From Candidatus Cloacimonadales bacterium (GTDB lineage: Bacteria; Cloacimonadota; Cloacimonadia; Cloacimonadales; JAFGVF01), in NCBI GenBank assembly GCA_963678315.1, contig OY782781.1, positions 1,600,001-1,664,000 on the forward strand: a DNA stretch of 64,000 bases, written 5' to 3'. Below the pieces are notes generated by a model. It was not told the origin of the DNA. It was given only the letters and a program-made list of their open reading frames with translations, and ran no database searches. Positions within the stretch are counted from its first letter, which is position 1; each line of letters opens with the position of its first letter. Positions 1-64,000 of this stretch are shown piece by piece. The translations under genes were made by a program, and so were the position numbers.

Positions 1-227
1 TTAGGATGTTTTCTTCTTAGTTCCTCAATTAAAACTAGTTTGGATATGGTTTTTCCTGTACCAACTTCTCCGCTTAGCATACCCATTTGCATAGAACCAG
101 ATTCTGTAACGTATTTTAAGCGTTCTAGAGCTTCCAAATGGTCAGAACTTTTATAATAGAATTGAGGGTCATTATTGTCTTGGAAGGGGGGTAATTTCAA
201 CCCCCAAAAAGAAAAATAATCTATCAT
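1..227 (-). CDS. ExeA/GspA-family AAA+ ATPase, 5' part (runs off the window)
   Basis: Hand translation from ATG at 227: MIDYFSFWGLKLPPFQDNNDPQFYYKSSDHLEALERLKYVTESGSMQMGMLSGEVGTGKTISKLV. This has the ExeA N-terminal pattern (GL..PF...DP.F.Y.S..H.EAL..L.Y) and Walker A GEVGTGKT. The ATG overlaps the motB stop (TAATG). Confidence 0.85.
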   Translation of the reverse strand, partial: MIDYFSFWGLKLPPFQDNNDPQFYYKSSDHLEALERLKYVTESGSMQMGMLSGEVGTGKTISKLVLIEELRRKHP

Positions 228-919
228 TAGCTATCCTTTTTTTTGCTGAGTTTAATTTCTACTCTTCTATTTTTTTCTCTATTAGCTGGTGAATCGTTAG
301 GGACAAGAGGTTTGAATTCACCATAGCCCATTATTTGTAATTGGTCAGGAGTAAAATAACTATTTCTTAAAAAGAATTTAACTATACTCAAAGCTCTTGC
401 AGTTGATAATTCCCAGTTAGATGGATATTTTGAATTAGCAATTGGGATATTATCTGTGTGCCCTTCAATCCTTATGCTCCAATCTCCACCATCTGAAACA
501 GTTTGTTCTATTGATTGGGCAATTTTTAACAGTGGTTTATGTGAATTCCATCTAAGTTCTGCTTTACCACTTTCAAATAGGATTTCTCCTGGAACAGAAA
601 TAACTCTTTCATTTAAATCAGATATTGCTGAATATTCAGTTGAATCAACAGCTACTTGATTTTCAGCAATGACTTTTTGTTGAGCTTCTGATATTGTTTT
701 CCATCCCAACTCACTATCTCTAACCAAATAGAAGAACACAAAGAAAATCAGTAGCAGAGTCATCAAGTCTGAATAGGGTACTAAGCTTGTATAGAAACCA
801 GAAAAATCATTTTCTGGAGATTCTTCAAACAAGGCACTCATTGATGATATATCTGACCTATCTTCTTTTAAAATCTTCTGTACTTGATTATGAGTTGTAG
901 ACTCTTTATTATTAAGCAT
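227..919 (-). CDS. motB: MotB-family stator B subunit with OmpA-like peptidoglycan-binding domain
   Basis: TM segment VPYSDLMTLLLIFFVFF contains the conserved ion-binding Asp; C-terminal LFESGKA, IEGHTD, SNWELSTARA and NRRVEI motifs. Confidence 0.9.
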   Translation of the reverse strand: MLNNKESTTHNQVQKILKEDRSDISSMSALFEESPENDFSGFYTSLVPYSDLMTLLLIFFVFFYLVRDSELGWKTISEAQQKVIAENQVAVDSTEYSAISDLNERVISVPGEILFESGKAELRWNSHKPLLKIAQSIEQTVSDGGDWSIRIEGHTDNIPIANSKYPSNWELSTARALSIVKFFLRNSYFTPDQLQIMGYGEFKPLVPNDSPANREKNRRVEIKLSKKKDS

Positions 920-1649
920 AAATCTTTTCTAGTCCTGCTTTGATTAGTTCCGAATTCTTCTTGTTTAGCATACCTCTAATGCCTTCGATAATTATCTTTC
1001 TATTAATGAAAGCTTTTTCTGCTTGTGAAGATAACTTTCCTGATAATGGTCTAAAGAACACAACAGACAATACTAAACCATAAAGAGTTGTAACCAATGC
1101 TAAACTCATTGCTTTTGGAACAATTGTAGGATCTTCAAAAGAACTAAGCATAGAAATCAGACCTATAACAGTACCAATCATCCCGAACATTGGTGATATA
1201 TTACTAGCTAAACCAAATACTTTGGAAGCTTTTTTATCTTTATTAAAAAGTGAAAGACTTTCTTTTTCTAACAAAAGGGCAATTTCTGAAGATGGAATAT
1301 TATCAGTTATTAAATTTAAACCAGATCGTAAGAATTTTAATTGTTGCACTTCATCAAAATCAATGATTTCTTTGAATGTTAATGATCTAGAATCTTTGCT
1401 AATGCTAACGATAATATCAACAAGATCATCATGAGATATATTATCTTCTTTATTTATTGTAAATAGCCTTTTGAATGAGAAGAAAAAATCGCTAATTGAG
1501 TAAGTGCTAATTATCGTTACTAAAGTTCCCCCAAGAGTAACAACAACAGCTGTTATATCAACAAAATCCTGCAAGTCTCCCTTGTTATATACTGCAAACA
1601 ATACAATAAAAAGTGATATAAGAATACCTATAAAAGTAGAAATTTTCAT
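912..1649 (-). CDS. motA: MotA/PomA-family stator A subunit
   Basis: 245 aa with an N-terminal TM pair and GGT motif, SPMFGMIGTVIGLISML and ALVTTLYG; overlaps motB by 8 nt. Confidence 0.88.
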   Translation of the reverse strand: MKISTFIGILISLFIVLFAVYNKGDLQDFVDITAVVVTLGGTLVTIISTYSISDFFFSFKRLFTINKEDNISHDDLVDIIVSISKDSRSLTFKEIIDFDEVQQLKFLRSGLNLITDNIPSSEIALLLEKESLSLFNKDKKASKVFGLASNISPMFGMIGTVIGLISMLSSFEDPTIVPKAMSLALVTTLYGLVLSVVFFRPLSGKLSSQAEKAFINRKIIIEGIRGMLNKKNSELIKAGLEKIYA

Positions 1650-1658
1650 TTAATGTCC

Positions 1659-3044
1659 TTAATTTAAATTTAGTATGTATCTAATCTGATTTACTGATTG
1701 ATTGATAATAAGATTCTTTGTCTCTTCATTAAAATCGTCCAGCATTTCTATGTCCTCTTTCATAATCATAATAGCTCTTTCTGAGAGCTGAGAATAGAAC
1801 TTGTTCCTAATGTTATCAGGCACACACTTTAAGAATCTTACCATGTCTAAATGAGTGAACTCACTGTTAATTTGTTCCAGCTGTACATTCTTTAACTTAA
1901 GAATATCATCAATTAAGAATATTTTCTTTGAAAGCTGTTGACTAAAGTCACTATCAAAGAACTGGATTGACTTAAATATTTCGTTAGCTACGTCTGGAGA
2001 AGAATTATTAATAAACTTAGCCATTGTATTAAGTTTATTAATTTTATAGGGATCTTTTTCCATAGCTTCTAAATATTTCTGATACATATTTACAACTAGA
2101 ATTTTCATATCTAATTTAAGCACATTGTCTAAGTTTATGAGGGCTTTTAACACAGCGTTTTTATCACCAGTGTAATGTCTAAAGAAACTATCAAATTTAT
2201 CAGCATCAAGTTGACTTAAAATGATAGCGATCTCATTAGGATTCTCATCTTTTAAAATATTTATGAAGTTATCATTAGATAGCTCATTTAAAAAGGCAAA
2301 ACTAGTTGGACTGTCTTCCTCATCATCTTTTAGAAGTTGAACTTTTACAGGTCTATTGCCCAAGTTATTTGTATGGTTATTATTAGACTCAGAAGAAGAA
2401 CTTTGTGATAATGGAATGGATTGCATTCCGCTAACCTGATCAATATTAGTAACTTTAACTTTTCTCATTGATTTAGCAATGATTCTGAATCCACTTTTTA
2501 GATTATTAACAATTACGAAGAAAGCTAAAGCGAGTAAGGCAATAATTGAAATATTCTTTACGTTAAAGAATGAGTTGCTTTCAGACTTTATATTAAGATC
2601 TTTCTCAATATTAATTACATCACCTTCAAGCTCATTAATATAAGCAATATTTCTTACAATTTCAGAAATTTCTTCAATAACAGAATCATCAGTGTCTTGT
2701 GCAACACGAACTGTTACTCTTTTGCCAGTAACATCTGTTGGAGATAAATCAGTAAGATCAAGAGTTGGTATTTTGTCTTCAGTCTTTGCGACTGGTAGTC
2801 CAGGTAAGCTAGTTTGCTTATCTAGTGTCATTTGATCGCTATTGGGATCATAAAAGTTATAACTTAAATCAATATCAACATAGACTATACAATCTTTTAT
2901 AATTGGTTTCAAAGATGCGTTAATTCTTTCTGATAGTTCGTTTTCTAATCTTAGCTCAGCTAAAGAATTAGAGCCAATTCCAAATAAAAGTCCTGAAAAG
3001 CAAAGAATAAAAATGATAAGTAAAAATCTAATAACAATCTTCAT
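1659..3044 (-). CDS. Putative FliF(RBM3-like)-TM-FliG(M+C) fusion rotor protein
   Basis: Signal/TM, then FliF-like LENELSERINASLKPII..VYVDIDL..LPG..RVTVRV..EISEIV..EGDVINIE, a TM helix and a Ser/Asn linker. Then FliG-M-like FAFLNEL..ILKDENPNEIAIILSQL and FliG-C-like KIFLIDDILKL..FLK..RNKFYSQLSERAIMIMKEDIEML. Confidence 0.75.
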   Translation of the reverse strand: MKIVIRFLLIIFILCFSGLLFGIGSNSLAELRLENELSERINASLKPIIKDCIVYVDIDLSYNFYDPNSDQMTLDKQTSLPGLPVAKTEDKIPTLDLTDLSPTDVTGKRVTVRVAQDTDDSVIEEISEIVRNIAYINELEGDVINIEKDLNIKSESNSFFNVKNISIIALLALAFFVIVNNLKSGFRIIAKSMRKVKVTNIDQVSGMQSIPLSQSSSSESNNNHTNNLGNRPVKVQLLKDDEEDSPTSFAFLNELSNDNFINILKDENPNEIAIILSQLDADKFDSFFRHYTGDKNAVLKALINLDNVLKLDMKILVVNMYQKYLEAMEKDPYKINKLNTMAKFINNSSPDVANEIFKSIQFFDSDFSQQLSKKIFLIDDILKLKNVQLEQINSEFTHLDMVRFLKCVPDNIRNKFYSQLSERAIMIMKEDIEMLDDFNEETKNLIINQSVNQIRYILNLN

Positions 3045-3114
3045 TACTACCTCTTATAGTTAATTGATATCAAGTGTAGTTTTTAGGCAAGAAAAAAATC
3101 AGTTTTTTTTTTGT

Positions 3115-3142
3115 TTGACTAAAATACCCAAAGTGCAAATAT
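3115..3142 (+). promoter_or_regulatory. Putative sigma70-type promoter for the surface-protein operon (divergent intergenic region)
   Basis: TTGACT-N16-AAATAT upstream of GGAG RBS and ATG 3169. Confidence 0.4.
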
Positions 3143-3168
3143 TAATTATCAAACTACGGAGATATCAG

Positions 3169-6100
3169 ATGAAATGTATTTTTAGTCGAACTACGATAAC
3201 GTTACTATTGATAATATTATTTAACTATTCAAATTTACTCAGTGAAAAAAAATATGATTTTAGTGAATGGAATGGTAATGTAGATATCATTGGAGAGAGT
3301 TCTTTTGATCAGTTTGGAGAAGATCTTGTTCATGGTGATGTGAATGGTGATGGTATAAACGATATTATATGTTCAAGTCCTTCAGCTGATCCTTCAGGTA
3401 GAAACTCTGCAGGTATTGTTTATATTTTTTATGGCGAGACAATTCTAGAACAAGAAACAACTATATCACTTGAAAGCAATAATGCCGATGTTACTATATA
3501 TGGGGCTGTAGCAGGACAAAAATGTGGTTCAAGCTTGGCTTGCGGCACAGTTAATAGTGACCTTTTTGATGATGTAGTAATTGGAGCTCCTTTTGCTAGT
3601 ACTAATGATCTTGAACAAAATGGTCTAGTATACATTATTAATGGTTCGAATAATTTACCAACAATTATAGATTTAGCTTCTGCTACTGGAATTGATAAAA
3701 TTAATGGTAGTACTAGTAATGATTTTTTAGGAAGTGATATCACTGTTGCGAATTTGAATAGCGATAATTTAGATGAAGTTATTATTAGTGCACCCAATGC
3801 AGATTCAGATAATACACAAAACTGTGGTAAGGTATATATCTTATGGTCTAATGAAAGCTACTCACAGAATCTTGATTTAGCTTCTGCTAATAATGTTACA
3901 TATTTTGTTGGTAACCATATCAATGAAAACTTAGGTTATAAGATTGCTTGCGGTAATATTAATAACGACTCTTTCTGTGATTTGTTCATTGGCGCTCCGG
4001 GTTTTGATGATGATAGTCTGTTAAATAATGGAAGGTTATTCCTTATAAAAGGTCGAGGTTTCTTTCCTTTTGGGCAAGTTGATATTACAAATGAAACTTA
4101 TGTAAATGCAACAATTGAAGGAACTAATCAAGCATCTGTAATTGGAAAAGCTTTTACAGTAGATGACTTCAATAATGATGGGAATGGAGATTTACTTCTC
4201 ACAGATCAAAGTAGTCAATTAGATTCAAACTTAATATACCTAATTTTAGGTAATAATAGCCTAACAGGTACCATTCTAGCAAACAGTGAAAACTCTAATT
4301 CATTAATTTCAGGAGAAGGTTTAGACAATACATTTGGTCAGTATCTTTACTCTGGAGATGTAAATAATGATTCTATATATGATATGATTATTTCCTCTCC
4401 TGAAGCAGAAACTACTAATGGTAATTCCTCTGGAATAGTCCATGTTATTTATGGTAATAGCCTTATTAATACTGCTTATGATGTTAATCTAGGTGATAGT
4501 GATGAAGTTTATCTTGGAAGCACAACACAGTCATTAACAGGTACTTCTATTTCTCTATGTGATTTTAATAATGATTCTAAAAATGATATTTGGATTGGTT
4601 CTCCAGGTAGTGGAAATAACAATGGTGAGATTAATAGTGTTTATGGTGGTATCCCATGGCTATATAATAGAAATCCTAATGAAGAAGCTACAGATGTAGA
4701 TATTGATAGTCCTGTATCTTTCTCATTGGCAGATGATAATCAGATTAATATTTCTTCTATCTCAGTTGTTATAGCTGGTACAGAATACAACTCTAATAGC
4801 AATAACTTCTCTTATAGTGGTTCGGAAGAAAATTACAGAATTACTGTAGCTCCTGAAGATTTTTACGGATATAACCAGATAATTGACGTATCAGTCAATG
4901 CTGAAGATGATGATGGCTGGCAGATACCTGAATCAAATTATAGATTTTTTACTAGAGAAGATACTGATCCTCCATTTACTGATTTATGGATTCCAGCTCC
5001 AGATGCAGTTGGCGTTGCTGTAGATACCAACATTGAATTCCATATTTATGATTTAGGGGATGGGGTCGACTTATCATCAATCACTGTTAATATTCAAGGT
5101 GAAAACTATTATTCAGGTCATCCTAATTTCTCAGCTCTGGGAGAGGCAAATGATTACACAATAGTAATTAATCCCCCTCAAAACTTTAGTTTTGGGGAAT
5201 TAGTTAATGTTACTATTGATGCTACAGATTTAGCTGAAGTCCCTAATGCCATGACTTCTTTCGAATACTCATTTACTTGCGGACAAGATAATTCTGCTCC
5301 TTCAATAATCTTAATAGAACCAGCTTATAATGAAGAAGTATCTAGAGTTAATCCTGTAATAATAGAGGTTAGAGATGATGAAACTGAGTTAAATCTTTCT
5401 TCAGCTGAATTAAAGCTTGATGATGTAAGTATATTAGCTTCATCACAGATAACCAATATAACAAATGGATATAGATTTTATTATTCAGCACTTGATAACG
5501 GTATACATTCATTCGGAAATCATGAAATTGAATTTTATATTGAAGATAGCTCTTCCAATGCAGTTGATACTCTATCAGTTTTTTCTGTGATACCAGATAA
5601 TGAAGCTCCTTTTACTCAGAATCACTATCCTGATAAGTTTTCTACCGAGAACGCAACAAATACCAGTTTTATGGTGGAAATATTTGATTTTCTTAGTGGA
5701 GTAGATATTAATACTGTCTCAATTAGATTGAATAGCCAAGAGATTATGAGTTCTCCATTCACAACTATTACAGATGTTGCTGATGGTTATAGAATTCTTT
5801 ACAGTCCTGATGAAAGGTTTCAAGGAGAAGTTTCAGTAGAAATTGATGCAGGTGATCTTGATATACCAGCCAACAACATGCCAACAGAAGTCTATACTTT
5901 TGAATGTACAAGTGATACTGAAGCCCCTTACATAGAAAATGTTGATCCTGAAGTCGGCGAGATTAACGTTAGTCCTGATACTAATGTACAATTTAGAATA
6001 AAAGATGATAAAACTGGGGTTGATATTTCAACCTTATCAGTTAAAGTTAATAATATTGTTGTAACTGATAATGTAACGACAGCTCTAGTTACATCTGGTT

Positions 6101-7833
6101 TTGATGTGCTTTATATTCCATCTGAAATATTTGATTTCAATGAATGGGTTGAAGTAGAAATTGCATGTTATGACAAAGCTCTTGTTCCTAATTTGTTTAC
6201 AACTGATTATAGCTTTAGAATAACTCCAGATCTTATTCCACCTGAACTAGTAAATCTATCCCCCGAAGCCAATGAAACAGGAGTTCCTATCTCTGAAAAT
6301 ATATATTTTGAAATTACTGATAATGGACTTGGTGTTGATATCAACAGCTTATCAATGAGAGTAAATGGGGTTCAAGTTAATCCAGATTATGAAGAAATTA
6401 ATGATACAAATAATTATGCTGTAACCTATGAACACCAAGATTTTGATTATTCAGAAGAAGTGACTGTTGTAGTATCTGTGTCAGATCTTGCAGCGTCTCC
6501 GAATAGTTTAATTAATTATAACTATATGTTCCAAACAGTAGATGATGATAATGTTGAACCATTTTTTACTGCCTTTAATCCAACACCTGATGCTATAGAG
6601 GTGCCTGTTGAGACTTCAATCTCTATGGAAATCCTAGATGCTGATTCAGGCATAGATGAAACTTCAATTATATTTAAAATTAATAATGAAACAATTGAAA
6701 GTTACCAGCTAACACCGATTGATAGTGATGAGGGAACAGGTTTTCAACTTCTTTATGAACCTAATGAAGAGTTTAATTACAATGAGACTGTTCATGTTCA
6801 GATTTATGCAATGGATTCTTCTAGTAATAACAATAGTAATAGTATGAATTATTCTTTTACTACTTTAGTTGATGACGATCCTCCATATCTTAGCTTTTCA
6901 TATCCTGAATCTGGAGGTAATGGTTATGCTAATTCTTTAGTGTATCTTAATTTTAATGATGACTTATCTGGGGTAGATAAGACTAGTTTTAATTTGAAAA
7001 TTAATGATTCTTTTGTGACAACTTATACAGATTCTTTAGATGGAAATGCTTTTGAGGTTTGGTACGAAACAGAAGATAACTACACTTCAGATATTGTTGA
7101 AGTAGAATATTACATATCTGACAAGGTGGGTAATACTTTAAACGAATCCTTTGAATTTAACATTATAGAGGATATATATCCTCCATATTTTGTGCAAATT
7201 GGATCCTTTGCAGATAATCAAGATGAAATAGTAAATAAACTAAAAATAGCTATTCTTGATAAGGGGGTTGGCATTAATAAAGAGAGTATTCAGTTCGAAG
7301 TTAATAATCAAAGTGTAGAAAACTATTCGCTAGATGAACATATTTATGATTCAAACCCTGACTCATTAGGTTATGTGCTGACTTATAATGTTAATGAAAA
7401 TAATTATGATGGTCAAAAACTTAAAGTTAATATTTATGCAGAAGATGAAAACAATCCTATTCCTCTTTCTGGTGAAGCTCAACTAAGTTTCTATATATGG
7501 CGTGAGCTAAATTCAGATAAAGTAGAGATTGTTCCAAATATTTTGAGCCTAAATAATGATGGATATAACGATGAATGCAGAATAATCATTCCATCCAATA
7601 AAAATGCTGTGTGTAAAATATTCACAATGGAAGGTAAAGAGATCAAAGACTTGGATATTATGCCTTATAGCTATGAAGATAGTCCTGATTTATCAAAAGG
7701 TGTGCAAGATTACCAAGTTGCCATCTGGGATGGTAGAAACAAAGACAATAAGATTGTCAATGCCGGAATTTACTTTTGCCAAGTCGAAGTAAATGGTAAG
7801 AAACACTTAAACACAATAACAATAGCAAAGTAG
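3169..7833 (+). CDS. Large secreted surface protein: 7 FG-GAP (integrin-alpha propeller) repeats, ~9 Ig-like repeats, FlgD-Ig/T9SS type-B-like C-terminal domain
   Basis: Likely start ATG 3169 (GGAG RBS, signal peptide). Seven G..l...D.N.D..D....P repeats and nine ~105-aa repeats mostly starting D..[AP]P. Tail VPNILSLNNDGYNDE..IFTMEGKEIK..WDGRNKDNKIVNAGIYF. Confidence 0.85.
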   Translation: MKCIFSRTTITLLLIILFNYSNLLSEKKYDFSEWNGNVDIIGESSFDQFGEDLVHGDVNGDGINDIICSSPSADPSGRNSAGIVYIFYGETILEQETTISLESNNADVTIYGAVAGQKCGSSLACGTVNSDLFDDVVIGAPFASTNDLEQNGLVYIINGSNNLPTIIDLASATGIDKINGSTSNDFLGSDITVANLNSDNLDEVIISAPNADSDNTQNCGKVYILWSNESYSQNLDLASANNVTYFVGNHINENLGYKIACGNINNDSFCDLFIGAPGFDDDSLLNNGRLFLIKGRGFFPFGQVDITNETYVNATIEGTNQASVIGKAFTVDDFNNDGNGDLLLTDQSSQLDSNLIYLILGNNSLTGTILANSENSNSLISGEGLDNTFGQYLYSGDVNNDSIYDMIISSPEAETTNGNSSGIVHVIYGNSLINTAYDVNLGDSDEVYLGSTTQSLTGTSISLCDFNNDSKNDIWIGSPGSGNNNGEINSVYGGIPWLYNRNPNEEATDVDIDSPVSFSLADDNQINISSISVVIAGTEYNSNSNNFSYSGSEENYRITVAPEDFYGYNQIIDVSVNAEDDDGWQIPESNYRFFTREDTDPPFTDLWIPAPDAVGVAVDTNIEFHIYDLGDGVDLSSITVNIQGENYYSGHPNFSALGEANDYTIVINPPQNFSFGELVNVTIDATDLAEVPNAMTSFEYSFTCGQDNSAPSIILIEPAYNEEVSRVNPVIIEVRDDETELNLSSAELKLDDVSILASSQITNITNGYRFYYSALDNGIHSFGNHEIEFYIEDSSSNAVDTLSVFSVIPDNEAPFTQNHYPDKFSTENATNTSFMVEIFDFLSGVDINTVSIRLNSQEIMSSPFTTITDVADGYRILYSPDERFQGEVSVEIDAGDLDIPANNMPTEVYTFECTSDTEAPYIENVDPEVGEINVSPDTNVQFRIKDDKTGVDISTLSVKVNNIVVTDNVTTALVTSGFDVLYIPSEIFDFNEWVEVEIACYDKALVPNLFTTDYSFRITPDLIPPELVNLSPEANETGVPISENIYFEITDNGLGVDINSLSMRVNGVQVNPDYEEINDTNNYAVTYEHQDFDYSEEVTVVVSVSDLAASPNSLINYNYMFQTVDDDNVEPFFTAFNPTPDAIEVPVETSISMEILDADSGIDETSIIFKINNETIESYQLTPIDSDEGTGFQLLYEPNEEFNYNETVHVQIYAMDSSSNNNSNSMNYSFTTLVDDDPPYLSFSYPESGGNGYANSLVYLNFNDDLSGVDKTSFNLKINDSFVTTYTDSLDGNAFEVWYETEDNYTSDIVEVEYYISDKVGNTLNESFEFNIIEDIYPPYFVQIGSFADNQDEIVNKLKIAILDKGVGINKESIQFEVNNQSVENYSLDEHIYDSNPDSLGYVLTYNVNENNYDGQKLKVNIYAEDENNPIPLSGEAQLSFYIWRELNSDKVEIVPNILSLNNDGYNDECRIIIPSNKNAVCKIFTMEGKEIKDLDIMPYSYEDSPDLSKGVQDYQVAIWDGRNKDNKIVNAGIYFCQVEVNGKKHLNTITIAK

Positions 7834-7839
7834 GTTAAC

Positions 7840-9315
7840 ATGAAAAATACAAATATAAAAATTACAGTCTTTCTTGTTTTATTACTTTGCACATTAGATT
7901 TATATTCTTTCAATTTCTTCAAGGGTGGACTTAGGAATTATAGTTTAGCTGGAACAGGTGTAGCCTCAACTAATGATGTATCTGCTAGTGGCTACAATCC
8001 TTCTTTGCTTAATTTGAATAGAGATTTTTCCATACTAACAGACTCAAGAGTCTATTTCTATGATCTTGAGAATGATGATTTAAGCTTTAATTATTTTGCT
8101 TTAGGAGTACCTCTCGGACGTTATGGCTCTTTAGCTTTATCAGGGGATATTTTCAATGCTAATCTTTATGATGAAAATAGATATGGATTACATTGGGGAT
8201 ACTCATTAACAGATGATTTTGGTATAGGTACCAGCATCAATTATTACTCTATATCTTATGGAGGAAATGAGTATACCCAGAATGACCCATTCTTTGTTGA
8301 TAATAATACTGATAAGGCAGCTCTTGATCTAGATTTTGGATTATATTATAATCTTAGTCAGCAATGGAGACTAGGACTCTCATCGAAAAATATACTTCAA
8401 TCTGATCTAGCGATTGATAGTAGTAATGAAGAACAGTTAAATAGAGAAATCTTAATTGGTAATAATTATCAATATAGAAAATTTAATTTTATGCTTGATC
8501 TTGGTCTTATTCAGAATGCTGTAACAGAAGAAAACGAACTAAATTATGCTTTAGCTAGTGAATATAAATTATACGATAATCTTGCTATTAGAACTGGTAT
8601 TAACAATAATGATCTAACTTTTGGGTTTGGCTTTGAGATTATCGACAAAGAATATGTTTCTTCTTACAGATCTTCATATAACTCAAAAAAAATGATTGAG
8701 ACTAAAAGTGTTGTTTTCTCTGTAGATTATGCTTTCTCTTATCCTTTGTTGAGTGATCTTGCTATTCCATACGGAAATCACTTTGTAGGTTTAAGCTTTA
8801 AATTTGGTAACTCACAATCTAGTGAAGATGAACTTAAAAAACATGTTTCTCCTGTAGTGGAAGAGGCAATCGTTGAGATTCCTGTCAAAGCATCTTTAGA
8901 TAATTCTAAACCGCATGTCTTAGTTGATACAGTTTATGTAGATAAGATTATTAGAGATACTATTGTTGTAGTTGATACAATTGAGGTTATTACAGGAGTA
9001 CCTGAGAGTGAGTATCAGAAGAAAATTCAGGAGCTTAATGCTGCATACACTAAAATCAAAACTTATAAAACTAATAATCAAGCTCTGATACACATAACTA
9101 ATGCAACGAAATACTATTATAGCAGTGATTTTGAGAAGGCTATTGATGAGTGTAATAAAGCTATAAGGCTTGCTCCAGATATGGCACTTGCTTATATAAA
9201 ACTCGGTTCGATATATTATAGGCAAGGAAAAGCAGACTTAGCAATGAAGAATTGGAAAATTGCTAAAAGACTAGACCCTAAAAACCCTGAACTTGAAGGT
9301 CTTTTTGATGATTAA
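7840..9315 (+). CDS. PorV/PorP-SprF-like outer-membrane beta-barrel with C-terminal TPRs
   Basis: Signal peptide; GLRNYSLAGTGVASTNDVSASGYNPSLL resembles the PorV/FadL-type plug; amphipathic beta strands. C-terminal TPR pair DFEKAIDECNKAIRLAPDMALAYIKLGSIYY..WKIAKRLDPKN. Confidence 0.7.
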   Translation: MKNTNIKITVFLVLLLCTLDLYSFNFFKGGLRNYSLAGTGVASTNDVSASGYNPSLLNLNRDFSILTDSRVYFYDLENDDLSFNYFALGVPLGRYGSLALSGDIFNANLYDENRYGLHWGYSLTDDFGIGTSINYYSISYGGNEYTQNDPFFVDNNTDKAALDLDFGLYYNLSQQWRLGLSSKNILQSDLAIDSSNEEQLNREILIGNNYQYRKFNFMLDLGLIQNAVTEENELNYALASEYKLYDNLAIRTGINNNDLTFGFGFEIIDKEYVSSYRSSYNSKKMIETKSVVFSVDYAFSYPLLSDLAIPYGNHFVGLSFKFGNSQSSEDELKKHVSPVVEEAIVEIPVKASLDNSKPHVLVDTVYVDKIIRDTIVVVDTIEVITGVPESEYQKKIQELNAAYTKIKTYKTNNQALIHITNATKYYYSSDFEKAIDECNKAIRLAPDMALAYIKLGSIYYRQGKADLAMKNWKIAKRLDPKNPELEGLFDD

Positions 9316-9361
9316 TAGAGATGAAGTATTAGCTTTATCTACAATATAGTATTGGTAATAG

Positions 9362-9394
9362 AAAAAGGCAGATTAGCTAAGCTAATCTGCCTTT
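9362..9394. terminator. Bidirectional intrinsic terminator
   Basis: Perfect inverted repeat AAAGGCAGATTAGC-taa-GCTAATCTGCCTTT between convergent genes. Confidence 0.8.
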
Positions 9395-9451
9395 CATAAT
9401 GCGTAAATTATTAATACTATAAATCTATATGTTATTAATTCTTTTACTAGG

Positions 9452-9721
9452 TTAGTATCTGTTGCTTCTGAACTTTTGTTCACGAGGACGAGCTTCATTA
9501 ACTTTTAAGTTACGTCCACCAATTTCATTATCGTTTAGGTTTTTGATAGCTTCTTCGCCATCTTCTTTGTTAGCCATTTCTACGAAACCAAAACCTTTAG
9601 GTCTTCCAGTTTCTCTGTCTTCAATAATCTTGGCAGAAATAACTTCGCCAAACTCAGCAAATAAAGCTCTTAATTCATCTTCTGTCATTTTGTATGACAT
9701 GTTTCCAACGTAAATATTCAT
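9452..9721 (-). CDS. RRM-domain RNA-binding protein
   Basis: RNP2 IYVGNM, RNP1 KGFGFVEM, LKVNEARPR. Confidence 0.95.
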   Translation of the reverse strand: MNIYVGNMSYKMTEDELRALFAEFGEVISAKIIEDRETGRPKGFGFVEMANKEDGEEAIKNLNDNEIGGRNLKVNEARPREQKFRSNRY

Positions 9722-9811
9722 TTAATTTCCTCACTTCTTGACTTTTCATAAAGTCATCGAAGATACTTTTTAGGAAATCTAAAACATTGTCAATAAATAT
9801 AATATTTATTT

Positions 9812-10186
9812 TTAAATATTGGTGTTTAACGAAATATTAAGAGCTTCAATTAAATCTACTTTTGAGATTGGTTTCGTTAAGTAATGATCACAACCTGCAT
9901 CGTATGCTGCTCTTTTTTCTTCAGGGTAAGCATATGCTGTTAAGGCTATTATAGGTTTTTCGAAGCCAAAATCTCTTATCTTTCTTGTAGCACTTAGACC
10001 ATCCATTAAAGGCATCTTGATATCCATTAGTACAAGATCAATATTATTTCCTTCTTTAGTTATTTTTTTTACAGCAGCTTCCCCATTAACCTCATTAATT
10101 AAATTAAAGTCCTCTTTTAAATATGCTTTAACTAATATATAGTTATCTATTTGATCTTCTACTACTAATATTGTCTTTTTATGCAT
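9812..10186 (-). CDS. Single-domain response regulator (REC)
   Basis: Likely start 10186 (AAGGAG RBS); ILVVED, LVLMDIKMPLMDG, ALTA, KP. Confidence 0.92.
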   Translation of the reverse strand: MHKKTILVVEDQIDNYILVKAYLKEDFNLINEVNGEAAVKKITKEGNNIDLVLMDIKMPLMDGLSATRKIRDFGFEKPIIALTAYAYPEEKRAAYDAGCDHYLTKPISKVDLIEALNISLNTNI

Positions 10187-12929
10187 AAATATTTCTCCTT
10201 GTTCTGTGTTTGTTTGGAATTTTAAAGTAGAAAGTACTTCCAACATTTATTTCTGATTCTAACCAAATCTTACCGTTTAATTTTTCTAAGAGAGCTTTTG
10301 AAATAGAAAGCCCTAGTCCTGTTCCTTGCTTTATTGAGTCTATTTGATAGAACTTTTCAAAAATTTTATTGAAATGTTCTTTCTTAATTCCACAACCAGT
10401 ATCTCTTACAAAGAATGTTGTATGAGAAGTGTTTTTATCTATTATACCAAATGAAATTTCTCCGCACTCTGTGAATTTAAAGGCATTATTCAAAATGTTA
10501 ACAAAAACTTGTACTAATCTATATTTATCAGTTTGAATATTAAAGTTCTCAGGTAGATATTCTAACTTTATTCTTAAATTATCTCTTATCCTAGTTTTAT
10601 ATGTAGAATGAAGTTCTTCAAGAACTTGGCTGATGTCAAACTCTTGTAGATCTACTTCAATTATATCAGCTTCAATCCTAGAATAATCAATAATGTCACT
10701 AATCAACTTAAGCAGTATTTCATTATTTCTTTTAATTATTTCCGAGTAGGTTTTTAATTCTTCAGCAGAAAGAGAAGCATCAAACAAATCAGCAAAACCA
10801 ACAATAGCATTAAGTGGAGTTCTAATCTCATGACTCATATTTGTTAGAAAAGCTGTTTTAAGCCTATCACTTTGCTCAGCTCTATCTTTTGCAATTTCGA
10901 GTTCAGTCATATTTTTATTTAGTGTCTTATTTAATTGAATATATTCTTCATTCTTTTTTTCAAGTTCTTTCTTACTATTAACTATCCCTGTTACATCGCT
11001 AATAATACATATAACACCAATTATATTTCCATCAGAATCAATGTTGGGACTAAAAATCTCTTGAGAAATTCCCCATTGTTTCTTCTTTGGATTATAGAAT
11101 TCAACATTTTCATAAGTAATTCGATTACCTTTTAATGCCTCTTCTAGACCATGTCTAATCTTGTCATAAGTAGATTGGTCAAAGATCTCAGCAGTTGTCT
11201 TGCCTAGAACTTCAGATTCAGATAAACCTGTAAAAGTTTCCATAAACTTGTTCCATAGTAGGTATCTAAGTTTGGTATCATAAACAATAATCCCCTGAGA
11301 TGCGTTTGTTAGAATACTCTTGTTCAATTCAAGTGCATTTTTCATCTTATTGAGATAAAGTTTCCTCTCTTCTTCTGCTTTTATTCTCTTGGATATATCG
11401 TGAATGATAGAATATAGGTATTCTTTACTTCTAATGTAAATCTTTCCACTATATACTTCTACATCTCTAATCTCACCATTAGATTTTTTATGTTTGAAAT
11501 GAAAAATGTTTTTATCATTATTTAAGGCTTTATTGACATCATTTCTCACATTTTTTAAAGCATTTGTGTTCAAATCACAAATCTTAAGCTTTAGCATTTC
11601 ATCATGGGAGTATTGGTAATAATTACAGGCTGCATCATTAGCATCAATAATATCTGTTGTTATTGGGTCAATTATCAACATGATTGAGTATGATTTTTGG
11701 AACATACTTTGATAACGAATTTTACTTTCGCGTAACTCTTTTTCCATCATAAACTCGGTTGTAATATCCTTAAAAGTACAATAAGTTTGTCGCATAATTC
11801 CATCAGCACGATAACCAATACAACCTTCGAAGGAAACGTAAATTTTTGATTTGTCTTTTCTTACCATTCTAAATCTAACATCATGAATATAACCCTGTGC
11901 CTTAAAGACAGGGAAGTTCTTTTTGAAATGTGCAACATAGTCATTATCTAAGAAGTCTGAAAAATTTCTGCCTATAACTTCAGACTTTGTATATCCTAGT
12001 GTAATTAACCACATAGGGTTTACATCAATAATATTACCATCGGGGTTCAATGATTGATAGGCTAAAGGAGCATTCTCATACATTGCTCGATACTTATTTA
12101 CTTTTTCTGAAAGAAGATCTAGTTTTGTATTATATAATGTAGTGTTGTTTGCAAAAATCAAGATATGATTATAGGGTGTTAGTAAACCTGTTGTTTTAAA
12201 GTAAATTGTTCTTTTTTTAGAAGTTATGAGTTTGATATCTTTTTGAAATTTTCTTTTCATAGTAACCTGATGAATGAAGTCTAAAAATTCTGTATTCTCT
12301 TCTCGAACAAAGTTAACAATATGTTTTCCAATAATAACTTCTTTCTTTGATTGAAGAGCAATTACAGCCTGCCTATTCAGATCTACAACATTTAAATCGC
12401 TATCTAATTCAAAAAATAATTCATAATTGTTCATTAAAAAAGTATACTGTGAGCCAATAACAGAATATCCTAGTAAAGAAGCCAAAGTATCATTAATCAA
12501 TCCTAAAGTAGAAATGAAATGGCTTATGGATTCTAATACAATATCACTATTGAAATATAAGCAACCAATTGCTATATTATTAAAAGAAATAGGATAAGAA
12601 TAATTAAAATCTTCCATTAAAATTTTACTTATATCTTTTAATTCCAAGTTGTTCTTTACAATTAGGATATTTTTTCTATTATCAATAACTTCAAAGAATT
12701 CATATTTATCAATTGAATCAAAGTTTTTTCTCATTAACTCATTTGAAAATATCAACTTTTTTTGGTCTGCGAGAATGAACTCAGCATTATTAATAAAACT
12801 CAAACTTATGAATTTACTATGAATATTATCTATAAAAGATTTTTCAGGCTTTTTGGTAATAAGCAATTTATTGATATATAACGATAGGTTAAATAATTCA
12901 TCCTTTATTTCAATATTTTTATTTTTCAA
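10179..12929 (-). CDS. Cytoplasmic multi-PAS sensor histidine kinase
   Basis: Several PAS repeats; H-box FLTNMSHEIRTPLN, N-box NILNNAFKFT, G1 DTGCGI, G2 GTGLGLSI; TTG start with GGAG RBS. Confidence 0.92.
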   Translation of the reverse strand: MKNKNIEIKDELFNLSLYINKLLITKKPEKSFIDNIHSKFISLSFINNAEFILADQKKLIFSNELMRKNFDSIDKYEFFEVIDNRKNILIVKNNLELKDISKILMEDFNYSYPISFNNIAIGCLYFNSDIVLESISHFISTLGLINDTLASLLGYSVIGSQYTFLMNNYELFFELDSDLNVVDLNRQAVIALQSKKEVIIGKHIVNFVREENTEFLDFIHQVTMKRKFQKDIKLITSKKRTIYFKTTGLLTPYNHILIFANNTTLYNTKLDLLSEKVNKYRAMYENAPLAYQSLNPDGNIIDVNPMWLITLGYTKSEVIGRNFSDFLDNDYVAHFKKNFPVFKAQGYIHDVRFRMVRKDKSKIYVSFEGCIGYRADGIMRQTYCTFKDITTEFMMEKELRESKIRYQSMFQKSYSIMLIIDPITTDIIDANDAACNYYQYSHDEMLKLKICDLNTNALKNVRNDVNKALNNDKNIFHFKHKKSNGEIRDVEVYSGKIYIRSKEYLYSIIHDISKRIKAEEERKLYLNKMKNALELNKSILTNASQGIIVYDTKLRYLLWNKFMETFTGLSESEVLGKTTAEIFDQSTYDKIRHGLEEALKGNRITYENVEFYNPKKKQWGISQEIFSPNIDSDGNIIGVICIISDVTGIVNSKKELEKKNEEYIQLNKTLNKNMTELEIAKDRAEQSDRLKTAFLTNMSHEIRTPLNAIVGFADLFDASLSAEELKTYSEIIKRNNEILLKLISDIIDYSRIEADIIEVDLQEFDISQVLEELHSTYKTRIRDNLRIKLEYLPENFNIQTDKYRLVQVFVNILNNAFKFTECGEISFGIIDKNTSHTTFFVRDTGCGIKKEHFNKIFEKFYQIDSIKQGTGLGLSISKALLEKLNGKIWLESEINVGSTFYFKIPNKHRTRRNIYA

Positions 12930-12943
12930 AATAACTCCCTTAA

Positions 12944-15900
12944 TTAAATACTCTCAAAAATATCGAGTAGAACTTTTTTTAATTTATCAGAACTTATAGG
13001 TTTTGAGAGAAAGCCCTTCATTCCTATATCTAAACATTTTTCTCTTGTTTTTGTTGAAACATTTGCTGTTAATGATATTATTACTGGCACTTTCTCAGTC
13101 AATTTTTGAAAAATTACCTTAGATGTTGTGATTCCATCCATTTCAGGCATTTGTAAATCCATGAAGATTAAATCAGGCACGTTTTTAAGCGCACTTTTTA
13201 ACGCATCTATTCCATTTACTGCATGAAATAATTCTACATTTGGTAGAAATTTTTTAAGCATAATAGTAATAAGTTTTGAATTGATTTTATTGTCTTCTGC
13301 AATAAGAATCTTTCCTGTTTTAGAACTTATTGCATCTATTTTATTTCTTTTTTTAAGCTTATTATTAATTGAAGAAGATTTAGATTTACTATCAATCTCT
13401 TTCAAGATGTTATAAATCATTTTTGGTAAAACAGGTTTTGATATAGTATAATTTATATTCTCATCAATGCACAGTTTAGAGACAAATGCTTCGTGCTCTA
13501 AATTGTAGAATATTACAAACGGAATTGACAAACTGTTCTCTGAAAAATATCTGTTTATTCTTTTAACAGTTCTAATATTATCATATTTACTAGCAGAAAA
13601 ATTAGCTATTATCAAACTGATATCATGCTTATTTATAATCTCGATTGCCTCTACATAGCTATCACATGTTATTATTCTTAAACCAAAGTATTCAGTGTAT
13701 CTTTTTGTTATAGCAATAGTCTCAGGAGTTTGATCTATCATTAAAATATTGTTTATGTTCTTGAACTTATAAGGGAATAGATCTTTATCAAAAATATGAT
13801 TACACTTTATTGTGAACTCAAATGTCGTTAATTTATCTGGTATACTATCAAAAGTTATTTTACCACCCATTTTAGTCACTATATCGTTTGAAATTACTAA
13901 ACCAAGCCCTGTTCCACCAAATTTTCTGGTTATAGTTGAATCTGCTTGTGTAAAAGCTTGGAACAACCTACTTGTTTGCTCTTTAGAAATCCCTATTCCA
14001 GTGTCGATAACCTGAACTGTTAGATTCCCTGATCTGTTATCAATATATTCAAATAGTAGTTTTAATACAACCTGTCCTTTTGCAGTGAATTTTACAGCAT
14101 TAGACAAAAGATTTGTTAGAACCTGCTTTAATCTTACAGAATCTACAAATAGATAACGAGGTAGTTTTGTATCATAATCCACAACGAATTCTAATAATTT
14201 TGAGGATGATGCGATTTTTATAATATCTACAGTCTCATCAACAAGATCAAAAATGTCTGTCTTTTCAATATTTAAATCAAATTTACCAGATTCAATTTTA
14301 GAGAAATCTAGAATATCGTTGATGATGGATAATAAAGATTTAGCAGACTTGAGCGAGTATTCTATATAGCTTTTTTGCGTATCATCAATTTTAGTATGTG
14401 CAAGAAGTTCTGTGAACCCAATTACTCCGTTTAATGGCGTTCTTATTTCATGACTCATACTGGCAAGAAATTCAGATTTTGCTTTGGTAGCCTCTAGTGA
14501 ATCTTTGGCAAACTGTCGAGCTTTGATTGTTTTTTCTTCCAGCTGAGTGTTAAGCAAATTTAATTTATTAATTGCTTCGATTCTTGCTAAAACATTTGCA
14601 TAAATCTGTCCAAAGAAATCAAGAATTTCAATTTCTGATTTGTTAAAAAGATGGTGTGAAGAAACAAAATCTATACCTACAAATCCCTTACACTGATTGT
14701 TTACGAAAAAGGGTATAGTGCATAAACTCTTAATTTCTTGTGCAACAAGAATATCATGCATCTCACCTTCTGTTTGTGTGTCAACATTGTTATAAATTAT
14801 TGGATTCCCATTTATATGAGTTGAAAACCAATTAGGGATTTCGTCTAAATTAAATTCTTGTATCTCATTAATCTGGGGTTTAATCCCAATATTACACCAT
14901 TCATAAGTATATGTAGTAGTGTTCTTTTCTAAATCATATTCGAAGATATAGGAACGGTCACATTCAAAAAATTCTCCAATATCCTTAAGAACCTTATCAA
15001 AAGCAGGCTTTACTTGGCTAACATCAATATTGATCAGATTTGTAGAAAAATCTCTTAGAATGTTCTGGATTTTTAAGTAGTAGTTAAGCTTATTTTTGGT
15101 GAAATTCAACTGAGTAATATCTGTCATCGTAGTAATGAAATATTTTTCCCCATCAAATTCAATTACATCACCTGAAAATAAACCATCTAGCCTTTCTCCA
15201 GTTTTGGTCATTATACATATTTCTAGCCCCTCTATATGCTTTTGTTTCCTGACTGAATCGAATAATAGTTTTTGACTTTCGATTGTAGGCATGATATGCA
15301 GTTCAAGGGGAGTTTTTCCAATTACTTCTTCTTTTGTAAAACCAATTTTTTTGGTAAAGTGCTTGTTAACATCAGTGAAAACAAAATCTTCAGCTCTACT
15401 AATAGTAATTGAGTTAGGACTGTTATTAAAAATAATATCCATTTTTTCAGTTAAAGTTTTTTGCTGTTGTGTAGAAACAAGGATTTCTGTTATATTTTTG
15501 GCTGAGGCATAAATTAAATTTCCAAAGAGATGAAAGGTCCATTCTAAAGTAAGGTATTCACCACTAATATTTTTTATTCTATTAGTGAATTTTTCAATTG
15601 TTTTTTCTTGAACTAAACTTTTAATGACAGCTCTTGTCTTTTCCAAATCATCGGGGTGTACTAGGTTTATTAAGCTTCCATGATATTTTTTTTCTTGGTT
15701 AATACCAATTAATTCAGAAAATTCATGGTTCATTTGTATTATATAACCTCTGATATCCATAATGGTTAAAAGAGAGAGACCAACTTCATAAAACTTCTCT
15801 AAAATAACTTGTTTCTTGAAATCATTGTTACTTTCTAAGAATATAGCAACGAAATAGTTAGGCTTTGGAGAATAAGCAATTACATGAAACTCTTTTTGGA

Positions 15901-16180
15901 TATGTTCTGAAAACTGGATAAAATTAGCACTTTTACCCTCCAAAGTAATTTGCCCATAAAAATCTATCCAATCAAAGGCATCATCAACAATTGTAGGAAA
16001 TATATGTGTTATTCTTTTGTTAATAATATTTGAAGCTCTTAAACCTGTTAACTCCTCAAACATTTTATTAACATCAATAAAAATATAGTCTATTGCTTGG
16101 CCAGTATCATCTAAAACAATTTTGTGTAAGCCATATCCAAATGGGGCATCAACGAATAAATCCTTTGTGCTAGTTATCAT
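12944..16180 (-). CDS. Hybrid sensor histidine kinase (PAS-PAS-PAS-GAF-HisKA-HATPase-degenerate REC-REC)
   Basis: SMSHEIRTPLNG, NLLSNAVKFT, FGGTGLGL; C-terminal REC ILIAED..IFMDLQMPEMDG..KP. Confidence 0.93.
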   Translation of the reverse strand: MITSTKDLFVDAPFGYGLHKIVLDDTGQAIDYIFIDVNKMFEELTGLRASNIINKRITHIFPTIVDDAFDWIDFYGQITLEGKSANFIQFSEHIQKEFHVIAYSPKPNYFVAIFLESNNDFKKQVILEKFYEVGLSLLTIMDIRGYIIQMNHEFSELIGINQEKKYHGSLINLVHPDDLEKTRAVIKSLVQEKTIEKFTNRIKNISGEYLTLEWTFHLFGNLIYASAKNITEILVSTQQQKTLTEKMDIIFNNSPNSITISRAEDFVFTDVNKHFTKKIGFTKEEVIGKTPLELHIMPTIESQKLLFDSVRKQKHIEGLEICIMTKTGERLDGLFSGDVIEFDGEKYFITTMTDITQLNFTKNKLNYYLKIQNILRDFSTNLINIDVSQVKPAFDKVLKDIGEFFECDRSYIFEYDLEKNTTTYTYEWCNIGIKPQINEIQEFNLDEIPNWFSTHINGNPIIYNNVDTQTEGEMHDILVAQEIKSLCTIPFFVNNQCKGFVGIDFVSSHHLFNKSEIEILDFFGQIYANVLARIEAINKLNLLNTQLEEKTIKARQFAKDSLEATKAKSEFLASMSHEIRTPLNGVIGFTELLAHTKIDDTQKSYIEYSLKSAKSLLSIINDILDFSKIESGKFDLNIEKTDIFDLVDETVDIIKIASSSKLLEFVVDYDTKLPRYLFVDSVRLKQVLTNLLSNAVKFTAKGQVVLKLLFEYIDNRSGNLTVQVIDTGIGISKEQTSRLFQAFTQADSTITRKFGGTGLGLVISNDIVTKMGGKITFDSIPDKLTTFEFTIKCNHIFDKDLFPYKFKNINNILMIDQTPETIAITKRYTEYFGLRIITCDSYVEAIEIINKHDISLIIANFSASKYDNIRTVKRINRYFSENSLSIPFVIFYNLEHEAFVSKLCIDENINYTISKPVLPKMIYNILKEIDSKSKSSSINNKLKKRNKIDAISSKTGKILIAEDNKINSKLITIMLKKFLPNVELFHAVNGIDALKSALKNVPDLIFMDLQMPEMDGITTSKVIFQKLTEKVPVIISLTANVSTKTREKCLDIGMKGFLSKPISSDKLKKVLLDIFESI

Positions 16181-16199
16181 ATATTTCTCCCATGGTTAT

Positions 16200-16227
16200 A
16201 TTATAAGGATGATTTAAATATAGTCAA
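16200..16227 (-). promoter_or_regulatory. Putative sigma70 promoter of the kinase operon
   Basis: Minus strand TTGACT-N16-TATAAT just upstream of the GGGAGA RBS. Confidence 0.6.
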
Positions 16228-16342
16228 TTAAAAAAGTACTATTTTAGTATTTTTTTTCAATAGCAGTTATGCAAGCAAAACTCTCAGTTTCTGCTTTCTA
16301 GCCCCTGTAGGTTGACAGTCCAGTTTATTAGCTTTTTTACTT

Positions 16343-16406
16343 GACCCTTACTTGCCACCTTGAAAAAAAACCGATTTTTCAAGGAGACCAGTAAGGATGG
16401 AGTTAG
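16343..16406 (+). repeat. Palindromic intergenic repeat family A, copy 1
   Basis: GACCCTTACTTGCCACCTTGAAAAAAAACCGATTTTTCAAGGAGACCAGTAAGG; near-identical to copies at 29649, 37772 and 50848. Confidence 0.9.
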
Positions 16407-16480
16407 TGACCAAGGAGTTAGTGACTGGGATCGCCAGCCTCCGAGCTAGCTTCACTTAGAACATAGTGATAAGTGAATTT

Positions 16481-16506
16481 GTAGAGACGTTTGGAAAAAC
16501 GTCTCT
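16481..16506 (+). repeat. GTAG-type REP-like hairpin (family B), copy 1
   Basis: GTAGAGACGTTT-ggaa-AAACGTCTCT; related copy on the minus strand at 29621-29644. Confidence 0.7.
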
Positions 16507-16971
16507 CTTGAATTGTCCTGAAAGGACATATCACCACAGAGCCCATGATTTCAATCGAGGGAGATGTGATAAATGAGAAATAAATAATTAATAATGAAAA
16601 ATAAACTTGCCTACCATCTAAATGCATTGTGGCAAAAATGATTTAATTAGAGTAATTAGTGCCATTTGTGGCTGATTTCTTATTTGCTATTTAGTCCCAA
16701 CGGGACGATATAGGTTTTTAGTCCATCTCAGAATGTTCCTCAATCGAGAATGATGGATAGGGAAGTCTATTTTTATTTCTTGACACTTTTAAAGAGATAA
16801 GGCTAAGTTGTATTATAAATACAGATGTTGATAAACATTCATTACAAAGTTATTCAAATAAATAACCAAAAAAGATACAAAACATAATGAGCAAATAAAG
16901 TAAAAAATTGAAAATATCATTATTTTTAAACAACATGTTTTATTTGATATGTTACTTAAACAGGAGAATAT

Positions 16972-17796
16972 ATGTTTAAAAAAGTAGGTCGCTTAACGCC
17001 TGAAGATATGAAAGAAATGCGCTTAAAAGTAGAGGGCATATTTGAGCAAATTGAAAAAGAAAAAATAACATCAGCAGTAAGAAGAATCAATCTTATTGCC
17101 AATACAGCTAATTATTTTGTTCGTGAAGAAATGGGGAAGATGTTAGCAGAATGTGAAAATAAGCAGGCAATGGATGATATATGTTTAAAAATGATGAAAC
17201 ATAAACTTTATGGTATTCGAGCAACAGGTCTATTCTATTTCTATTATAAGGATAAATCCCACCCACATGAAGTTATTGAGGTTTTGGACAAGTATTATGA
17301 CAAAGTTCCTTGGGAAGCAGAAAGTATCGCCTATAATATGTGGAAGAAGCATTCACATATAATGAAAAAATACATGCCTGAATGGCAAAAAGATAAAGAT
17401 GAGTTCAAGCGTTCTTTATCATTACATGGAATGGAAAATATAGCTAACAATGAACCCAAATTCATCATGAAATTTATTGGTGATATGATTGATGATGAAT
17501 CAATTGAAGTGCAAAAGAAAATTACCCACATTTTAACTCAGGTAGGAAGACAGAAGCCTTCAAAATGTTATCCCGTAATCAAGCAATGGTTGTATAAGGC
17601 TGATGATAGAAGAATAAAAACTATTTGGGTAACAATGAAGAAATTAGCAAACATAATTACTCAAAAGAGTAATAGAGACAAATCGAGTGACTTTGTGAAA
17701 GCTACAGAAAGAACAGTGAAAGAGTGGAAGAAAGATTCAAACAATAATGTTTCTTCAATGGGCAATAAACTTGCTTATATTTTAAAAATAAAATAA
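16972..17796 (+). CDS. HEAT/ARM-repeat protein, AlkD-like DNA alkylation repair family (tentative)
   Basis: All-helical; WQKDKDEFKR, MIDDESIEVQK..HILTQVGRQKP..IKQWL resemble HEAT-like repeats. Confidence 0.5.
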   Translation: MFKKVGRLTPEDMKEMRLKVEGIFEQIEKEKITSAVRRINLIANTANYFVREEMGKMLAECENKQAMDDICLKMMKHKLYGIRATGLFYFYYKDKSHPHEVIEVLDKYYDKVPWEAESIAYNMWKKHSHIMKKYMPEWQKDKDEFKRSLSLHGMENIANNEPKFIMKFIGDMIDDESIEVQKKITHILTQVGRQKPSKCYPVIKQWLYKADDRRIKTIWVTMKKLANIITQKSNRDKSSDFVKATERTVKEWKKDSNNNVSSMGNKLAYILKIK

Positions 17797-17834
17797 CCAA
17801 TAATCTATATAACATACGAAAAGAGGACTTAAAG

Positions 17835-18269
17835 ATGGCTAACGAATGGATGAATTTAGGTCATAGTTTAGAAGACTATTTAGAGAAGATTTTATTATTA
17901 GGTTTAACAAACGAAAAGATAAGAGTAACAGATTTAGCTATTAAACTTGGTGTGAAAAAGCCATCAGTAGTATCAGCATTAAAAAAGCTAGCAGAGATGG
18001 ACTTCATTGTTTATGAGAAGTATAAAGATATATATCTTACAGAGAAAGGTAGAGAGTATGCTGGTAAAATCTATAGAAGACATTTAACTTTAACTAGATT
18101 CTTCAATGAAATTCTTGGTATTGATTATGAACAAGCAGAAGAAGATGCATGTGCAGTTGAACACGACTTAAGTGTTACAAGTTTTAATAGAATATTTGGA
18201 TTAATTGAATACTTTGAAAGGGATTCTGAAGCCAGAGAGGTAATTGAAAGATTTAAAAAGAAGTCGTAG
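17835..18269 (+). CDS. DtxR/MntR-family metal-dependent transcriptional regulator
   Basis: SLEDYLEKI, LGVKKPSV, LTEKG, RRH..L..FF, AEEDACAVEH. Confidence 0.93.
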   Translation: MANEWMNLGHSLEDYLEKILLLGLTNEKIRVTDLAIKLGVKKPSVVSALKKLAEMDFIVYEKYKDIYLTEKGREYAGKIYRRHLTLTRFFNEILGIDYEQAEEDACAVEHDLSVTSFNRIFGLIEYFERDSEAREVIERFKKKS

Positions 18270-18277
18270 GGGAATAG

Positions 18278-18742
18278 ATGAAAAGCACATTACACAATAT
18301 TATTAAATCGTATAAAGATAAGAAAGGTTTTTTAATTCCACTATTGCAAGCTATACAGAGAGAAGAAGGGTATTTATCAAGAGAATCAATTATTCAAGTT
18401 TCAGATGAAACAGGTGTTTCAAAAGCAGAAATCTATGGCGTAGCAACATTTTATACTATGTTTAGATTGAAAGCTCAAGGTAAGCACACAATTAGAATCT
18501 GTAAAGGAACAGCCTGTCATGTATCTGGAGCAAAAACAATTCTTGAGGCAATTCAAGATGAACTAAATCTAAGTAATGAGAAAGATACCACTGATGATGG
18601 TATGTTTACGCTCTTAGAAGTAGCATGTCTAGGTTGTTGTAGCTTAGCTCCAGTAATTATGATTGATGATAAAACTTATGGTAAACTTAGTTCAAGAAAA
18701 ATACCTGAGGTAATAAAATCATTTATTGAGGAGAATAAGTAA
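18278..18742 (+). CDS. NuoE/HydC-like [2Fe-2S] subunit (StnA-like)
   Basis: GVATFYTMF, CKGTACHV, ACLGCCSLAP. Confidence 0.9.
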   Translation: MKSTLHNIIKSYKDKKGFLIPLLQAIQREEGYLSRESIIQVSDETGVSKAEIYGVATFYTMFRLKAQGKHTIRICKGTACHVSGAKTILEAIQDELNLSNEKDTTDDGMFTLLEVACLGCCSLAPVIMIDDKTYGKLSSRKIPEVIKSFIEENK

Positions 18743-20508
18743 TGTCAGGAAAGATTATAAAAGTAGGTATGGCTTCTTGTGGTTTAGCTGCCGGCGCTCA
18801 ATCCATTTATGATACAATTCAAAAAATTATCATTGATAAAAAATTAGATATTACTTTGAAACAAACAGCTTGTAATGGCATGTGTCATTCAGAGCCTTTA
18901 ATTGAACTTCATGATTGTGACAGCCGCTATATTTATGGTAATCTAGAAAAAAATGATGTTGAAAGTATTATTCTTAATTTTAACAACAACGAATATAAGC
19001 AAAGCAAGTTAATATACTCAAACAAAGTTGATGCAGAAGAAAACTATGTTCTTGAATCTCAAACTAGAATTGTGATGAGAAATTGTGGAGTTATTGACCC
19101 AGTTTCAATTGATGAATATCTCCAAGTAGATGGCTATAAGGCTTTATCAAAAGCTCTGCAGATGGACAGATTCTCAATTATAGATGAAATCTCAAAATCA
19201 GGGCTAAGAGGTCGTGGGGGAGCAGGATTCCCAACAGGACTAAAATGGAAATTTGCTTACGATAAAGAAAGTGCTAAGAAATTTGTAGTATGTAATGCTG
19301 ATGAAGGAGATCCAGGTGCTTTCATGGATAGGTCAGTTCTGGAAGGTGATCCTCATAATGTTATCGAAGGAATGATAATAGGAGCTTATGCAATAGGTGC
19401 TGATGAAGGTTATCTATATGTACGTGCTGAATATCCTTTAGCTATAAAACATCTTTCAATTGCAATCAAACAAGCTGAAGAAAAGGGCTTTCTAGGTAAG
19501 AATATTTTAGCTTCTGACTTTAACTTTAAACTTCACATTAAAGAAGGTGCTGGAGCATTTGTTTGTGGAGAAGAAACAGCTTTAATGGCTTCAATTGAAG
19601 GTAAGAGAGGTATGCCAAATCTAAGACCACCTTTCCCTGCAGAATCAGGTTTATGGGGTTATCCAACAAATATCAATAATGTTGAAACTTGGGCTAACAT
19701 CTCCTGGATTATTCTCAATGGTGCTGAAGAATATGCAAAATATGGTACTGAGAAATCTCGTGGAACAAAAGTCTTTGCCTTAGCCGGAAAGATTAAGAAT
19801 TCTGGATTGATAGAGGTTCCTATGGGTATCAGTCTAAAAGATGTAATCTATAAAGTTGGTGGTGGTATGAAGACAGAATCACCCTTTAAAGCAGTTCAGC
19901 TTGGAGGACCATCAGGAGGATGTGTTCCTGAAGAATTACTGGATACAATTGTTGATTATGATTCTATAAACAAAACTGGAGCTATCATGGGTTCTGGTGG
20001 AATGGTTGTAATGGATTATGATACATGTATGGTTGATGTGGCTAAATTCTTTTTAAACTTCACACAAAATGAATCTTGTGGCAAGTGTACTTTCTGCAGA
20101 ATAGGCACCAAGAGAATGCTGGAAATATTAGAAAAGATTACTAAAGGTGATGGTCAACTTGAAGATATTGAGAAACTAGAGCAACTATCTGATAAAATAA
20201 TAACAACTTCTCTATGTGGTTTAGGACAGACAGCTCCTAACCCAGTTCTAACAACATTAAGGTACTTTAAAAAAGAATATGAAGAACATATTGTAGATAA
20301 ACATTGTTCTGCTAAAGTATGTACAGATTTACTGAAATATTCAATCGATAAAGATAAGTGTATAGGATGTACAGCTTGTGCAAGAGTTTGTCCAGTAAAT
20401 TGCATTTCAGGGGAAGTTAAAAAAGTTCATGAGATAGACCAAACTAAATGTATAAAATGTGGTTCTTGTTTTACAGCTTGTAAGTTTGATGCTGTGGAAA
20501 TTAGTTAG
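18742..20508 (+). CDS. NuoF/HydB-like FMN/NADH-binding subunit with N-terminal 2Fe-2S and C-terminal 2[4Fe-4S] (StnB-like)
   Basis: GLRGRGGAGFPTGLKW, NADEGDPGAFMD, GAGAFVCGEET, ESCGKCTFCR, CIGCTACARVCP, CIKCGSCFTAC. Confidence 0.93.
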   Translation: MSGKIIKVGMASCGLAAGAQSIYDTIQKIIIDKKLDITLKQTACNGMCHSEPLIELHDCDSRYIYGNLEKNDVESIILNFNNNEYKQSKLIYSNKVDAEENYVLESQTRIVMRNCGVIDPVSIDEYLQVDGYKALSKALQMDRFSIIDEISKSGLRGRGGAGFPTGLKWKFAYDKESAKKFVVCNADEGDPGAFMDRSVLEGDPHNVIEGMIIGAYAIGADEGYLYVRAEYPLAIKHLSIAIKQAEEKGFLGKNILASDFNFKLHIKEGAGAFVCGEETALMASIEGKRGMPNLRPPFPAESGLWGYPTNINNVETWANISWIILNGAEEYAKYGTEKSRGTKVFALAGKIKNSGLIEVPMGISLKDVIYKVGGGMKTESPFKAVQLGGPSGGCVPEELLDTIVDYDSINKTGAIMGSGGMVVMDYDTCMVDVAKFFLNFTQNESCGKCTFCRIGTKRMLEILEKITKGDGQLEDIEKLEQLSDKIITTSLCGLGQTAPNPVLTTLRYFKKEYEEHIVDKHCSAKVCTDLLKYSIDKDKCIGCTACARVCPVNCISGEVKKVHEIDQTKCIKCGSCFTACKFDAVEIS

Positions 20509-20516
20509 GAGAATTA

Positions 20517-23500
20517 ATGGTTAAGATAAATTTGAATGGTATTGATATTGAGGCTAAAGAAGGCCAAACAATATTAGAAGTAGCAGAAGAACATGGATAT
20601 AAAATCCCTACTTTATGTCATGACGAAGAATTAAAACCTTATGGTTCTTGTTGGGTATGTGCAGTAAAAGTTGAAGGAAGAAAAGGGTTTGTTACTTCTT
20701 GTGGTACTAAAATAAACGATGGAATGGTAATTGATACAGAAGGTGAATCAGTAAAACAAGCTAGAAAAATGGCTTTAGAATTGTTGGTTTCAGACCACTA
20801 TGCTGATTGTCAAGCTCCATGTAAAACAGCTTGTCCTGCAGATATTGATGTTCAATCTTATGTTTCTTTAATCGCTAATAAACAGTATCATGAAGCTGTT
20901 AGAGTGATAAAAGATAAATTGCCTATGCCTTTATCAATTGGCAGAGTTTGTCCTGCTTTTTGTGAAGAAGAATGTAGAAGACAGCTAGTTGAAGATTCAA
21001 TTGCGATTAGACAATTAAAAAGATTTGCAGCTGACTACGATGCTCAAGATTATTGGAATTATGTTCCTGAAAGGGAAGAAAATAAAAATAAAAGTGTAGC
21101 AATAATTGGTGGAGGACCTTCAGGATTGTCATGTGGCTATTACTTAACTGCAAAAGGCTATAATGTAAAAGTTTTTGAAGAAATGCCTCAAGCTGGGGGA
21201 TGGTTACGATATGGAATTCCTGAGTATAGACTACCTAAGGAAATTCTAGACCTTGAAATTGAAATAATGTGTGCTAATGGCATGGATATTCAATATAACA
21301 CTAAAATTGGTAGAGATATAGCTTTTAAAAATATAGTAGATGATTATGATGCAGTTTACTTAGCTATTGGAGCTTCAGACGCAGTTTCTATGGCAGTTCC
21401 AGGTAATGACCTTGAAGGTTGCTATTTAGGTGTAGATTTCTTGAAGGCAAATGCTTTGGGTAATGCTCCAGACCTTGGAAAGAAAGTAGCTGTAATTGGT
21501 GGTGGAAATACTGCTATTGATTGTGTCAGAACTGCTGTAAGACTTGGTACAGAGGCAACAATAGTCTACCGTAGAGCTGAAGCTCAAATGCCAGCTGAAG
21601 ATTTTGAAATTGAAGCTGCTAAAAAAGAAGGTGTTAAGTTTAAGCTTCTAACCAACCCTGTTGAATATATTGGTGAAAATGGTAAGCTAAGCAAGATTAA
21701 ACTAGAAAAGATGGAGCTTGGTGAAGCAGATTCTTCAGGGAGAAGACGTCCACAAGCAACAGGAGAATACGAAATTGAAGAATTTGATTCTGTTATAGCT
21801 GCAATTTCCCAAAAGCCCAACATTGATTTCCTTTTAGAAGAAAGCTCAAAAATTGAAGGGGAAGAATTACCTTTAACTAGATGGAATACGCTGGAAACTC
21901 CTCAAGAAACAATGTATTCAGGTTTAGGAAATGTATTCGCTGGTGGCGATTTTAGAAGAGGTCCAGCTACAGCTGTAGAAGCTATTGGAGATGCTAAGAA
22001 AGCAAGTCAAGCAATTGATAAATTCTTGCAAGGCGAAAAACTAGACAAGCCTAAATATAGATTTAATTCTGTAAAAGCTAATAAAATTAGTGATATTAGA
22101 AAGGACTTGTATGCCGAATATGACAAAGTTGAAAGAGCTAAAATGCCTGAAATTGATGTTGAGCAAGCAAGAAGTTCATTTGCCGAAGTAGAAACTGGAT
22201 TTACAGAAGAACAGGCGATAAATGAAGCTAAGAGATGTCTTGAATGTGGTTGCCAAGTTAATGAAACTTGTGCTCTAAGAATCTATGCTTCTGAATATAA
22301 TGTTTCACAGGATTTATTCTTTGGTGATGTAAATCAACATCCAATTGATGATTCACACCCATTTATTCTTCGTGATGCAAACAAGTGTGTTAACTGTGGA
22401 AGATGTGTTAGAACATGTGCTGAGATTCAAGGAGCTGGGGTTCTTGGTTATATTTATAGAGGTTTTGAAACCTTAGTAGCACCAGAATTTGGTGAAAGCT
22501 TAACTAATACTTCTTGTGAATCTTGCGGTAAATGTATAGCAGTTTGTCCAACAGGTGCTCTGATCCCTAAGAATATAAACTACAAACTTAATCCATTAGA
22601 AAATAATAAAGTAATTCAATCTTGTGGCATGTGTGGTAGCGGTTGCGATATCTTAGTTGATGTACAATCAGATAAAGTTACTACAATCTCAACACCAGCT
22701 GAATGGGACGAAGTCTTCTTACCTCAAGAGTATGATAATAAGAAGTCATTTAACGGTAGAAATCTATGCTATAAAGGTAGATTTGGCTGGCAAAAGCTCT
22801 CAATTAATGATGATTCTCCAAAGCTCTTTAATGGAGAGGCATGGGATGATATTGATTATTTGCAAGTAAAACAAATTCTTGCTGATAAAATCCTAGGTGG
22901 ATTCTGTGTAGTTCCTTCTCCTAACCTAACAATAGAAGAATTGCTAATTGCTGAAGAGTTAGGAAAGTACAAGAATTCTGCTATCAAACCACTTATTGAA
23001 TTAGATGATTTTACTAGTGAAATGCTTAAAGCAGACTTTAGTGTAGTGACTAAAGAAAGGTTTGAAAAGGCTGAAAACTATGTTATTATTGGTGAAATAT
23101 CACATACACTTAGAACATTAGTAAGACTGGAACAGTTAAAAGGAAAAGGCTTAATATTAATAGATTATCCAGAAAGTGATTTTAGTAAGTTCGCAGACAA
23201 AGCTTTTACTAGTATTGATGACTTGGATTGGAGTGATTTAACAAATACTGTAATTCTATTTGATATGGCTAGAAAAGATATTGATAAAATATATAGTAAA
23301 TGTTTAGAAATTAGTGATTTCACTGAAAGCAGCTTCTTATATCCTAATTCTAAATATAATAATATTAGAGCTTACAACTATTTCTATACATCATCAGAAG
23401 ATACTAGCAATGATAAACCTGTAATATTCTTTGGTGATATACCTGTTGACTTCAAAAAGAATAGCTTTACAGTACTTATTAGTGATGTCTTTGATACTTC

Positions 23501-23807
23501 CTTAGATATTGACTTGTTTATTCCTAAAGCATCATATTTAGATATTGATGGTATTGCTTTGGCTGATGATATGAGGACAAAAGTATTTTCAAAAGCAACC
23601 AATAAAATGCTGCATGAACAGTTGGTGGTTAGTTTTGCTGAAATAGGTATAATTCCAATCAGTATGGCTGAAATTACAAACTGGAATAATCGAGCAGATA
23701 AATTCTTAGAGAATCTCTCTCTCGAAAATAAAAAGATTGACATTGACAAGAGTAAATTCTTATCTAAATATAAAGAAGATATAGTTAGATTTGATTTGTT
23801 TAAATAG
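20517..23807 (+). CDS. NuoG-N/GltD(NfnB-like)/Fe-S/degenerate molybdopterin-fold fusion (StnC-like)
   Basis: IPTLCH..GSCWVC, CQAPCKTACP, GRVCPAFCE, GGGPSG, YGIPEYRL, GGGNTAIDC, EAKRCLECGC, CVNCGRCVRTC, CESCGKCIAVCP, CGMCGSGC; decayed C-terminus. Confidence 0.85.
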   Translation: MVKINLNGIDIEAKEGQTILEVAEEHGYKIPTLCHDEELKPYGSCWVCAVKVEGRKGFVTSCGTKINDGMVIDTEGESVKQARKMALELLVSDHYADCQAPCKTACPADIDVQSYVSLIANKQYHEAVRVIKDKLPMPLSIGRVCPAFCEEECRRQLVEDSIAIRQLKRFAADYDAQDYWNYVPEREENKNKSVAIIGGGPSGLSCGYYLTAKGYNVKVFEEMPQAGGWLRYGIPEYRLPKEILDLEIEIMCANGMDIQYNTKIGRDIAFKNIVDDYDAVYLAIGASDAVSMAVPGNDLEGCYLGVDFLKANALGNAPDLGKKVAVIGGGNTAIDCVRTAVRLGTEATIVYRRAEAQMPAEDFEIEAAKKEGVKFKLLTNPVEYIGENGKLSKIKLEKMELGEADSSGRRRPQATGEYEIEEFDSVIAAISQKPNIDFLLEESSKIEGEELPLTRWNTLETPQETMYSGLGNVFAGGDFRRGPATAVEAIGDAKKASQAIDKFLQGEKLDKPKYRFNSVKANKISDIRKDLYAEYDKVERAKMPEIDVEQARSSFAEVETGFTEEQAINEAKRCLECGCQVNETCALRIYASEYNVSQDLFFGDVNQHPIDDSHPFILRDANKCVNCGRCVRTCAEIQGAGVLGYIYRGFETLVAPEFGESLTNTSCESCGKCIAVCPTGALIPKNINYKLNPLENNKVIQSCGMCGSGCDILVDVQSDKVTTISTPAEWDEVFLPQEYDNKKSFNGRNLCYKGRFGWQKLSINDDSPKLFNGEAWDDIDYLQVKQILADKILGGFCVVPSPNLTIEELLIAEELGKYKNSAIKPLIELDDFTSEMLKADFSVVTKERFEKAENYVIIGEISHTLRTLVRLEQLKGKGLILIDYPESDFSKFADKAFTSIDDLDWSDLTNTVILFDMARKDIDKIYSKCLEISDFTESSFLYPNSKYNNIRAYNYFYTSSEDTSNDKPVIFFGDIPVDFKKNSFTVLISDVFDTSLDIDLFIPKASYLDIDGIALADDMRTKVFSKATNKMLHEQLVVSFAEIGIIPISMAEITNWNNRADKFLENLSLENKKIDIDKSKFLSKYKEDIVRFDLFK

Positions 23808-23812
23808 ATTTG

Positions 23813-23849
23813 AGTAACTGCCATTGATTGAGGTGGCAGTTACTATTTA
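23813..23849 (+). terminator. Hairpin/terminator after the oxidoreductase operon
   Basis: AGTAACTGCCA-N10-TGGCAGTTACT followed by ATTTA (weak U tract). Confidence 0.6.
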
Positions 23850-23916
23850 CTAAACCTATAACAAATACCATATAGTAGATTAATTGTAACTGCAGTAGTT
23901 ATAATGTGAGGGGTTA

Positions 23917-24516
23917 ATGAATAAGAGATTAGAAAAAAAGAACTTAATAGCTGAAGCTGCAAAGTCACTTTTTGTGAAGTATGGCTATAGTAAAACATCT
24001 TTAGATGATATAGCTAAGGAAGCACATATTGGTAAAGGTACTATTTACTATTATTTTGAGTCCAAAGAAGATATATTTTTTACGATTACAGAGAATCAAA
24101 TTCAATCAATAACGCAACGACTTAAGATTAAAAGGCTTGAAAGAAGGATTAGGAATCATGAAGATTATTTTATCAATTGTATTCTTGAGCCATTCAATAT
24201 ATTGCTTGATTTTGATAATGTAATATTTGATTTGATACATACTTTAAAAACAACATATACTAAGACCTTAGATGAACTTGAAGATAGGTGGAAAGAATCT
24301 GTAATTGAGCATACAGAGCTTGTTATCAACAGATGTGCAGAAGAAGAAGGTTTCAAAGTTGATGCCAGAGAATTAGCTGAATCAATAATTTTCTTTCTAT
24401 ACCAAGAAAAAGAAGAAGATCTTATTGGGGTTACAGAGATTGATAAACTGATTACCCCAATCATTGATAAAGCAAGAGTCTTTTTAGGTTATATTTATCG
24501 AGGTCTTAATAAATAA
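23917..24516 (+). CDS. TetR/AcrR-family regulator
   Basis: LFVKYGYSKTSLDDIAKEAHIGKGTIYYYFESKEDI. Confidence 0.93.
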   Translation: MNKRLEKKNLIAEAAKSLFVKYGYSKTSLDDIAKEAHIGKGTIYYYFESKEDIFFTITENQIQSITQRLKIKRLERRIRNHEDYFINCILEPFNILLDFDNVIFDLIHTLKTTYTKTLDELEDRWKESVIEHTELVINRCAEEEGFKVDARELAESIIFFLYQEKEEDLIGVTEIDKLITPIIDKARVFLGYIYRGLNK

Positions 24517-24555
24517 TAGTCCGGTGAATAATTAATATTACTAGTGAGAATATAA

Positions 24556-25002
24556 ATGAAACAAATGATAAATAGAAAAGCAAAGCATGAATACTACTTT
24601 GTAGATAAGTTTGAAGCTGGAATAGCCCTTCAAGGAACTGAAATAAAGTCCATTAGACAAGGTAAGGTTAGTTTTAAAGATAGCTTTGCTAGAATAGATA
24701 AAAAGGGAGAAGTGTGGTTGCTTAATTTGCACATAACACCCTATGAAAAGTCTACTTATTTCAATCATGAAGCAACAAGACCAAGAAAGTTACTTCTTAA
24801 TAGGAGAGAGATTAAGAAACTAAATTCTAAAATTATTGAGGGAGGAATGACTCTTATTCCTGCTTCAATGTATATAAATGATAAAGGCTTATGTAAGGTT
24901 GAACTTGCTTTAGCTAAAGGTAAGAAGAATTACGATAAACGTGAAGTAATGCAGAAAAGAGATCAGAAACTCGATATGGATAGAGCAAGGAAACAAAGAT
25001 AA
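24556..25002 (+). CDS. smpB: SsrA-binding protein SmpB
   Basis: NRKAKHEY, EAGIALQGTEIKSIR, RPRKLLL, KGKKNYDKRE. Confidence 0.98.
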   Translation: MKQMINRKAKHEYYFVDKFEAGIALQGTEIKSIRQGKVSFKDSFARIDKKGEVWLLNLHITPYEKSTYFNHEATRPRKLLLNRREIKKLNSKIIEGGMTLIPASMYINDKGLCKVELALAKGKKNYDKREVMQKRDQKLDMDRARKQR

Positions 25003-25009
25003 TAGATAT

Positions 25010-26155
25010 ATGTTAAGAAATAAATTAATATTTTTAATTGCACTGTTTACGATATTTACCGGGATAGTTTTTGGTGATATCAATATACAGTTTGCAGGTA
25101 CTAGCGAATTTTATAAGCTGGAGTCGTTTAAAGTAAACAATATTGATTATGTTTATTTGAAAGACCTTAATAAAGTACTTCAAGGACAGCTTAGAGAAGT
25201 GTTGATTGATGATCGAGTATATTTCACTTTGTATAAAACTGAAATTAGTTTCTGTATTGAAAGCTCTTTCTTACACGTTTCAACTGCCCATTCTTACATT
25301 GACGATTATTATAATTTCTACTATCCTCTGATATATAAAGAAGGTAAGTACTCTATTCCTGAACATTTTGTGAATGAAATTCTACCTATGATATTCTCTG
25401 AGCAAATGCAGTTTCAAGATGGATTCTTAATTGTTAAAGAGAAGAATAAAGAGCCTATAGACGTAATTGTTATAGATCCTGGTCATGGTGGTAAGGATCC
25501 GGGGGCCTTAAGTAGCAAAGGAACTAAAGAAAAGAAGATAACTCTTGAAGTAGCCAAAAAGCTTAAGAAAAGGCTTGAAGAAGAACTTAACATTAAAGTT
25601 CTGCTCACTAGAGATGATGATAGCTTTGTTTCATTGAAAGATAGAACTAAATTTGCCAATGATAAAAAGGCTGACCTTTTTGTTTCACTTCACTGCAATG
25701 CCGCAAGAAATAAAAAAGCAGATGGGATAGAAGTTTACTACTTATCAGAAGCAAAGACAGATGATTCTAGAGCTGCTCAAGCCTTAGAAAACTCAGTTGT
25801 TGCAGAGTATGAAGGTAAGGATGCTGAAGAGTCTTATAATAGTGCTGATCTGGTAATTAGTGACCTTGTACAGTCAGCCCAGTTAATGGAGTCAATAAGT
25901 TTAGCATATAAGAGTCAAACTAACCTTATCTTAGAAACTGACACAACCGATAGGGGCGTAAAGTCTGCTAATTTCTATGTTTTAAGAGGTGCATTTATGC
26001 CTGCAGTTCTTATAGAGATGGGTTTTATTTCCAACAGTAAAGAAGCTAAGAAGTTAGTGAAGTCTTCTTATCAAGATAAAATTGTAGAAAGCTTATTCTA
26101 TGCTATTAAATCTTTTAAAGTCAGTTTTGACAGGAATAACAGTTTAAATGATTAA
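25010..26155 (+). CDS. N-acetylmuramoyl-L-alanine amidase (Amidase_3)
   Basis: Signal peptide; IDPGHGGKDPGA, EK.ITL, SLHCNA, VLIEMGFISN. Confidence 0.95.
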   Translation: MLRNKLIFLIALFTIFTGIVFGDINIQFAGTSEFYKLESFKVNNIDYVYLKDLNKVLQGQLREVLIDDRVYFTLYKTEISFCIESSFLHVSTAHSYIDDYYNFYYPLIYKEGKYSIPEHFVNEILPMIFSEQMQFQDGFLIVKEKNKEPIDVIVIDPGHGGKDPGALSSKGTKEKKITLEVAKKLKKRLEEELNIKVLLTRDDDSFVSLKDRTKFANDKKADLFVSLHCNAARNKKADGIEVYYLSEAKTDDSRAAQALENSVVAEYEGKDAEESYNSADLVISDLVQSAQLMESISLAYKSQTNLILETDTTDRGVKSANFYVLRGAFMPAVLIEMGFISNSKEAKKLVKSSYQDKIVESLFYAIKSFKVSFDRNNSLND

Positions 26156-27038
26156 ACCAATACCTCCTAAAAGACAAGCCAAAGAAGAAGAGATAAGACA
26201 TAACCTTAATAAAAGAAACTTAGATGATAAACCTCATCATCCCTTTGCCTATGTTCTAAGAGCTCTCTTTAGGTTCTTAGGACTTGAAGCATTAGGAGAA
26301 CTTAATACATTAAAAATTGATATGAGGGAAGAGAAGATAATTGATTCAAGGATTCCCTCTTTTTTTAATGGTTTTAAAATATTATTTATTACTGATTTGC
26401 ACCTAAATGGTCACCCAATTCTAATACGTTCATTACGACGATACCTCAAGAACAATGATGCAGACATAGTTTTGTTTGGAGGAGATTATCAAGTTAACTC
26501 TTATGGCAATTATAAGAAGATTAAAGCTATCTATAAGGAGTTGCTAAGAAATATTGATTGTAGCAACATTTACGCTGTTCTTGGAAATCATGATGAATAT
26601 ATAATTGGCAAGATATTGGATAAAATTGGTGTAAAGGTTCTGATTAACGAGTCGGTTACCTTCCATAAGGATGAACAAAGTCTTATTCTTACAGGCATTG
26701 ATGATGCCGATAGATATAAATCACATGAGTATCCTAAGATAAACTTCAACGACTTACAGTATAGAATACTTCTTACTCATACTCCCAAAGTTTATGAGTC
26801 AGCACATAGAGAAGGATATCACTTCTTGATAGCTGGACATACTCACGCTGGACAAGTTTGTCTTCCTGGTAGGATACCACTTCACAACTTTGATAAATTT
26901 CCGCATAAATTAGTTTATGGAAGGTGGAACTATAAATCAATGATTGGATTTACTTCTGCGGGAGTTGGCAATACTTGGATGAATATTAGGTTCTTTTGTC
27001 CTCCAGAAGTAGTTATGTTTACTTTGAGTAATAGTTGA
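26148..27038 (+). CDS. Calcineurin-like metallophosphoesterase (YkuE-like)
   Basis: TDLH, GGDY, GNHD, GHTHAGQ, RFFCPPE. Confidence 0.92.
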   Translation: MIKPIPPKRQAKEEEIRHNLNKRNLDDKPHHPFAYVLRALFRFLGLEALGELNTLKIDMREEKIIDSRIPSFFNGFKILFITDLHLNGHPILIRSLRRYLKNNDADIVLFGGDYQVNSYGNYKKIKAIYKELLRNIDCSNIYAVLGNHDEYIIGKILDKIGVKVLINESVTFHKDEQSLILTGIDDADRYKSHEYPKINFNDLQYRILLTHTPKVYESAHREGYHFLIAGHTHAGQVCLPGRIPLHNFDKFPHKLVYGRWNYKSMIGFTSAGVGNTWMNIRFFCPPEVVMFTLSNS

Positions 27039-27128
27039 TATTCTGTTAATAATAATTTACTTGCATAAAATAAATAACGTTTATATTTTGTAGTATAATA
27101 TTTTATATAAAAAACCTCAAATGGAGAG

Positions 27129-29603
27129 ATGATTATGACTAACAATGAATCAATATTCTTTTCAGACAAGATAAACCATAAAGATAAGACAATTAAAGAA
27201 AAATTCTTTTATCACCTAGAATTCTCAATGATTAAAGATAGAACTACATTAACTGCTAGAGATGTTTATCAGGCTTTGGCTCTGACCATTAAAGATAGTT
27301 TGATAGAGCGCTGGCTTAAAACTAACTATGAATACCAAAAGAATAATTCCAAGAAAGTAAACTATCTATCTATGGAGTTTTTAGTTGGTAGACTTCTCAT
27401 GAATTCTATTAGGAACATGGGGATCGAAGGTGAAGTAAAGACCATTCTAAAAGACTTAAATTATACTCTAGCTGATATAGAAGAAATTGAGCCTGATATG
27501 GGCTTAGGTTCTGGAGGATTAGGTAGATTGGCTGCTTGTTTTATGGATTCCTTGGCAACCCACGGCTACCCTGCAACAGGTTATGGAATGCGTTATGAAT
27601 TTGGAATCTTTAAGCAACTGATTAAACAGGGCTATCAAGTCGAAGAACCGGATAATTGGTTAAGAGCAGGTAATCCCTGGGAGATATGTAGACCTGAACA
27701 TACTTACCGAGTTAAATTTGGTGGTAGACTAGAATCTTTTGAACGTGAAGATGGGCGTGTTGATCATTATTGGGTAGACACTGAAGATATTATGGCTGTT
27801 GCTTGGGATATACCTGTCTTAGGCTACAAGACAGATTGCGTAAATACCCTTAGGTTATGGCAAGCTAAGGCTACAGATGATTTTGATTTTGATTACTTCA
27901 ATACTGGCGACTATATCAAAGCAGTGGAAAAGAAGAATATCTCTGAGAATATATCCAAAGTTCTGTACCCTAATGATAACTTCCATTTAGGTAAAGTCTT
28001 GAGACTTAAACAAGAATATTTCTTTGTCTCTGCAACTTTGCAAGATATCTTTGCAAATTATAAGAAAAGGAACAAGGATTATTCTAAGTTTGCTCAAAAA
28101 GAAGCTATTCAATTAAATGATACTCATCCAGCTTTAGCAATCCCTGAGATGATGAGGATTCTCATTGACCAAGAACGTTATAGCTGGGATAAAGCCTGGA
28201 AGATAACTCAAGAAACTATCTCTTACACAAACCATACTGTTCTCCCTGAAGCACTTGAAAAGTGGAGTCATGAACTTATGCAAACACTTCTTCCAAGACA
28301 CCTACAGATTATTCATGAAATAAATCTTAGATTGCTCAATCAAGTTGATAGGTTATATCCTGGTAACATTTATAAGCTGAAAAAGATGTCTATCATTGAA
28401 GAAGGTGAACATAAGGCTGTAAGAATGGCAAATCTCTGTGTTGTCGGGTCTCATTCAGTAAATGGGGTGGCAAAACTACATTCTGAGATAGTAAAAGATA
28501 AGATATTTAAAGACTTCTATGAATTGACACCTGAGAAATTCAACAATAAAACTAATGGTATAACCCAGAGAAGATGGCTAAACTCTTGCAACAAACCTTT
28601 GAGCCGATATATTTCTTCCCTAATTGGGGTTGCTTGGAAAACTGATTTATTTGAACTAAGAAAACTTGAAGAATTTGTTGATGATTCAGAAGTTCTTTCA
28701 AATTTCAAGAAATATAAACAAGATAGTAAAAAGAAGCTAGCTAAACTCATTTATAAGACAAATGGTGTTAGAGTTTCTACTGACTCAATCTTTGATGTAC
28801 AAGTGAAGAGAATGCATGAATATAAACGTCAATTACTTAATATACTTCATATTATTCATTTGTATAATCAAATTAGGGATAATCCACAAGCTGATTGGGT
28901 TCCTAGAACATTCATTTTTGCAGGTAAGGCAGCTCCAAGTTACTATTTAGCAAAAAATATTATCAAATTCATTAATACTGTTGCTGATAAGATTAATTCT
29001 GATATAACCATCAAAGATAAAATCAAAGTTGTCTTTATTCCAAATTATTCAGTTTCATTAGCAGAGATTATTATTCCTGCTGCCGATGTTTCGGAACAAA
29101 TATCTACAGCTGGTTTTGAAGCTTCTGGCACTGGAAACATGAAGTTTGCTTTAAATGGTGCATTAACTGTTGGTACTCTTGATGGGGCTAATGTTGAAAT
29201 GAAAGAAGAATTTGGAGATGATAATATTTATATCTTTGGTCTCAATTCAGAGCAAGTTGTTGAATGTAAAAATAAAGGTTATAATTCTATAGATTACTAT
29301 CAAAATAATGATAATATTCGTAGAGTTCTTGATATGATAAAGAATAATTACTTCAATGACAGCGAGCCAGGTGTATTCCAACCAATTATCGATACACTTA
29401 TTGGGAATGGCGATTACTTTATGGTTCTAGCTGATTTCCAAGCTTATTGTGATATTCATCAACAGATAGCAAGTGATTACAGAAATGAAGAAGTCTGGAT
29501 GAAGAAGTCTCTTTACAACATCGCTCGTTCTGGTAAATTTTCTTCTGATAGAACTATTCATGAATATGCAAAAGACATTTGGAATGTGAAATCTATTGGC
29601 TAG
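27129..29603 (+). CDS. glgP: Glycogen/alpha-glucan phosphorylase
   Basis: GLGRLAACF, QLNDTHP, KRMHEYKRQ, PLP-lysine motif EASGTGNMKF. Confidence 0.97.
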   Translation: MIMTNNESIFFSDKINHKDKTIKEKFFYHLEFSMIKDRTTLTARDVYQALALTIKDSLIERWLKTNYEYQKNNSKKVNYLSMEFLVGRLLMNSIRNMGIEGEVKTILKDLNYTLADIEEIEPDMGLGSGGLGRLAACFMDSLATHGYPATGYGMRYEFGIFKQLIKQGYQVEEPDNWLRAGNPWEICRPEHTYRVKFGGRLESFEREDGRVDHYWVDTEDIMAVAWDIPVLGYKTDCVNTLRLWQAKATDDFDFDYFNTGDYIKAVEKKNISENISKVLYPNDNFHLGKVLRLKQEYFFVSATLQDIFANYKKRNKDYSKFAQKEAIQLNDTHPALAIPEMMRILIDQERYSWDKAWKITQETISYTNHTVLPEALEKWSHELMQTLLPRHLQIIHEINLRLLNQVDRLYPGNIYKLKKMSIIEEGEHKAVRMANLCVVGSHSVNGVAKLHSEIVKDKIFKDFYELTPEKFNNKTNGITQRRWLNSCNKPLSRYISSLIGVAWKTDLFELRKLEEFVDDSEVLSNFKKYKQDSKKKLAKLIYKTNGVRVSTDSIFDVQVKRMHEYKRQLLNILHIIHLYNQIRDNPQADWVPRTFIFAGKAAPSYYLAKNIIKFINTVADKINSDITIKDKIKVVFIPNYSVSLAEIIIPAADVSEQISTAGFEASGTGNMKFALNGALTVGTLDGANVEMKEEFGDDNIYIFGLNSEQVVECKNKGYNSIDYYQNNDNIRRVLDMIKNNYFNDSEPGVFQPIIDTLIGNGDYFMVLADFQAYCDIHQQIASDYRNEEVWMKKSLYNIARSGKFSSDRTIHEYAKDIWNVKSIG

Positions 29604-29620
29604 GATAGAATAAAATACTG

Positions 29621-29644
29621 AAACCTTTTCCCAAACGTCTCTAC
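29621..29644 (-). repeat. GTAG-type REP-like hairpin (family B), copy 2, degenerate
   Basis: Minus strand GTAGAGACGTTTGGGAAAAGGTTT. Confidence 0.6.
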
Positions 29645-29648
29645 ATGA

Positions 29649-29700
29649 TTACTGGCCTCCTTGAAAAATCGACTTTTTTTCAAGGAGGCAAGTAAGGATG
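29649..29700 (-). repeat. Palindromic intergenic repeat family A, copy 2
   Basis: Plus strand TTACTGGCCTCCTTGAAAAATCGACTTTTTTTCAAGGAGGCAAGTAAGGATG. Confidence 0.9.
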
Positions 29701-29777
29701 GCCTATCTTTAATCAAATAAAGACTAACTGATTAATTATTTATATTCAAAATAAATTTAACCTTTGGTATTATTTCT

Positions 29778-29805
29778 TTGACATATTTGTAACTTCTCTT
29801 ATTAT
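29778..29805 (+). promoter_or_regulatory. Putative sigma70 promoter
   Basis: TTGACA-N16-TATTAT upstream of the TetR gene. Confidence 0.55.
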
Positions 29806-29831
29806 GTCATTAATTTAATAAGGATTAAGGT

Positions 29832-30485
29832 ATGAGTGAATTTAGAAATAAAAGAAAACAGTTAGAATATAAATTAAGAAGAGAATTTATTGTAGAAGTA
29901 GCTGAAAAACTCTTCTATGAACATGGTTATGAAAATGTAACTTTGAACGAAGTAGCCAAGAAAGCTGATTATACCAAAGCAACTCTCTATACTTACATTA
30001 AAAGTAAAGAAGACTTGTATTTAGAAGTCTATTGTATTGGCCTTGATAAGAGATTTCACTATCTAATGGATAAAATGTCAAAAGCTAAAAATGGTTTCGA
30101 AAAGATACGCTTCTTTGGCCAATCTTATTACGAATTCTATAAGGAAAATCCTGAAATTTTATACCATCAACAATATTTAGATTTTCGTCCTGTTAATCCA
30201 GAAAAGATAGATGAGACTCTAATGGTTAGATTTAAAGATTTAAATGTTGAAGGCTATATGATAGTTGTTGATGCTATAAAAGAAGGTATTGCCGATGGAA
30301 GTGTTAAAGAAGACTTGAATCCCAACTACCTCTATTCTCAAATTATTTACGCTCTTAGAGCTGTAGCTTCTGCAGCAGTTTATCGTAGGAAACCTGTAAA
30401 AGATGAGGAGAATACAGAAGAAATTAATAGAAAATGGTATTTATCATTCTTAGAACTTCTGTTATCAGCTATTAAACCATCATAG
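29832..30485 (+). CDS. TetR/AcrR-family regulator
   Basis: AEKLFYEHGYENVTLNEVAKKADYTKATLYTYIKSKEDL. Confidence 0.92.
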   Translation: MSEFRNKRKQLEYKLRREFIVEVAEKLFYEHGYENVTLNEVAKKADYTKATLYTYIKSKEDLYLEVYCIGLDKRFHYLMDKMSKAKNGFEKIRFFGQSYYEFYKENPEILYHQQYLDFRPVNPEKIDETLMVRFKDLNVEGYMIVVDAIKEGIADGSVKEDLNPNYLYSQIIYALRAVASAAVYRRKPVKDEENTEEINRKWYLSFLELLLSAIKPS

Positions 30486-30541
30486 ATTTACTAGACTGTA
30501 TAATATTCGTCTTATAAAACATTTTGATCATGGGAGGTTAA

Positions 30542-31435
30542 ATGCATGTTTTAGAATCTTATAATTTTACCCCAATTTTGGGGTGGTCAGTAAGCAGATA
30601 CGAGACCTTTACTAATTGTAAAAGACAATATTACTACACCTATTATGGTAAATATGATAATCAAATTCCTTATGAAACTATACTCTATTTTAAGCAATTA
30701 ACATCACTTCCTTTGGAAAAAGGTAACATCACTCATGACTTAATAAGGGATATTCTAAGAAGATTCCAGAAAACAAGTGCAGACATTGACACAACTAAGT
30801 TTCAAAGTTATATATTTAATATGACTAAACGTTATTGTGCTAATAAAGAGTTTGCTGAAATAGTATTTAATAAGCAATCTACTATCAACATTCAAGAGCT
30901 ATATGAAGAGATAAAAGGCTTTGTTATAGCTTTTCTAAACAGTAAAAGATTTTCTTGGATTAAAGAACACTTGAATGAAGGGACTGAAGATTGGATTATT
31001 GAACCTGCTGGTTTCGGTGAAACAAGATTTAATGACTTAAAAGCTTACTGTAAAGTTGATTTCTTGATTCCTATTGATGATAAATACTATATTTTTGATT
31101 GGAAGACAGGTCGATTATCACCTGATAAACATAGAAAACAGATGCTTGCTTATTCGGCATGGACTCAAAAGTTCTTCAATGTCGATAGTAAAAAGATACA
31201 TGCAATTCTAGCTTTCTTAAATCCTGACTATGTAGAAGTTGGTGAACATTTTACTAATGATGAGTTAGAAGATTTCAATCAACAACTAAAACTTGAAACA
31301 GAAGAAATGTATACTTACTGTTCAAACATAAAGGATAACGTTCCAATTAGAAAAGAAGAATTTACTAAAACAAGCAACTATCATATATGTTCTTTCTGTA
31401 ATTTCAGAAGGCTTTGTAACAGAGAGAAAATCTAA
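30542..31435 (+). CDS. PD-(D/E)XK nuclease, AddB/Cas4-like with 4-Cys iron staple
   Basis: WSVSRYETFTNCKRQY, KVDFL..IFDWKTG, QMLAY, CSFCNFRRLC. Confidence 0.85.
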   Translation: MHVLESYNFTPILGWSVSRYETFTNCKRQYYYTYYGKYDNQIPYETILYFKQLTSLPLEKGNITHDLIRDILRRFQKTSADIDTTKFQSYIFNMTKRYCANKEFAEIVFNKQSTINIQELYEEIKGFVIAFLNSKRFSWIKEHLNEGTEDWIIEPAGFGETRFNDLKAYCKVDFLIPIDDKYYIFDWKTGRLSPDKHRKQMLAYSAWTQKFFNVDSKKIHAILAFLNPDYVEVGEHFTNDELEDFNQQLKLETEEMYTYCSNIKDNVPIRKEEFTKTSNYHICSFCNFRRLCNREKI

Positions 31436-31450
31436 AATAGGTTACTTAAT

Positions 31451-32065
31451 TTAAAAGATATCGAAAAAAGCTTTAATTATTCCTTCAGCTTTTAAAACAT
31501 TAATCAAAATCATTACGCAATATACAATAATAAACATTGAACAATCACGTAAATCTTTATAGAAAGTTTTTGGCTTTACACTATATTCTTGTGGTTGGTG
31601 AAAAAGAGAGAATTTTGGAAAGAACTTAGGAACAGTGCTTCTATATTTATCGTATTGCTCTCCATAAATACCAGACAACTTAGCCTCTTCTCCAGCAATT
31701 ACTAGAGGATAGTAGAAAGCAAAAGCTAATATGCAAAAAGCAAAGAATAATAGAGAATGAGATACTAGTCCAACTCCAATGAGTCCCAGAAAACTGAAGT
31801 AGTATAAAGGATTACGCATCATAGAATAAGGTCCTTCACTGACTAACTTCTTATTCTTGAACCCAGATATGTAGAAAGAACACCAGATTCTTCCCATAAC
31901 CGCAGATGTACATAGAAGTAATGCTACAATATCAATTACCGTATAAGCGATTGGATTTAAAATGAATTTCTGTTTTCCAAATATTAGTGCAATGATTGCT
32001 AAAATAGCCAAAAATCTTGATAGTCTAGTTCTGTACTTCTTTACTTTACGGTATTTATTCTTCAT
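31451..32065 (-). CDS. Isoprenylcysteine carboxylmethyltransferase/PEMT-family membrane protein
   Basis: Likely start 32065; LVSEGPYSMMRNPLY, EEAKL...YG..Y..Y...VPKFFP. Confidence 0.88.
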   Translation of the reverse strand: MKNKYRKVKKYRTRLSRFLAILAIIALIFGKQKFILNPIAYTVIDIVALLLCTSAVMGRIWCSFYISGFKNKKLVSEGPYSMMRNPLYYFSFLGLIGVGLVSHSLLFFAFCILAFAFYYPLVIAGEEAKLSGIYGEQYDKYRSTVPKFFPKFSLFHQPQEYSVKPKTFYKDLRDCSMFIIVYCVMILINVLKAEGIIKAFFDIF

Positions 32066-32240
32066 AATTATCCCTTTAAATTCTATTTTAGTCATTTTAT
32101 ATATGTTGAGTAAAATAAGCAAGAAAAAAAAGATAAAAAAGCTATGTTCATATAATCTAAAGTTACAAAATATTGCTATCTTATAATTTAATTCTGGACA
32201 GAAAATTAAAAATCCCATATGTTTGGTAAAAGAGGTAATT

Positions 32241-32888
32241 ATGACTTTTGACCAGATTTATAAGACACTAGAAAAGAGGTTTCATGATTTCCCAACACCT
32301 GTTGTTGACTTCATTGAAGCTCAAACCAAAGACCCTTTTAAAATACTTGTGGCTACTATTTTGAGTGCTAGAACTAAAGACGAGACTACTACAAAAGTTG
32401 TTAAAGAATTCTTCAAAGTTGTAGATAAACCACATGACATATTAAAATACACAATACCTGAACTTGAAAAGATGATTTATCCTGTAGGATTCTATAAAAA
32501 TAAAGCAGTCTATCTCAGTAAATTGCCAACAGCTCTTGATGAACTTTATAATGGACAAATCCCAGAAACTATAGAGCAACTAGTTGAACTACCAGGTGTA
32601 GGCAGAAAGACAGCTAATTTGGTTCGAGCTATCGCCTTCAAGAAACCTGCAGTATGTGTTGATGTACATGTGCATAGAATATTTAATAGAATTGGTTTTC
32701 TAAGAACTAAAACTCCTTTAGAAACAGAAATGACTCTCAGAGAAACCCTTCCTGTTAAATACTGGATTCATTTTAATTCTTACTTTGTAGCATTCGGACA
32801 AAACTTGTGTACTCCAAGAAAACCTAAATGTTCTGAATGCCCTATTTATGAAGGATGTGATAAAATTGGAGTGATGGAAAGTAGATAG
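32241..32888 (+). CDS. nth: Endonuclease III
   Basis: LSARTKD, HhH LPGVGRKTA, VDVHVHRI, Fe-S motif CTPRKPKCSECPIYEGC; GAGG RBS before ATG 32241. Confidence 0.95.
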   Translation: MTFDQIYKTLEKRFHDFPTPVVDFIEAQTKDPFKILVATILSARTKDETTTKVVKEFFKVVDKPHDILKYTIPELEKMIYPVGFYKNKAVYLSKLPTALDELYNGQIPETIEQLVELPGVGRKTANLVRAIAFKKPAVCVDVHVHRIFNRIGFLRTKTPLETEMTLRETLPVKYWIHFNSYFVAFGQNLCTPRKPKCSECPIYEGCDKIGVMESR

Positions 32889-32938
32889 CTTGACAATAAA
32901 ATATATCTAAGATAATGGGCGTTTGTTAAGGAGATGAT

Positions 32939-34246
32939 ATGAGAATAAATATAGATGGAATAGGGATGCTAAAAGACACAAGCATTGAACTAAATAACTT
33001 AACTGTAATTGCTGGAGAAAATGATAGCGGTAAAAGTACAGTAGGGAAGGTTATATACGCCATTGTTAAAGCTCTTCGAAATTATGAAGAGCGATATAAA
33101 GACTTTTACATTGATAGACTTGAATCTGACTATCTACAAAAGATAAGTAAAATAGTGAGGCAAGATTATAATGAAGAGTATTATCTACTTAGAAAGAACA
33201 TTGACCCAATATTTGTTGCAAGAAATATTAGATTTGCAGATGGAAATGTACCAGATATACAATTCGCAGTAAATAATTACATTGATCAAATTACAGAAAT
33301 TACAAGTAAAAAAGATGCTCAAAATACATCGATGGGATCCCAATCAATAAAAAAGCGCAATACTGAACTAAATAAGCTATTAATACTTCTTAAGGAAGAA
33401 ATTTCTGAGAATAAATTATATCCAGATAATAATAAACTATTTCAGGCTGCAATTCAGCAATATCTAAAGTTTGAATTTAAAAAAGATATCAATTTTAAAT
33501 ATTGTGTTGATAGTGGTCAGATTCAAGTTAAAGAAGGGAAAAATATTATGTTGAACTTAACTATAAGCAAGAATAGAGTAATTAACTCTGAACTTGTTGA
33601 TAAAAATATATTTAGTGATGCAACATATATTGAGTCTCCTTTTGTATTGAATTCAACAAAATATGATAAATATTCTAGAAACCTAGATTTGATTAATAAG
33701 TTGAAATTATCGGATTCGAATGAAGATCAGATGTTTTTTGAAGAACTATTTGATTCAGATATAGATATTAGCAACGAAATAAAACAAGTTATTGGAGGAA
33801 GTCTTAAATATGATAGACAAGAAAGAAAGTTTCAGTTCTCCAAAAGCAATAAGTATTTTGATATAGTCAACATAGCCTCTGGTATAAAAAGTCTTGGAAT
33901 AATTAAGAGTTTATTTGATAGTAATCTAATGGATTTATCTCAATTGTTGATCATTGATGAGCCAGAAGTACATTTGCATCCAGAGTGGCAAGTGAAATAT
34001 GGTGAAATCTTGGTTAAATTAGCATCAAAGGGTTACAACATCTTAATTGCAACTCATTCTGAAAATATTCTACAAGCGATTGACTATTATAGTAGAAAGT
34101 ATGGTGCCAAAGAGTTGATAAGTTATTATTCTTCTGATAAGACTGAACTTGGTCAATCTAAAATTAGTGATTATACTGATAAGTTAAATGATATTTTTGA
34201 AAAATTATCTTATCCTTTCGAAAGACTAGTATGGGAGGTTGATTGA
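32939..34246 (+). CDS. ABC-type ATPase of the AAA_15/AAA_21 (AbiEii/OLD-like) group
   Basis: Walker A GENDSGKS, signature IASGIKS, Walker B LIIDEPEVHLHP, H-loop ATHS; no TM partner. Confidence 0.88.
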   Translation: MRINIDGIGMLKDTSIELNNLTVIAGENDSGKSTVGKVIYAIVKALRNYEERYKDFYIDRLESDYLQKISKIVRQDYNEEYYLLRKNIDPIFVARNIRFADGNVPDIQFAVNNYIDQITEITSKKDAQNTSMGSQSIKKRNTELNKLLILLKEEISENKLYPDNNKLFQAAIQQYLKFEFKKDINFKYCVDSGQIQVKEGKNIMLNLTISKNRVINSELVDKNIFSDATYIESPFVLNSTKYDKYSRNLDLINKLKLSDSNEDQMFFEELFDSDIDISNEIKQVIGGSLKYDRQERKFQFSKSNKYFDIVNIASGIKSLGIIKSLFDSNLMDLSQLLIIDEPEVHLHPEWQVKYGEILVKLASKGYNILIATHSENILQAIDYYSRKYGAKELISYYSSDKTELGQSKISDYTDKLNDIFEKLSYPFERLVWEVD

Positions 34247-34887
34247 TTTTTAAGGGTGTTTATGAAAAGGGTTTAAGTAAAGGATTATTTCAAATAGAAA
34301 AAATTAAGGATATTTGTAAAACCTGTTGTTATTATTCAGAAATAAAAGTTATAGACTTTGATGAAACAGCAAAGTATGTTAAAAGTCAGGATCCAGTTAC
34401 TTTTGCTGAAACCCCAGCATCTGTTGATTGCTTAATTTTTAATATATCTCATAGTACAATTGATCTGATTGAAATGAAAAGTGTTGATAAATTTATTAAG
34501 TATCATTTAATGGATACTAACAGAGCAAGCAAAGAACAGATAATTTCAAAGCAAATGGAGAAATTTAATTTATCAAAAAAGTATATTGATTCAATCAAAA
34601 TTATCAAATGGGTTGAACAACAGTTTAACCAAACAGAAGTGAGTAACTATTTTAAACAAGAATATCCAATTTTTGTAGTCTTAATTGATGAAAGTGATTA
34701 TAAGTTATTTAAAGAAGATATTAGAAAAAGAAGAACATATACTGGGTTTCATGCTCGAGTCAAAAGAAGTATTGAAGACTATCTAAAAAAATATTTAAAT
34801 GATATCAATGGTAACATGATAATATCACGATTATGGACAGAAAAGAAATTTGATGACTTCTATTCAAAATTAGATAAACTACCATAG
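34243..34887 (+). CDS. Hypothetical protein, probable PD-(D/E)XK-type nuclease
   Basis: SVDCL..IDLIEMKS; TTG start overlaps the ATPase stop (TTGA). Confidence 0.55.
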   Translation: MIFKGVYEKGLSKGLFQIEKIKDICKTCCYYSEIKVIDFDETAKYVKSQDPVTFAETPASVDCLIFNISHSTIDLIEMKSVDKFIKYHLMDTNRASKEQIISKQMEKFNLSKKYIDSIKIIKWVEQQFNQTEVSNYFKQEYPIFVVLIDESDYKLFKEDIRKRRTYTGFHARVKRSIEDYLKKYLNDINGNMIISRLWTEKKFDDFYSKLDKLP

Positions 34888-34894
34888 CAAGAAG

Positions 34895-34921
34895 AGGCAG
34901 TCAGTTTGATTGACTGCCTTA
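34895..34921. terminator. Hairpin between convergent genes
   Basis: AGGCAGTCA-gtttgat-TGACTGCCT. Confidence 0.65.
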
Positions 34922-34936
34922 ATGAAGAAAAATTCT

Positions 34937-35323
34937 TTATTTACTTACAAAATCCTTAATTGACATATTGTAAGATAACTTATAAACGGGCATATTACCT
35001 ATATTATCAAGCAGACTTCTCTTAATTAGATTATTAATAATATCATCAATAAACTCATTTAGTCCAGATAAGAAAGGTGGATCAGCAATATGACAGTGTT
35101 GCATTTCAAATGTTCCTAAGAGAACATCGGTTTCTGCAGCTAATCTAGCTTCAAGTTCACCTACGAAATAGTCTATTTTAACATTTATATTATTTATGTT
35201 AAGTACGTCATTATCAAATTTTAGAACAAAGTTATAGGTATTGTTATTATTAATAAAATCACAATATCTCGGCAAAAATCTTTTGAACAACTCAATTTTA
35301 AATTGATTCTCTACTGAATTCAT
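34937..35323 (-). CDS. Hypothetical protein (~128 aa)
   Basis: GGAGG RBS before ATG 35323, upstream TTGCAT-N16-TATATT; no motif recognised. Confidence 0.6.
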   Translation of the reverse strand: MNSVENQFKIELFKRFLPRYCDFINNNNTYNFVLKFDNDVLNINNINVKIDYFVGELEARLAAETDVLLGTFEMQHCHIADPPFLSGLNEFIDDIINNLIKRSLLDNIGNMPVYKLSYNMSIKDFVSK

Positions 35324-35562
35324 TGTATCCTCCAATTAATCCTTTATTTAGAATATACTTTAAATGTTCTGTTATGCAAACGCAATTCAACATAAAAAAC
35401 ATATTTTTGTAACTAAAAGATTTATAGTACGTTTATTATGTAGAAGTGAAAGAAAATTAATTTTGATTGACTTATATAGTATGCTCTTCAAAATTGTTAG
35501 AAGATACTTATTTTGTTGATTAAACGTAATTTAAGAATCATAAATTGTAATAAGAGGTTTTA

Positions 35563-35775
35563 ATGAAAGGAACAGTTAAGTGGTTCAATGAGAATAAAGG
35601 CTACGGTTTTATTCTTTCTGAAGATAATGTTGAGTATTTTGTACACTGGAAAAGTATAGTTACTTCCAATCCACTACAACACAAAGTTTTAGTGCAGGAT
35701 GAAAGAGTTCAATTCGATACAATCGAAACAGATAGAGGAACTCAAGCTATTAATGTTATTAGACTAGATGCATAG
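35563..35775 (+). CDS. Cold-shock domain protein
   Basis: MKGTVKWFNENKGYGFI, FVHWKSI, QAINV. Confidence 0.93.
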   Translation: MKGTVKWFNENKGYGFILSEDNVEYFVHWKSIVTSNPLQHKVLVQDERVQFDTIETDRGTQAINVIRLDA

Positions 35776-35801
35776 GTAATTATTGATAAGTTTATAACAA
35801 T

Positions 35802-37679
35802 ATGAATTTTAAACATAAGTTTTTCTTGCCTACAACTAAGCAAGAGATGAATGCTCTTGGATGGCAAGAATTAGATATTATTATTATCTCGGGTGATGCT
35901 TATATTGATCATCCGAGTTTTTCTGCGTCTATTATCGGAAGATATTTACAGCATTTCGGATTTAAAGTAGGCATAATACCTCAGCCTAATATAGATGAAC
36001 CTGATGATTTTCTCGTAATGGGGGAACCCAAACTTTTTTGGGGTATTACTTCAGGGAATATGGATTCAATGGTAAATCATTATACAGCCCAGAAGAAACT
36101 TCGTTCAGAAGATGCTTATACTCCTGCTGGTAAAATAGGAATTAGACCAGATAGAGCCTTGATTAGATATACAAACCTTGTCAAACAAATTTCTAAAGAT
36201 ACTCCAGTAATACTAGGTGGTATAGAAGCTTCCATGCGTAGGATATCCCATTATGATTATTGGAGTGATAAGGTTAGAAATTCTATCCTTGTTGATTCTA
36301 AAGCTGATATTCTTGTTTATGGAATGGGTGAGAAGATTATTCATGAAATAGCTATTCGGCTCCTTAATGGCGATCATATTAGTACTATTTATGATGTTCC
36401 TGGAACTGCTGTAATTAGCTGGGATATTGATGAAGAAGAAGAGCATACCTTCTTACCTCCACAAAATGTGTGTAAAGTCAAAGAGAACTTCCACCAGCTC
36501 ACGAAAACCTTTCAAGAAAACTATAACTCTAAAGTAATATATCAGGATATAGGTTCTAGATATTTAAGACATAACATTCCTGCTCCAAACATGACCACAG
36601 AAGAACTTGATGAAGCTTATAGTCTCCCTTATATGAGGAACCCACATCCTAGATACAAAGGAAAATCCATTAAGGCTTGGGACCAGATAAGAGATTCTAT
36701 TACTGCTCATAGAGGTTGTGGAGGTGGTTGTAATTTCTGTGCAATTGGTTATCATCAAGGCAAAACGATTACTTCTAGAAGTGAAGATTCTATTTTAGAT
36801 GAAGTTAAAGAACTTGTTAATAGAGACTATTTTCACGGCACAATAAGTGATGTTGGTGGTCCTTCTGCAAATATGTATGGTATGAAGTGTACTTTAGAAG
36901 AGGGGCTTATTTGCAAGCGAAGTTCTTGTTTATACCCATCTATTTGCACAAAGCTAGATTGTTCTCACGATAAGTATTTAAGTCTATTAAGGAAAGTAAA
37001 GAGTATCAATAAGGTTAAGAATCTGTTTATAGCTTCAGGTATTAGATTTGACTTAGCATTGAAATCAAAGAATTTTATTAGAGAGACTGCAAAACATTAT
37101 ATTGGGGGACATCTAAAATTAGCTCCTGAACATGTCGTTCCTAAGGTTCTAAAAATAATGAACAAACCGTCAATAGATTTGTATGAAGAGTTTTCTAAGT
37201 ACTTTATGGATGCATCCCTTCAAGCAGGAAAGAAACAATCTATTATTCCATACATCATAGTAGGCCACCCAGGAACAGATTTGAATGATGCTGTTAAACT
37301 GGCTCTTTATCTAAAAAAGAATAATCTTAAGTTAGAACAAGTTCAAGAATTTTATCCGACTCCGATGACTCCGAGCACTGCTATGTATTACACTGAATTA
37401 GACTATCAAACTGGAAAAAGAGTACATGTTTCAAAAGGCAGGGAAATTCGCCTTCAAAAGGCTCTTGTTCAGTGGTATATGCCAGAGAATAAGAAATATG
37501 TTATTGAAGCTCTAAGTAAAATTGGGAAAAGTAGTCTTATCGCTAAATTCTATCAGAATGGAGCTTTATCTAATCCAAAGAAAGAGAAAACAAGCAATGC
37601 AAAGAATACTTTTAAAGACAGAAAAAATAGCAAAAAGGGTAAAAGAACTAATACTAGCAAGAATAAAGGAAGACGCTAA
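35802..37679 (+). CDS. ygiQ: YgiQ-family radical SAM protein
   Basis: FLPTT, GDAYIDHPSF, GGIEASMRR, RGCGGGCNFC, DVGGPSANMY, QEFYPTPMT. Confidence 0.93.
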   Translation: MNFKHKFFLPTTKQEMNALGWQELDIIIISGDAYIDHPSFSASIIGRYLQHFGFKVGIIPQPNIDEPDDFLVMGEPKLFWGITSGNMDSMVNHYTAQKKLRSEDAYTPAGKIGIRPDRALIRYTNLVKQISKDTPVILGGIEASMRRISHYDYWSDKVRNSILVDSKADILVYGMGEKIIHEIAIRLLNGDHISTIYDVPGTAVISWDIDEEEEHTFLPPQNVCKVKENFHQLTKTFQENYNSKVIYQDIGSRYLRHNIPAPNMTTEELDEAYSLPYMRNPHPRYKGKSIKAWDQIRDSITAHRGCGGGCNFCAIGYHQGKTITSRSEDSILDEVKELVNRDYFHGTISDVGGPSANMYGMKCTLEEGLICKRSSCLYPSICTKLDCSHDKYLSLLRKVKSINKVKNLFIASGIRFDLALKSKNFIRETAKHYIGGHLKLAPEHVVPKVLKIMNKPSIDLYEEFSKYFMDASLQAGKKQSIIPYIIVGHPGTDLNDAVKLALYLKKNNLKLEQVQEFYPTPMTPSTAMYYTELDYQTGKRVHVSKGREIRLQKALVQWYMPENKKYVIEALSKIGKSSLIAKFYQNGALSNPKKEKTSNAKNTFKDRKNSKKGKRTNTSKNKGRR

Positions 37680-37771
37680 ACATTCTGAACAGTAACAATC
37701 TTTATTAATTTGATACTAGCTTTTTATGTAGAAATACATCTAGATAATCAATTATTTTACTCATAAAATAC

Positions 37772-37837
37772 TAGACCCTTACTTGCCTCTTTGAAAAAAA
37801 GCCGATTTTTCAAGGAGACCCTTAAGTTAGGAGTTAG
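37772..37837 (+). repeat. Palindromic intergenic repeat family A, copy 3
   Basis: TAGACCCTTACTTGCCTCTTTGAAAAAAAGCCGATTTTTCAAGGAGACCCTTAAGTTAGGAGTTAG. Confidence 0.9.
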
Positions 37838-37858
37838 AAGTGAGGATTTAGAAGTTAG
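37824..37858 (+). repeat. Degenerate tandem heptamer repeat x5
   Basis: AAGTTAG GAGTTAG AAGTGAG GATTTAG AAGTTAG. Confidence 0.6.
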
Positions 37859-37983
37859 ATGGAGAATAAGAATACTGATTTATAACAAAGATTCATTAAA
37901 TGCTAAGATTGAATTTGAAAAAAGATTGACATGTAATAGCTTCAGTATTGAATTAGAATCAATATAAATGGAGTTTAGCAAAG

Positions 37984-40900
37984 ATGAATATAAAAAGAGT
38001 ACTTATTGTTGTCATATTGTTGTATAGCTATTGTTATGCCTCAATAAGTAGTCATATTCAACTCACAGGCCAAGAGACTAATTGGGTTGCTGAAAATCAT
38101 AAAGTAAGAGTATGTGTGCTTAATTGGCCTCCTTATGAATCAAATATTCAAGGACTTGGTGGTATCTCTGTTGATATTATTAGAAAAATCTTTAACGAAA
38201 ATAAGATTGACTATGAACTAGTTTCTAGTGGCGATTTAACTTGGACTGAATTATTGGAAGATATTAAGTTAAAAAAGAACTTTGATTTAATTTTAACTGT
38301 GCAAGATTTACCTGAACGTCGTGAATATCTTAATTTTACCAATCCACATCTCAGATTAAAATCAGTTATCTTCACTAATAAGAAATCAACACATATCAAT
38401 AGTATAGAGGATCTTTTTGGTAAGACTATTTACGTTGCTAAAAATTATGGTATAACCAATAAGATAAGAAAGAAATATCCACAGATTAAATTACATGAAA
38501 TAGACAACAATAGAATTGACGAAACTTGCTTGTCTGCTGTAAATTCAGGTGTAGCGTTAGCATATATTGTCGATGAAAGAGTAGGACTTAATTTTATCCA
38601 AAAACTTAGACTAAAGGATATGAGAGTTTTAGCTTCTAAACCATTTGAATACACAGGTTATAGTATGGGGATTCGCAATGATTGGCCTGAATTAGCAAGT
38701 ATCATTAATAAATCATTAAAGCTAATACCTGATTCTGAAAAGAATGAGATTCTCAATGAATGGATTACGATTAAGTATGATTATGGAATAAGTATTTATC
38801 AGATTTTCAAGATTATTTTACTAGCAGTCATTGTTGTTATAGCAGTGATTTTAGTTAACTATAGGTGGAATAGGAAACTTAAGAAAATAATAAAAGAAAA
38901 AGATGCATCAGAAACTAAGTTTAGAACAATATTCAACAATACTCCAATACCTACAGCAATAACTACTATTGATAATTTGACTTATATTGCTGTTAATGAT
39001 GGTTTTACTGACATTTTAGGCTTCACTAATGACGATGTGATTGGAAAGACTCCTGTTGAATTGGGGATAATTACAAATGAGCAAAAGTACGAGAATATTA
39101 GCAACTTAGTGAAAACAGAGTCTACAAAGAACACAATAAAAAGCTCAGTATATACAAAAGATAAGAAATTACTCCAAGGTATAATCTATTCCGAAAAAAT
39201 AATATTAGATGACAAAGAATATCTAATAACATCATTCTTAGATAATTCAGCAGAGATTGAAGCCTCAATAGAAAATCAAAGATCATTAAATTTTGCTAAT
39301 ATTGTACAAAAAGTAACAACTAAGTTGATTAATATTGATTCTAACAAGTATGAAGCAGAATTAGTGAACATGTTTAGCGAAGTTGGGAAATATCTAGAAG
39401 CCAACAGTATATACATATATGAATATGACTTTGATAACAAGATAGTAGACAATATTCTAGAATGGTATAGTAGTGATTATGAAAATCTTCAAGGAGAATG
39501 TGTATCATTAGACCTAAATAAAATTCCTGAGATAATTAAACAACATCAAATGAATGAGGCTGTTGAGTTCTATGATTATCAAAATTCAGCTCCAAAGTAT
39601 CTCCGTGATCTTTTAAATCTTCAATTAATAAAGAGCTTAGTTGCTGTTCCAATATTCAATATCGAATCAGAACTGATTGCTTTTATTGGTGCAAGTTTCT
39701 TTAACACAAAAAAGGATAGTTTTGATAGAGATAAACAAGTTTTACAGCTTTTGGCGAATATCTATTTGAATACAATATCAAAAATTCGTAAAGAAGCAGA
39801 ATTAAATAAGTTAAATGAAGAACTAATTAATAAAAGTAAGGCAGCTAACTCATTTGCAATGGCTGCCAGAAAAGCAAATAATGTAAAAACTGAATTCTTG
39901 GCTAAAATGAGTCATGAAATAAGAACTCCTATAAATAGTATGATTGGTTTTACTAAATTTGTTTTAGACACTAATATAGATGATTATCAACATAAAAATC
40001 TTACTTTAGCTCTTGAATCTAGTGAAATTTTGCTGAAGATTGTTAATGACATATTACTTCTCTCTAAAATAGAATCTAATCAAGTTGAACTAGATTATAT
40101 TTCCAGCAATATCTTTGAAATAAGTAGAGAAATTGTAGAACTATTCAGACTTGATTCAGAGAAAACAGGGGTAAGCTTATATATTGATTATGATCCTTCA
40201 ATGCCTACATATATGACTATTGATTCCTTGCATTTTAAGCAAATAGTAGGAAATTTTCTTTCTAATGCTTTTAAATTCACTAAAAATGGTTATGTTGAGT
40301 TACGATACACTTTTATTGAACTAGATGAAAACAAGGGTGAGTTGCTGGTAGAAGTTGAAGATACAGGCATTGGAATCAGGGAAGATGAAAAAGATAGAAT
40401 ATATAAATCTTTTACACAAATAGATGACACCAGTACCAGAGAATATGGTGGTACAGGATTAGGATTAAGTATTTCTAATCAACTAGCTAGTATGATGGGA
40501 GGACAACTATCTTGTGAAAGTAGCATAGGTAAAGGTTCTACTTTTAGTTTAAGAATTCCAGTTGAGTATCAAAAATCTGAAGATACTTTGAAGGTGAAAG
40601 AAAGCAAAAATATATTAATACACACAGATGAACAAAAGTCTTATGATATATTAAAAAAACATGCTGAATACAATGGTTATAATGTTCTTCCTTATACACC
40701 TCATTGTGAAAACATGAATCTTAAAACTATTGATAATATTCATGTCCTTGTGATAAACTGTAATAAAAGCAATTTGATGTGTCAGAATCTATTTTATGAT
40801 GATCTTAAGGCTAATCTAAAGAAATTTAAACTTGTTATAATGTATTATTCATCACTAAACAAAAGTGTTCTAGAAAAGAAGTTTGAAAGTGCTTTTAATC

Positions 40901-41412
40901 AAAGATTCAATAAGAAACCACTTCTGCCTTACGTCTTTTTAAAAACTATAAAAGAGAATCTTGCTTTAAATGATAATAAAGCAATAAACTCTAGCCCGAG
41001 GAAAATTTTCAGGGTTTTAAGTAATAAAAAGTATTCGTTATTAGTTGTAGATGATAATAAATTGAACAGGAAATTGCTTAGTAAGATATTAGTGAAATAT
41101 CTTCCTAATGCTAGGGTTAATATTGCTGTTAATGGGCAAGAAGCTTTTGAGAAGACTATAAATGACAGTTATGATATTGTATTTATGGATATTCAAATGC
41201 CTGTCATGGATGGAATCTCCTCTGCGAAAGCAATAATCAAAAAGTTAAAGAGTTCAGCACCAACAATTGTTGCTTTAACGGCAAATACATCTGATAGTAA
41301 TAGACTAAATGCTGAAAACTCTGGAATGTCTGATTTTGTTACGAAACCAATTAATAATAATCTGCTAGTTGAAGTTCTGACTAAGCACTTAAAAATTGCA
41401 ACTGATATATAA
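37984..41412 (+). CDS. Hybrid histidine kinase with periplasmic solute-binding (SBP_bac_3-like) sensor, TM, PAS, GAF, HisKA, HATPase, degenerate REC, REC
   Basis: NWPPYE..GISVDI..ERREYLNFT..GIRNDWPELASIINKSL; MSHEIRTPIN; YGGTGLGL; VFMDIQMPVMDG. Confidence 0.92.
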   Translation: MNIKRVLIVVILLYSYCYASISSHIQLTGQETNWVAENHKVRVCVLNWPPYESNIQGLGGISVDIIRKIFNENKIDYELVSSGDLTWTELLEDIKLKKNFDLILTVQDLPERREYLNFTNPHLRLKSVIFTNKKSTHINSIEDLFGKTIYVAKNYGITNKIRKKYPQIKLHEIDNNRIDETCLSAVNSGVALAYIVDERVGLNFIQKLRLKDMRVLASKPFEYTGYSMGIRNDWPELASIINKSLKLIPDSEKNEILNEWITIKYDYGISIYQIFKIILLAVIVVIAVILVNYRWNRKLKKIIKEKDASETKFRTIFNNTPIPTAITTIDNLTYIAVNDGFTDILGFTNDDVIGKTPVELGIITNEQKYENISNLVKTESTKNTIKSSVYTKDKKLLQGIIYSEKIILDDKEYLITSFLDNSAEIEASIENQRSLNFANIVQKVTTKLINIDSNKYEAELVNMFSEVGKYLEANSIYIYEYDFDNKIVDNILEWYSSDYENLQGECVSLDLNKIPEIIKQHQMNEAVEFYDYQNSAPKYLRDLLNLQLIKSLVAVPIFNIESELIAFIGASFFNTKKDSFDRDKQVLQLLANIYLNTISKIRKEAELNKLNEELINKSKAANSFAMAARKANNVKTEFLAKMSHEIRTPINSMIGFTKFVLDTNIDDYQHKNLTLALESSEILLKIVNDILLLSKIESNQVELDYISSNIFEISREIVELFRLDSEKTGVSLYIDYDPSMPTYMTIDSLHFKQIVGNFLSNAFKFTKNGYVELRYTFIELDENKGELLVEVEDTGIGIREDEKDRIYKSFTQIDDTSTREYGGTGLGLSISNQLASMMGGQLSCESSIGKGSTFSLRIPVEYQKSEDTLKVKESKNILIHTDEQKSYDILKKHAEYNGYNVLPYTPHCENMNLKTIDNIHVLVINCNKSNLMCQNLFYDDLKANLKKFKLVIMYYSSLNKSVLEKKFESAFNQRFNKKPLLPYVFLKTIKENLALNDNKAINSSPRKIFRVLSNKKYSLLVVDDNKLNRKLLSKILVKYLPNARVNIAVNGQEAFEKTINDSYDIVFMDIQMPVMDGISSAKAIIKKLKSSAPTIVALTANTSDSNRLNAENSGMSDFVTKPINNNLLVEVLTKHLKIATDI

Positions 41413-41452
41413 TCAAAAATCTAGCTCACTAAATTAATATAGACAGATATTC

Positions 41453-42106
41453 TTATCTGTGTGAATATAAACCAAGTTCCTCTATAACACTTAGATAAAT
41501 GTCATAAGCTTGTTCAATTTTGTCCTTAGTAAACCTATTGCTAGGTCCACTAAAGGCTATACAACCTACAATCTGATCCTTATTCCTGTAAGGAATTGCC
41601 ATGCAATTCATGCCCTCATACACATATTCAAGATCTACAGTATAATCTTTATTAAAATTCTCGTCCATAAATACCTGAGCTACCGCAGTATTCGATGGTA
41701 AATCTATGAATTGCCCTTCTTCAGGTACTACTTTAAGAGGCTTGGATGATAATATATAGTCATGATAGTAGAATCTATCGCCTACTTTAATAGCAAAATA
41801 GACAGTTTCGTCAACAATTTCAACAAGTTTTTGGAGAAGGTTATGTATCTTATTACTAATCCCTGATTCTTCCATATATGAAAGACCTAATCTGAGGCTA
41901 TTCAATCCTAGCCCATATTCTAATCCATTATTTATTCTGGAAACTTGCCCTTCATATTCTAATGTCTGCAAAATTCCGAATGCCGTAGATGTTTTTAATC
42001 CTGTTTCATTACAGATATCATTTAACTTTATAGATCCTTTATCTGCAATCAGATTTAGAATCTTTGCTGCTCTTTGAATAGATTGTATATATTTCTTTTC
42101 GTTCAT
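41453..42106 (-). CDS. IclR-family transcriptional regulator (short)
   Basis: IQSIQRAAKIL, TGLKTSTAFGILQTL, VDETVY, CMAIP..FSGPSNRF. Confidence 0.9.
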   Translation of the reverse strand: MNEKKYIQSIQRAAKILNLIADKGSIKLNDICNETGLKTSTAFGILQTLEYEGQVSRINNGLEYGLGLNSLRLGLSYMEESGISNKIHNLLQKLVEIVDETVYFAIKVGDRFYYHDYILSSKPLKVVPEEGQFIDLPSNTAVAQVFMDENFNKDYTVDLEYVYEGMNCMAIPYRNKDQIVGCIAFSGPSNRFTKDKIEQAYDIYLSVIEELGLYSHR

Positions 42107-42184
42107 TACTTCCTCTTCATTCTATTGTCTGCATAATCACAAACATTGTATAATCTCAGCTAATGCAATTACATATTCAATATT

Positions 42185-42204
42185 TGTTTGAAATATGTCA
42201 AACA
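42185..42204. promoter_or_regulatory. Palindrome overlapping the minus-strand TTGACA of the iclR promoter (candidate operator)
   Basis: TGTTTGA-aatatg-TCAAACA. Confidence 0.4.
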
Positions 42205-42237
42205 ATAAAATAATTCAATATTATAGAAAAAAATATA

Positions 42238-42270
42238 TTGACAGTAATATAGTGTTCGGCAATATAGGAA
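42238..42270 (+). promoter_or_regulatory. Putative promoter of the SDR gene with overlapping IclR-like imperfect palindrome
   Basis: TTGACA-N16-CAATAT; TTCGGCAATATAGGAA overlaps the -10. Confidence 0.45.
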
Positions 42271-42309
42271 ATATATTTATAATGTAATAAGTTAAAGGAG
42301 AACAGATTT

Positions 42310-43092
42310 ATGAAACTTAACGGAAAAGTAGCTCTAGTAACAGGCGCAGCAGCAGGTATTGGATATTGTATTACAAAACGTCTTTTAGAAGATGGAGCAG
42401 CTGTTGCTATGGTTGATATAGACGGTGATGGTGTAGTAAAAGCAGCTAAAGAACTTGCTGTAGATGGCGCGAAGGTTACCACTTTTGTTGCAGATGTAAG
42501 TAACAGAGATCAAGTTTTTGCAGCTGTGGGACATGCTGTAGCTGAATTGGGTGGACTTGATATTATGATTAACAATGCAGGAATCGCAGGTGCTCCTCAT
42601 AGTATCATGGATATTACCGAAGATGAGATGAACTTCATCCAGAAAGTTAACGTAAATAGTGTTTTATGGGGAACTCAAGCAGCAGCAGAAGTTTTCAAGA
42701 AGAACGGAACAAAAGGTAAAATTATTTCAGCTTCTTCAATCGCAGGACACGAAGGTTTCCCAATGTTAGCAGCATATTGTGCTACTAAATTTGCAATCAG
42801 AGCTTTAACTCAATCTTCAGCAAAAGAATTGGCTGCTTTTGGTATTACAGTTAATGCTTATTGTCCAGGTGTAGTTGCAACTCCTTTATGGGAAAAACTT
42901 GATGAAGATTTCGCAGACGAAACAGGTGCTGGAAAAGGTGATACATTTAATAACTTCGCAAGTGGAGCTGTATTAGGTAGACCTCAAACTCCTGAAGATG
43001 TTGCTAATCTTGTTTCTTACCTAGCTGGTCCAGACAGTGACTTTATGACAGGTCAAGCTGTTATTATGGATGGCGGAATGATATATCGCTAG
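42310..43092 (+). CDS. budC: SDR, acetoin(diacetyl) reductase / 2,3-butanediol dehydrogenase
   Basis: TGAAAGIG, NNAG, SSIAGHEG, YCATK, GITVNAYCPG, PEDVANLVSYLAGPDSDFMTGQ. Confidence 0.8.
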   Translation: MKLNGKVALVTGAAAGIGYCITKRLLEDGAAVAMVDIDGDGVVKAAKELAVDGAKVTTFVADVSNRDQVFAAVGHAVAELGGLDIMINNAGIAGAPHSIMDITEDEMNFIQKVNVNSVLWGTQAAAEVFKKNGTKGKIISASSIAGHEGFPMLAAYCATKFAIRALTQSSAKELAAFGITVNAYCPGVVATPLWEKLDEDFADETGAGKGDTFNNFASGAVLGRPQTPEDVANLVSYLAGPDSDFMTGQAVIMDGGMIYR

Positions 43093-43116
43093 AATGTAAA
43101 TATTAAACTATAAATT

Positions 43117-43143
43117 AAGGCTCGATTGATTCGGGCCTTTTTT
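43117..43143 (+). terminator. Intrinsic terminator
   Basis: AAGGCTCGA-ttgat-TCGGGCCTT followed by a T run. Confidence 0.8.
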
Positions 43144-43289
43144 ACATAAATCATAACTATGGTCAAACCCAAATAATGTCTAATACATCAACCGAAATAA
43201 AAGGATTATGAACTTAGATTATTCTTTGTCTGATAATATTATCATTGACATGAATCTGCATCATAATTTTTATTAAAAAAAAGGATGTA

Positions 43290-44645
43290 ATGATTATGAA
43301 AAAATGTATTATATATGTAATTTTGGCTTTAATAATAACAAATATATGCTCAGTTACAGTTTTATTTGACAGGACAAAAGATGAATTAGCAGGTAACGCA
43401 GATTGGACTATTGGTTATTCTCCTAACTGGACAGGGGGGTATTCAGAATTTGGTCAAGCTTTGAGAGATTTAGGCTATAACACCCAGACTCTTACAGGTA
43501 GCAATATCTCTTCAAGCGACTTACAGAACGTTGATGTTTTTGTAATTCCAGAACCACAAGAGTCATTCTCTTATAGCGAAAGAACTGCTATTCTTAACTT
43601 TGTTGATAATGGTGGCGGACTCTTTATTATTGCTAATCATGTAGGTTCTGACAGATCAAATAATGGATGGGATTCTCCAAGAGTTTATAATGAATCCCTT
43701 AATATAGAAAGCAATTTCGGTTTTACATTTATTGATGTAGGAAGTTTATATGTTGACCCTACTACTATGTTTGAAAGCCCAAGAGGTCCAATTACTGAAG
43801 GTTTATCTTCAGTGGGAATGTATGCCGGTTCTGCAATAGAAGTTACAGGAACAGATGTAGTAACTAATGTTTATCTTAGAAACTTTAATGAATCTGGTAT
43901 GGTCTCATTGGAATATGGCTCAGGAAGAGTAGTTGCATGGGGGGATAGCTCTCCTTGGGATGATGGAACTGGTAATTCAGGTAATAATTTATATGATGGC
44001 TGGACTGACCATGATAATGCCCAATGGGGATTAAATGTTATTGCTTGGTTAGCAGGAGAAGGTGCTCCGCAAGTAGAAACTAATTTTGCAAATGTTAACT
44101 TCCCTCAAGAAGTAGCTGTTGGTAATCCAATCAATGTATCTTGTAATATTTCTGCTGTAAATGCAAATGTTACTCGAGCTTACTTATATTGGAATACAGG
44201 TAGTGGTTTCCATCCAACTTCAATGACTTCTAGTGGAACATTATTCAATGTAACTATTCCTGCACAAGAAGAAGCTACAGAAGTTTCTTTCTATATTCAA
44301 GCTATCCTAAGCAATAACCAATATGGCTATTTTCCGGAAGGTGCTCCAAACGAACTAGAAACCATTGTAGTTAGTCCAGTTAGTAACTATGATGATGTTG
44401 AGCCAATAGAAAGCATATTTTCTGTTTATCCTAACCCCTGTAACTTAACTGAACAAGACTTAAAGATTTCAACAAATAAAGAGCAAACTATTAAAATTTA
44501 TGATATTAAGGGACGATTAATAGAAAGACTTGTCGTTCAAAATGAGAAGACCTTTAATAAGGGTGATTTATCAAGTAAACTTAATTCGGGAACTTATATA
44601 TTCAAAAGCAAAGACTATGTTCAAAAAGTGAGTATAATAAAATAA
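43290..44645 (+). CDS. Secreted protein: GATase-like/DUF4350-type domain, Ig-like domain, T9SS type-A-like sorting tail
   Basis: Signal peptide; VLFD..AGNADW, DVFVIPEP, FVDNGGGLF, GRVVAWGDSS; tail SVYPNP..IYDIKGRLI..LNSGTYIF..KVSIIK. Confidence 0.75.
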   Translation: MIMKKCIIYVILALIITNICSVTVLFDRTKDELAGNADWTIGYSPNWTGGYSEFGQALRDLGYNTQTLTGSNISSSDLQNVDVFVIPEPQESFSYSERTAILNFVDNGGGLFIIANHVGSDRSNNGWDSPRVYNESLNIESNFGFTFIDVGSLYVDPTTMFESPRGPITEGLSSVGMYAGSAIEVTGTDVVTNVYLRNFNESGMVSLEYGSGRVVAWGDSSPWDDGTGNSGNNLYDGWTDHDNAQWGLNVIAWLAGEGAPQVETNFANVNFPQEVAVGNPINVSCNISAVNANVTRAYLYWNTGSGFHPTSMTSSGTLFNVTIPAQEEATEVSFYIQAILSNNQYGYFPEGAPNELETIVVSPVSNYDDVEPIESIFSVYPNPCNLTEQDLKISTNKEQTIKIYDIKGRLIERLVVQNEKTFNKGDLSSKLNSGTYIFKSKDYVQKVSIIK

Positions 44646-45445
44646 TGAAAGATAATTTTTACCATAAAAAGAAGTGGGGACAGAACTTTCTTAAAGACAA
44701 GAATATTGTTGAAAAGATAGTTAGAGAATCAAAGATTACTAAAGATGATAAAATTTGGGAGATTGGTCCTGGAATGGGGATTCTCACAGAAGCAATATTG
44801 AAAGTTAGTCCTCAACTTACAGCTTTTGAAATAGATGACGAAGTGATTGAAATCATCAAAGAACGCTTTGGTCAACGTATATCTCTAATCAAAGGGGATG
44901 TAATTAAGTTAGATTGGAGTAAATATCTACAGGATAATATTAAGATTGTAGCTAACATTCCTTATCAAATAACTTCACCATTATTGTATAAGATCTGTAA
45001 TAATTGCGATAAGATTGATACAGCAACTTTGATGGTTCAGAAAGAATTTGCAGATAGATTAAGAGCTAAGCCAAATACCAAAGAGTATGCAGCCTTAACT
45101 ATTAAAACCCAGTTCTTCTATAATGTGAAAATGTTATTCAAAGTTCCGGCACATGTATTCAATCCACCACCAAGAGTAGATTCTGCAATTATTCATCTTG
45201 AATTAAGAAAAGATATTCCTCAAATAGATAACTTAAAATTGTTCAATAAATTGGTAGATGCAGCATTTGCCATGAGAAGAAAGACTTTAAGAAACAACCT
45301 GAAAGCTTTTATTGGAGCAGACAATGTTGCTAGAATGGATCAAGATAACATAATCGACCTAAGAAGACGTGGAGAATCTCTGAGTGAAGAAGAGTATCTT
45401 AGCATTTATCATTATCTTAATGATAAGCTCAAGTTTACTTGCTAA
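44645..45445 (+). CDS. rsmA: 16S rRNA m6(2)A1518/1519 dimethyltransferase
   Basis: KKWGQNFL, EIGPGMG, VANIPYQITS, MVQKE, FNPPPRVDS, RRKTLRNNL. Confidence 0.97.
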   Translation: MKDNFYHKKKWGQNFLKDKNIVEKIVRESKITKDDKIWEIGPGMGILTEAILKVSPQLTAFEIDDEVIEIIKERFGQRISLIKGDVIKLDWSKYLQDNIKIVANIPYQITSPLLYKICNNCDKIDTATLMVQKEFADRLRAKPNTKEYAALTIKTQFFYNVKMLFKVPAHVFNPPPRVDSAIIHLELRKDIPQIDNLKLFNKLVDAAFAMRRKTLRNNLKAFIGADNVARMDQDNIIDLRRRGESLSEEEYLSIYHYLNDKLKFTC

Positions 45446-47195
45446 GTTAGAATTTAAATCTACTTATCACGAGTATAACAAGAATCACCAGTTCGATTAC
45501 TTGCTTGATTATAATTATATAAACGATAAGCTTGAACTAGATCTTGAGAATAGCTTAAGAAAGCTTAATAATAAGGTTTTCGACCAAGTTAATTCACAAA
45601 GTAATTATACCGCAATACTTTCTTATAAGTTTCCTAAATTCTATAATGGGCTAATTGTATCTTACCAAAATGTATATGATCATTATCCTGAATATCATAG
45701 AGAGGGTGATGTGAAACAGAATAGCTATACTACTGGATATTACCTGAATTATTCTGTTACAGATAGTCTTTCTTTGCGTGGAGAAACTAAGATATTATAT
45801 GATATTCTTGATGATCCTAATATTCGTAAAGATGAGTTTAATAGGAAAGGATATAAATCAAGTTTAGTAGGTAATTGGGGCTTATCTCTACATGAAAATG
45901 ATATACATCTCAATTTCAACTATGCTAATGAAAATAAAACTAATAACTACATTAATCAGTTAAAATCATATTTAAACCATAGTTATCAATCAGACTACTT
46001 AAATGTTATGAACAATATCAGTTTTAATACTTCTAAAAATGATATTTATACCTTAGTGGGGGATACTCTTGTAGGTTATGATTATTCCCAAACCAATTCT
46101 CAGTTAAAAGATGATTTCAATATAAGAAGTATAATTGAAACATCAATTACTGATAGATTTGGCTTTGTTCTTAACAGTAATTTCAATAAGAGCAATAGTA
46201 GGTATGACTCTAGTACTAATAAGAATAGTAAGAATCTTTCCTATGACTTCTTTTTAGAAAGTGAATATTTGGCTACTAATTGGATGTCACTTCTTGTTAA
46301 TCTAGATTATGGTCAGATTGAGAAAGACTTCTTTCAAACAAGTAATAACAGGAATATTGAGAACATAAAAACTGTTTTCGGTGTTAACTTTAACAATATC
46401 TATCTAGATTCGTTATCGGTAAGGCAATCATTGGAGAAAGTAACAACTAATTACCCAAACTCAACTTATGGCTTGGATAATGATTTAATAACCGAAATCA
46501 CTCAAGTATCAATGAGAAAGATGTTGATCGATAGAGTTAATCTAAAGAACTATTTTACTTATAGTAAGTGGGAAGAGGTTAATATAAGTTCTAACTTATC
46601 AGCAAATAACAATATCAGAACTTCTTACTTCTTTAATCCTCAATTAGAGATTCTTTTTGGAGATAAGTTATTGCTTACACAAGATTATACAATAAAAATT
46701 GATTATGATGACTATGTTTATGATAGCTATAATTATGATTACGACAACATCAATCTATATGATAGGTACTATAGACAAGTCTCTGCAGAATACAAGCTAG
46801 AATACAATAATTCCCCAATTATTGCAGGGATGGATAATAATATATGGGAGATACCTGATAGACTATCTAAAAGATCCGATAATTTAGGAGTTACTCTTTC
46901 ATACAAGTATTTTGCTAATGAAGCTGGAGATAAACGTAGTTCTGTCTATATCATCAACGGTCAAAACAAAAGAAATGAGATGTATTTAGAAGTTAAGAAG
47001 AAGTATGAAGATTTCTCTTTAACTGTAAAACCTCAACTAGAGTGGGGAGACTCTGAAATATATGAACTTGTATCTTTAATCAATTATGAATATGCAAGAA
47101 ATATAAATTTCCTACTAAGAATTAAACCTAAAATAGATGTTGATAAAGATGAGGTAATTTATACTGTTGATAGTGAAATCAGTTTAAGATTTTAG
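45384..47195 (+). CDS. Hypothetical outer-membrane beta-barrel protein
   Basis: GTG start with GGAG RBS, signal peptide, Tyr/Asn-rich alternating beta strands, C-terminal Phe (SEISLRF). Confidence 0.7.
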   Translation: MKKSILAFIIILMISSSLLAKLEFKSTYHEYNKNHQFDYLLDYNYINDKLELDLENSLRKLNNKVFDQVNSQSNYTAILSYKFPKFYNGLIVSYQNVYDHYPEYHREGDVKQNSYTTGYYLNYSVTDSLSLRGETKILYDILDDPNIRKDEFNRKGYKSSLVGNWGLSLHENDIHLNFNYANENKTNNYINQLKSYLNHSYQSDYLNVMNNISFNTSKNDIYTLVGDTLVGYDYSQTNSQLKDDFNIRSIIETSITDRFGFVLNSNFNKSNSRYDSSTNKNSKNLSYDFFLESEYLATNWMSLLVNLDYGQIEKDFFQTSNNRNIENIKTVFGVNFNNIYLDSLSVRQSLEKVTTNYPNSTYGLDNDLITEITQVSMRKMLIDRVNLKNYFTYSKWEEVNISSNLSANNNIRTSYFFNPQLEILFGDKLLLTQDYTIKIDYDDYVYDSYNYDYDNINLYDRYYRQVSAEYKLEYNNSPIIAGMDNNIWEIPDRLSKRSDNLGVTLSYKYFANEAGDKRSSVYIINGQNKRNEMYLEVKKKYEDFSLTVKPQLEWGDSEIYELVSLINYEYARNINFLLRIKPKIDVDKDEVIYTVDSEISLRF

Positions 47196-47341
47196 TTATT
47201 TCATTCTATTTATTAGCAAAGTGCTTTTGCTGAGCAGACTTAATTCTAGTAAAGTATAAATTAATAAATAAATATAAAATTTAGTTTGACTTAATTAAAT
47301 AAGCAATTAATTTTTGAACAAATGACAAATGAGAGACTCAG

Positions 47342-50167
47342 ATGAAAGATAAAATAATAATAAAAGGTGCAAGTGAACATAATTTAAAGAATGTTAACTT
47401 AGAATTCAAAAGAAACCAACTTGTAGTAGTAACTGGTGTTTCTGGTTCAGGAAAATCATCTCTAGCTTTTGATACTCTATATGCTGAAGGTCAAAGACGT
47501 TATGTTGAATCATTATCAGCTTATGCAAGACAGTTTTTAGGTCAAATGGAGAAGCCTAAAGTTGACTATATTGAAGGTTTAAGTCCTGCTATATCAATAG
47601 AACAGAAGTCAGCAAGTAAGAACCCAAGATCTACAGTTGGTACTGTAACTGAGATATATGATTATTTAAGAGTTCTATATGCTCGTATTGGTGAACAGCA
47701 TTGCCATATTTGTGGAGATCCTGTTAGCTCATTAACAGTTGACCAAATTGTTGAGCACTTGATGCTTAATCCTGAAAAGACTAAGATGCAGATACTAGCC
47801 CCGGTTGTACAAAATAGAAAAGGTACTCATGTTGATGAGCTTAGCAATATTAGGGCTGAAGGTTTCACAAGAGTTAAGATTAATGGGGTTGTCAGAAAGC
47901 TAGATGAAGAAATCGTCTTAGATAAGAAGAGTAAACATACTATAGATGTTGTAGTAGATAGGATTTCGATTAAGGAGAGCGTAAGATCTAGGTTAACTGA
48001 TTCAGTTGAAACAGCACTTAAACTAGCTGAAGGAATGCTTAAAATTGATTATGTAGAAGAGGATAGGGAAGAGATTCTTTCTGAGAAGAATGCTTGTGCT
48101 AAGTGTGGAATAGGTTTTGAAGAATTATCCCCCCAGAGCTTCTCTTTTAATAGCCCGATTGGCGCATGTCCTAAGTGTAAAGGATTAGGCTATACTTTAG
48201 AAATAGACCCAGATTTAATTGTTACTAATCCAGAATTATCCATTTGGCATGGTGCTGTCGCTCCTTATGGTTCATTTGGTAAATCAAAAAGTTATACTAA
48301 AAAGACATTACAGCATTTAGCTAATGAGTTTGATTTTGATTTAAAAACACCTTGGAAAGATCTACCAAAGGATATTCAAAATCTAATTTTATATGGTTCA
48401 AAAGGGAAGAAATTCACTGTATCTTGGAAGAATAAAAACTCACAAGGTGAATATCAGTCAACTTTTGAAGGTATTGTTAAAACTCTAACAAGAAGAATGA
48501 GAGAGACGACCTCAGAAGCTGCCCGTAGATATTACATGGAATTTGTTAGTAATAAACCTTGTTCCGAATGTGGTGGAACTAAACTTAAGAAGTCTAGCAA
48601 TGCAGTATTAATTGAAGGCAAGAATATTTCAACAATTACTGAAATGAGTGTTCAGGAAGCCCATGATCTATATAGTCAAATGGTTTTAACAGGAAATAAA
48701 CTAATTATTGCTGAAGAAGTATTGAAAGAGATTAAAAACCGTTTAACATTTTTAATGAGCGTTGGTTTGCATTACTTAACACTTAATAGAAGAGCACCAA
48801 CTCTTTCTGGTGGAGAGTCTCAAAGAATCAGATTGGCTAGTCAAATAGGCTCACAATTAGTAGGTGTTATGTATATTTTGGATGAACCAAGTATTGGGCT
48901 TCACCAAAGAGACAATGATAAGTTGATAGAAATGCTGAAACATCTTAGAGACTTAGGTAATACAGTGATTGTGGTTGAACACGATGAAGACACTATCAGG
49001 GAAGCTGATGAGATTATTGATTTTGGTCCTCGAGCTGGTATTTATGGGGGACAAGTAGTTGCTCAAGGCAATCTCAAGCAGATTATGAAATCCAAAGATT
49101 CTCTTACAGCTAAGTATCTTAGTGGAAAGATGGAAATAGAAGTTCCTAAAGAAAGAGTTTCTATTGATGATAGGTTAATTTCTATCAAAGGTGCAAGTCA
49201 TAACAACTTAAAGAATGTCAATGTCGATATTCCTCTTGGGATGTTTGTTTGTGTAACAGGTGTTTCAGGTTCTGGTAAATCTTCATTGATAAACCAGATA
49301 CTTTCTCCTTATTTACATAATCATTTCTTCAAATCTCAACAACAAGTAGGTAAAGTTGAATCTATTAATGGTATGGAACACATAGATAAGATAATCTCTA
49401 TTGATCAACAGCCAATAGGTAGAACACCACGCTCTAATCCTTCTACTTATATCAAGGTATTTGATTTGATTAGAAACCTTTTTGCAGAACTTCCAGCTTC
49501 TAAGTTAAGAGGTTATAAACAAGGTCGATTTTCTTTCAATGTTAAAGGTGGAAGGTGTGAACATTGCGGTGGGGCAGGTGTCAGACAGATTGAAATGCAC
49601 TTTATGGCTGATATTTATGTAACATGTGAAGTTTGTAAAGGTAAGAGATTTAATAATGAAACTCTCCAAATCAAGTATAAAGGGAAGAATATTTCTGAAG
49701 TATTAGATATGGATGTACAAGAAGCCTATGAGTTCTTCGAGAAGGTACCAAAAATAGCCACAAAGCTTAAAACTCTTCTCGATGTAGGCATGGACTACGT
49801 TAAGCTAGGTCAGCCTTCTACAACTCTCTCAGGTGGGGAAGCACAAAGAATTAAACTTGCTAGAGAACTAAGTAAGCGCTCAACTGGTAAAACATTGTAT
49901 CTGCTCGATGAACCAACAACAGGACTACATTTTGATGATGTTCAAAAACTATTAAAAGTACTCAAAAAACTTGTAGCAATGGGCAATACCATAGTTGTGA
50001 TTGAACATAATATGGATGTGATTAAATCTGCAGATTATATTATTGATTTAGGACCAGAAGGTGGTGATAATGGAGGAACTATTATTGCTCAAGGAAGCCC
50101 TGAAGAAGTTGCTGAAAATCAACAATCCTATACTGGTAAGTATCTAAAGAGGTATTTGAATAAATAA
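47342..50167 (+). CDS. uvrA: Excinuclease ABC subunit A
   Basis: Two GVSGSGKSS Walker A motifs, LSGGE signatures, zinc fingers, IGRTPRSNP. Confidence 0.99.
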   Translation: MKDKIIIKGASEHNLKNVNLEFKRNQLVVVTGVSGSGKSSLAFDTLYAEGQRRYVESLSAYARQFLGQMEKPKVDYIEGLSPAISIEQKSASKNPRSTVGTVTEIYDYLRVLYARIGEQHCHICGDPVSSLTVDQIVEHLMLNPEKTKMQILAPVVQNRKGTHVDELSNIRAEGFTRVKINGVVRKLDEEIVLDKKSKHTIDVVVDRISIKESVRSRLTDSVETALKLAEGMLKIDYVEEDREEILSEKNACAKCGIGFEELSPQSFSFNSPIGACPKCKGLGYTLEIDPDLIVTNPELSIWHGAVAPYGSFGKSKSYTKKTLQHLANEFDFDLKTPWKDLPKDIQNLILYGSKGKKFTVSWKNKNSQGEYQSTFEGIVKTLTRRMRETTSEAARRYYMEFVSNKPCSECGGTKLKKSSNAVLIEGKNISTITEMSVQEAHDLYSQMVLTGNKLIIAEEVLKEIKNRLTFLMSVGLHYLTLNRRAPTLSGGESQRIRLASQIGSQLVGVMYILDEPSIGLHQRDNDKLIEMLKHLRDLGNTVIVVEHDEDTIREADEIIDFGPRAGIYGGQVVAQGNLKQIMKSKDSLTAKYLSGKMEIEVPKERVSIDDRLISIKGASHNNLKNVNVDIPLGMFVCVTGVSGSGKSSLINQILSPYLHNHFFKSQQQVGKVESINGMEHIDKIISIDQQPIGRTPRSNPSTYIKVFDLIRNLFAELPASKLRGYKQGRFSFNVKGGRCEHCGGAGVRQIEMHFMADIYVTCEVCKGKRFNNETLQIKYKGKNISEVLDMDVQEAYEFFEKVPKIATKLKTLLDVGMDYVKLGQPSTTLSGGEAQRIKLARELSKRSTGKTLYLLDEPTTGLHFDDVQKLLKVLKKLVAMGNTIVVIEHNMDVIKSADYIIDLGPEGGDNGGTIIAQGSPEEVAENQQSYTGKYLKRYLNK

Positions 50168-50176
50168 TTTTTTTTT

Positions 50177-50320
50177 GGGTGCACAAGCATCTTGCTTGTA
50201 TTTGGATTTTAAGCTTCCTAGCTTACAAAACCATTTTTGTGTAAGCATGAACTTTCATGTTCAACCTATCGGTGGATGCTTACACTCCAAAACATTGGGT
50301 ACTCAAGCTTCCAGCTTGCC
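50177..50320. repeat. Cluster of short REP-like hairpins (family C)
   Basis: GGGTGCACAAGCA-tct-TGCTTGT; TAAGCT-tcct-AGCTTA; GTGTAAGCAT...ATGCTTACAC; GGGTACTCAAGCT-tcc-AGCTTG. Related GGATGCTTACAC and TGCTTGCACCC at 50790-50836. Confidence 0.6.
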
Positions 50321-50350
50321 AACTGGGATTTGATAAAAGTGCTTTTATAC

Positions 50351-50389
50351 AAAAAGAGAGTTATGATTGTTCATAACTCTCTAATTTTT
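50351..50389. terminator. Bidirectional terminator
   Basis: AGAGAGTTATGA-ttgt-TCATAACTCTCT flanked by A and T runs. Confidence 0.8.
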
Positions 50390-50408
50390 ATTTTTGTACA
50401 AATAAATT

Positions 50409-50642
50409 TTAGAACAATCCTGCTAAAATTGAACCTGCTACTGCAAAAATTACAGCATAAATTACTATTCCAATTAGCATCCAAATTAAGGCTGCTTTTG
50501 CCCAATTTGCTTTACTAGCAGGAGTCCCATTACCAAAAGCCCAAACAAATAGCATTATCAAATTAACTAGTGGTATTATCATAATAATTGAGGTAGCCAT
50601 CCAGTCACCAACTGATACAACACGATTTTCAAAGTTTTCCAT
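50409..50642 (-). CDS. Small two-TM membrane protein
   Basis: Start 50642 with AAGGAG RBS; SVGDW..IPLVNLIMLFVWAFG...SKANWAKA pattern seen in a common family of small hypothetical membrane proteins. Confidence 0.8.
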   Translation of the reverse strand: MENFENRVVSVGDWMATSIIMIIPLVNLIMLFVWAFGNGTPASKANWAKAALIWMLIGIVIYAVIFAVAGSILAGLF

Positions 50643-50847
50643 ATAATCTCCTTTTTTGATTTTACTGAGAAATAACTTTTTAGTATACAACAATTTATGT
50701 AGAAATGTGTACACCTGTCAAGATAATTAATAAATCATTAATAAAGTTTACATTCAAGATAGAGGTACAATGAACAGTATTTGCCTGTAGCAGCCTCTGC
50801 TTGCACCCCTAAAAGAGGCTGGATGCTTACACTTCCTGCGTTCCCAG

Positions 50848-50913
50848 TAACTCCTAACTTACTGGTCTCCTTGAAAAATCGGCTTTTTTTCAAGGAGGCT
50901 AGTAAGGGTCTAC
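50848..50913 (-). repeat. Palindromic intergenic repeat family A, copy 4
   Basis: Minus strand GTAGACCCTTACTAGCCTCCTTGAAAAAAAGCCGATTTTTCAAGGAGACCAGTAAGTTAGGAGTTA. Confidence 0.9.
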
Positions 50914-50929
50914 TAAAGAGAGCTAAGGC

Positions 50930-50967
50930 AAAAAAAAAGAGGCTAGGAAAAATCCTAACCTCTTTTT
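50930..50967 (-). terminator. rpsT intrinsic terminator
   Basis: Minus strand AGAGGTTAGGA-tttt-TCCTAGCCTCT then a T run. Confidence 0.85.
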
Positions 50968-50983
50968 AATATTCTCAAAAATA

Positions 50984-51253
50984 TTATTCAGATGTAATAT
51001 TATGTTCTTTAGCTAGATAAGCAGCAATTCTTGCTTTTCTACGAGAAGCAGTTCTTTTATGAATAACATTAGTTTTAGCAGCTTTATCAAGTTTAGAATA
51101 AATCACATTAATAAGTTCTTTCTTTTCATCTAAAGAAATGTCTGAGCGCATTTTCTTATCTAGAGTAGAAAGAGTACGTTTTACATAGTGATTACGAGCA
51201 GCTCTTTTAGCGTCTTGTCTCAATCTCTTCGCAGGAGACTTATGATTTGGCAT
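50984..51253 (-). CDS. rpsT: 30S ribosomal protein S20
   Basis: MPNHKSPAKRLRQ..RN, LDKAAKTNVIHKRTASRRKAR. Confidence 0.97.
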   Translation of the reverse strand: MPNHKSPAKRLRQDAKRAARNHYVKRTLSTLDKKMRSDISLDEKKELINVIYSKLDKAAKTNVIHKRTASRRKARIAAYLAKEHNITSE

Positions 51254-51392
51254 TTTTCCTCCAATTAATCTATCTTTATTTAATTTTTTAATCTTCTGTG
51301 AAAAAAAAAGGAATACAAGTTTCCTGTCAATAGTTTTTTTATAAAATTTTTAATCTAATGTAAAACAATAGTTTAAGAATACTTGATGTTAC

Positions 51393-52649
51393 TTATTTCT
51401 TGTTGATATTTATGAACATATTGTCCAAATCTATAATCATTTCCTTTATTGAGAATAGTTCAGAATTATTAACAAAGTCTTTTTGATTCTTTTCCCATGA
51501 TTGGTAAATTGATTGTATGTATAACTTGCTTGCTTCGATATCATTGTATTCTGCAACAAAACCAGAATCACTGGAAGAGATTATTTTAGCAGCATTTCCG
51601 TTTTTTGGACCTATACAAAGAATGGGAACTTGTGAACCTATATACTCAAATAGTTTTGTAGTAAGCATTCCCTCGTTTCCTTCATAGTCATTTATAAGTA
51701 ATACAAGTAGTTCAGAATTAACCATCTCATTTATTGCTTCATTATGCTGAACAAATGCTATGTTTCTGATGGTAAAAGGAGTATCTAAGGTAGGACATGA
51801 CTGATAAGTACCAACAAATGAAAATTCTAGCTTATGATGATTTATATTAGAACTTGAAATAGCTTTTATAGCATGATCAATATCTTGACCTGCAGTGATT
51901 TTACCAATGTATTTAATTCTAAATAATTCACTTCTTTGGTAAGACTTATCTTGGAAGTCATCAGGGTCAAAACTATTAGTAAATGTTTCCTTGAATCCAG
52001 CCGGTAACTGGTCTTTAATAAAGTCAGAAACTACCAAATTAAGGTCTGCATTTTTAACGACTTTCTTTTCTAAGTACTTATTAATACTTCTGGATATCTT
52101 GCTTTGACCTGCTAATTGCAGATACATTATCTCAGACCATGGATCTCTGAAGTCTGTTACCCAAGTAATGTTGAAGTTTCTTTTTAGTCTATTCCCAACT
52201 AAGTGAGTAGAGTGGGGAGGAGCTGTAGTTAAGACTATATCAAATTTATTATTTATTAGAAGTTCTTTAGCCTGTTTATAGGCATACTTGTTCCAGATAA
52301 GTCTTGCATCAGGAATAATAAGATTGATTCTAATCCAAAATAAGATTTTCTTCAATAGAGAATCGTTTGAAGATGTTTCTAACGAACCAAAAGGAATGTT
52401 CTTTTTATCTCCGGAAACCTTCTTATAGAAATTACCAAAAACAGGTGTTTTAGTCCTGTATATCTTTACACTATTTGACACCTTATCAATGAGAGAATCA
52501 TCGATAACTGGGTAGTCGCCATTGTTAGTTGTTATTACACTTATATCCCAGCCAAGTTTATCTAGCCACTTAATTATACGTAGCCATCGTTGAACACCAG
52601 CTCCACCACATGGAGGGAAATAGTAACTTATTAGCAAGAGTTTCTTCAT
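51393..52649 (-). CDS. GT4-family glycosyltransferase
   Basis: ISYYFPP.GGAGVQR, IPDAR, TAPPHSTH, DFRDPW, KLFEY. Confidence 0.9.
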   Translation of the reverse strand: MKKLLLISYYFPPCGGAGVQRWLRIIKWLDKLGWDISVITTNNGDYPVIDDSLIDKVSNSVKIYRTKTPVFGNFYKKVSGDKKNIPFGSLETSSNDSLLKKILFWIRINLIIPDARLIWNKYAYKQAKELLINNKFDIVLTTAPPHSTHLVGNRLKRNFNITWVTDFRDPWSEIMYLQLAGQSKISRSINKYLEKKVVKNADLNLVVSDFIKDQLPAGFKETFTNSFDPDDFQDKSYQRSELFRIKYIGKITAGQDIDHAIKAISSSNINHHKLEFSFVGTYQSCPTLDTPFTIRNIAFVQHNEAINEMVNSELLVLLINDYEGNEGMLTTKLFEYIGSQVPILCIGPKNGNAAKIISSSDSGFVAEYNDIEASKLYIQSIYQSWEKNQKDFVNNSELFSIKEMIIDLDNMFININKK

Positions 52650-53761
52650 AGTTTTTCAATAACATCTACAAAGGGTTGCCAAGAGTATTTTCGGTTTTCT
52701 TCTTCAATAGCTTTCGTATACTTACCTGGTGTAAAATCTTTATAGAAAGAGATGACGCTATCTACTATTGCTTGTATATTGTTTGCTGGGAACATATTAC
52801 CAGTTTTTCCTTCAACAACTACTTCAGGGATTCCCCCAATTCTAGAGGCTAATACAGGAACTTTGAAAGCGTAAGAAAGTTGAATAATTCCACTCTGAGT
52901 AGCATGCTTATAGGGTAGAACGCAAACATCAGAGTTTTCGAAGAATGTCTTAACTTCCTCATTAGTAATATATTGATTGTAAAATTCAACATTATCTTTT
53001 AAATGTAATTCATCAATAATGTCAAGGTATTGGCTTTCATCACCATAAACTTCTCCGGCTACTATTAACTTTGTTTTAGGTCTAGCTTTGATTATTTGAG
53101 GCATTGCTTTGAGTAATAGATCTAGCCCTTTATAAGCTTTTATGTATCCAAAAAACAGGATTTTATTGTTAATCTTAGATGTATTTATATTTGTAGACTC
53201 ATCAGAATAAAAGTCGTAAGTAGGGTGTTTTAATGGGAAGACCCTATCTTTAGATAACTTAGGAAATAGTTTAAATAGACTATCATAAACACTGTCAGAC
53301 ATGCTTATAAAGTAATCACTAGACTTCATAGCGTATCTTGTAAGCTGGTCTCCCATAAACCACTTTTCATGAAAATCAATATTATCAATGATGTAGAGTA
53401 TTTTCAGGTTAGGGTTTCTTTTTTTCAATCTTTTAAGAATAAATCCAAAAGCAGGTGCAAAGAAAGGAATCCAGTACTTCAGTATTAGAACATCAGGAGA
53501 ATAGTCATTGATTTTATTAATAGTCTTGTTAAATGTAAGAGGATTATAAGGGATTAGTGTGCTATCAATGTTTATCTTGATAACTTTAGAAGACTTTTCT
53601 ACTTGTTCTTTACCAGGGAATAGTAGTTTAGGGTATTGCTTCTTAAAAGAAAAAACCTTTACTTGGTGATTATTAGCTTCTAGTTTATTAGCAAGAATCG
53701 CTATAAATTGAGCAATACCACCTCTTAAGGGATAGGCTGGACCAATAAATGCAACTTTCAA
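52646..53761 (-). CDS. GT4-family glycosyltransferase
   Basis: GPAYPLRGGI, FFGYIKAYKGLD, VLPYKHATQSG, GGIPEVV. Confidence 0.92.
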   Translation of the reverse strand: MKVAFIGPAYPLRGGIAQFIAILANKLEANNHQVKVFSFKKQYPKLLFPGKEQVEKSSKVIKINIDSTLIPYNPLTFNKTINKINDYSPDVLILKYWIPFFAPAFGFILKRLKKRNPNLKILYIIDNIDFHEKWFMGDQLTRYAMKSSDYFISMSDSVYDSLFKLFPKLSKDRVFPLKHPTYDFYSDESTNINTSKINNKILFFGYIKAYKGLDLLLKAMPQIIKARPKTKLIVAGEVYGDESQYLDIIDELHLKDNVEFYNQYITNEEVKTFFENSDVCVLPYKHATQSGIIQLSYAFKVPVLASRIGGIPEVVVEGKTGNMFPANNIQAIVDSVISFYKDFTPGKYTKAIEEENRKYSWQPFVDVIEKL

Positions 53762-54829
53762 TTAAGCTTCTCCAATTAACTTAACTATCTCGTTAAATAC
53801 AGTATCAACAGGAATTGTTTCCATACACTTTTCATCACATGTATTTTTATAACAGCATTTACATGGTTTGTCTGGTTCTAATATGGTTCCTAATCCATAC
53901 AGTTCAAATTCATGCTTATTAAAAATATTGTTAAATAGTATTAGCTTTTTCTTTAAAGCAATGGATATATGCATTGCCATGGTTACCGATGTAACAACTA
54001 AATCACAGTTGTTAATGATATTGATAAATTCTGATAGAGGTTTTGTTCCAAAGTAAAGAGCTTTACCCCTTGTCGAAATTCTCATGTTCATCTCATGTTC
54101 GTGAGGACCTCCTAGCAATACAGGGACATAGCCAGCTTTGTTTAGTTTTTTGGAAAGAGAAACCCAGTTGTCAGAACCCCAAAGTCTAGTTAACCAACGA
54201 TTACCACAGCCAGTGTTTAAGCCAATAGTTTTGAAATTAGGTGTTAGCCCAAAAGGTATAAAAGTACTTGGTCTTTCTAGAATATACTCCTGTTTTTTAT
54301 ATTCAAAACCACACAGTTCGACTATCTCTTGAGGGTAACTTTTTCTATTAGCAAGGCACAAATCATCCCAGATACCAGTATTCCATTTATGTAGGGAATC
54401 ATCGTCTGCAGGGATACAATAACCGAATTCATTAATCTTATAACCTTTCAATACTTTAGTCTGTAATCTATTAGCTAAGCCTATAGCTTCTTTATCTTTA
54501 TCTAGATTGTAGACTATATCAAATTCTCTACCTAATAGCCATAAAACACTATCCATATTCCATTCAAGAACATGATTAACATAGTGAGTTGGAACAAATT
54601 CAGTAGTTCTAGTTATCCATGTAATATGGGCATTAGGGTATTTTTCTCTGAGAGGGTGAAGTATGGGAGTAGTTCTTAAAACATCACCACTAGCCCCAAG
54701 TTTTATAATTAATATTCTTTCTTGAAATGACTTATATTCTGGGCAGTTATCACAATGATAACCATTATTCTTGTGTGGCTTGCAAGGAATATCTCCTTTA
54801 AAAAAAATGCAATCTTGCTTAACTTCCAT
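53762..54829 (-). CDS. GT9-family (heptosyltransferase-like) glycosyltransferase
   Basis: IIKLGASGDVLRTTP, LLGGPHE, VTSVTMAMHISIAL; Cys-rich termini. Confidence 0.88.
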   Translation of the reverse strand: MEVKQDCIFFKGDIPCKPHKNNGYHCDNCPEYKSFQERILIIKLGASGDVLRTTPILHPLREKYPNAHITWITRTTEFVPTHYVNHVLEWNMDSVLWLLGREFDIVYNLDKDKEAIGLANRLQTKVLKGYKINEFGYCIPADDDSLHKWNTGIWDDLCLANRKSYPQEIVELCGFEYKKQEYILERPSTFIPFGLTPNFKTIGLNTGCGNRWLTRLWGSDNWVSLSKKLNKAGYVPVLLGGPHEHEMNMRISTRGKALYFGTKPLSEFINIINNCDLVVTSVTMAMHISIALKKKLILFNNIFNKHEFELYGLGTILEPDKPCKCCYKNTCDEKCMETIPVDTVFNEIVKLIGEA

Positions 54830-54844
54830 TCTAACTCCACTTAT

Positions 54845-57800
54845 TTATAAAGATTTATAGTCAATGTATAAACCTTTTTCTTTTATATATTCTATAACAT
54901 TATCATACTGTTGTAAATGACACAATATTCTTGCATTCCCAACAAGGATAATTTGTTCTATAGAACGAGAAAGAGCAACATTTAACTTTCTGTCAATATT
55001 TCTATCTGAAGAGAGTGACTCAAGATTGTCTAACTGATGAATAAAGTTACAGGCAAGAGAATATATAATTATATCTCTTTCAGAGCCTTGAAAGCGTTCA
55101 ACAGTATCAACACTTATTGCATTAGCCTTAGGGAAATCTGTTAAGTAGCTTCTTATTAAATTAATCTGGCTACGCCAAGGGCAGATGATTCCAATGGACT
55201 TATCAGAAAAAGCTGTGTTTAAAGTTGGAATTAATCCTTCAACTATGGTTTTGACTATCTTAGCTTCAGAAACTGAAACTTTAGATGATGATTTATCTTC
55301 AATATTAATAAAGATGATTCTAGATTTTGAAAGATATTGGGATAGTAGTTTGTCAGAACTTTCTGCTAATTTTAATAAGAAACTTGTGGATTTCTGTTTA
55401 TCCAATCCTGTCTTTAATTGATTATTATAAAATGGATTTACCAAATCAGCAACATGGCTATGCATTCTATAATGAAATTCAAGAGTATGTATAGAATCTT
55501 GCCAATTCTTATTTTGTGCGTTAGTAAATAACCTTTCAAACAAAGACTGTCCATAATCATGTATTCCAAGAGCATTTAATTCTTTTAAATTACATGCTTT
55601 ATTATCTGCAGACTGAGTAACTATTGCGGGCAATTGTATCTGATCACCAATCATAATGAATCTCTGGAAATTGTCTAATATTCCAATGATGTCAGCTTCT
55701 AGTAACTGTGAAGCTTCGTCAATAAAGAGAGTATCGAAAGATATGATTGAGTTTAAAGCTTCTTGTGATGAATGATAGGAAGCAACAGTTGAACAAAATA
55801 CTTGATATTTATCTATACTTGATTCTATTTCAGCTAACTTTTGATTGGAATTGGTCAGGTCATGTATTGACGATATAGAAGAATCACTTTTACTACCTAA
55901 TCTAAGATAATCAATATCAGAGTCATTTAATTTATGACAAACCTCATCTATAGCTCTATTAGTAAAAGATAATATCATAATCTTTTCATTAGTATTTCTA
56001 TATAAGTACTTAATGCAGTTAATCAAGAATGAAGAAGTTTTTCCTGTACCTGGAGGTCCTTGAAGTAGGAAGTAGTCCCTAGATGCAAGAGCTTTTGTGA
56101 TAATTGGGTTTAAATAGTCTGTCGATTCTGAATAAGCGAATGAGCTGTCTATTTCCGGTTCAATGTTGCCTAGTAATAGACTTCTTTTGCTAGCTGGAAG
56201 TTTGGTAAACTTAGTAAGTGAACTTAATAGGCTAGATTGTAGCGAATCATTAGAATCCTGCTCAATATTCCAGAAAGAGTATGATGCAAACAACCTTTCA
56301 TTAATCAGACTATTTCTAGGCTTTAGGGATACTGTATTTCCAGCAATTTCTACTATAGAACATTTTATAATCTGGGATTTGAATTCAAAACTATCTTCGC
56401 TGGAGGCTGGATATAAAACAACTCTATCTCCTTTTCTTAAACTACAGTAACTAAGATCATTATTAGCTAAGAAAACAAGCTTTTCATCATCAAAATTACT
56501 AAACTCAAGCTGGGTGATTACTTTGCTGTTAAGAGATTTATCAGCGTTAGAGCTTAGCCAGATAGAGCTAAAACCATAGTTGCTATACTGTTTTTGGTTT
56601 GACGTAAAATAACCGGTTTTCGAGGACCATATTTCTCTCATTAGAAAAGCAAAATAACTAGTATAGTATGCTTTCTCGGTTGGAGTGAGAGAACTGAAAT
56701 GTTGCATGATTTCAGCATATTCTTCTTGTTTATAGATAGGAAGTTTTGATTCATCTAAAGAAGAAATATAATCAGTGATTGTTGTTTCGTCATTAGCTAC
56801 TTTGTAACTATCGCTAACAATACAATTTCTAAGCATCAAAATATGTTGTTCAAGATATGTATTAGAAGTGACATTTCTGAGCTCAGCTTTGTTATCACAT
56901 GAATAGAATATCATTGATGAACCGGATCTATCTTGTCCAAAAGTAGATTCAAGAAGTAAGTTGTATATTACTACCTGAACCTCGTGAGATTTCCAAATTC
57001 CATTATATGGGGCTTTTCCGCTTTTAAGTTCAAAGATAGATTTTCGTTTGGGGTCATTGTTTTCTCCTTCTATTAAACCGTCTAACCTTCCATATAAACC
57101 ATATTTAGGAGCGTAAAAAGATGGTTCTATTGTTAGTTGTATGTCCTCAAACTTATCTGTTACTTTCAGCATATTAGGAAAGTGATTTTGTCTAATATCT
57201 TTCATAATTACCATTAATTCTTTAACCCCTATACTGAGAGCAGTAAGAATTGACGAATGCACACATTCAACATACATTTTATTAAAGTCTCTTTCTTGAT
57301 CCTTGATCATCCTATCCAAAATCTGATTAACAAAATTACCTTTTACAAAAGGAAGAGATATTGATACATTACTAATTAGAGAAAGCATAGCAAGCTTATG
57401 GTAAGCATATTTACTTTGAAAACACGATGCAATACTTGTTGCATCTACTAAATAGTCTGGTTCTAGGATAATCTTTGTGCTATCAGTATTTCGTAATATC
57501 TGCTTTTCAAAATCAAGGATTTCTAGATGATAGAAAGTAATCTTAGCTCCCTTCCATAATAGCTTTGAGAAGTTTCCTAAGAGCCTTCCATATTTATAAT
57601 CTACAAGCTTATCGCTATACATAGCAATATCTGTTAGCTCAATATAAACATAATTCCCTTGCTCAAGGCTAAATCCAGATATTCTACAAGTTCTTTTCTT
57701 ATCTAATAATGAAGGCTGTGTGTAATCATCAACAGTTATTGTTACAGAATCTATCTGCTCATTATCTATAGTGGAAGTCTTAAGTAGCGATAAAGGATTT

Positions 57801-64000: not shown

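Follow-up and report, generated by a model that had tools for sequence, protein, structure and literature searches.

A gene at the start of the window, the 64,000 nt of Candidatus Cloacimonadales DNA that were analysed here, encodes an inner-membrane protein in which parts of a flagellar rotor are joined in one chain. We consider it probable, taking both statements together, that this gene is a natural single-chain fusion of the S-ring domain of FliF (RBM3) with the middle and C-terminal domains of FliG, and that its product works as a stator-driven, non-switching ring in the inner membrane which passes force to an outer-membrane barrel and its partner adhesin. The fusion has conserved torque residues, is encoded beside a MotA/MotB pair with conserved channel residues, occurs in a genome without flagellar genes and keeps its neighbourhood in related genomes. 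The module has the look of an envelope machine, so far undescribed, that is made of parts of the flagellar motor.

Layout of the fusion gene

The fusion gene, its segments and the adjacent genes are listed in Table 1. The first hydropathy peak of the protein covers aa 3-21 (helix 2-20 in the AlphaFold2 (AF2) model), and the second transmembrane segment has its hydropathy maximum at aa 161-179 (AF2 helix 162-196). Residues 183-248 are disordered in the model (pLDDT <50); the linker occupies the position that the FliF C-tail and FliG-N hold in the flagellar proteins. The AF2 models are of moderate quality, with a pLDDT of 61 for the whole fusion (12 sequences) and 68 for the N-terminal domain (8 sequences). 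A first-pass annotation of this DNA had proposed a periplasmic domain followed by one transmembrane helix, a linker, FliG-M and FliG-C, a layout that was borne out by domain matches, hydropathy and AF2. In a word-indexed protein search 13 relatives were retrieved, 12 of them full-length with 43-48% identity and one a fragment of 288 aa; about 30 more full-length representative clusters were also found.

Table 1. Features of the fusion locus and their positions in the window
Feature	Position	Strand	Basis or remark
ExeA-like AAA ATPase, 5' part, 279 aa in all, runs off the window	3..227	(-)	AAA_22, TIGR03015
MotB-type stator B subunit, 230 aa; plug, TM Asp51, OmpA-like peptidoglycan anchor	227..919	(-)	OmpA, MotB_plug
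MotA/PomA-type stator A subunit, 245 aa	912..1649	(-)	MotA_ExbB, MotP/PomA matches
FliF(RBM3)-TM-FliG(M,C) fusion gene	1659..3044	(-)	461 aa; ATG start
Hydrophobic N-terminus, aa 1-22, either signal peptide or first TM	2979..3044	(-)	hydropathy, AF2
RBM3-like ring-building domain, periplasmic, aa 24-165 (~140 aa)	2550..2975	(-)	fold and profile-profile comparison
Transmembrane helix, ~aa 161-190	2475..2564	(-)	hydropathy, AF2
Low-complexity cytoplasmic linker, ~aa 197-248	2301..2456	(-)	pLDDT; no FliG_N
FliG-M-like ARM domain, ~aa 249-340, EHPQ degenerate (ENPN, aa 267-270)	2025..2300	(-)	alignment with T. maritima FliG-M
FliG-C-like domain, ~aa 341-461, with IFLI at the MFxF position, aa 375-378	1662..2024	(-)	FliG_C, alignment
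Torque helix QLSERAIMIMKEDIE, aa 419-433	1746..1790	(-)	alignment with T. maritima FliG, conservation
Giant surface protein with FG-GAP/Ig repeats, listed ORF 1589 aa	3064..7833	(+)	FG-GAP, Big_5, CHU_C
PorV/PorQ/PorP-like outer-membrane beta-barrel with C-terminal periplasmic linker/TPR	7840..9315	(+)	NF033709, TPR

The periplasmic domain resembles FliF RBM3

In the AF2 model the N-terminal domain shows the order alpha-beta-beta...beta-alpha-beta, and no other structure matched this predicted fold as well as FliF RBM3. VIA-align superimposed it on 6scn_A (FliF 232-438) with Z 13.8 and an rmsd of 3.6 over 103 aligned residues; three FliF entries scored 13.8, 13.5 and 11.7, followed by SpoIIIAG (9.0) and PrgK (8.7). 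In Foldseek all of ranks 1-17 were FliF (3e-5 to 6e-4), and the next unrelated fold appeared at 1.8e-2. Comparison of the family N-domain with FliF RBM3 by hhalign yielded a probability of 91.9% (E 7e-7), the sister subfamily reached 97.1% against the same target, and the two subfamilies matched each other at 99.8%. At the level of single profiles, Pfam YscJ_FliF_C matched neither the fusion nor the 27 closest representatives scanned, and the N-domain profile retrieved no FliF from the PDB sequences (best hit 0.14, chance level). The homology to FliF therefore rests on the fold, the profile-profile comparison and intermediates; 12 of the 62 relatives scanned match YscJ_FliF_C at E<=0.01, three of them above the cut-off. 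As a lead only, the ESM Atlas clusters nearest to the N-domain bear YscJ_FliF_C (0.88 and 0.86).

The loop SLPGLPV[AG]K[ST] at aa 79-88 is invariant across the fusion family and stands as a short replacement for the FliF beta-collar. As the collar insertion comprises ~40 aa in the fusion and ~110 aa in FliF, the geometry of the ring may differ from that of FliF. Hhalign paired ELEGDVINIE of the fusion with ERGDMISIE of real FliF. The identification of the periplasmic part as FliF RBM3 in the first-pass annotation is thus upheld by VIA-align, Foldseek and hhalign, its RGD-like EGDVINI end by the hhalign pairing, and its short LPG insertion is present as the invariant loop. RBM1-RBM2 of FliF house the export gate. 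The annotation had also held that RBM1/2 and the export gate are lacking, in agreement with the lack of a Pfam YscJ_FliF match (RBM1/2) on the fusion and of FlhA in the genome.

The cytoplasmic half retains the torque helix of FliG

FliG_C (Pfam) was detected on the fusion at 2.6e-10 (41 bits, exceeding the cut-off of 23.3); FliG_M reached 4.3e-4 (20.9 bits, under its cut-off of 25) and MgtE_N 1.2e-4, likewise under the cut-off. The NCBIfam model TIGR00207 (fliG) aligned aa 244-435 with model positions 107-298 of 338 at 1.2e-17, with a score of 64.3 bits that does not reach the equivalog cut-off of 226.7. FliG_N binds the C-terminal tail of FliF. It gave no match on the fusion in the Pfam scan, and since the TIGR00207 alignment starts only at model position 107, FliG-N is missing, as had been claimed. 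All 10 phmmer matches among PDB sequences were FliG, with T. maritima FliG-MC at the top (3.5e-13). Relationship to MgtE or to generic ARM repeats had been named as the competing assignment for this half; FliG fits better according to FliG_C, TIGR00207, the fold search and phmmer against the PDB.

In the alignment with T. maritima FliG, ENPN lies opposite EHPQ and IFLI opposite MFVF, confirming the earlier readings at these two motifs, and phmmer placed LSERAIMIMKEDIE of the fusion opposite MSKRAAALLKDELE. By alignment, R423, E430 and D431 correspond to the E. coli FliG residues which we take to be R281, D288 and D289. The numbering of torque residues in E. coli FliG is given in PMC12505986. 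The first-pass annotation had aligned the torque helix with enteric FliG and seen the Arg and the acidic pair kept; this holds against T. maritima FliG, through which alone the enteric string was compared. Conservation was counted in 40 members of the fusion family, 17 of the sister subfamily and 43 true FliG. Arg is found at R423 in 39/40, 16/17 and 42/43 of these, an acidic residue at E430 in 39/40, 17/17 and 43/43, and an acidic residue at D431 in 40/40, 16/17 and 43/43. The charges of the torque helix are thus kept as well as in true FliG. Two of the five charged torque residues of FliG are poorly kept, as K406 (equivalent of K264) is Lys in 18/40 family members and the equivalent of R297 is basic in 0/40.

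EHPQ of FliG_M is the FliM-binding motif. At its positions the family has E in 33/40, P in 22/40 and Q in 0/40 members, compared with Q in 43/43 true FliG. This family-wide degeneration and a genome without FliM/N support the former statement that the protein lacks switch interfaces. With the FliM interface decayed another partner could bind FliG-M, and in one distant locus (L044) a CheY-like receiver and histidine kinases are encoded directly upstream of the fusion. Both would suit a stator-binding regulator or sensor, i.e. a membrane-anchored FliG decoy that docks MotAB and senses or dissipates ion-motive force, or signals the state of the envelope, with no mechanical output. We regard such a role as very unlikely: a decoy leaves the conserved ring-building domain with its invariant loop unexplained, and equally the persistent outer-membrane partners.

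The adjacent stator is of the flagellar type

The start of motA lies 9 nt past the stop of the fusion gene, motB overlaps motA by 8 nt, and the next overlap, between motB and the gene of the ExeA-like ATPase, is 1 nt. Judged from this spacing, fusion, MotA and MotB are predicted to be translationally coupled. MotA matches MotA_ExbB (Pfam, 1.9e-21) and, in NCBIfam, MotP (2e-40) and PomA (7e-39), with TolQ at only 3e-3. Against PDB sequences it retrieved PomA (4.3e-32), with R88 opposite R88 of PomA; a basic residue occupies position 88 in 20 of 23 sequences, and P153 is present in 23 of 23. The position of PomA E96 is Ile in the MotA of the window, and acidic residues are located at 97, 99 and 100. 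MotB matches OmpA (3.7e-17) and MotB_plug (5e-6) in Pfam, along with MotD, MotB and MotS in NCBIfam, and its channel Asp is kept in 20/21. The pair is of the flagellar and not of the Tol/Exb type. The stator proteins do not reach the NCBIfam equivalog cut-offs (e.g. MotP 138.5 vs 394), and since all these scores stay under the cut-off MotAB is classed as a divergent member of the flagellar stators.

A related possibility is a Tol/Ton-like proton-driven force transducer without a closed rotor: the MotA pentamer would pull on a small number of fusion subunits, and these would tug, by way of the periplasmic domain, at a partner in the outer membrane or the peptidoglycan. The short collar insertion of the fusion is compatible with it, and in the sister subfamily motB is directly followed by a gene for a YbgF/CpoB-like TPR protein (TIGR02795 2.6e-15), an arrangement that resembles the order of the tol-pal operon. 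Furthermore, MotAB, TolQR and ExbBD are treated as one motor family (10.1101/2024.03.12.584617). However, the periplasmic domain is closest to the ring-building RBM3 of FliF in both Foldseek and VIA-align, and the RBM3 domains of FliF and SpoIIIAG build closed rings according to PDB entry titles and to Bergeron 2016 (PMC4768692). The cytoplasmic part is FliG, known as the stator-facing ring, and a transducer of this kind is in our opinion unlikely. We know of no use of FliG other than as a ring that faces stators.

The module is conserved, and its host has no flagellum

The host genome consists of one contig and is 97.9% complete. Its single FliG_C match is the fusion gene. YscJ_FliF gave nothing in this genome at E<=1, and YscJ_FliF_C, FHIPEP, Flagellin_N and FliMN_C were likewise not detected in it; the YscJ_FliF profile was found in flagellated control genomes, and the controls for the other four were positive in flagellated genomes as well. 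The bacterium is thus without a flagellum, as no FliF, FlhA, flagellin or FliM/N is encoded in its complete genome.

The fusion is present in ~49 of 232 Cloacimonadota genomes (counted from a table), and proteins of the same architecture carry names from KSB1, Omnitrophota and Electryonea. In 14 hand-picked distant loci MotA adjoins the fusion throughout (14/14); MotB was detected in 12 of them, and a 13th contains a short MotB_plug ORF. Fusion, MotA and MotB therefore stay together across Cloacimonadota. A metagenome scan with the N-domain motif returned only 10 loci, and no locus among them had a context clearly different from those found before.

Ordinary FliG exists in some Cloacimonadota families, and the three such genomes tested (3/3) also have real FliF, which makes a flagellate ancestor plausible and could suggest that the fusion no longer has a function and is decaying, as what is left of a flagellum since lost. 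Retention of some rotor protein by 11% of non-motile species is stated in PMC12199754. Nevertheless, reading frames are intact in the ~49 genomes at identities that go down to 23-30%, the torque and channel residues are as conserved as those of functioning motors, and the genes of the fusion and MotAB are tightly coupled. In two genomes (G118 and G119) the fusion even coexists with complete FliF and ordinary FliG, and its architecture recurs under the names of the three other groups. A decaying leftover is therefore extremely improbable and close to refuted.

A barrel and a giant surface protein are recurrent neighbours

Divergent to the fusion gene in the window lie the genes of a giant protein and of a barrel protein. 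The likely true start of the giant protein is the Met at 3169, ahead of a signal peptide. It matches FG-GAP (4e-30) and Big_5, and its last 130 aa match CHU_C, the type IX secretion signal of T9SS type B cargo, at 7.8e-8 (32.8 bits, exceeding the cut-off of 27). Eight of 10 homologues of the giant protein carry CHU_C at E<=0.04, and 3/10 exceed the cut-off. The barrel protein consists of a barrel (~aa 25-320) and a linker with TPR (~aa 325-491, TPR matches in Pfam), in which Cys438 is invariant. The barrel of the window matched NF033709 (PorV_fam) at 1.8e-11, in an alignment that covers positions 14-324 of the 326 in the profile and scores 44 bits where the cut-off is 90; all five barrel copies scanned, from the window and from distant loci, matched this model. 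The homologue in one distant locus (L042) reached 73.5 bits with NF033709 and, with PF11751 (PorP_SprF), 22.3 bits, which equals the Pfam cut-off.

Giant protein and barrel-TPR protein adjoin the fusion in 7/7 close loci, in divergent order, and in 8/14 distant loci, where they lie upstream on the same strand; in one metagenome locus they follow downstream of MotB. The pair hence occurs with the fusion in three gene orders, and beside the fusion the barrel is always paired with the giant protein. The pair is missing beside the fusion in the remaining 6/14 distant loci, three of which (four fusion copies) have a YbgF-like TPR protein after MotB instead. Further CTD-bearing proteins were seen in the fetched loci. 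Because CTD-bearing proteins appear common in these genomes, some of the adjacency of fusion and giant protein could be due to chance. A complex prediction for the RBM3-like domain and the linker-TPR part of the barrel protein, run on 15-row alignments and without controls, did not reach the mark of 0.32 (scores 0.15 and 0.14) and counts neither for nor against a contact. A scan of positions 1-3400 for sigma-70 promoters and terminators gave 23 promoter-like sites, with 16.9 ± 3.7 expected, and is not informative.

Downstream of motB the ExeA-like gene (TIGR03015 6e-40, under the cut-off) opens an ExeA-Wzc-LCP-Wza block for polysaccharide export, which is linked to the fusion only in this family and is kept in 7/7 close relatives and not in most distant loci. 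Here and in these seven relatives the genes run, overlapping or abutting, from fusion, MotA and MotB through the ExeA-like ATPase, Wzc, LCP and Wza to a 922-aa protein. The motor might accordingly power or organise the downstream Wzc-Wza-LCP pathway, as AglRQS of Myxococcus powers Nfs/Glt. LCP-Wza is encoded just upstream of the fusion in a further locus (L047), and Wzc-LCP-Wza upstream in another (L065), ~2.7 kb from the fusion start. Yet 13 of the 14 distant loci are without an ExeA, Wzc, LCP or Wza homologue beside the fusion, and barrel-TPR and giant protein recur far more often, so that a role in polysaccharide export is distinctly unlikely.

The SprA translocon was detected in the host genome with 517 bits and in 212/232 Cloacimonadota genomes. 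GldL was found over the cut-off in 0/232 Cloacimonadota genomes and GldM not over the cut-off in the host genome; in the 12/12 genomes of the host family no GldN was found and no GldK over the cut-off, each of these searches being run without a control genome bearing the respective gene. The idea that fusion and MotAB are the missing T9SS motor of the phylum was rejected as a general explanation, since in one family SprA is present in 93/98 genomes and the fusion in 0/98.

Proposed working of the module

In the reading that we consider probable, the periplasmic RBM3-like domains would oligomerise into an inner-membrane ring, as those of FliF do, with every subunit carrying a cytoplasmic FliG-MC unit on a flexible linker. 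The presumably co-transcribed, peptidoglycan-anchored MotA/MotB would conduct ions and push on the torque helix (R423, E430, D431). Because there is no FliM/FliN switch, the ring would be turned or loaded in one direction only. The membrane helices would then transmit the force to the ring in the periplasm with its invariant loop. The likeliest load is the neighbouring PorV/PorQ-like barrel, which the ring could contact through the periplasmic TPR tail and which probably holds the adjacent giant adhesin through its CHU_C signal. As physiological output, the motor would move, tension or help to mount a surface adhesin, comparable to the SprF-SprB drive in Bacteroidota gliding. In that system SprF is described as a barrel whose periplasmic tail is coupled to a motor-driven track (PMC12635249).

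A bolder version, possible but doubtful at present, is that the module is a further ion-driven rotary machine of the envelope, in which the MotAB-turned ring acts through the PorV/SprF-like barrel and its periplasmic TPR tail to carry a giant adhesin, secreted by the type IX route, along or around the surface of the cell. If this were true, a gliding or adhesin-conveying motor would have been found in candidate phyla in which no recognisable GldLM was detected, and a living example of the use of a rotor-stator pair without a flagellum would bear on the origin of the flagellar motor. To our knowledge, the flagellar rotor-stator pair is known nowhere but inside flagella. If a FliF-FliG ring does stand alone with a MotAB of its own, the torque core can work without export gate, rod, switch and filament, in a module that is retained across candidate phyla and linked to partners in the outer membrane. 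Structural and biophysical studies would gain a minimal rotor encoded by a single gene, and the finding would point to a new mechanism of surface motility or adhesin handling in uncultured anaerobes, which are common in digesters and sediments. The question whether a 'half motor' is useful, raised in PMC12199754, would become testable. Three proton-driven rotary motors are named in the review PMC9127263: ATP synthase, the flagellar motor and the T9SS.

Comparison with known systems

No published description of the fusion-MotAB module was found in the literature searched, in which only laboratory fusions and the Chlamydiaceae case came up; the string 'Cloacimon' does not occur in six supplement files of PMC12199754. 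With the flagellar motor's core the module shares the RBM3 fold, FliG-M/-C with equivalents of R281, D288 and D289, and a flagellar-type MotA/MotB pair that has the plug, the channel Asp and the OmpA anchor. It differs in that one polypeptide stands here for two there, and in that the fusion is without RBM1/2, the long beta-collar and the joint of FliG-N and FliF C-tail, has a degenerate EHPQ motif and no equivalent of R297. FliM/FliN, export gate, rod, hook and filament are absent from the host genome, and the neighbours are an outer-membrane barrel and an adhesin, not flagellar genes.

That a covalent link of FliF and FliG works is known from laboratory constructs. FliF-FliG deletion-fusions of Salmonella assemble and rotate with a directional bias (PMC4768692, citing Francis 1992 and Thomas 2001), and a FliFG fusion of Vibrio forms S-rings whose structures were solved (PDB 8z4d and 8z4g; PMC11481574); both entries were among the matches of our structure models. 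These constructs keep full-length FliF (and in Vibrio most of FliG) inside a complete flagellum, whereas the protein described here is natural, stripped to RBM3 and FliG-MC, and stand-alone.

Among published cases the nearest is found in Chlamydiaceae, whose natural FliF-FliG fusion is smaller and comprises ~330 aa with RBM2 and an unassigned RBM (Bergeron 2016, PMC4768692). Both fusions occur naturally in non-flagellated hosts and have two hydrophobic segments around a short periplasmic RBM region and a FliG-like cytoplasmic end. As described in PMC4768692, the chlamydial protein is without a SpoIIIAG-like RBM3 and matches FliG-M only; the flagellar genes of Chlamydia are given there as FliF, FliL and FlhA only, and the fusion is tied to the injectisome. 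By this description it is set apart from the fusion reported here, which has RBM3, FliG-M, a FliG-C that includes the torque helix, and a MotAB dedicated to it.

SpoIIIAG and SctJ/PrgK show the same alpha-beta-beta-alpha-beta RBM fold, SpoIIIAG also with an insertion between strands, but neither is joined to FliG, and SpoIIIAG and PrgK match less well than FliF (Z 9.0 and 8.7 vs 13.8; Foldseek 7e-2 and 2e-2 vs 3e-5). The gliding and T9SS machinery of Bacteroidota (GldLM, GldK/N track, SprF-SprB) likewise has an ion-driven inner-membrane motor of the MotAB superfamily, together with a PorP/PorV-type barrel with a periplasmic C-terminal tail and a giant CHU_C/type B adhesin encoded just upstream (PMC12635249, PMC9143113), to which the PorV/PorQ-like barrel and the giant protein of the module would correspond. 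In contrast to that machinery, the module described here has true MotAB with a FliG-bearing rotor in place of GldLM, and the barrel has a TPR tail with one invariant Cys in place of the twin-Cys tail.

Domain architecture of the fusion protein

The open reading frame in which the first-pass annotation had recognized a single-chain FliF-FliG protein is real; its layout is listed in the coordinate table below. With Pfam, FliG_C matched at 2.6e-10 (41 bits, cut-off 23.3), and FliG_M (4.3e-4) and MgtE_N (1.2e-4) stayed below their respective cut-offs. The NCBIfam fliG model TIGR00207 aligned to aa 244-435 at 1.2e-17, with a score far under the equivalog cut-off. Since this alignment is confined to model positions 107-298 of 338, FliG-N is absent from the fusion, as the first-pass annotation had suggested. 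In a phmmer search against all PDB sequences all ten matches were FliG, the best being FliG-MC of T. maritima (3.5e-13). The proposed motifs were seen in the alignment to FliG, with ENPN at EHPQ and IFLI at MFVF, as was the torque helix, with LSERAIMIMKEDIE opposite MSKRAAALLKDELE. The AF2 models of the fusion, which have shallow alignments underneath, contain only helices in the C-terminal half. Foldseek with the whole model ranked FliG-MC first (4.2e-7), ahead of designed ARM repeats, which did no better than 5e-2, and of MgtE (6.9e-2), so that FliG was the better match than either MgtE or generic ARM repeats. By sequence and predicted structure, the C-terminal half is assigned to FliG-M and FliG-C.

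The link of the periplasmic domain to FliF is invisible to plain sequence search: Pfam gave no match on this domain, and an HMM built from it retrieved no FliF from the PDB sequences. AF2 of the domain alone (alignment A2, 8 sequences, pLDDT 68) predicted an alpha-beta-beta...beta-alpha-beta order, in which a low-confidence loop separates two long strands. When this model was compared with the PDB by Foldseek, FliF S-ring/RBM3 entries filled ranks 1-17 (3.3e-5 to 6.0e-4) and a FliF-YlxF integrative model rank 18, followed by OhrB (1.8e-2), PrgK (2.1e-2) and SpoIIIAG (6.9e-2). VIA-align, a method independent of Foldseek, was run against 48,161 representative chains and likewise placed FliF first (6scn_A, Z 13.8, rmsd 3.6, 103 residues aligned, FliF 232-438; 8z5v, Z 13.5; 8z4d, Z 11.7), with SpoIIIAG at Z 9.0, PrgK at Z 8.7 and a background of about 8. 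The match to FliF RBM3 proposed earlier was thus recovered by both methods.

Profile-profile comparison of the N-domain of the family (39 sequences) with RBM3 from three proteins clearly matched by YscJ_FliF_C gave a probability of 91.9% (E 7e-7, 49 columns) and set ELEGDVINIE on ERGDMISIE of FliF. A sister subfamily of the fusion reached 97.1% against FliF RBM3 and 99.8% against the family. Among 62 relatives scanned with Pfam, YscJ_FliF_C was found at E<=0.01 in 12, in three of these above the cut-off. The nearest ESM Atlas clusters to aa 24-165 bear YscJ_FliF_C (scores 0.88 and 0.86), which is taken as a lead only. The inter-strand loop SLPGLPV[AG]K[ST] is invariant in the family and lies at the position of the long beta-collar insertion of FliF. 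Taken on sequence profiles and models, the periplasmic domain is FliF RBM3-like.

Coordinates of the features described (G000, genome of the window; L010 and L044, fetched loci)
Feature	Position	Strand	Description
Fusion gene	window 1659..3044	-	461 aa
Fusion N-terminus	aa 3-21		hydrophobic peak (hydropathy)
Fusion periplasmic domain			~140 aa, between the two hydrophobic segments
Fusion second hydrophobic helix	aa 161-179; aa 162-196		hydrophobic peak; AF2 helix
Fusion linker	aa 183-248		pLDDT < 50 (AF2); disorder predicted
Giant-protein gene	window 3064..7833	+	surface protein
Start region of giant gene	window 3064-3168	+	annotated TTG start probably too far upstream; Met and typical signal peptide at 3169
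Barrel-TPR gene	window 7840..9315	+	491 aa; invariant Cys at aa 438 (alignment A4, 15 sequences)
89-aa ORF	window 9452-9721	-	resembles, by eye, a glycine/arginine-tailed RRM-type RNA-binding protein
144-aa and 916-aa ORFs	window 9812-12929	-	adjoin the 89-aa ORF; by eye like a response receiver and a PAS histidine kinase
922-aa protein gene	L010:7987-10755	-	genome side upstream of the window; ends the operon after Wza
Signalling genes	L044 4060-9034	same as fusion	directly upstream of fusion: FIST protein, two PAS histidine kinases, two single-domain receivers
SprA gene	G000:C1:135254-139513

A stator without a flagellum

The genome around the window is one contig of 2.99 Mb, 97.9% complete, and the single FliG_C match in it is the fusion gene. 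YscJ_FliF, YscJ_FliF_C, FHIPEP, Flagellin_N and FliMN_C had no match in the complete genome, and each search was positive in flagellated control genomes. motA (245 aa) begins 9 bases past the fusion stop, and motB (230 aa) follows with an 8-nt overlap. By NCBIfam, MotA is nearest to flagellar MotP (2e-40) and PomA (7e-39), TolQ reaching only 3e-3. The nearest PDB entry is Vibrio PomA (4.3e-32), with R88 aligned to PomA R88; in MotB, plug, TM aspartate and OmpA-like anchor are all present. Across 23 MotA and 21 MotB from fusion loci, position 88 was basic in 20/23, P153 was present in 23/23 and the MotB Asp in 20/21.

Torque and switch interfaces

Residue conservation was compared between three sets drawn from the exhaustive profile search: the family, the sister subfamily and ordinary FliG (325-350 aa). 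The equivalents R281, K264 and R297 are in E. coli FliG numbering, partly after PMC12505986.

Conservation of residues at the torque and switch interfaces
Residue	Counted as	Family (40)	Sister subfamily (17)	Ordinary FliG (43)
R423 (R281 equivalent)	Arg	39/40	16/17	42/43
E430	acidic	39/40	17/17	43/43
D431	acidic	40/40	16/17	43/43
K406 (K264 equivalent)	Lys	18/40	12/17	40/43
R297 equivalent	basic	0/40	0/17	39/43
Q of EHPQ	present	0/40		43/43

Judged from the residues, the fusion keeps the torque interface and does not keep the switch interface. That the fusion is a dead remnant is barely credible, as these conservation data contradict it; that it serves as a stator-docking sensor is considered very improbable.

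Distribution of the fusion

A word-indexed protein search returned 13 relatives, 12 of them full-length (43-48% identity) and one a 288-aa fragment. Exhaustive profile searching recovered 2,534 proteins when E<=1e-3 was allowed; at E<=1e-30 there were 37, of which about 30 are full-length (444-491 aa) and share the layout of the fusion. A second tier comprised 480-700-aa proteins with its topology. Cluster-member names include Cloacimonadota, candidate division KSB1, Candidatus Electryonea, Omnitrophota and Desulfomonilia. Within Cloacimonadota, 70/232 genomes had a profile match. About 49 carry the fusion (37 with one unbroken full-length match, the remainder split or cut at contig ends), and the other 21 have ordinary FliG (~350 aa) only; in one large family 0/98 genomes have the fusion. 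Two genomes, G118 and G119, encode the fusion plus a 535-aa FliF plus ordinary FliG; the fusion is therefore a separate system and no substitute for lost genes.

Two proteins from the profile search, P0087 (774 aa) and P0131 (787 aa), are natural complete FliF (YscJ_FliF and YscJ_FliF_C) joined directly to FliG-M/FliG-C, with EHPQ intact. FliG-N is missing from its normal position, weak FliG_N matches lying over the M/C region only, and one of the two carries the source name FliF. By sequence they resemble functional flagellar rotors in which the FliF-FliG joint is covalent.

Gene neighbourhood

In 7/7 close relatives the block is syntenic, with barrel-TPR and giant protein on one strand and fusion, MotA, MotB, ExeA-like ATPase, Wzc, LCP, Wza and a 922-aa protein on the other; BLAST missed Wzc in two of them and the 922-aa protein in one. 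The latter, kept in 6/7 at 41-43% identity and matching neither Pfam nor NCBIfam, may belong to the polysaccharide path, as a component in the outer membrane. Fourteen distant loci were picked among Cloacimonadota profile matches for diversity and contig extent. MotA adjoins the fusion in all 14, and MotB was found in 12, plus a short MotB_plug ORF in L041. Eight have giant protein, barrel-TPR, fusion, MotA and MotB on one strand with few-base gaps. The order is fusion, MotA, MotB, giant protein, barrel-TPR in metagenome locus L065, and in five further short metagenome contigs the barrel lies immediately upstream of the fusion. Through three gene orders across close, distant and metagenome loci, the five genes stay together. 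The polysaccharide genes do not stay with the fusion and recur only in L047 and L065; that the motor drives the downstream Wzc-Wza export path is rated distinctly unlikely.

In the sister subfamily (fusions of 475-514 aa), four copies in three loci, L050 (two in tandem), L051 and L052, have a YbgF/CpoB-like TPR protein after MotB (TIGR02795, 2.6e-15), without barrel and giant protein. In genome G144 this module is duplicated in tandem. Among the signalling genes of L044, the second histidine kinase is a hybrid with a receiver domain and the last receiver (122 aa) is CheY-like, a gene content suggesting that the motor may be under signal control in this lineage.

Putative outer-membrane partners and type IX secretion

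The barrel-TPR protein matched the PorV/PorQ family at 1.8e-11 across nearly the entire profile. All five window and distant-locus barrels scanned did so (best 2.1e-20), all under the NCBI cut-off, and one homologue attained the Pfam PorP_SprF cut-off. The last ~165 residues of the 491-aa protein comprise a linker plus a TPR domain, the latter containing the invariant Cys. This residue is of interest because cysteines in the SprF tail tie SprF to the gliding track in Flavobacterium (PMC12635249). The family alignment contains no conserved Cys in the fusion periplasmic domain. Complex prediction for this domain with the barrel linker-TPR gave no support and carries no weight either way.

FG-GAP and Ig repeats occur in the giant protein, together with a CHU_C type IX signal (32.8 bits, cut-off 27) that was found at E<=0.04 in 8/10 homologues. 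A start at 3169 would leave ~124 bp of divergent intergenic DNA up to the fusion gene. The SprA translocon is present in the genome of the window and in 212/232 Cloacimonadota genomes. In searches run without a positive control, GldL was not found above cut-off in the 232 genomes, GldM had no match in the genome of the window, and within its family GldN had no match and GldK none above cut-off. Since nearly all genomes have SprA but far fewer have the fusion, the latter was ruled out as the general T9SS motor of the phylum. It accompanies a particular barrel-adhesin pair.

Proposed mechanism and comparison with known systems

What is established is the anatomy of the fusion, the conservation of its stator-facing charges and of the channel residues, the absence of genes for a flagellum or its switch, and a neighbourhood that persists. 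We propose that RBM3-like domains would build an inner-membrane ring, whose FliG-C torque helices would be pushed by peptidoglycan-fixed MotA5B2 units, so that the ring would rotate in one direction only. Contact with the TPR tail of the barrel, which would carry the adhesin, would be made from the periplasmic side of the ring, probably by the invariant loop. This stator-driven, one-way ring acting via the barrel on an adhesin is favoured with modest confidence; a stand-alone stator-driven role of the fusion is more likely than this whole, and the barrel-adhesin as the specific load is less likely. A non-rotary force transducer of the Tol/Ton-like kind is regarded as rather unlikely. SprF offers a precedent: this PorP-like barrel holds the SprB adhesin, and the tail it extends into the periplasm is bonded to a track driven by a motor (PMC12635249).

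A full-text literature search returned no account in which an RBM3::FliG-MC fusion comes with a dedicated MotAB and partners of T9SS type. Laboratory FliF-FliG fusions function (PMC4768692). The nearest published case, as described by Bergeron (2016, PMC4768692), is a natural FliF-FliG fusion of ~330 aa in the non-flagellate Chlamydiaceae, with RBM2 and an unassigned RBM and a reported match to FliG-M only.
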